From positions 1 through 28,722 of IMG/VR virus record IMGVR_UViG_3300020044_009235: a stretch of DNA of 28,722 nucleotides; one strand, written 5' to 3'. Within the stretch, counting starts at the first letter, position 1. The number at the start of each line of letters is the position of its first letter. The stretch is from a virus (lineage: Duplodnaviria; Caudoviricetes). The notes beneath the pieces are model-generated. The model made no database searches. It was not told the origin of the DNA and saw nothing but the letters and a program-made list of their open reading frames with translations. A program made the position numbers and the translations under genes. Below, in pieces: positions 1 to 28,722 of this stretch.

Positions 1-2
1 AG

Positions 3-104
3 AGCGCGAAGACCGCGAGCGAGATCGACGTGCAGGGCCTGCAAGATGTGATGAACCAGTTCACGGGCTATAACAGCCCGAGCGCGCCTTTTGTGGGCAC
101 CTGA
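3..104 (+). CDS. Partial ORF end (SAKTASEIDVQGLQDVMNQFTGYNSPSAPFVGT*), probably the C-terminus of the portal protein in inverted orientation
   Basis: Hand translation; open from window edge to TGA at 102-104; resembles my recollection of C-termini of BPP-1-like head-tail connectors. Confidence 0.55.
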   Translation, partial: SAKTASEIDVQGLQDVMNQFTGYNSPSAPFVGT

Positions 105-1111
105 TCGAGGTCAGCGGTGTCGATATAAAAAACACCACCCGGGAGGCGCGCCTTGGTGGCCTCTTTGTACCGGGTGGGAACTTGGAGGGGTGGATTGACC
201 ATGTAGTCAATCCCCTGCCCCTTGCGCAGTTGCTGGTGCTGGAGCTGCTTCACGTCCCCCAGGCACTCCATCCCGGGGCTGGTGCCGTAGACGTCGTTCC
301 CCGTCACCACCCAACGCGGGGCGAGCACCGGGAAGCGGTCGAACCCGGACTCGGACAGAAAGGTGTCGCCGCCGTCTTTCCCGGGCTCGAAGTAGATCGA
401 CGCGAAGGGCTTGTTCTTGCCGTCTCGCTTGGCGTAGTCGCGCTCTCGTCGGGGCTCGACGACGTGCAGCACGTCCACCCAGGCGTCGTAGTTGCACTGG
501 GTGTAGAGGCTTTTCACCGTGAGCGAGCAGTTCTCGAGCCCGAACTGACTGACCATCTGCCCGACCGTCATCTGGAACTCGCGCACCAGCGTGTCCACCT
601 CGCCCCGGTCGTTGGTGGCGATCGCGTACTCGCCGATCGTGAGGGGGTGGTGGTGGATCACGTTCTCGAAATCCGGCAGCACGACGGAGGCTGCGGTGCC
701 AAAGAGCCCCAGCTCCTCGTAGACCGAGTGCAGCGCGCGGTAGGTGTTGGACGCTGAGAAGATCCGGCGGATCAGTGCGGCGGTCTCGTGCAGCCAGGCC
801 TTGACGGCGCCGGACTCCATCAGATCCCGGTCCTCGATCTCCAGGCGAAACCACGGGCGCGCGGGGCTCGTGACCCCGCTCATCAGGCCGGCAGCCAGGG
901 TGCGTGCCCCGAAGACCGCGGCGTTGTCCAAAATGTGGTTCGCGCGCTTGTCGCCGCGGTTGCGATCGGTCGCGACAAAGCGCCCGGAGCGCGGCTGCTG
1001 GTAGTCCGAGATCTCACGCCAGTGCGTGATCCAGGAGGATCTCTCGGTCCAGAGCGCGCTCTTTCGCGAGAGCAGCTTCTGGCGGCGGTTGATCGGCGCA
1101 CCGTCGATCAA
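68..1111 (-). CDS. Portal / head-to-tail connector protein (BPP-1/T7-like), C-terminally truncated
   Basis: Motifs LAAGLMSGVTSPARPWFRL, GEVDTLVREF, PRWVVTGNDVYGTSPGMECLGDVKQLQ; 347 aa is short for this family. Confidence 0.88.
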   Translation of the reverse strand: MIDGAPINRRQKLLSRKSALWTERSSWITHWREISDYQQPRSGRFVATDRNRGDKRANHILDNAAVFGARTLAAGLMSGVTSPARPWFRLEIEDRDLMESGAVKAWLHETAALIRRIFSASNTYRALHSVYEELGLFGTAASVVLPDFENVIHHHPLTIGEYAIATNDRGEVDTLVREFQMTVGQMVSQFGLENCSLTVKSLYTQCNYDAWVDVLHVVEPRRERDYAKRDGKNKPFASIYFEPGKDGGDTFLSESGFDRFPVLAPRWVVTGNDVYGTSPGMECLGDVKQLQHQQLRKGQGIDYMVNPPLQVPTRYKEATKARLPGGVFYIDTADLDQVPTKGALGLL

Positions 1112-1138
1112 TAGGGCGTCCCTTTTTTCTTGGGCACG

Positions 1139-1330
1139 TCAACCTCCCAGCAATGTCGCGCGCCCCGTCGACACACCACCCATGACCCCGTTGGGGCTGG
1201 TGAGAAGCGAGCCTCCGACCATTCCGCTCTGGCGGCGCTGGGAGCGCATACGGCCCATGTCCACATCCGGCGGCTTTGCGGGCTGCGGGGGTGGCGGGGG
1301 GTCTGGCATCTTGGGGGACTTCATGCACAT
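1139..1330 (-). CDS. Small Pro-rich protein preceding the portal (MCMKSPK...TLLGG, 63 aa)
   Basis: ATG at 1330 with GGAG RBS; MC start, poly-Pro and TLLGG end typical of the pre-portal gene of such podoviruses. Confidence 0.8.
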   Translation of the reverse strand: MCMKSPKMPDPPPPPQPAKPPDVDMGRMRSQRRQSGMVGGSLLTSPNGVMGGVSTGRATLLGG

Positions 1331-1360
1331 CGGGGCGCGGTCTCCTGCACGTTGGGCGGC

Positions 1361-1393
1361 ATTGTTGCCCGACGCCCCGCGCGACACGGATAC
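1361..1393 (-). promoter_or_regulatory. Putative late promoter GTATCCGTG-N18-AACAAT
   Basis: One of three copies of GTATCCGTG at identical spacing to a -10-like hexamer, upstream of the portal operon. Confidence 0.6.
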
Positions 1394-1397
1394 GGCT

Positions 1398-2729
1398 CTA
1401 GAGGCGCTGGTAGGGGTCGTAGGCCAACACGTCCTCGCGGCCTGATCGGCTCGTGAGGCCCATGCGCTGGGCGCGGGCCACGGTGCCCTCGTCGCGATGG
1501 ACCGGGTAGGCGAAGGTCAATGCCAGCGCATCGCCCAGATCGGGTGAGGGCAGGCCGCGGGCTTTGAGGTCGTCCTTGCTCTCCAACTGGATCTTGTCAG
1601 CCGGCGTGAACCGGTAGGTGGGCGCGGCGAGATCCTGCTTGAGCTCGACGATGTCCGGGATCGCCCCGCCTGCGCGCAGCCACTCGCGCACATCCCACCA
1701 CATCTCGGCGCGCTTGTTGAGGTAGCGGGCGTGATTCGGCGAGGCGCTGAACGCCACCTCGGTCACGTCGTAGTGCAACTGGCGCAGCCGGTCGATCACC
1801 CCTGCCCCGTTGCCCGCATCACAGAACACCGCATCGGGCTTCCAGTCCTCGATGATCTGCGCAATGCGATCGGCCAAGGCCATGTTGTCCAGCCCCTTGA
1901 ACACCCAAGGCTTGCCGGCGAAGAGCCCCTGGCGGGGGAACACGACCGAGCGGTCATCGCCAAAGCGCGCAGGGTCAATGCCCAGCGCCCGCCCGGCCCA
2001 GGAGTAGTCGGCGGGCTTCAGATGTCGCTGGCAGGCGAGCTGCACATCGGACAGGCTGATCAGCTGGTTATCGCCCGCTGCGCTGAAGTCACAGAGCATC
2101 TCGCGCCGGAAGGTGTTCTCGTCGACGGAGGATCGGTAGCGCTCGATCTCGAGCGCCAGGAGCGCATCGGTGTCGTAGCACGTGTAGCTCGCTGCGTGCC
2201 AGTCGGTCTTGGCGCGAGCGCCGAAGAACAATTCGCTGAACAGGTTGATGCCGTGCGGGGTGCCGATCATCATCGCCCAGCCCAGACGGTCCGCGAGCGC
2301 GGGCTGCAGCACCTCGCGCCAGGTCTCGGGCTTGATGTCCGCGACCTCATCGAGCACCACGCCATCGACCCGCAGGCCGCGCATGGAGTCCGGGTTGTCG
2401 GCGCCGAAGATGCGGATCGACGCCCCCGAGGGCTGCAGGATGATGCGTAACTCGGACTCGTTTACCTCGGCCAGCCGGTGCTCGACCAGCGGGGCGACGA
2501 TCTGCTTCAGGCGGTTCCAGGCGATGGTCTTTGCCTGCTTCAAGAGGGGCGCGACGTACAGGAAGAGCCCCAAGGGCTGATCAAAGCGCAGCGCGCTGTC
2601 CAGCAACTGCCTGAGCGCGAGCTCTGTCTTGCCGGCCCGGCGGTGCAATGCCAGCACCGTGAATCGCTGGCGGCGCACGTGGCACTCCTGCTGCCAGGCG
2701 CGCGGGCGGTAGCCGAGATCGATCCTCAC
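1398..2729 (-). CDS. terL: Terminase large subunit
   Basis: Walker A HRRAGKT, Walker B VVLDEVAD, coupling motif IGTPHG, nuclease motifs GIDPARFGDD and SPDLGDALAL. Confidence 0.95.
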   Translation of the reverse strand: MRIDLGYRPRAWQQECHVRRQRFTVLALHRRAGKTELALRQLLDSALRFDQPLGLFLYVAPLLKQAKTIAWNRLKQIVAPLVEHRLAEVNESELRIILQPSGASIRIFGADNPDSMRGLRVDGVVLDEVADIKPETWREVLQPALADRLGWAMMIGTPHGINLFSELFFGARAKTDWHAASYTCYDTDALLALEIERYRSSVDENTFRREMLCDFSAAGDNQLISLSDVQLACQRHLKPADYSWAGRALGIDPARFGDDRSVVFPRQGLFAGKPWVFKGLDNMALADRIAQIIEDWKPDAVFCDAGNGAGVIDRLRQLHYDVTEVAFSASPNHARYLNKRAEMWWDVREWLRAGGAIPDIVELKQDLAAPTYRFTPADKIQLESKDDLKARGLPSPDLGDALALTFAYPVHRDEGTVARAQRMGLTSRSGREDVLAYDPYQRL

Positions 2730-3148
2730 GCGAGATCGGAGTGGTCGCCGGGCTCGGGCACCCCGGTCACGATGATCACCTGGCTCTGGGTGCGCATCGG
2801 GCCGCCGTCGGCGCCGGTCAGCTCCGTGCGATCGGCGTAGACCTGTTTGCGCCTGCCCTTCAGCATCAGGGTCAGCAACTGGTCGCTGAAGCGCGTCTCA
2901 GTGCCCACCAGTGCACCCTGGTGCCACACCCCTTGCTCCCACCCTGCCACCGCGCGCCTGAACGCCTCCTGCTCGGCCCGATCGATGCCTTCCTCGATCG
3001 CGTGGTCCCAGGCATCGGCAAAGTCCTCGTCGGACTGCCGGGCGCGCCAGGCCGTAGTGCGCTCGATGCTCGCCGCCTCGCAGGCATGCCGGATGATCGG
3101 CACCTGGCGCAGGGCGGCGAGGAAGATGGGTTTCCAGTCGTGCTTCAT
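2726..3148 (-). CDS. Terminase small subunit-like protein
   Basis: Directly upstream of and overlapping terL; N-terminal HTH-like segment, EQEAFRRAVAG and ELTGADGGP motifs; start taken at ATG 3148. Confidence 0.75.
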   Translation of the reverse strand: MKHDWKPIFLAALRQVPIIRHACEAASIERTTAWRARQSDEDFADAWDHAIEEGIDRAEQEAFRRAVAGWEQGVWHQGALVGTETRFSDQLLTLMLKGRRKQVYADRTELTGADGGPMRTQSQVIIVTGVPEPGDHSDLA

Positions 3149-3155
3149 GGCGCCC

Positions 3156-3188
3156 ACCCTAGTCGCCCCGGTCCATCGTCACGGATAC
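3156..3188 (-). promoter_or_regulatory. Putative late promoter GTATCCGTG-N18-TAGGGT
   Basis: Second copy of the motif; -10-like hexamer ends 7 nt before ATG 3148. Confidence 0.6.
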
Positions 3189-3404
3189 CCGAATCATGCG
3201 CGCTGCCCACTGCCCCCTGTTCCTGCCCGAGACAATGTGCTGGATGCAACTCTTGCTCACCTCGAACTTCTCCGCCACCTCGGTGTAGCTCAGCCCCTCG
3301 TCCACCAGTGCCAGGATCAGCTCCACATCGTGGTCGGTAAGTTTGGTGTTGGGGTGCGACTCCCCGATGCGTCTGCCAGCGTCGTTCAGCCGAATCTCTC
3401 TCAC
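3159..3404 (-). CDS. Small HTH DNA-binding protein
   Basis: GESHPNTKLTDHDV...GLSYTEVAEKFEVSKSCIQHIVSG, an HTH of the kind found at the C-terminus of HNH homing endonucleases. Confidence 0.75.
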   Translation of the reverse strand: MREIRLNDAGRRIGESHPNTKLTDHDVELILALVDEGLSYTEVAEKFEVSKSCIQHIVSGRNRGQWAARMIRVSVTMDRGD

Positions 3405-3445
3405 TCACCAGACCCTCCCAGTGAACGTGCAGAAATCAGCACATA

Positions 3446-3577
3446 ACCCCCCAACGACCCCCCGCAACCCTGCAACGTGCAACGCGGCCTAAAGGCCCGC
3501 GTTGCAGTCGTTGCTTCGGCGGGTTGCTGCGCAACGTGCAACGCGTAGCAATACGTTGCTCGCGTTGCCGCGTTGCA
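3446..3577. repeat. GCAACG/CGTTGC repeat cluster forming two imperfect palindromes; putative replication origin
   Basis: 15-bp direct repeat GCAACGTGCAACGCG at 3472-3486 and 3531-3545, each followed by inverted CGTTGC copies; directly downstream of the primase-helicase gene. Confidence 0.7.
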
Positions 3578-3578
3578 C

Positions 3579-5564
3579 TCAAAACCCACTCAAGAAATCC
3601 CCCAAGACGCCAAAAACCACATGCTCATCCGCGATCGAAACGCCTGCTGAATCTGTCGAAATCAACCGGTTCAGCGACTGGCGCACCCGCTGACGGCGCG
3701 TATCGCGTGCCCCTTCGGGCTTCACCAAGCGCCCCGCAGCCTCGCTCACCACGCTCTCAACCGGTGCTCTCACACCCCCTGCACACTGCCCTCTGACCAC
3801 ATCCATCACGACCTTTTCGACCGGCCCAAGCGCCCTCTTCTGGCCCTCTGCGACCGGCACCTCGGCCTCGATCACCACGCAACTGGTGACCGGATCCAAG
3901 TCCTCATCGACCCCCAACTGGACCACCTCGAGCTCAAATCCCCAGCGCAATTCATCCTCGCCATCTTTCTGCTTGGACAGCCTCAACCAGCGCCCAGACT
4001 CCTCGCGCACGACCTCGAGCTCCGCGTCTGCGGCAGCGCGGATCCCTGACCAGCCCCTGGCGCCCTTCGACGTGTCCTTGCCCGAGTGATGCACCAGCAG
4101 CACCACGGCCCCGGTGTGGCGGTGGAGCGCTTTGCAGTGCGAGAGCGCCTTACCCATGTCCTCGCCGCTGTTTTCATCCCCACCAGCCGTCGTCTGCGCG
4201 AAGGTGTCGACGATGATCACGGAGGCCCCGCCCGAACCCTTGACGCTGGCAGCCACCGCGGCAGCATCGGTCTTGTCGAGGAAGTTGGGTGCTGCGTGGA
4301 TCACGCCAATGTCCAACCCGTTCAGGTCCAATTCATTGGCAATACCGTAGGCCTTCAAGCGATTGCGGAACCCCCCTGCCCCTTCTGCGGCGATGTACAC
4401 CACCCTCCCCTGGCGCACGCGCTTTCCACGCCACGGCACACCCCGTGCAATGCAGCCGGCAATGTCCAGCGCGAGAAAGGATTTGCCGGAGCCCGAGGCG
4501 CCGTAGAGCACCACGAGCTCGGCGGCGGGCAGGACGTGCTTCACGATCCACTGGGGAGGCTCACCGCTTGAGAACTCAGCGGCGGGGACGACGGGGAACT
4601 TGATCGGCGCGGCCTCGCTGGCCGTCTCAGAGGCCGCCTCCACCAGCACGTCGAACTCGTAGACGCTGGCCGGGGCGTTCAGCACAATGCCCGCGCCGTA
4701 CTGATTCGCGAGCTTCACCAGCGAAGCCCCAGTGACCTGGAGCCCACTGCCCTTGCCGAAACTCCTCCAGCGCTCCTGGTCGTAGCGCCTGCCGCCGTGC
4801 TTCTCGCTCTTCTCCGACCACTGCTCCCAGAGCTCAAAGCCCTTTCCACCGGTCTCGCAGTGGATCGCCATGCCGACGCGCAGCCAGTCGTCGTAGTGAA
4901 GAGTCCCTGGCAGTGCGGCCAAGCACTGCTCGATCTGTGCCGTCGTCAGCCCGATCGGGCTGGTGCTCTCTGGCACGGAGTCCCGCGCGAAGCGCGCACG
5001 GGCGAGATCCATCAACTCCCGGGGCACCGCGGCGACGGTGTTCTCGAGCCCGAGCAGCTCGCAACCGGGCAAGCTGTTGCCGGTGAAGGTGACGTAGCCC
5101 TTGGTGCTGAAGAACTCCAGCCCATAAGGCCCGGTGAGGTCTTTGCCGTTGCCGAGATTGCCCCTGAAAAACAACCGCACACCCTGCCCGCTCGGTGAAA
5201 ACTCCGAGTAGCTCTGGCAGATCAGAGGCTCAATGTCCGGGTGGATCTCGCCGCCCGTGACGCAGTTGTCGACATCGACGGCCACCACACCCCACTGCTC
5301 AAGGGTGGCGAAGCCCACACCGTCGAAGCCCCTGCGCACGGCCGCCGCACGCGCAGCCTCAAAGGTGACCAGGTGGGCGATGTCCTCGCGCGAGCCCTGC
5401 TCGCCGGAGCGCTTGGCGCCGTTGGCGTAGTAGGGCATTTTGCGGGGCTTCTTGTCGCCGGGGTGATCCTCGAAGCGCCAGCACACCCAGCCGGGCAGAT
5501 CGCGGATAGCAGTGGGTGCCTCGAGGGACCACAGATGAGGCGTGACCTTGGTGAGGTTGGCCAT
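3579..5564 (-). CDS. Primase-helicase (AEP-like primase, PriCT-2, RepA/AAA_25 helicase)
   Basis: VAVDVD and EFSPSGQGVRLF primase motifs, YDDWLRVGMAIH PriCT-2, Walker A GASGSGKS, IIVDT, LVHHSGKD...RGWS; start taken at ATG 5564. Confidence 0.92.
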   Translation of the reverse strand: MANLTKVTPHLWSLEAPTAIRDLPGWVCWRFEDHPGDKKPRKMPYYANGAKRSGEQGSREDIAHLVTFEAARAAAVRRGFDGVGFATLEQWGVVAVDVDNCVTGGEIHPDIEPLICQSYSEFSPSGQGVRLFFRGNLGNGKDLTGPYGLEFFSTKGYVTFTGNSLPGCELLGLENTVAAVPRELMDLARARFARDSVPESTSPIGLTTAQIEQCLAALPGTLHYDDWLRVGMAIHCETGGKGFELWEQWSEKSEKHGGRRYDQERWRSFGKGSGLQVTGASLVKLANQYGAGIVLNAPASVYEFDVLVEAASETASEAAPIKFPVVPAAEFSSGEPPQWIVKHVLPAAELVVLYGASGSGKSFLALDIAGCIARGVPWRGKRVRQGRVVYIAAEGAGGFRNRLKAYGIANELDLNGLDIGVIHAAPNFLDKTDAAAVAASVKGSGGASVIIVDTFAQTTAGGDENSGEDMGKALSHCKALHRHTGAVVLLVHHSGKDTSKGARGWSGIRAAADAELEVVREESGRWLRLSKQKDGEDELRWGFELEVVQLGVDEDLDPVTSCVVIEAEVPVAEGQKRALGPVEKVVMDVVRGQCAGGVRAPVESVVSEAAGRLVKPEGARDTRRQRVRQSLNRLISTDSAGVSIADEHVVFGVLGDFLSGF

Positions 5565-5568
5565 CACA

Positions 5569-5754
5569 TCAGTGGCCCCCGACCAGCGCGAAGCACCGTT
5601 CGCAGGCTTTACCTGGTTGCTCCGGGTCACACGTGCAGGGCTGGCGCAGGATGTAGGTCCACATCTGCGCGGACTCCTGGCGCAGTTGCTCCAGCTCGGA
5701 TTTGAGGCAATGCAGGCACTCCTCCTGCGGGCACATGTGCAAACAGATGCTCAT
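5569..5754 (-). CDS. Small Cys-rich hypothetical protein (61 aa)
   Basis: ATG overlaps stop of the Cro-like gene (ATGA); CLHMC, CLHC, CTC, CERC motifs. Confidence 0.6.
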   Translation of the reverse strand: MSICLHMCPQEECLHCLKSELEQLRQESAQMWTYILRQPCTCDPEQPGKACERCFALVGGH

Positions 5755-6047
5755 GCCGCCACCTCGGTCAGACCCTCGGCCCGGGCGCCAAGGCACTTGC
5801 GCGCGTAGTCGCACTGCGCACAGGCATCTGCGAGATCGGTGCGGTAAATCCGTGGCAGCCGGCCCTTGGAGGCACGCGCCATCTCGGCCGTCACGCGCTC
5901 GATCTCGCCAGCGCGCTCGGCTGAGCACTGGCGGTGCCCGTTGGCGTATTGGTAAAGCGTGGCGCGGCTGGTGCCGACGCGCTCGGCTAACACGTGTTGT
6001 TCATCCGCGCTCGCGAGCGCGATCCAGATCTTCAGCGGGGAGCGCAT
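5751..6047 (-). CDS. Cro-like HTH regulator with C-terminal CxxC
   Basis: LAERVGTSRATLYQYANGHR HTH; divergent from the CI-like gene; start at ATG 6047 with AAGGA upstream. Confidence 0.8.
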   Translation of the reverse strand: MRSPLKIWIALASADEQHVLAERVGTSRATLYQYANGHRQCSAERAGEIERVTAEMARASKGRLPRIYRTDLADACAQCDYARKCLGARAEGLTEVAA

Positions 6048-6079
6048 GAGGGGGCCATCCTTATTGTGGGCCCCTACAG

Positions 6080-6095
6080 TGTAGCAAACAGTACA
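6080..6095. promoter_or_regulatory. Operator TGTAGC-AAAC-AGTACA in the cro/cI intergenic region
   Basis: Matches palindromic consensus TGTAGC-N4-GCTACA; overlaps an extended -10 (TGcTACACT) on the minus strand. Confidence 0.7.
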
Positions 6096-6135
6096 CTGGT
6101 TGCAGCAAGTGCGTTGACCGTTTATGTTTGGCCCC

Positions 6136-6561
6136 ATGAGTGACCCCATCTACGACATCCGACTCCAGAACCTGCGACTGCTGATCCAGCAGTGGGAGGG
6201 GGCGACCACGCTGGCCAAAAAGCTCGGCCACGCGAACGCCTCCTACCTGGTGCAGTTGGCTGGCCCCAATCCCCGGCGCACCGTCTCCGAGAAGGTGGCG
6301 CGTGACATGGAAGAGAAACTCCGACTGCCGCCGCGCTGGATGGACGAGCCCCACGCCGATGCGCATCTGCACATCGATGATGCGTTTGTGCGCGAGTGCG
6401 TGTTGGCAGTGTCGGTGTGCATCCGTGACGCAGGTCTTGCGCTGGATCCCGAGGTAATTGCTACACTCACGTCACTTGCGTATGAACACGCAAGAGCAAA
6501 AGGAGAGGTCGACAAGGTCTTCATAACCGGCCTGTTGGACCTGACGAAAAAGAAACACTAA
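6136..6561 (+). CDS. CI-like phage repressor (no S24 peptidase domain visible)
   Basis: IRLQNLRLLI...TTLAKKLGHANASYLVQL...VSEKVARDMEEKLRLPPRWMD is a typical repressor N-terminal HTH. Confidence 0.82.
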   Translation: MSDPIYDIRLQNLRLLIQQWEGATTLAKKLGHANASYLVQLAGPNPRRTVSEKVARDMEEKLRLPPRWMDEPHADAHLHIDDAFVRECVLAVSVCIRDAGLALDPEVIATLTSLAYEHARAKGEVDKVFITGLLDLTKKKH

Positions 6562-6575
6562 CGGAGTGCGATTGC

Positions 6576-6740
6576 GTGAAAGATGGCATCAACGAGCTGA
6601 TTAGACAAAGGGCGCTGTATCTGATGGAATCCGAGAACCTGCTCTCGGATCCCGTGCTGATTTTGGCAAACCGCGTGCGCGTGCTCACCTGGGTGATCAC
6701 GGTGGCCACCGTCACACAAGTGGGTTTGCGACTGCTCTGA
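6576..6740 (+). CDS. Small protein with hydrophobic C-terminus (54 aa), co-oriented with the repressor
   Basis: Hand translation MKDGINELIRQRALYLMESENLLSDPVLILANRVRVLTWVITVATVTQVGLRLL; GGAG RBS at 6563-6566; stop immediately before a terminator. Confidence 0.6.
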   Translation: MKDGINELIRQRALYLMESENLLSDPVLILANRVRVLTWVITVATVTQVGLRLL

Positions 6741-6784
6741 CCCGGCGGGCTTGAAATTTTTTTCAGACTCGTCGGGTTTTTTTG
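6741..6784 (+). terminator. Rho-independent terminator of the repressor operon
   Basis: Stem CCCGGCGGGCTTGAAA/TTTCAGACTCGTCGGG followed by a T tract. Confidence 0.75.
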
Positions 6785-6816
6785 TTGACGGAGAATGTAG
6801 CAGCCGCTACATTCTT
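6785..6816 (+). promoter_or_regulatory. Sigma70-type early promoter with overlapping operator
   Basis: TTGACG-17 bp-TACATT; perfect inverted repeat AGAATGTAGC-AGCC-GCTACATTCT at 6793-6816. Confidence 0.85.
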
Positions 6817-6843
6817 CATCACCACACCACAGGAGCGCACGCC

Positions 6844-7104
6844 ATGCACCCCTTCACCCCCGTCGCCTTCACCGCCGTCGTTGTCGGCTTTGTCTGGGCC
6901 AGTCAGAGCGACTACCAGGCCGAGGTCGCCGCCGACCAGCATTACTGCGAGATGGTGGCGCTGCAGAAGCGCTGGATGCGGGAGCACCCGGGCGCGGTCG
7001 GGCGTGAGGCCGCACTGGCGCGACCGGGCTGGCCCGAGCATCGGTGGGATGTGGATTGCGAGCAGTTTGGGATTTTTTTCGACCAACAATTTAGCAGCCG
7101 CTAA
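6844..7104 (+). CDS. Hypothetical early protein with N-terminal hydrophobic segment
   Basis: AGGAG RBS before ATG 6844; N-terminal TM/signal-like stretch, YCEMV...GWP motif. Confidence 0.7.
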   Translation: MHPFTPVAFTAVVVGFVWASQSDYQAEVAADQHYCEMVALQKRWMREHPGAVGREAALARPGWPEHRWDVDCEQFGIFFDQQFSSR

Positions 7105-7107
7105 CTA
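7079..7107 (+). promoter_or_regulatory. Second, degenerate copy of the promoter/operator cassette
   Basis: TCGACC-17 bp-TAACTA containing TTTAGC-AGCC-GCTAAC, preceded by a T tract as at 6777-6813. Confidence 0.6.
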
Positions 7108-7118
7108 GGAGTTTGCAG

Positions 7119-7538
7119 ATGATACAGGTCACTCTCACCTTCTCCTCCCTCTCCGCCGCGCTGATGGCGCTGCGCGAGATCCCCGAGAACACCCTGACCG
7201 GTGCGCTCACCGACATCACCCCTGCCGAGGAGGCTGCGCTCGAGGCGCCCGCCCCAAAGCCTGTGAAGAAGGCGAAGCCTGCCCCCGCGCTGGAGGCTGC
7301 CCCTGCCCCGCCTACTGTGACGCCCACGGTGGAGCCTCTCCCGGGCGTTGCGCCCGCGGTGCAGTACGGGGAGCTCCAGAAGGCCGTGCTGTTGCTGGCA
7401 GGTAAGAACCGCGATGCCGCGCTCTCGCTCGCCTCGAGCATGGGCGTGAAGACGTTTAAGGATCTCGACGCCGCGCGCTGGCCGGAAGCCCTGGCCGCGG
7501 TGAACACCAAAATCGCCGAGCTGGGGGTGATGCAATGA
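7119..7538 (+). CDS. Hypothetical Ala/Pro-rich protein
   Basis: AGGAG RBS; ORF overlaps the start of the DUF2800 gene, a usual position in this module. Confidence 0.75.
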   Translation: MIQVTLTFSSLSAALMALREIPENTLTGALTDITPAEEAALEAPAPKPVKKAKPAPALEAAPAPPTVTPTVEPLPGVAPAVQYGELQKAVLLLAGKNRDAALSLASSMGVKTFKDLDAARWPEALAAVNTKIAELGVMQ

Positions 7539-8773
7539 GCACACCCGCACACAGCAAATGGAGCGCCTCGGGCTTCGAGCAGAAGATGCTCTGCCCCGGC
7601 TCCCACCTCCTGCAGGCAGGCGCTCCCGACAACACCTCGGTCTACGCCGCCGAGGGCACCGCTGCGCACCGGGTGCTCACGTGGGCGCTCCAGTACAACA
7701 CGCAGGCCTCGGCCTTCATCGGGCGCTACATCGACGTGGCACCCGCCTACACGATCGAGGTCACCGCCGAGATGGCCGAGCACGTGCAGGTCTGTGTCGA
7801 CTACTTCCGGGACGCCTGCGGTGAGTGGGGCGTGATGCTGGTCGATCAGCGCGTCAACTACGCGCGCTTCCTCGGCGTGCCAGCCGATGACGCCTGGGGC
7901 ACGGCCGATGTGATCCTCCTGCTGGGCGAGGAGATCATCGTGGTCGACTTCAAGTACGGCCAGGGCGTGGCGGTTGAGGCCGCCAACAACCCGCAGATGT
8001 CGCTCTACGCGCTGGGCGCGCTGGACGGCTACAGCATGGCAGGGGACTTCCTCCGCGCACGCCTGGTGATCTCCCAGCCCCGCGTGCGCCGGGCGCCGTC
8101 CGAGTGGGACACCACGGTCGAGGCGCTGATCGAGTGGTCAGACACCCACGCGCGCAGGACTGTCGCCGACTGCATCACGGCAGCCTTCGGCGGCAACGTC
8201 GAGGAGTTCCTGAACCCCGGCGAGAAGCAGTGCAAGTTCTGCCGCGCGAAGGCCACCTGCCCGGCGCTGCGTGAGGAGGTCGCCTTCACGTTCGCGGAGC
8301 GCCAACCCGCCAGCCCTGATGAGTTCCGCAACCTGGAACCCGCGCACGAGACCGATGCGGACTGGATCTCGGCCGCGCTCGACAAGGTCGACATGATCGA
8401 GGACTGGTGCAAAGCGATCCGGGCCGAGGCCGAGAAGCGCTTGCTCGCAGGCGATGAGGTGCCCGGCTACAAGGTTGTTGCCGGAAAGCGCGGCGCCCGC
8501 CAGTGGATCGATTCTGGCGCGGTCGAAGAGTACCTGCGCAAGACCCTGCGTCTGACCATCGAGCAGGCCTACGACCTGAAGCTGATCTCCCCGACCAGCG
8601 CCGAGAAGCTGAAGAAGTCCGGCGTCATTGGCGATCGCCAGTGGACAAAGATCCAAGAGCTCATCACCCAATCCACCGGCAAGCCCCACGTGGCGCCGGT
8701 CACCGACTCCCGCCCGGCGCTCGAGATCACGCCGGTCGTCGAGGACTTTGCTGATCTCACCCTTGTTGCTTGA
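7535..8773 (+). CDS. DUF2800 Cas4-like PD-(D/E)xK exonuclease
   Basis: HSKWSASG, AAEGTAAH, GTAD, VVDFKYGQG, NPQMSLYALGA, CKFCRAKATCP. Confidence 0.9.
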   Translation: MSTPAHSKWSASGFEQKMLCPGSHLLQAGAPDNTSVYAAEGTAAHRVLTWALQYNTQASAFIGRYIDVAPAYTIEVTAEMAEHVQVCVDYFRDACGEWGVMLVDQRVNYARFLGVPADDAWGTADVILLLGEEIIVVDFKYGQGVAVEAANNPQMSLYALGALDGYSMAGDFLRARLVISQPRVRRAPSEWDTTVEALIEWSDTHARRTVADCITAAFGGNVEEFLNPGEKQCKFCRAKATCPALREEVAFTFAERQPASPDEFRNLEPAHETDADWISAALDKVDMIEDWCKAIRAEAEKRLLAGDEVPGYKVVAGKRGARQWIDSGAVEEYLRKTLRLTIEQAYDLKLISPTSAEKLKKSGVIGDRQWTKIQELITQSTGKPHVAPVTDSRPALEITPVVEDFADLTLVA

Positions 8774-8798
8774 AACCCTCAATCCTGGAGCTTGAAAC

Positions 8799-9374
8799 AT
8801 GAACGCAGCACAACAACCCCTCGGCCGCCTGATGATCCGTGACGCACGGCTCGCCTTCCCGGCCCTCTTCCAGCCCCGCACCGTGAACGGCGAGGGCAAG
8901 CCCCGCTACAGCGCAACACTGCTGCTGGACGCGAACGACCCGCAGATCGCCGCCATCCGCAAGACCATCACGCACGTCGCGAAGGAGAAGTGGAAGGACA
9001 AGGCCGGCGCCATCCTCACCGGCCTGGAGAAGGTCGGCAAGGTCGCACTCCACGACGGCGACGAGAAGGCGCAGTACGACGGCTTCTTTGGGACGATGTT
9101 CGTGGCCGCCTCCGCCCAGGAGACGGCAGCGCCCACCGTGGTCGATGTGAACCGCGCACCGCTTACCGAGCGCAGCGGCAAGCCCTACGCGGGGTGCTAC
9201 GTGAATGCGTCGGTCGAGTTCTGGGCGCAGGACAACGCCTACGGGAAAAGGATCAACGCGACGCTCCGCGGGATCCAGTTCGTGCGCGATGGCGACACCT
9301 TCGGTGCGGGCTCGCGCGCTGCGGCAGCGGATGAGTTCGATGAGATCGAAGTTGCTGTGGACGACTTTGCGTGA
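8799..9374 (+). CDS. DUF2815 single-stranded DNA-binding protein
   Basis: RLAFPALF, LHDGDEK, YAGCYVNAS, LRGIQFVRDGD and acidic tail ending in DDFA. Confidence 0.9.
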   Translation: MNAAQQPLGRLMIRDARLAFPALFQPRTVNGEGKPRYSATLLLDANDPQIAAIRKTITHVAKEKWKDKAGAILTGLEKVGKVALHDGDEKAQYDGFFGTMFVAASAQETAAPTVVDVNRAPLTERSGKPYAGCYVNASVEFWAQDNAYGKRINATLRGIQFVRDGDTFGAGSRAAAADEFDEIEVAVDDFA

Positions 9375-9916
9375 GAACTGCCGTCCGCAAAGGGCCAAGG
9401 ACGGCCCACGGATTGTGGATTGTGCACGAGGCAATTGCGTTTAAGCGCAAACGTGATCCGAGCTTTGATTGGTGCGCTCTTTTGAATCAAAGACGCGAGC
9501 TTCCATTGGCGGGGTCGTTTCGACACAACTACAGCAACATGTGTGTCATTTGTAGATGCGCGGACCGTTATTGCCGTCGTTACAAAATCAAAACAACGCG
9601 CCAATACAACGACGTGGTAGACAGAATTTGTGATCGCTACGGGTCCATGCACAACACGCGGGAAGCTGCAAAGCTCGGTTATCGAGGATCGGCACGATTG
9701 GTGTTTAGTTCAGGCAAGAAGTGTGCTCGTACAGCGCAGTTCAAACAATGGGAAGTGTTCAATCGACGAGATCGAATTCTTGAGATTCGCCGCAAAAAGG
9801 AAATTGCTCAAAGGGCGATGGCGTTTGAGTCGCTAAATGAAACAGAAGAAGAACTGCGCATCATTCGACGCGCAATCCGCACCGCTCAATCCGCACTAAG
9901 GAGTGCCATGCAATGA
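9371..9916 (+). CDS. Hypothetical basic, Cys-containing protein in an AT-richer insert
   Basis: ORF overlaps both neighbours by 4 nt; start codon uncertain. Confidence 0.55.
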   Translation: MRTAVRKGPRTAHGLWIVHEAIAFKRKRDPSFDWCALLNQRRELPLAGSFRHNYSNMCVICRCADRYCRRYKIKTTRQYNDVVDRICDRYGSMHNTREAAKLGYRGSARLVFSSGKKCARTAQFKQWEVFNRRDRILEIRRKKEIAQRAMAFESLNETEEELRIIRRAIRTAQSALRSAMQ

Positions 9917-10119
9917 GAACCAAAGACATCCGAAAAATGCTTTGCAACGCCTTGTCGAAGGCTGAGTCGGGAGAACTCCCGCTGGATGAAGCCAAAACGA
10001 TCATCGGATTGGCGAACCAGATCCAAGCAAGCCTTGCTACTGAGTGCAAAGTGGTTTCCATGAAGTTGCGCATGGGCGCGCAGGCCGACGCGATCGGCGA
10101 TCTGAACGTCACTGAGTAA
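9913..10119 (+). CDS. Hypothetical protein (68 aa)
   Basis: AAGGAG RBS; translationally coupled on both sides. Confidence 0.7.
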   Translation: MRTKDIRKMLCNALSKAESGELPLDEAKTIIGLANQIQASLATECKVVSMKLRMGAQADAIGDLNVTE

Positions 10120-11909
10120 TGACCACTATCGTCCTCGACACGGAGATCTACCGCGACTACTTCCTGGTCGCGGGCATGAACGTGGACACGGGTGCCACTT
10201 TCGAGCTCGAGCAGTTCGAGGGTCAGCCCCTGGACACAGATCGGTTGTTGCGGATCTTGCGCAAACATCGACTGGTGACGTTTAACGGGGCAGGCTTCGA
10301 CCTGCCCATCCTTTCCTACGCGATCGGCGGTGCGTCCTGTCAGCAGTTGAAGGACGCCGTCGACGCGATCATCGAAAAAAACTACCGCAACTGGCAGCTC
10401 GCGGACGCCTTTGAGATCCAGATGCTGGACGACCTGGACCACATCGACCTGATCGAGGTGGCACCCGGCAAAGCCAGCCTGAAACTTTACGGGGGCCGGC
10501 TGCACGCAGCCCGACTGCAAGATCTGCCGATCGCTCCGCACGAGTCGATCGCGCCCGAGCAGCGCACACTGCTGCGCCAGTACTGCCGGAACGACCTCAC
10601 CCTCACCGCGGAGCTCTACCGCACCCTCCTCCCGCAGATCGACCTGCGCGAGCAGATGAGCGAGCAGTACGGCACGGATCTGCGCTCCAAGTCAGACGCG
10701 CAGATCGCTGAAGCCGTGATCGTGCGCGAGGTCGAGCGTGCGCGTGGCAAGCCCGTGGAGCGCGCTGACGTGAAGGAAGGCACGATCTACCGCTACCGCA
10801 CGCCCGCGTGGCTCACGTTCACCACGGCGCCCCTGCAGGCCCTGCTGGCAGACATCGAGGCCGCCGAATTCCTGGTGATGGCAACCGGCGCGGTGCGCGA
10901 GCCCGACGCCCTGCACAACCGCTCGATCCAGATCGGCACCGGCATCTACCGGCTCGGGATCGGCGGGCTGCATTCCAGTGAAACGAACCAGGCAGTCGAG
11001 GCTGACGGCGATCACGTCCTGGTTGATCGTGACGTCGCGAGTTATTACCCCGCGATCATCCTGCGCCTGGGCCTCGCGCCCCAGCAGATGGGGCAGGAGT
11101 TCCTGCGGGTCTACCAGTCGATCGTGGACCGACGCCTGGCGGCGAAGGCAGCCGGCGACAAGGTCACGGCGGACGTGCTGAAGATCGTGGTGAACGGGAG
11201 CTTCGGCAAGCTGGGCAGCAAGTACAGCCGCCTCTACAGCCCGGACCTGCTGGTGCAGGTCACGCTCACCGGGCAGCTCGCGCTCCTCATGTTGATCGAA
11301 GCGCTCGAGGCCGAGGGCATCAGCGTCGTCAGCGCCAACACCGACGGCATCGTGATCCGCGCCCACAAGGTCGATACCGCTGCGATGGCGGCGATCGTCT
11401 CTGACTGGGAATCTCGCACGGGGTTCAGCACCGAGGAGACGGGCTACCGCGCGCTCTATTCGCGGGACGTCAACAACTACATCGCGATCAAGCCCGACGG
11501 TTCCGTAAAACTAAAAGGCGCCTACGCCACGGGCGGGCTGGCGAAAAACCCCACCACGACGATCTGCACCGAGGCCGCCGTGCGCTGGCTGCGCGACGCC
11601 ACCAGCGTCGAGGACACCATCCGGGGCTGCACGGACGTGCGGAAATTCCTGACGCTGCGCACTGTGAAGGGTGGAGCCATCGACCAGCACGGCGAGTACC
11701 TCGGCAAGGCGATCCGCTGGTACTACGCGCACGGCGTGACCGGCGCCCTGCGCTATCAGATCAATGGATACACGGTCTCGCGGAGCGACGGCGCGCGTCC
11801 CCTGATGGACCTGCCCGAGGCGCTGCCGGACGACATCCATTACGAGTGGTACATCAACGAGACGCTGCAGATCCTGCAGGACGTCGGGGGATTTGGAGGG
11901 ATTGCGTGA
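10119..11909 (+). CDS. Phage DNA polymerase, family B-like, with 3'-5' exonuclease
   Basis: Exo motifs DTEIY, FNGAGFD, YCRND; polymerase motifs DVASYYP, KIVVNGSFGK, SANTDG. Confidence 0.88.
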   Translation: MTTIVLDTEIYRDYFLVAGMNVDTGATFELEQFEGQPLDTDRLLRILRKHRLVTFNGAGFDLPILSYAIGGASCQQLKDAVDAIIEKNYRNWQLADAFEIQMLDDLDHIDLIEVAPGKASLKLYGGRLHAARLQDLPIAPHESIAPEQRTLLRQYCRNDLTLTAELYRTLLPQIDLREQMSEQYGTDLRSKSDAQIAEAVIVREVERARGKPVERADVKEGTIYRYRTPAWLTFTTAPLQALLADIEAAEFLVMATGAVREPDALHNRSIQIGTGIYRLGIGGLHSSETNQAVEADGDHVLVDRDVASYYPAIILRLGLAPQQMGQEFLRVYQSIVDRRLAAKAAGDKVTADVLKIVVNGSFGKLGSKYSRLYSPDLLVQVTLTGQLALLMLIEALEAEGISVVSANTDGIVIRAHKVDTAAMAAIVSDWESRTGFSTEETGYRALYSRDVNNYIAIKPDGSVKLKGAYATGGLAKNPTTTICTEAAVRWLRDATSVEDTIRGCTDVRKFLTLRTVKGGAIDQHGEYLGKAIRWYYAHGVTGALRYQINGYTVSRSDGARPLMDLPEALPDDIHYEWYINETLQILQDVGGFGGIA

Positions 11910-12184
11910 AGGAGTCTGAGATCGAGGCCTATCTGGTGCGCCAGGTGAAGGAGGCAGGCGGTGAGGTCCGCAAGTGCACATGGATCGGCCGGCGCGGTGC
12001 GCCTGATCGACTGGTGCTGTTGCCGGGGCGCCCTGCCACCTACGTGGAACTGAAAGCACCCGGCAAATTGCCGGGTCAGCTCCAAGTGCGCGAGCACGAC
12101 CGGCTGCGTGAGCTCGGCCAGTACGTCGTGGTGATCGACAGCACAAGAGGTGTGGATGCATTACTGATGGGAGGAAGACGATGA
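11906..12184 (+). CDS. VRR-NUC domain nuclease
   Basis: ESEIE...GAPDRLV...VELKAPG...LQ; GTG start with GGAGG RBS overlapping the polymerase stop. Confidence 0.9.
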   Translation: MKESEIEAYLVRQVKEAGGEVRKCTWIGRRGAPDRLVLLPGRPATYVELKAPGKLPGQLQVREHDRLRELGQYVVVIDSTRGVDALLMGGRR

Positions 12185-12321
12185 CGACCCCTTACATCCG
12201 CGCCATGCGCACCGTGGTCTGCCCGTACTGCCAGCGCGTGCGGTCAACCGAGAACCTCCACCAGACAAAGCCACGGATCAAGTGCAAACCGTGCTTTGAG
12301 AAAAAGCAGGGGTTCAAATGA
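12181..12321 (+). CDS. Small zinc-ribbon protein (46 aa)
   Basis: Hand translation MTTPYIRAMRTVVCPYCQRVRSTENLHQTKPRIKCKPCFEKKQGFK; GGAGG RBS; ATGA overlaps. Confidence 0.7.
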   Translation: MTTPYIRAMRTVVCPYCQRVRSTENLHQTKPRIKCKPCFEKKQGFK

Positions 12322-12491
12322 GCAACGACCTCTCCCGACAAGTCACGGCCGGCATGCGCCGGGGCACGGGCCGCGTGTTCTGCCAATACTGCAGGATCGA
12401 CAAGCCCGCAGACGAGATCGCCTGGCTGAAGCCTCGCGCCTGCTGCCTGAAGTGCCAGCACCGCGGCACCCGCCGGAGTGCTGACAGGTGA
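12318..12491 (+). CDS. Small zinc-ribbon protein (57 aa)
   Basis: Hand translation MSNDLSRQVTAGMRRGTGRVFCQYCRIDKPADEIAWLKPRACCLKCQHRGTRRSADR; 4-nt overlaps with both neighbours. Confidence 0.7.
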   Translation: MSNDLSRQVTAGMRRGTGRVFCQYCRIDKPADEIAWLKPRACCLKCQHRGTRRSADR

Positions 12492-13873
12492 CACGGCGCT
12501 ACGAGCCCCGCCCCTACGCCCAGCTCGCGATGGATCTGATGATCCGCGAGCCGCGGTGTGCGCTCTGGGCAAAGCCCGGCATGGGCAAGAGCGTGATGAC
12601 GCTCACCTTCCTCGAGCTCCTGCACAACGTGTACGGGGAGCGATCGCCGACACTGGTGCTGGCACCGCTCCGGGTCGCGCGCGACACCTGGTCGAACGAG
12701 GTCGACAAGTGGTCGCACCTGCACTGCGCGCTGGAGGTGGTGCCGATCTTGGGTTCCGATGTTGAACGCAGTCGCGCACTGCGCAAACCGGGTCAAATCT
12801 ACACCACCAACTACGAAAACTTGCCGTGGTTGAAGGACCAGTTCAAGGGGCGCCCGTGGCCCTTTGCAACGGTTGTCTGCGACGAGTCCACCAAGCTGAA
12901 ATCCTTCCGGCTCCGGCAAGGCGGCAAGCGCGCGCAGGCCTTGGCAGGCGTCGCTCACAAGGACGTCACCCGCTGGATCAATCTCACCGGCACTCCAGCC
13001 AGCAACGGCCTTGAGGATCTCTGGGGCCAGACGTGGTTTCTGGATTGCGGCCAGCGCCTGGGGCGCACGTTTAACGCATTCCGCGAGCGCTTCTTCCACC
13101 CCGTGTCAAACGGCGCATGGACCCGGTGGACGCCTCGCCCGGGCGCGCAGGAGGAAATCCAAGAGCGCCTGTCTGACATCTGCCTGACGCTGGACCCGGC
13201 CGACTGGTTCGATCTGTCGCAGCCCGTGACCAACACGATCGAGGTGATCCTGCCGGCGAAGGCGCGCACGCAGTACCGCGAACTCGAGCGCGAGCTGTTC
13301 ACCATGATCGCAGGCTCCGAGGTCGAGGCGCTGAACGCGGCGGCCAAGACTCAGAAGTGTTTGCAGCTCGCGAACGGCGCGGTCTACACCGACGGCACGG
13401 GCGCCTGGGCCGAGGCGCATACCGAGAAACTTGACGCGCTGGAAGAACTCGGCGAGGCCACGGGTGATGAGCCCCTCCTAGTCGCCTATCACTTCCAGTC
13501 GGATCGCGCGCGCCTGCTCTCGCGCTTCAGCGGTGCCATCGATCTTGCCACCCGCGAGGGTCTCGCGATGGCGCAGAGCGGGCGAGGCAAGTATTGGCTG
13601 GCACACCCGGCATCGGTCGGCCACGGCATCGACGGGCTGCAGAAGCACTGCGCGACGGTGGTGTTCTTCTCGCAGGACTGGAGCCTCGAGAACCACGACC
13701 AGTTGATCGAGCGGGTCGGCCCCATGCGTCAGATGCAGGCCGGGCTCAACCGGCCCGTGATGGTGCACTACATCGTGGCCAAGCAGACCGTGGACGAGCT
13801 CGTGATGGCCAGGCGCACGGGCAAGCGCAGCGTGCAGGACCTGCTGATGGACTACATGAAGGGAGCCCGGTGA
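12488..13873 (+). CDS. SNF2-family (SF2) helicase
   Basis: PGMGKS, VVCDESTKLK, LTGTPASNGLEDLWGQ, HPASVGHGID. Confidence 0.93.
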   Translation: MTRRYEPRPYAQLAMDLMIREPRCALWAKPGMGKSVMTLTFLELLHNVYGERSPTLVLAPLRVARDTWSNEVDKWSHLHCALEVVPILGSDVERSRALRKPGQIYTTNYENLPWLKDQFKGRPWPFATVVCDESTKLKSFRLRQGGKRAQALAGVAHKDVTRWINLTGTPASNGLEDLWGQTWFLDCGQRLGRTFNAFRERFFHPVSNGAWTRWTPRPGAQEEIQERLSDICLTLDPADWFDLSQPVTNTIEVILPAKARTQYRELERELFTMIAGSEVEALNAAAKTQKCLQLANGAVYTDGTGAWAEAHTEKLDALEELGEATGDEPLLVAYHFQSDRARLLSRFSGAIDLATREGLAMAQSGRGKYWLAHPASVGHGIDGLQKHCATVVFFSQDWSLENHDQLIERVGPMRQMQAGLNRPVMVHYIVAKQTVDELVMARRTGKRSVQDLLMDYMKGAR

Positions 13874-14145
13874 TGCAGTTCAACGGCGCCGACTACGAGG
13901 ACGCGCGCGATGCGCTTCGCCTCTCCAGCCAGTACCTCCGCGTCTTCATGCTGATGCGCGATGGGAAGCCCCGGACGCTGGATGAGATCGCCAGCATCAC
14001 GGGCGATCCGCCCGCCAGTGTCAGTGCTCAGTTGCGACACATGCGCAAGCCGCGCTTCGGCGCGCACCTGGTCGAGCGTGACCACCTCGGCCACGGGCTC
14101 TACCGCTACACCCTGATTGAAAACACCTGCCCCGATTTGGTTTAA
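13873..14145 (+). CDS. Winged-helix/HTH hypothetical protein
   Basis: MRDGKPRTLDEIASITGDPPASVSAQLRHMRK; TGATG coupling to the helicase. Confidence 0.75.
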   Translation: MQFNGADYEDARDALRLSSQYLRVFMLMRDGKPRTLDEIASITGDPPASVSAQLRHMRKPRFGAHLVERDHLGHGLYRYTLIENTCPDLV

Positions 14146-14154
14146 GGAGAACCG

Positions 14155-14436
14155 ATGAACGTCCATACCCTGCTCGAACAAGCCGCGCATCACCTGCGCC
14201 AGCGCGGACAGCAATACGACCAGCCCGAAGGCGAGCGCTCGATGGGGCGCACTGTGCGCGCTTTCAACGCCATCACCGGGCACACCTTGACGGAAGCCGA
14301 GGGCTGGCTGCTGATGGCGCTTCTCAAGATGGTGCGTGACAACCAGCGCCCTGCCCCGCACCGAGACTCCTGCGAGGATCTGGTCGCCTACGCCGCGCTC
14401 TATGGCGAGTCCCGCCTGAGCGAGGTGGTGCTGTGA
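14155..14436 (+). CDS. DUF6378-like phage protein
   Basis: RGQQYD, MALLKMVR, HRDSCEDLVAYAAL; AAGGAG RBS. Confidence 0.8.
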   Translation: MNVHTLLEQAAHHLRQRGQQYDQPEGERSMGRTVRAFNAITGHTLTEAEGWLLMALLKMVRDNQRPAPHRDSCEDLVAYAALYGESRLSEVVL

Positions 14437-14648
14437 ACAAGAAAGGACGCTTCGTTCTGCAACGCCAGGCGCGCTCCTCTCTGACATGGCGCACTGTGCT
14501 GCGCGTGGATTCAAAGGAGGCTGCATCCATGCGTTTCCTTGCGCACACCACGCAGATCAGAGCCGGCTGCAGCCTGCGGTTGATTGATGAATGGGAAGAC
14601 CTCATTCTTGCCAAACATACGGCCCCGGTACATACTGGAACAGCATGA
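14433..14648 (+). CDS. Hypothetical protein (71 aa)
   Basis: GTGA overlap with previous gene, GAGG upstream. Confidence 0.55.
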   Translation: MNKKGRFVLQRQARSSLTWRTVLRVDSKEAASMRFLAHTTQIRAGCSLRLIDEWEDLILAKHTAPVHTGTA

Positions 14649-14702
14649 AGCACATGCTGTAAGTTGATTTCCCACCGTTTTATAGCTAAGTGTTTGCCTG
14701 AC

Positions 14703-14718
14703 TGTACTATTTGCTACA
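14703..14718. promoter_or_regulatory. Operator-like site TGTACT-ATTT-GCTACA
   Basis: 15/16 identical to the reverse complement of the 6080-6095 operator. Confidence 0.7.
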
Positions 14719-14742
14719 GTCAGAATATACATTATGCGTATC
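14715..14742 (-). other. dif-like attP site for XerCD recombination
   Basis: Minus strand GATACGCATAA-TGTATA-TTCTGACTGTA versus E. coli dif GGTGCGCATAA-TGTATA-TTATGTTAAAT: XerC arm 9/11, spacer 6/6, XerD arm 4/11. Confidence 0.85.
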
Positions 14743-14753
14743 AAAACGGTACA

Positions 14754-14812
14754 GTTGACTATCGCAGGTGCTAAATGCAATGTAGCAAGCACCAGCCACC
14801 TGCGAGGTCAAC
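14754..14812 (+). promoter_or_regulatory. Leader hairpin covering the RBS of the DUF3653 gene
   Basis: GTTGACTATCGCAGGTG (14754-14770) pairs with CACCTGCGAGGTCAAC (14797-14812), which contains GAGGT. Confidence 0.6.
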
Positions 14813-14814
14813 CT

Positions 14815-15276
14815 ATGCGCACCGTGAGAAAACAGCCAGTTAAGCAGTGGAAATGGATCGGTCCCCAACCGGTCCTTGAAGCAAACCGAAAGGCATGTAG
14901 CGATCTGAATGCCCTTATCGATCGTGAGGGATTGGTTTTGGTACAGCGTTTCCTGAATGTGACCGAGAAAACGCTCTGGCGCTGGTGCACCGGGCGAAAC
15001 CACATCCCCGGTCACCAGCACGTCGCGATCCAGTGCTATCTGGGCGAACTGCCCGGAACCGACGGCCAGTGGTCGGGCTGGTTTTTCAAAAAGGGGTTTC
15101 TCTGGAGCCCGGAGAATGTGAGCTTTACGGCCGGCCAGTTGCGCGCGGCACTCTACGACACCGACCGCATCACCGCGCTGACCCGCCAGGTCGAGGCGCT
15201 TCGGGTGAAGCTTGCCATCGCCGAGACCGCGCTCGATCGCTTCGCGCCCGCGGCCAATGACCGCAAGCGCGCATGA
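14815..15276 (+). CDS. HTH + DUF3653 protein, XafT-like Xer recombination activation factor candidate
   Basis: HTH VQRFLNVTEKTLWRWCTG followed by QWSGWFFKKGFLWSPENVSFTAGQL (DUF3653-like) and a coiled coil; adjacent to the dif-like site; GAGGT RBS. Confidence 0.75.
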   Translation: MRTVRKQPVKQWKWIGPQPVLEANRKACSDLNALIDREGLVLVQRFLNVTEKTLWRWCTGRNHIPGHQHVAIQCYLGELPGTDGQWSGWFFKKGFLWSPENVSFTAGQLRAALYDTDRITALTRQVEALRVKLAIAETALDRFAPAANDRKRA

Positions 15277-15282
15277 GCCCGA

Positions 15283-16470
15283 TCAGGTATCGACCACGAT
15301 GGTTTTCACCGTGCCGTCGCCGAACTTCACCTTCAGGTCACCGTCGGCGGTGTCCACGTAGAGCTGGGCCATGCCCGCGACGGTGTCCGGCGCGGTGATC
15401 CCGTCAGCGATGCCAAGTGCCCCCGAGGCGTAGGCCTCGAAGTACGTGGTGTCGGCCCGCATCCCGCGCAGAAAACTCCCCGTGCTGCGCTCGGTCTCGA
15501 TCTGCAGCGTCACCGGCGTGCCAGAGCCCGCGTTGCTGTCGACCACCCGCATCGCGGGTAGACTCGCGCCGCCTGCCACCAAGCGCTCGAAGATGAACGC
15601 GCCCGCCGCCGAGGCGTTTGCCGCACTGGCAAACTTCACCGCCGGCCCCGTGGTGCCGAAAGGGTCGATTGCCAGTGTGCGCGTGCCAGAGCCCGTCACG
15701 GTGCCGGTGACGTGGTGGTTGGCAATGAGTGCGGTCTCGCGCACGTTGGCGCTGCCGGTGTCGATGTTGGTCGTGTTGCCCTCGAAACGGCAGAACGCGA
15801 TCGTGTTGCGGTCGGCAAGCGCGCTCGAGGTACTGGTGATCGACACCCCCGTGGTGCCGGATTCGATCTGGCAGTGCGTCAGTTGGTTCTGGTTCGAGTC
15901 GGTGATGTTCCAGCCCGTGGTGCAGACGTTGGCGCGGCAGGCGAGGAAGGTGTTGGAGTTGCTGCCCGTGCCGCCGATCAGAAAGCCCGTGGTCGCATTG
16001 GCCGCGGTCACGTTGGTGAAGCGGTTGTACACACAGTAGCCGTTCGAGCCCGTGAGACTCACGCCCGTCGTGAAGCCGTCGATCACCACGTCCTCGATCA
16101 TGCTGGTCGAGACCGAGTCGAAATCCAGCCCGATCGTGCCAGTGCCGATGTCCTGGAGCTTCAGCGCCCGCACGCCGAGCCCGTAGACGCGCGTGCCAGG
16201 GGTTGACTGTACGACCGCTTGCGCAGCGCCCGTGTACTTCAGCACCGTCGCCTGCGGCCCGCGCCCCTCCAACTGCACGCCGCTGTAGAGCGTGAGCGCA
16301 CTGCCAAAACGGATGTTGCCGGCGGGCAGCGTGACCACCCCTCCCCCGGCGCTGTTCGCGGCGTTGATCGCCACCTGGATCGCGGCGGCGTTGTTGGTGC
16401 TGTCGTCGGCTTTGACGTCAGCGGCAAACACATGCGAGAGCTTGATGGCGTTCTCTGCGGCATTGCTCAC
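15283..16470 (-). CDS. Tailspike / pectate-lyase-like beta-helix protein (putative depolymerase)
   Basis: DDSTNNAAAIQVAINAA...GGVVTLPAG...VQLEGRG signature followed by N/T/G-rich beta-helix repeats. Confidence 0.85.
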   Translation of the reverse strand: MSNAAENAIKLSHVFAADVKADDSTNNAAAIQVAINAANSAGGGVVTLPAGNIRFGSALTLYSGVQLEGRGPQATVLKYTGAAQAVVQSTPGTRVYGLGVRALKLQDIGTGTIGLDFDSVSTSMIEDVVIDGFTTGVSLTGSNGYCVYNRFTNVTAANATTGFLIGGTGSNSNTFLACRANVCTTGWNITDSNQNQLTHCQIESGTTGVSITSTSSALADRNTIAFCRFEGNTTNIDTGSANVRETALIANHHVTGTVTGSGTRTLAIDPFGTTGPAVKFASAANASAAGAFIFERLVAGGASLPAMRVVDSNAGSGTPVTLQIETERSTGSFLRGMRADTTYFEAYASGALGIADGITAPDTVAGMAQLYVDTADGDLKVKFGDGTVKTIVVDT

Positions 16471-16486
16471 GGGTCATGGTGCTCCT

Positions 16487-16891
16487 TCAGCGGGTGGCGA
16501 CACCCTTGGATTTTTCAAACGTCCGCAAGCCCCCGATCCCGAGCATGCCGGTGATCACGACCCACAAAAGGTCTAGGTTCAGCTCGGGCGGTGTGGGCAG
16601 CTGATGCACGCTCGCGTACCAGGCAAGGAGTGGCTGCAGGATCGTGGCGTACACAAAGCCCGCGCACCCCGCCCAGCCAAAGCCCGGCCGCCAGCCGGCG
16701 ACAAAGACGCTCGCGTGCTGCGCCTCGCGCGCGTTGATCTCCAACTGGGCGATGACTTGTTTCAACTCCCCGTCGGCCGCCATGCGGATCAGCTCCATCT
16801 CCGCTTCGCGCTTCTTGTCAGGGTCCGGCACCCACCGATCGAGCAGCGTGCGGCCCATCTCGAGGATCGGGCCGAGAAGGATCGGGTTCAC
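16487..16891 (-). CDS. Holin (GTA-type 3TM holin family)
   Basis: QLEINAREAQHASVFVAGWRPGFGW...GMLGIGGLRTFEK; GTG start overlaps the endolysin stop. Confidence 0.85.
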   Translation of the reverse strand: MNPILLGPILEMGRTLLDRWVPDPDKKREAEMELIRMAADGELKQVIAQLEINAREAQHASVFVAGWRPGFGWAGCAGFVYATILQPLLAWYASVHQLPTPPELNLDLLWVVITGMLGIGGLRTFEKSKGVATR

Positions 16892-17277
16892 GGGAAGTAC
16901 CTCCGGTCGAGCTCGTGGTGCGGGCCGTCGGGGAAGGATTTCCAGTCCGCCCCGTGCACGAGCGGGACACCTAGCTCCTTCGACGCTTGGCGCATCGCCT
17001 CGATTACGGGGGTGAAGCTTGGCCACTTCCAGCAGATCGTGCCGCCCACGATCGGGGCAAGATCCACGGCGTGGCCGGTCAAGTGGCGCGAGAACATCGT
17101 CTTCGAGGCGCCGATCCGCACGAGCTCCGCCTGACGATCGCGCGTGCGCTTACCCTCGACCACTGCGAAGTCCACCTCGGAAATCTCGAGCGCGCGGCGC
17201 ACGACCTGCACCAGTTGCGGGTGCACCTCGGACAGGCGCTGCTCAGAGCGGGGGGAGAAGGCAAACGGGGCGGCCAT
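16888..17277 (-). CDS. Endolysin, M15-family (L-Ala-D-Glu type) peptidase
   Basis: VVEGKRT..RQ, SRHLTGHAVDL, DGPHHEL. Confidence 0.92.
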   Translation of the reverse strand: MAAPFAFSPRSEQRLSEVHPQLVQVVRRALEISEVDFAVVEGKRTRDRQAELVRIGASKTMFSRHLTGHAVDLAPIVGGTICWKWPSFTPVIEAMRQASKELGVPLVHGADWKSFPDGPHHELDRRYFP

Positions 17278-17915
17278 CACAGATCCTTGGCCAGAAAATA
17301 ATCGAAACCACCACTGTTGCTGAAACCCAAAAACAAGACACCGGGCTGCCCACTGGCAATGCGGTTTGAGGTGTCGGTGTCAGTCGCCGACAGGGTCAGA
17401 ACGTCGTTTACATACACCGAGATGGTGTATCCCGAAATCTCGGCTTTCACTTTGGAGTTCAGCGCTATCGGGCTTACGCCAGTATTGAGAATCGTATTTC
17501 CCGCAGTCGCATCAACCCGAATGATGGTAAGCGTTAAGTTGGGGTCCACTCGGATGGAATAACCCGAGTACCCATTCAGGGTTAGTGGATACGATGCCAT
17601 TCTCAAAAAGACCTGCGCCAACGGAGCGCTGCTTCCGCCGTTGAGATCTGTCGTTACCACTTCGACAGATTGGTTTGCGGAAAATGTTTTGGTAGCCGGA
17701 TTGACGATTACCGGCACGCTGGAGGCCGAGCTGCTCGCACCCACTGTCGTGAAAATATTGGACTTGACTTGCGCGGTGGCCCCGTAAGGGCCCGCGCCGA
17801 ACGCAGTTCCCGGTGGAAGGGTGATCCAGTCGCTTCCAACCGCACCATCGGCGCGATTGAAGGTATCCAAGAACTGCGTGTTGGCAGTCGTAAATCCCAC
17901 GTATACCGTACCCAT
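17277..17915 (-). CDS. Hypothetical beta-rich (lectin/ConA-like) tail-associated protein
   Basis: DTFNRADG N-terminal motif, beta-strand-rich; follows the tail fibre; lower GC than neighbours. Confidence 0.6.
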   Translation of the reverse strand: MGTVYVGFTTANTQFLDTFNRADGAVGSDWITLPPGTAFGAGPYGATAQVKSNIFTTVGASSSASSVPVIVNPATKTFSANQSVEVVTTDLNGGSSAPLAQVFLRMASYPLTLNGYSGYSIRVDPNLTLTIIRVDATAGNTILNTGVSPIALNSKVKAEISGYTISVYVNDVLTLSATDTDTSNRIASGQPGVLFLGFSNSGGFDYFLAKDL

Positions 17916-17918
17916 CGC

Positions 17919-19031
17919 TCAGGCCCGCACGCCGCTCAGCGTGACCTTCAACCCCTTGGCCGTGCCGTCGCCCACCTGGTCGATGTCGATGCTGATTTCG
18001 GCGTCGCTCGCCAGGTTGGCATCACTGATCACCGCCGCGGTGGCCGCCGTGGTGGAGGTCTTCTCGGTGTTGTCGATGGTGAGCTTGGTCGAGAGGATCG
18101 AGGTGCCACCCTCGTTGATGTCCACCGTGGTGATCGCGCCTGAGGTCTGGGCGGTGGAGAGGCTTGCCTTCACGCTGGAGAGCACCATCGCGTAGGGCAT
18201 GCGGAAGATCACCTTGTTGGTGCCCGCGGTGAGCGCCGTGGTCTCGTCCGAGCAGGTGAGCACGATGGTTTCAAAATACTGCCCTACCGGCACGGCCTCA
18301 CCGTAGCGCGCCAGGATCTCGGTGCCGTTCGCAGGCGCGGTGACAAACACGAGTTTCCCTGAGAGGAGCGAGTAGTCAGTGACCGGCACCTGCACCAGTC
18401 CGTCCACCGACACCACCAGATTGCCCACCGTGCCAGGATCGGCGGTCAACGTGAACTGCGTCGTGCTGGCGTTGCCGGCGAACGTGTCGTAGCGGATCAG
18501 ACCGTAGGCGGAACTGGTGTAGAGGTTTGCGATGTCGTAGTTCTGGAGTGCCGTTCCCGTGGAGTTCCAGCCGATCAGTGCGTTGGCATCGGGGATGGGG
18601 AGCTCGGGGTCGGAGTTGCTGGTGATGCTCACCTGCACCGAGCGGGCGATCACCTCGCGCAGTTGCTGGATCTGCATCACGATCCGGTCGAGCTCGTTCT
18701 CAAGCGCGACGGGGTTGAAGTTGCCCCCTGCCGGGATGTCGAGGGGTTGGTCGAAATCCAGATCGCCCACGATGGTCAGCACGGAGCCGGCGGGCAGTGG
18801 GGATCCCGTGATGGGATAGGTGATGGCGCCGCCGGGGGAGGTGTCCTGGTTGGCGTTCAGCGTGACGCTGTAGTCAGTGTCCAGCACCAGTAGGGTCTCG
18901 ACGCCCGTGCTGTCGGCGATGGCCACCGCAATGTCGGCTGCGGCAAAGACCTTGAAGGTGAACGCAAACGACGTCGCCGCACTGTTGCCGAGGAAGGGGC
19001 CGGCGCGGCGCGCCGTGGCGGAAATGGTCAT
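17919..19031 (-). CDS. Tail fibre / tail adaptor protein
   Basis: MTISATARRAGPFLGN...FAFTFKVF...ENELDRIVMQIQQL is a T7 gp17-like N-terminal anchor; AGGAG RBS. Confidence 0.85.
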   Translation of the reverse strand: MTISATARRAGPFLGNSAATSFAFTFKVFAAADIAVAIADSTGVETLLVLDTDYSVTLNANQDTSPGGAITYPITGSPLPAGSVLTIVGDLDFDQPLDIPAGGNFNPVALENELDRIVMQIQQLREVIARSVQVSITSNSDPELPIPDANALIGWNSTGTALQNYDIANLYTSSAYGLIRYDTFAGNASTTQFTLTADPGTVGNLVVSVDGLVQVPVTDYSLLSGKLVFVTAPANGTEILARYGEAVPVGQYFETIVLTCSDETTALTAGTNKVIFRMPYAMVLSSVKASLSTAQTSGAITTVDINEGGTSILSTKLTIDNTEKTSTTAATAAVISDANLASDAEISIDIDQVGDGTAKGLKVTLSGVRA

Positions 19032-19058
19032 GCGCGGGGACTCCTGCAACCTTCGCGT

Positions 19059-19091
19059 ATGCTAGGTGGCAGGGGTGCCCCTCACGGATAC
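19059..19091 (-). promoter_or_regulatory. Putative late promoter GTATCCGTG-N18-TAGCAT
   Basis: Third copy of the motif, in the gap upstream of the tail fibre gene. Confidence 0.65.
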
Positions 19092-19092
19092 A

Positions 19093-22000
19093 TCAGGGGT
19101 TCTTGCTCTCGGGGCTTGCCGTGCCGGTCACCAGGCCTCGAGCCGCGTCCACGGGGCCAGTGGGCTCGATCTTGCCTTGGGCAACCCCTGCCGCGTAGCC
19201 CAGGGGTCGGGCGAGCGTCATGGCCGGGAGCCCCGTTGCCAACGTGATCAGCGCCGACATATCGCGCACGGCCTTCTGTGCACTGCCCTCGTCGACGATC
19301 GCCTTGTACACACTTTGCGGCGCGGCGGCAGCGGACTCCAGCACGGAGACCGTGGGCGAGAGGCTGAACCGGTCATCGGCCGGGTTGTCGTTGAAACGGT
19401 TCACCATCGACTGGCCGATCTGTGCGATACCCGGCACGCCTGAGAGAATCCCGCGGATGGTGCCAAAGCCGAACACGGCCGCGAGCCAGTCGTCCAGGTA
19501 ACCGTCGTCATCCTCATCCTCTGGCCCGCCGCGCATCGCGTGCGCAATCACCTCGGCCACCCAGATCGGGATCATCATCCCCACCATCAGCACGCCGAAG
19601 GCCTTGCCCGCGCCCTTGCGCAGCCCCTGCTCCTGGGCGATCTGCTGGATCGCCGTGGCGTTGGTGTTGGCGAGCATGTTGAAGTAACCCACGAACTGCG
19701 TGAACGCGCGCGCGAATGCCGTCCCGGTCTCGATCCGGCTCACATCCTCGGGGAGCGTGGAGCCCTGTGTTTGGCGGATCACGCCGTCTGCAAAGCGCCG
19801 GGCCATACGATCGCCCATGCCCTCTACCAGCGCCTGGTTGTAGGCGCCCGTCCAGATGATGGGCGACATCTGGTTGTCCATCCCCGTCTGCAAAAAGTAG
19901 GCGTGGCGGCGCGTGAAGCGCTCGGAGCTCTCGTAGACGCTGGGGTTCAGGAGGATCGCCTCCAGCGTGTCGGAGAGCACCGCGACTTCGTTGCTGGCGC
20001 GATCGGCCATGTAGGGCGAGAGCGACCAAACAGTGTTCTTCAGTTGCTGGGGGTCGGCGATGTACTGCGCCACGGCCCGGCGGATATGGCTGCCCTTCAC
20101 CTTCAAGAGCGCCGTCGAGAAGCCCGTGATCTGCTGCAGGGTGTTGCTCACGTTAGCAAGCATCAGTGCCATGCCCGTGCGGGCGCGCGCCTGGGAGAGC
20201 ATACGGTTCAAACCGGCGTCGGCCGAGACCGGGGTCTCCACCGTCTGGCGCGCGGAACGGTTCAGCCAAGGCTTCAGCATCCCGTTGATGGCAGCCGGGT
20301 CGATCTTGTTCAGCGCCTGGGCGATCTTCTTGCGGCGCAGCAGGCGATCGACGCCGCGCACCGCGGGCTCCATGTGCGAGAACAGCAGCACCTTGTCGAT
20401 GTGCTGGGGCAGTGTGCGAAGGTCGAGTTTCAGCGGCCGGTTGTACTCCACGCGCCCCTTGGTGAAGCCCTTGTTGGTGGCCGGGAAGGCGTAGCTCATG
20501 CCCGCGTTCTCCGTCTCCAGGAGCTCGCGCTGGTCGGCATCCTGTACCAGCAGCGGATCGGCCTGCGCGGGCACATAGCCCCCGCGGTAGGTGCCGAAGG
20601 GCGTCTGGACCTCGTTTGCCGTGACCTCGGCAAAGTAGCGCCCGAAGACATCGCGGTGCGTCTTTTGCGCCAGCGGTTTGGTTTCCTCCATCAGATCCCA
20701 GACGCCCTGCGCGAAGTCGTAGTGCGCCTTGGTGAGCGTGCCCTCGGTGATCAGGCGCGCGATGAAGGCATCCCAGCGCGAGGTGTCGAGCGTCCCGTCG
20801 GGGTTCTCGGTGGCCCACTCCCTGCCCAGCAGGAGCTTGCGCTTGTTGGAGTCGTTGCCGGTGTGCAGGATCGCGTGCAGCACTTCGGCCATGCCGATGC
20901 CGTTGTGCCCGCGCCCGAAGGTGTAGTCGAGCTCGGGTGCGGCAATGAGGGTCTTGGCCATCGTGGGCTCGATCGCATCGACCAGTGCCTGGAACTTGCG
21001 CCGATAGACCAGACGGTCGGCGCGGTAGCGGTCGGCGGCGATCTTGACGGGCTGGAAGATGAACCGCAGGAACGGACCGCCGAAGGCGCCGTCCTTTGCC
21101 TCGGCCCACTGCTCGACGCGGCGCAGAATCGCCGGGGCCTGCTGCAGCCAGTTGCGCTTGCGGATCTCGGCATCGGTCAGCGCACCCTTCTCGCCGGGCA
21201 GCACGTCGGGGATCCCGATGTCCTCCATCCGGGCGTAAAGCTGATCGGCCAGATCCTCGAGATCCAGCAGATCGCCGTCGATCTCCATTTGCCGGGAGCG
21301 CTTGGCCAGATGCCAGAGGGACTTCAGCTCATCGGTGAGCCCCCTCACCTCCTCCACCGTCAGCTCGCTGAAGGGCTTCGCGTTGGCCAGCGCGGTGTTC
21401 ACGCCGGGGGCGATCACGGCGTACATCGCAGGATCGTTCTTCTGCACGAGCTCGAGGTACTCCATCGCACCCTTGCCCGTGCGAGGCGCGATGCCGTAGA
21501 CGCCCAGGATCGCGCGCATGGCGTTCACCACGTCGGGGTCACGGCCACCCTTGACCAGTTTCTCGTTGTTGCCCTTGGTGACCTTGCGGAAGAACTCGAT
21601 CGCAGCGCGCACCTCGGTCTGCGCATCGAGCAGTGCGCGCACGGCCTGGTTGTTCAAGAGTTGGTCTTTCTTCGCCTGCACGGCAGCCTGTGTGTCGCCC
21701 TTCTGCGTGGCCGTCTGCCAGGCTCGGCCGGCACGGGCCTCGGCGGCACGGTGCAGGTAGATCGCATTCTTGAGCTTACCCACCGCGCGCCGGGCTGCGA
21801 GGTCTGCGCCAAATGCTCGCGCGGCCTCGACCAGGGCGTTCACGGTGATCGGGCGACCGCGGGCATCGGTGCGACCCGTGGTCTCGCGGGGGTTCATCGC
21901 CTCGTTCTGGGACTTCAGTTCTGCAGCCAGTGCCCGGGCCCGGGCCTCGTTGTGCACGGCCTCGTTGGCGGCAGCCTCCAGCGCCTCCTGCGTGGCCATG

Positions 22001-25000
22001 TCACCGTGGCGCTCCAGCATGCGCCGATCGACCTCGGCCTCGACCGCCTCGTTCACCGGGCCGAGCGCCGTGACGGCGGCCGTCATCTCCTCGACCGTGG
22101 GGTAGCCCGTGGCATCCGCGATCGCGGCGATCTTGGCATCGCGCTCTGCGCCGTCTTTGTTCCGCACCTTGCGGATGGCGCGCGCAGCGATCACCTCGGG
22201 CTTGGTCTCGAACTCCCCCATCACCTCGGCCAGCACGCCCTTGCGCAGATCGCGCGCCTCCTTGGTGAACTGCTTCAGGAACTTGGAGCGGGCGTTCAGG
22301 GTCCACTTCAGCGCGCGCATGCTGCGCTCCTGCAGGCGCTCAAGGGCTTCGTTGGTGGCATCAAACTCGGGCAGCAGGCCTGCCTGCTCCTCGGCCTGCG
22401 CGATCTGCTCGTCGGTCGCGAGCATACGGTCGAAGACCTGGCGGATCTCGTCATTGACCTCGAGGTTGCGCCCGCGCATGAAGTCCGAAAGGGACTTGTA
22501 GACGTTCACCAGCCAGGAGCGGAACCGGCGGAACAGGGGTTGGAGCTCGGTGCTGGGGGCTTTGCCTTCCAGGAGGTACTGCTCGAAGGACTCTGCCCAC
22601 TTCTCGTGGTGCTCGCGCTTCTGGTCGAGCGTGTAGGTGTTCCAGGTGGCGAGATCCGGCACGCCGAACCACGCGAGCGCGCGGTTCATGTCATCGACGA
22701 CCTGCTGGGGTGCGTCGGGGCGGGACGCCAGGTCTGCCATCACCTCAAGGAAAAAGTGACCGGACTCGTGCAGGAAGGTCGAGAGATCCGCGCTCTCGCC
22801 CAGGCTGATCAGGAGCGTCTGGGGGTTGAAGGTGCCGCGGGGGCTTTGCTGGTTCTGGTAGAACTGGTCGCGGATCGCAACGTCGTCGCCGCTGAACACG
22901 ACATAGTTGAAGGTGCCGTCGCCTGCGTTCCGACTGGTGCCGTCGAGATATTTAATGCCTTTGATGCCAAACTCTGCGAGCCACTGGGAAGCGGCGCGGT
23001 CGTTCCCCTGCAGGCGACTGATTGCCTTGTATAGTTCCTCACCCAGTGGGTTGAGGGCCAGAATATTCTGACCACTGGCGTTTGGAATTTCGCCATCTTC
23101 CAGTGCCTTGCGCACGTTTTCCGGTTGCTCAGAGAGCGGCTTATCCCAGAGCAGCATCTCGCTGTCCTCGGGGATGTCGACTTCGTAGAGTTGGCCGCCG
23201 CGCTTGATCTTGTCGTAGTTGAGCCGATTGATTTCACGCCGGAGCGCAGCGGAGTTGTCATACCCGGCAGCATCGTCAAGCGCTCCGGCCTTGTCACCCT
23301 GCCAAGACCATAGCAGTTCGACCGCCGTGCGCTGCGCGGATTCACCCTTTACCGGCTTGCCGTCATACTCAAACGCGCCAGCGCCTAACTTCTCTCGATA
23401 GAACTCAGCGATCTCCCGCTTGCCGGCGAAGTACAACCCCCAGCCGTAGGCCTGGGCGCCCTCGCCCGTGCCGATGAAGTCGGTGCTGAATTTGTCGATA
23501 CCACGGGCGGGGGTGCCGTGGTAGGCGGGTTGGGCTAGCTCTCCGTTTGCAGTCTGAGCGGCATCGTTTCCGCCAGCTCCGCGTCCAGAGGTTCTTCCCA
23601 TCCCGCCATTTTGATATAGCTCTCCCGTGTTACCGGGCGACCCTGCGCCATCAAGGCCTGCTCGATCGGATCTGGCCCAGGCTGGGTCGGGTATCCCATC
23701 CGAGAGCCGGAGGAGTTCTTGTCGGGTTTCATCAAGGGATCTGGCGCCGTCATGGTACTCTCTCCAGAGGGCAGTCAACGGGTGTCCGGCGTTGCTGGTG
23801 CTTTTGAGCGACCGATTATACGCCGCTTTGAATGTTGGCTTGAATAGCGACCGAACGGCTTCCCATGTAATTGACTGCATCTCGCGAGGCAGAAGGCCGA
23901 CCTCTGCAGCGGCTCTGCGATAGGCCTCGGCATATACAGGGTATGTTCCCTTGATGCCTGTCTTTGAGTCAGAACCCCCTGTGCCGAGGTTGTGCTGAAC
24001 AAAAGGGGATGAGCCGGCCAACGGAAGCAGCAGACCTGCAGCCACCGCGTGCGTGTCAATTGTAACGCTGCCGTCAGGTGAGGTCGGGTCGTAGATGTTG
24101 TTGTAGAAGTTTCTGACCTTGTGCGCAGCGCCAAGCGCATCGCTGATATTCGCCATTGTCCCGTCGCGCAGCACCGAAATGGACTTCGCAATCGGGCCAA
24201 AACCATTTGCCCATGAGCCCTTGATGGGGGCACCACTATCAGTGCGCATGATCTCGCCAAAGTCACCTTCTGGCGTAACCAGCAAATAGTCTCTGGAGTT
24301 GTTGGCAAGGTCGTATGCAGCAACCCAGAATGCCCGCTCAAGGTCGCTGCTAAGTTCAGACAGCTTTTTTCCGGTTACGGCTGCCAGTACAACCGCATTC
24401 CCGTTCTCTTCGCTGATCATGGCCGTGCGCTGCGCGGCCTCGGTCATGCGGTCGTCCCATACCGTGTCTTGCTGGGTGTCCCATATTTCAATGGCACGAG
24501 TTGCAAGTGCGACGTTCAGGAACCAGTCCATCTGCGGCGATAGCGCCGCAATTGCTGCCGATAACTGGACGTCGGAGTATCGGCCTTCGTATTGCTCTTC
24601 CAGTCGATCGACAATGACTCGGGCACCGTCATACCAAAGTTTCGCGCGTGCGCGGATGTCTGGGGTGAACTGGTCGTGCAACCAGATGAGGTTTGATTTG
24701 ATCTGCTCTATGTAGTCCTCAAGCTGTTCCTCTGCCGTTGCGGCGGTGCTTGTCCGAAGAGAGGGGATCTCGCGCATCCTCTCGGCAAACTTTTCCAGCA
24801 GAGCGGGGTTTCTGCGAGCCGCGTCCATGTTGACGACAAGCTGCTCATCAAAATGATTTTCTTCAGGCCTCACAGCCCACGGAACGCGCGTGCTGACCGA
24901 CTGATTCAACACGTCCCCTGATGCTGAAAGTCCAATTTTTGCAGGATTTAGCGGCCCGTCCGCCCTTTCACCGCCATCAAAGTATTTGATCTCCACAGGT

Positions 25001-27138
25001 AGAGATCTCTCTCCGCGTTCTGCGGCAACCATAATTCTGTGATTGCCTTCGCTGATCCAAGCCTCACCGTTGTATGCGACTTCGATGTAAGGGGCCTGCT
25101 TGCTGACTTGATCCCAGTTGTTTCGGATGTACTCAAGCGATTCGGAGCGAACATTGTCTTGCTCGCCACGCTGGCCCTTTAAAGACCGAAGAGTGTCGAT
25201 GCTTACGTTGACAGGTTTTGCCTCGCGAACGCTTGCAGTGATTTTCCCCATATATGGGACGCCCCATTCATTGCGCCCCTTAGCCTTTGCGTAATCCACT
25301 TGCTCGGCAAGCCAAGCATCATTTGGCACATCAATTTTGAGTTGAGATGTCTGGGTAGCATCGCTCCCCGCATTCAGCACCGCCCCCTGCCCCGCCTGCG
25401 CGCCGACCTTGAGCGAGAACTGGTCGTAGAGCTGGGTGGGCGTCATGCCCGTGCGCGAGGCCATCGTGCTGAAGAACGCCGACTGCAGGCGCGCGTAGGC
25501 CTCGTTCGCGTCCGACGTGAAGCGCCCCGCCTGGTCGAGCTGGGTCTTGATCGTGTCGCGGACGGTGTCGACCTCGGTCTGCCAGGCGCTCTGGTCCTGT
25601 GCCTGCTGCAGGACGCGCTCGGCTTCCTGCTCGATGAATTGCTTGCCTTGTTCTGCGATCTGCGAGGCTTCCGCCAGACTCCAGGCGTTCTCGCTGGTGC
25701 GGGCGTTCTGGAGAAAGAGCTCCTCGAGCGGCGTGCCGGGAATGGCGGCGAGCACTTCCCCGAGGGGCAGCTCGACCACGGTGTTCAGCGCAAGCGCGTC
25801 CTCCATCTGCGCAGCCGCGGAGGGAAAGCTCTGGGCGATGTCGATCCCCGACTGCGCCAGTACCTCTGCGTCCATGAAGATCGATTCGGTTGCGCCCTCG
25901 CGCTGCGCAAGGTCTTGCATAGCGCTGGCAAAGTCCTGCGGGGCGTGCGCCCGCATCTGCACCATCGAGGCCGCGGCAAAGACGTTCTGCAGTTGCCGGG
26001 CACTCGCTTCGGCCTGTCCCATCTGGTCAGCCGTGCCGGCAATCTTGTTCAGCGTCGCCACCGCGCCGCCGGTGATAAGGCTCTGCGTGAGCGTTGACAC
26101 CAGCGTGTCGTAGGCGGCACCAGGTCGCTCGGCAAAGAACTCGGGCCACGTCTTGTCGGGGTTGGCGACGGCGGTGTCGATGGCATCCTGCAGGAAGGTC
26201 GCCACCTGCTCGGTCGGCACCTCGCGCGCGATCAGCCCTGCGAGGAACTCGCCGACACCGCGCTTGCCGAGGGAGTCGGTCAGGAATTTGGTCGGGAGGA
26301 GCTCGGTCGCGACCTCGACCGCGCCCTCCCCCGTGGCACCGAGGAAACTCTCAAGGGGCGCACCCCCGCGGGTGCGGTATTTGCCGTAGGCCTCGGCTTG
26401 GGTCTGCACACCCATCGTCGCCAGCATTGGCGTGGGGCTGCGGGTTGCGATCGATGCGGCAAGGCCGGGCAAGGTGCGGAGCGTGCTCTCCACGCCGCCA
26501 TAGATCGCACGACCCGTGCGGCTCTCGATGTTGGGCCGCGTGAAGTCTGAGGCGGACTGCGATTGCGCGATCTTGCGCGCGAGATCCGCATCCTCGACGG
26601 GATCGGGCTGCACGAGCCCGGCCCATTGCAGGAAGTCCCGCATCTGGCCCTGCATGCCGCGCCGAGCCATCTCCAGCCCCTGGGGCATGGAGGCGGCGAG
26701 GCCTCGGGCAATGTTCTCAAAGGTCGGCTCGGGGCCTTTGAATGCTTTGATCGTGCCGTGCACGTCGACCAGTGCCGAGGCGTCTTTCTGCGCTTTGGCA
26801 GCAAAGAGCGGGGCGTAGCGGAAGTAGTCCCCGATGAGGGGGTCGACTTCCAGGGCGCGCGCGGTCTCCGCGACCGAGCTCTCGCGCTTCAACTGATCAA
26901 AGTTGCGCAGTGCTACATCCGGCGGCAGCCCTGTTGCAAATGCAAGCTGGCTTGCCTGCGAAGCACGAATCGCATCTGTGCCCATGGCGCGGCGGATCTG
27001 CGCACGCAGGAGCGCGTCGTCCGTGGCGACCGCTCGGGCGGGGTCAAACGCCCGGGAAGCGTCACCGGCAGAGTCTGTGCTGGGATCGAATTCGTCAGGG
27101 GCGTCAACGGGAACGGCGTTGCTCGGATCGAAACTCAT
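19093..27138 (-). CDS. Giant internal virion/ejection protein, polyvalent (ParB-like, VTIDTHA domain, ART-like, zincin motif)
   Basis: 2681-aa ORF in the core-protein position; EGNHR, VTIDTHA...MQSITWEAVR, YHGT...GEGAQAYGWGLYFA...NYVVF and FLHESGH motifs. Confidence 0.88.
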   Translation of the reverse strand: MSFDPSNAVPVDAPDEFDPSTDSAGDASRAFDPARAVATDDALLRAQIRRAMGTDAIRASQASQLAFATGLPPDVALRNFDQLKRESSVAETARALEVDPLIGDYFRYAPLFAAKAQKDASALVDVHGTIKAFKGPEPTFENIARGLAASMPQGLEMARRGMQGQMRDFLQWAGLVQPDPVEDADLARKIAQSQSASDFTRPNIESRTGRAIYGGVESTLRTLPGLAASIATRSPTPMLATMGVQTQAEAYGKYRTRGGAPLESFLGATGEGAVEVATELLPTKFLTDSLGKRGVGEFLAGLIAREVPTEQVATFLQDAIDTAVANPDKTWPEFFAERPGAAYDTLVSTLTQSLITGGAVATLNKIAGTADQMGQAEASARQLQNVFAAASMVQMRAHAPQDFASAMQDLAQREGATESIFMDAEVLAQSGIDIAQSFPSAAAQMEDALALNTVVELPLGEVLAAIPGTPLEELFLQNARTSENAWSLAEASQIAEQGKQFIEQEAERVLQQAQDQSAWQTEVDTVRDTIKTQLDQAGRFTSDANEAYARLQSAFFSTMASRTGMTPTQLYDQFSLKVGAQAGQGAVLNAGSDATQTSQLKIDVPNDAWLAEQVDYAKAKGRNEWGVPYMGKITASVREAKPVNVSIDTLRSLKGQRGEQDNVRSESLEYIRNNWDQVSKQAPYIEVAYNGEAWISEGNHRIMVAAERGERSLPVEIKYFDGGERADGPLNPAKIGLSASGDVLNQSVSTRVPWAVRPEENHFDEQLVVNMDAARRNPALLEKFAERMREIPSLRTSTAATAEEQLEDYIEQIKSNLIWLHDQFTPDIRARAKLWYDGARVIVDRLEEQYEGRYSDVQLSAAIAALSPQMDWFLNVALATRAIEIWDTQQDTVWDDRMTEAAQRTAMISEENGNAVVLAAVTGKKLSELSSDLERAFWVAAYDLANNSRDYLLVTPEGDFGEIMRTDSGAPIKGSWANGFGPIAKSISVLRDGTMANISDALGAAHKVRNFYNNIYDPTSPDGSVTIDTHAVAAGLLLPLAGSSPFVQHNLGTGGSDSKTGIKGTYPVYAEAYRRAAAEVGLLPREMQSITWEAVRSLFKPTFKAAYNRSLKSTSNAGHPLTALWREYHDGARSLDETRQELLRLSDGIPDPAWARSDRAGLDGAGSPGNTGELYQNGGMGRTSGRGAGGNDAAQTANGELAQPAYHGTPARGIDKFSTDFIGTGEGAQAYGWGLYFAGKREIAEFYREKLGAGAFEYDGKPVKGESAQRTAVELLWSWQGDKAGALDDAAGYDNSAALRREINRLNYDKIKRGGQLYEVDIPEDSEMLLWDKPLSEQPENVRKALEDGEIPNASGQNILALNPLGEELYKAISRLQGNDRAASQWLAEFGIKGIKYLDGTSRNAGDGTFNYVVFSGDDVAIRDQFYQNQQSPRGTFNPQTLLISLGESADLSTFLHESGHFFLEVMADLASRPDAPQQVVDDMNRALAWFGVPDLATWNTYTLDQKREHHEKWAESFEQYLLEGKAPSTELQPLFRRFRSWLVNVYKSLSDFMRGRNLEVNDEIRQVFDRMLATDEQIAQAEEQAGLLPEFDATNEALERLQERSMRALKWTLNARSKFLKQFTKEARDLRKGVLAEVMGEFETKPEVIAARAIRKVRNKDGAERDAKIAAIADATGYPTVEEMTAAVTALGPVNEAVEAEVDRRMLERHGDMATQEALEAAANEAVHNEARARALAAELKSQNEAMNPRETTGRTDARGRPITVNALVEAARAFGADLAARRAVGKLKNAIYLHRAAEARAGRAWQTATQKGDTQAAVQAKKDQLLNNQAVRALLDAQTEVRAAIEFFRKVTKGNNEKLVKGGRDPDVVNAMRAILGVYGIAPRTGKGAMEYLELVQKNDPAMYAVIAPGVNTALANAKPFSELTVEEVRGLTDELKSLWHLAKRSRQMEIDGDLLDLEDLADQLYARMEDIGIPDVLPGEKGALTDAEIRKRNWLQQAPAILRRVEQWAEAKDGAFGGPFLRFIFQPVKIAADRYRADRLVYRRKFQALVDAIEPTMAKTLIAAPELDYTFGRGHNGIGMAEVLHAILHTGNDSNKRKLLLGREWATENPDGTLDTSRWDAFIARLITEGTLTKAHYDFAQGVWDLMEETKPLAQKTHRDVFGRYFAEVTANEVQTPFGTYRGGYVPAQADPLLVQDADQRELLETENAGMSYAFPATNKGFTKGRVEYNRPLKLDLRTLPQHIDKVLLFSHMEPAVRGVDRLLRRKKIAQALNKIDPAAINGMLKPWLNRSARQTVETPVSADAGLNRMLSQARARTGMALMLANVSNTLQQITGFSTALLKVKGSHIRRAVAQYIADPQQLKNTVWSLSPYMADRASNEVAVLSDTLEAILLNPSVYESSERFTRRHAYFLQTGMDNQMSPIIWTGAYNQALVEGMGDRMARRFADGVIRQTQGSTLPEDVSRIETGTAFARAFTQFVGYFNMLANTNATAIQQIAQEQGLRKGAGKAFGVLMVGMMIPIWVAEVIAHAMRGGPEDEDDDGYLDDWLAAVFGFGTIRGILSGVPGIAQIGQSMVNRFNDNPADDRFSLSPTVSVLESAAAAPQSVYKAIVDEGSAQKAVRDMSALITLATGLPAMTLARPLGYAAGVAQGKIEPTGPVDAARGLVTGTASPESKNP
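23535..23753 (-). CDS. Small gene overprinted in an alternative frame of the giant protein
   Basis: GGAGAG RBS before ATG 23753; 72 aa with DPIEQAL...PVTRESYIKMAG...DAELAETMP; host frame is low-complexity here. Confidence 0.6.
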   Translation of the reverse strand: MTAPDPLMKPDKNSSGSRMGYPTQPGPDPIEQALMAQGRPVTRESYIKMAGWEEPLDAELAETMPLRLQTES

Positions 27139-28574
27139 TGAACGGTCTCCCAGTTTCCGTTCCCTCGGTAGATCGCGCGCTCTCCCGTTTTCTTGTCCCG
27201 GTACTCCTTGCCCACTTCAAACTGACCGTATCCGCCCATTTCTTGTATGCGGTCGGATTTCTCGAGCATGTACCGTGGGGTCTTGTCATTCCAATACGTG
27301 CCAAAGTATTCACCGGGCACGACCTTGTTGATCAGCAGGTCGTCCATGATCTTGGCCTTCTCGTCGTAGTTGGGTGCGCGACCCTTTTCCTGCTGGAACC
27401 GGGAGATCTCGTCGTAGGCGGCACGCTTGAAATCAAGAAAGTCCGACTCGTCCAGGTCGCCCTTGAACAGGGAGAACATCTGCTCGGTCGTCGCCACCTG
27501 AGCCGCCGTGTCAGGTTTGGTCATGTCCTGCTGGAGCTTGACCAGTCGGTCCATGTCCGCCTGCGCAAACGACTCCACAAGCGGGCGCAGATCCACCTGC
27601 TTACCCGATGCGATGTCGAGCAGGGTCTGGTTGTAGAGCTTGTCGTCTGTTTTGATCGTGGTGCCCTTGGCCTCGCGATCTGCACGGCTTTCAATCGCAT
27701 TGGCAAGCTGCGCAGCCTCACGGCCGGGAAGTGCCGCTAGCACACTGGGTGCTACAGTTTGGCGCTGGGCAAAGAGGCCCCACGCTGAGTCCAGCAGTTT
27801 TTCCTCGGCCTCGCGCTTCGCCTTCTCCGCATCGGCCTCGCGCTGCTTGGCCTCGATCTCGACGTTGCGCTCCAGGCTCTTGCGCACGGCGCCCTGCTTG
27901 CCGGCATCGATCTCGTCGATGTTCGCAGTGAAGTACGCCAGGCCCTCCTCGGCAGAGAGGTTATCGATCTGGGCCATGTGCATATCGGACACGTAGCCTG
28001 CCACGCGCGCCTGCACCTGCTCGGTGGTCCAGCCCTTGCGGGCACCGACGACGGCGACCTTCTCGCGCACCTGGTCCTTGGTAGTGGCGATGTCGCCGTT
28101 GGTGACCCCGAACTGGATCGTCGTTGCGATGTCCGCGTTCGCCACCTCGTCGGCGTGGCGCTCGCGCTCGGCCGAAGTGAAGCCCAGCACGGACGCTTCG
28201 GCCTGCACGCGCTTTTGCTGGAGCGAGCGTCCGATCAGCGCACGCGCGCGGGGCGAGAGATCCTTGCCGTAGGTCTCGGCGGCGGTGTTCCACCAGTCGG
28301 TGGCGGACTTCTGGTAGGCATCGACATTCTCTCCGCGGCCTTGGGCGCGAGCTTCGCTGTCCCACTTCAACCAGTCCGAGGTGACGCGGCTCTCGACGTC
28401 ATAGGCCTCGGTCTGCGCTTTGCGCTCTTGATAGAGGTCGATGCCCTCGCCCAGATTGGCCAGGCCCTGCCCGATCGCGCGGGTGCCGGAGGACACATCG
28501 AGCGGGCGCGCCGTCGGGGTGCGCAGCGGTGCCGTGGCGAGCTGCGGGCCGTCGTAGACCGGAACCTGCGGCAT
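27135..28574 (-). CDS. Internal virion (ejection) protein
   Basis: MPQVPVYD start, helical Ala/Glu-rich protein directly upstream of and overlapping the giant core gene. Confidence 0.78.
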   Translation of the reverse strand: MPQVPVYDGPQLATAPLRTPTARPLDVSSGTRAIGQGLANLGEGIDLYQERKAQTEAYDVESRVTSDWLKWDSEARAQGRGENVDAYQKSATDWWNTAAETYGKDLSPRARALIGRSLQQKRVQAEASVLGFTSAERERHADEVANADIATTIQFGVTNGDIATTKDQVREKVAVVGARKGWTTEQVQARVAGYVSDMHMAQIDNLSAEEGLAYFTANIDEIDAGKQGAVRKSLERNVEIEAKQREADAEKAKREAEEKLLDSAWGLFAQRQTVAPSVLAALPGREAAQLANAIESRADREAKGTTIKTDDKLYNQTLLDIASGKQVDLRPLVESFAQADMDRLVKLQQDMTKPDTAAQVATTEQMFSLFKGDLDESDFLDFKRAAYDEISRFQQEKGRAPNYDEKAKIMDDLLINKVVPGEYFGTYWNDKTPRYMLEKSDRIQEMGGYGQFEVGKEYRDKKTGERAIYRGNGNWETVQ

Positions 28575-28577
28575 GGA

Positions 28578-28721
28578 TCAGCCCCCGTACCCGTTCAAGT
28601 ACCAGTTGGAGTTTTTGCCGAGGGCGTTCTTGGGAGCCCCTGCGGAACTGCCTGACGCCGAGCTGGGCGTCCACTTGCTGGCGACCTGCCCCGCCCCCGA
28701 GAGAAGCGTGCCGGCAGCGCC
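28578..28721 (-). CDS. Partial C-terminus of a small internal virion protein
   Basis: Hand translation GAAGTLLSGAGQVASKWTPSS...WYLNGYGG*; stop 3 nt before the next start. Confidence 0.65.
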   Translation of the reverse strand, partial: GAAGTLLSGAGQVASKWTPSSASGSSAGAPKNALGKNSNWYLNGYGG

Positions 28722-28722
28722 C

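Follow-up and report, generated by a model that had tools for sequence, protein, structure and literature searches.

How a tailed phage with an apparent lysogeny switch and no integrase might enter a host chromosome is the question raised by this locus. The window, that is, the whole 28,722-nucleotide stretch of DNA analysed (IMG/VR record IMGVR_UViG_3300020044_009235), is by its gene content a BPP-1/BcepC6B-like podophage of the Caudoviricetes, with a virion presumably of that form. Shared with BPP-1 and BcepC6B is the gene order portal, terminase, primase-helicase, exonuclease, SSB, polymerase, SNF2 helicase, tail spike, holin and endolysin, and the replication and head genes (SNF2, Bbp16, portal) are homologous; SNF2 helicase identity is 52% to BPP-1 and 49% to BcepC6B. 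The BPP-1-like features matched were portal, terminase, HK97-type capsid GP7, Bbp16, T7-like internal proteins and the gene order itself, the capsid being found in relatives and absent from the window contig. The phages differ after the helicase, where the replication and lysis arms meet: BPP-1 reads helicase-xis-int and BcepC6B helicase-HTH-int, both with a tyrosine integrase, whereas the window phage carries in this slot a dif-like site and a gene for an HTH-DUF3653 protein (Table 1). BPP-1 has no DUF3653 match, and no dif-like site was found in the parts of the BPP-1 and BcepC6B genomes examined. Elsewhere, window positions 19093-27138 encode a virion protein of 2681 aa that contains DUF7178 and a segment resembling an endolysin; it is 23-40% identical in one relative (L001) whose replication genes are 93-98% identical, indicating a swapped module.

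The sequence-only reading had seen no tyrosine or serine recombinase here, which was borne out, as there was no PF00589 match in the window and no recombinase among its 34 ORFs. Because the window contig is only 63% complete, the absence of an integrase was judged from relatives: PF00589 was matched in 0 of 13, including 0 of the 10 that were at least 90% complete (four with terminal repeats), while the controls BPP-1 and BcepC6B were both detected. Lack of an integrase of its own is part of the IMEX definition, and was thus found in all 10 near-complete relatives. The 149 ORFs of 140-900 aa in two complete relatives yielded capsid, Bbp16, portal and T7-like internal proteins, and no recombinase, transposase, partition protein (ParA/ParB) or plasmid Rep.

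Table 1. Positions in the window of the features discussed (domain positions are residues of the 153-aa protein)
Feature	Position	Strand	Basis or remark
Cro-like HTH protein	5751..6047	-	Pfam YdaS/HTH_3; phrog_35
Divergent 145-aa ORF in cI position, candidate repressor	6124..6561	+	BPP-1 synteny; E=0.03 vs BPP-1 cI
Three palindrome copies in the immunity/early region (6080..7105)	6080-6095, 6796-6811, 7090-7105		
SNF2 helicase, the replication arm's final large gene	12488..13873	+	Integrase downstream of it in BPP-1 and BcepC6B
Operator-like palindrome TKTAGC-N4-GCTAMA, 2 mismatches	14703..14718		Shares 4 bp with the outer end of the XerD arm
dif-like attP	14715..14742	-	Motif search; conserved in relatives
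Degenerate XerD arm TTCTGACTGTA	14725-14715	-	T1, T2, T4 and G5 kept
Spacer TGTATA	14731-14726	-	Identical to dif spacer
XerC arm GATACGCATAA	14742-14732	-	9/11 vs E. coli consensus
Putative gene promoter, TTGACT at 14755-14760	14755..14790	+	Read by eye
XafV/XafT-family gene, 153 aa	14815..15276	+	Pfam, profiles, model
Domains: XRE-type HTH; DUF3653 beta-hairpin; long C-terminal helix	~22-75; 80-105; 106-152		Sequence and model
Tail spike, holin, endolysin; end of the convergent late arm, bounding the slot	15283..17280	-	Annotation

The dif-like site reported earlier proved to be as described, with a good XerC arm, a perfect spacer and a poor XerD arm. On the minus strand, positions 14742 to 14715 read GATACGCATAA TGTATA TTCTGACTGTA, the 11-6-11 architecture that the IMEX definition demands of a dif-like attP. 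The XerD arm matches E. coli dif at only 4 of 11 positions, and it likewise matches 4 of 11 positions of the dif in a bacterial locus (L098). Nowhere else in the window does a 19-nt dif motif match at up to three mismatches, and none of 100 shuffles had any such match; an identical XerC arm was found in dif-like sites of bacterial genome contigs. The gene said to lie about 70 bp from the site begins 72 bp away, with an ATG at 14815 preceded by a GAGG box.

An HMM check of this gene was expected to reveal DUF3653, and residues 80-130 do match the Pfam model (E=1.5e-4), at 22.3 bits just under the cut-off of 22.4; nine of 12 close homologs match as well. A profile search collected 1127 representatives at E<=0.001, and DUF3653 is listed for 63 of the 77 relatives scanned, which were taken from the best 150 of the 1127. 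In the structure model (pLDDT 75) a beta-hairpin lies between the HTH and a helix of 47 residues; its fold is matched by generic XRE HTHs and by two uncharacterised proteins, both from uncultured tailed phages. Among solved structures none was related by sequence or fold except generic HTHs, and no GenBank phage matched the window protein. A broad profile built from phage proteins and representatives scored 34.7 bits (E=9e-13) against XafV, the VGJphi ORF136 product, spanning HTH and DUF3653, with a top shuffle of 8.6; a phage-only profile scored 13.1 bits (top shuffle 7.5), and pairwise BLAST of the window protein itself against XafV was not significant (E=2.9). On these profile scores the family of the window protein is homologous to XafV, a tested activator, and it has the traits of the activator family, an XRE HTH fused to DUF3653 in a gene beside attP. 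The sequence-only reading had called the gene XafT-like; its place beside attP and its homology to a Xer activator stand, with the sequence link reaching XafV only. The pTLC record gave no DUF3653 match, and no intact copy was found. Complex prediction for two copies of the protein with a Burkholderiales XerD scored 0.04, a value that speaks neither for nor against an interaction.

When the phage profile was applied to bacterial genomes, 35 of 50 loci had a dif-like site no more than about 1.5 kb away (a few of the loci overlap), compared with 0 of 29 xerD control loci. DUF3653 genes near dif have been reported from 51 species (PMC6744903). The annotated bacterial matches comprised an inovirus (L098), two double-jelly-roll phages (L355 and L357), lone genes beside dif, and elements of 0.8-2 kb bounded by attL and attR; another contig (L356) ends after the gene and a holin. 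L355 and L357 are phages with a PM2 P2-type capsid from outside Vibrio that carry DUF3653-like genes and dif-like sites. The 0.8-2 kb elements at bacterial dif are candidate mini-IMEXs, in which a DUF3653-like gene lies between an attL with a degenerate XerD arm and an intact dif (L249 947-1869, L250 833-3018, L252 310-1173, L254, L256, L258, L306, L309, L310, L311 and L314; some in tandem). A mirror layout, with the gene on the XerD side of dif and a second site made of a degenerate XerC arm and a good XerD arm, was seen in L237 (1399-2639), L241 (1408-2693) and L369 (9648-16128).

The anatomy of the XerD arm suggests how such a site might be used. Base G5 is present in 20 of 20 distinct phage arms and T1 in 11, while each of the outer six positions matches dif in only 0-3 of the 20; the arms share descent, so that these are not 20 independent tests. 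Four further sites lack G5 and all have T1T2 (three in L393, one in L271/L378). In V. cholerae libraries, the arms recovered through XafT-driven integration had G5, or else T at both positions 1 and 2, and FtsK-driven integration required TTATG at the inner XerD arm (PMC9226527). No TTATG inner arm occurs among the 20 distinct phage arms. The phage sites thus have the TLC-type features of a dsDNA attP, a spacer identical to that of dif and a degenerate XerD arm with G5 or T1, and this anatomy fits the activator route, G5 being the base needed by XafT-driven integration. As the sequence link is only to XafV, which works via XerC-initiated reactions, it is from the site anatomy that we infer activation of XerD by the window protein. 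Some variants stand apart: L393 (7444-9049) has three sites with a different XerD-arm set, suggesting a second cassette type, and in L017 (5280-5830), L022 (9495-10010), L044 and L384 (3243-3766) genes that read in translation as HNH-like directly follow the site. These accompany the altered spacers TGATAA, TACATA, TGATTA and TAGATA, a combination that could reflect either homing into attP or a fit to hosts whose dif spacers differ.

The arrangement is conserved across the clade. Protein searches of IMG/VR returned 25 loci at 35-99% identity, some of them near-duplicates, and in all 25 a dif-like site lies upstream on the opposite strand, 48-1486 bp off and in constant orientation, with an SNF2 gene upstream in all 25 and a variant spacer in three. 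Metagenome contigs added 19 good loci, mostly from the same phages. Including DNA-pattern scans, 131 loci were assembled; the helicase is present in 107, and 104 of these have the site, in 48 distinct contexts, a count that is partly circular because the DNA patterns demand it. None of these 104 has the site in the opposite orientation. A sample led by SNF2 instead, the best 80 of at least 582 confirmed matches to a query weighted to the window's clade, contained 17 phages with gene and site, three with the site only and one with the gene but a variant site. Another 13 had an integrase-like match, and the remaining 46 showed neither module nor integrase, including 18 whose contigs were of insufficient length for a call. 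Module and integrase never occurred together in these best 80 (21 with gene and/or site, 13 integrase-like). In a helicase tree (FastTree, midpoint root) all module carriers fall in one clade of 33 tips with support 0.93, which also contains two integrase phages, three short contigs and six members with no gene, intact site or integrase within 5 kb. Module and integrase are alternatives, swapped or lost. A few phages have the site with no gene detected (L207, L271/L378, L186). Close relatives that have lost the gene (L380, with a decayed site, L383, and L416, with a Mom-like gene in the slot) are candidate lytic derivatives. Other viral contigs that carry none of the clade's genes (L177, L189 and L204; GC 0.45) also have a dif-like site whose XerD arm is degenerate; a DUF3653 gene was not detected in them.

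In nine of the 48 contexts, and in two short contigs, the site is present as two or three direct repeats, and these relatives carry one or two gene cassettes at the spacer; the other 39 contexts have a single site and no cassette. The XerC and XerD arms that make up a single site in close relatives lie apart in L013 and L032, where 1438 and 426 bp respectively interrupt the site at its spacer, and insertion at this position points to active recombination. Each cassette begins with the XerC arm, followed by a promoter-like stretch with an operator and then by co-oriented genes, and a conserved stretch of 120 bp, containing a hairpin and the arm GACCGAGGCGG, closes most of them; IHF-like boxes, judged by consensus, were found in 11 of 14 cassette ends, whose sequences are related. 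No such ends were found in 190 bacterial loci. L274 is identical to L278/L299 on the XerD side and diverges from the XerC arm onward, and among pairs at least 90% identical on the XerD side 19 of 24 are unrelated beyond the promoter. L278/L299 was considered as an attL and rejected, being the same phage with another cassette. Most cassette genes belong to no family; those that do encode a Vut transporter, N6/N4 methylase, 3'-5' exonuclease and Mom, and the Vut transporter is accompanied by a gene that by reading resembles preQ0-type modification genes (no Pfam match). Genes including Mom, a C5 methylase and Acb2/Tad1 also lie between site and activator gene with no second site; the Acb2/Tad1-family anti-defence gene is at 9249-9473 of L020.

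It is likely, judging from the structure of the arrays, that the cassettes are loaded by the same Xer reaction as would serve integration; whether they arrived by direct insertion or by co-excision out of a dif array, the resulting structure would be identical. Small gene units bounded by Xer-type sites and set in tandem at one platform are familiar from the pdif modules of Acinetobacter plasmids and from integron arrays. The phage sites differ from these in being directly repeated with a constant degenerate XerD arm and hairpin, each phage cassette has a promoter with a phage operator, and the platform is an attP. An integron has an IntI integrase and attC cassettes, whereas no tyrosine recombinase was found here and the cassette ends are dif-like, so that the platform might at most be said to work like an integron.

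An operator-like palindrome connects the site with the phage's immunity region. The copy at the XerD arm is part of a 9-bp inverted repeat (14698-14723), for which a terminator reading was rejected, as there is no U-tract and the core is the palindrome of the immunity region. Another copy (14760-14775) lies in the putative promoter, at which a promoter scan made no call. At up to two mismatches the window has seven copies (three in the immunity/early region, one at the XerD arm, one in the putative promoter and two elsewhere), where chance predicts 1.3 and 0 of 100 shuffles reached seven. At up to three mismatches the palindrome was found in 26 of 30 XerD-side and 46 of 46 XerC-side flanks, against 4.8 and 2.8 in shuffles, an enrichment that is partly expected as the motif was derived from the same sequences. 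Five complete genomes have it near both site and early region. The palindrome is read as a putative repressor operator. The cI/cro switch described in the sequence-only reading holds up for the Cro-like HTH protein, which has a Cys-rich tail (CAQC..C) that is a possible zinc site; its cI half is less firm, as the ORF at 6124-6561 has no Pfam match, and its position and slight similarity to BPP-1 cI hint weakly at a cI-type repressor. XafT is undetectable once TLC has integrated (PMC9226527). By analogy, a phage repressor could impose the same shut-off and, in addition, guard attL. Both the operators and the cassette arrays go beyond what had been noticed earlier.

A near-canonical XerD arm, the sign of attL or attR, occurred in 0 of 48 distinct att contexts, all of them free form. 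It had been predicted that related prophages would be found split at this site beside dif. No integrated copy turned up in a GTDB protein scan; a GTDB DNA-pattern scan gave, among the matches listed, mostly native dif sites and none with clade phage genes; and four partly overlapping genome searches (301, 401, 400 and 401 genomes) contained no clade prophage. With one genome per species, 10-13 candidates scored per genome and the host not identified, these searches are weak evidence of absence. Contigs from four sequencing runs contained no junction at the site, and one ends at 14740, which by itself is no sign of a junction. The proposal of Xer-based lysogeny accordingly keeps its attP and DUF3653 gene in the integrase slot, its integrase-less clade and its signs of recombination, and lacks an attL/attR junction; with no prophage of the clade recovered in integrated form, insertion at host dif is the part that we infer.

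We think it probable that the phage lysogenises by having host XerC and XerD recombine its site with the chromosomal dif, aided by the phage's own activator. After infection the promoter lying immediately past the XerC arm would drive the activator gene. XerC would bind the good arm, and the activator, predicted to turn on Xer without FtsK, would help to build and fire the synapse despite poor XerD binding; the identical 6-bp spacer would permit full crossover by a TLC-like route, with an XafV-like, XerC-first route as the alternative. In the lysogen, repressor bound to the palindromes would silence the gene and, abutting the degenerate XerD arm of attL, would block excision until induction. 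Small promoter-bearing cassettes would enter the site by the same reaction, either directly or via co-excision from a tandem array at dif. In sum the locus has the anatomy of a TLC/VGJ-type IMEX and may work like one, integration being the predicted part. A broader scheme, plausible and offered tentatively, is that the clade swapped its integrase for host XerCD and its own activator, that repressor operators at the XerD arm gate integration and excision, and that attP may serve as an integron-like dock for travelling, repressor-controlled cassettes, the cargo then comprising a DNA methylase, preQ0-type modification genes, Mom and an exonuclease.

Other uses of the same module were weighed. Host Xer might act at the site in cassette capture, in resolution of phage multimers or in both, with the phages lytic or episomal and no chromosomal integration. 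All recombination products observed are indeed cassette insertions, all 48 att contexts are free with no prophage found, and the phage encodes its own polymerase and primase-helicase. We regard this as unlikely, given that most contexts (39 of 48) are single sites with no cassette, that neither ParA/ParB nor plasmid Rep was found among the 149 ORFs of the two complete relatives, that the module was never seen together with an integrase in the SNF2-led best 80, and that the bacterial homologs sit in attL/attR-flanked elements at dif; viral metagenome contigs are also probably biased toward free genomes.

If the site is an attP, the protein might still be a transcription regulator or DNA-binding factor, with integration proceeding through basal XerC activity or FtsK. 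PSB15, a DUF3653 protein of Xanthomonas inoviruses, offers a precedent, in that its target is the packaging signal and integration does not need it (bioRxiv 10.1101/2024.03.19.585677), and the XRE-like HTH, solved-structure matches to HTH regulators only, and phages that retain the site with no gene detected fit the same picture. PSB15, however, has no fused HTH and packages ssDNA hairpins, whereas the window phage has a terminase and portal, the HTH-DUF3653 fusion matches XafV, and the TTATG needed for FtsK-driven integration is missing from all 20 distinct arms, making this role quite improbable. Hardly credible is that the module is a defunct relic acquired from an inovirus or double-jelly-roll IMEX: the clade does show losses, frameshifts and HNH insertions, but with proteins only 35-50% identical the inner XerC arm has still been kept, as have the spacer, G5, the orientation and the operators, and cassette content differs between phages whose XerD sides are identical. 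Activator-aided integration by host XerCD is the reading we retain.

The closest known systems resemble this one in different parts. The TLCphi satellite has a dsDNA attP with a good XerC arm, the dif spacer and a degenerate XerD arm keeping T1/G5, an HTH-DUF3653 gene (xafT) on the XerC side and no integrase (PMC6744903, PMC9226527); it is a small rolling-circle satellite, whereas the clade described here consists of tailed phages of 42-46 kb with polymerase, portal and terminase, and the accessible portions of both accounts describe no XerD-arm operators or cassette arrays. The inovirus VGJphi has a homologous HTH-DUF3653 protein beside attP (136 vs 153 aa), and its XafV raises Xer integration through XerC-initiated reactions, yet failed to integrate attP-TLC (bioRxiv 10.64898/2026.06.12.731946). 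The VGJphi att region lacks the TGTATA dif spacer that the window phage has. Dif-type double-jelly-roll prophages of Vibrio are dsDNA phages that can also grow lytically, with a xafT homolog and a dif-like attP as the substitute for an integrase and with the module adjoining lysis genes and a variable region; unlike the window phage they are tailless, with small genomes and documented prophages, and for their variable regions the accessible text describes no dif-bounded cassettes (PMC12715192). Legionella phage LME-1, a T7-like podophage (PMC12407071), integrates at dif via the single recombinase XerL (PMC9765430), and so is a short-tailed phage at a chromosome dimer-resolution site that uses a host Xer recombinase. 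LME-1 differs in its XerL-only system, a 22-bp att identical to dif and no known activator, a point on which the paper takes no position (PMC9765430), compared with an XerCD-type site and a DUF3653 gene in the window. The suggestion that Xer exploitation is little described for tailed phages must be narrowed on this account, as a tailed phage at dif is already in print; for XerCD with an activator it stands, no tailed phage of this kind and no phage-borne dif cassettes having been found in literature of partial coverage.

If this reading is correct, tailed phages would join satellites, inoviruses and tailless phages as users of activator-driven XerCD hijacking, and some tailed genomes with no integrase would have been wrongly called lytic. 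XafT acts reversibly, and direction control in TLC-type elements is described as an open question (PMC6744903); operators over the XerD arm would be a concrete, testable answer to it. The cassette arrays suggest that phages may gain DNA-modification genes by site-specific recombination with no recombinase of their own, and the dozens of natural attP variants in this clade would provide a ready test set for Xer activation.
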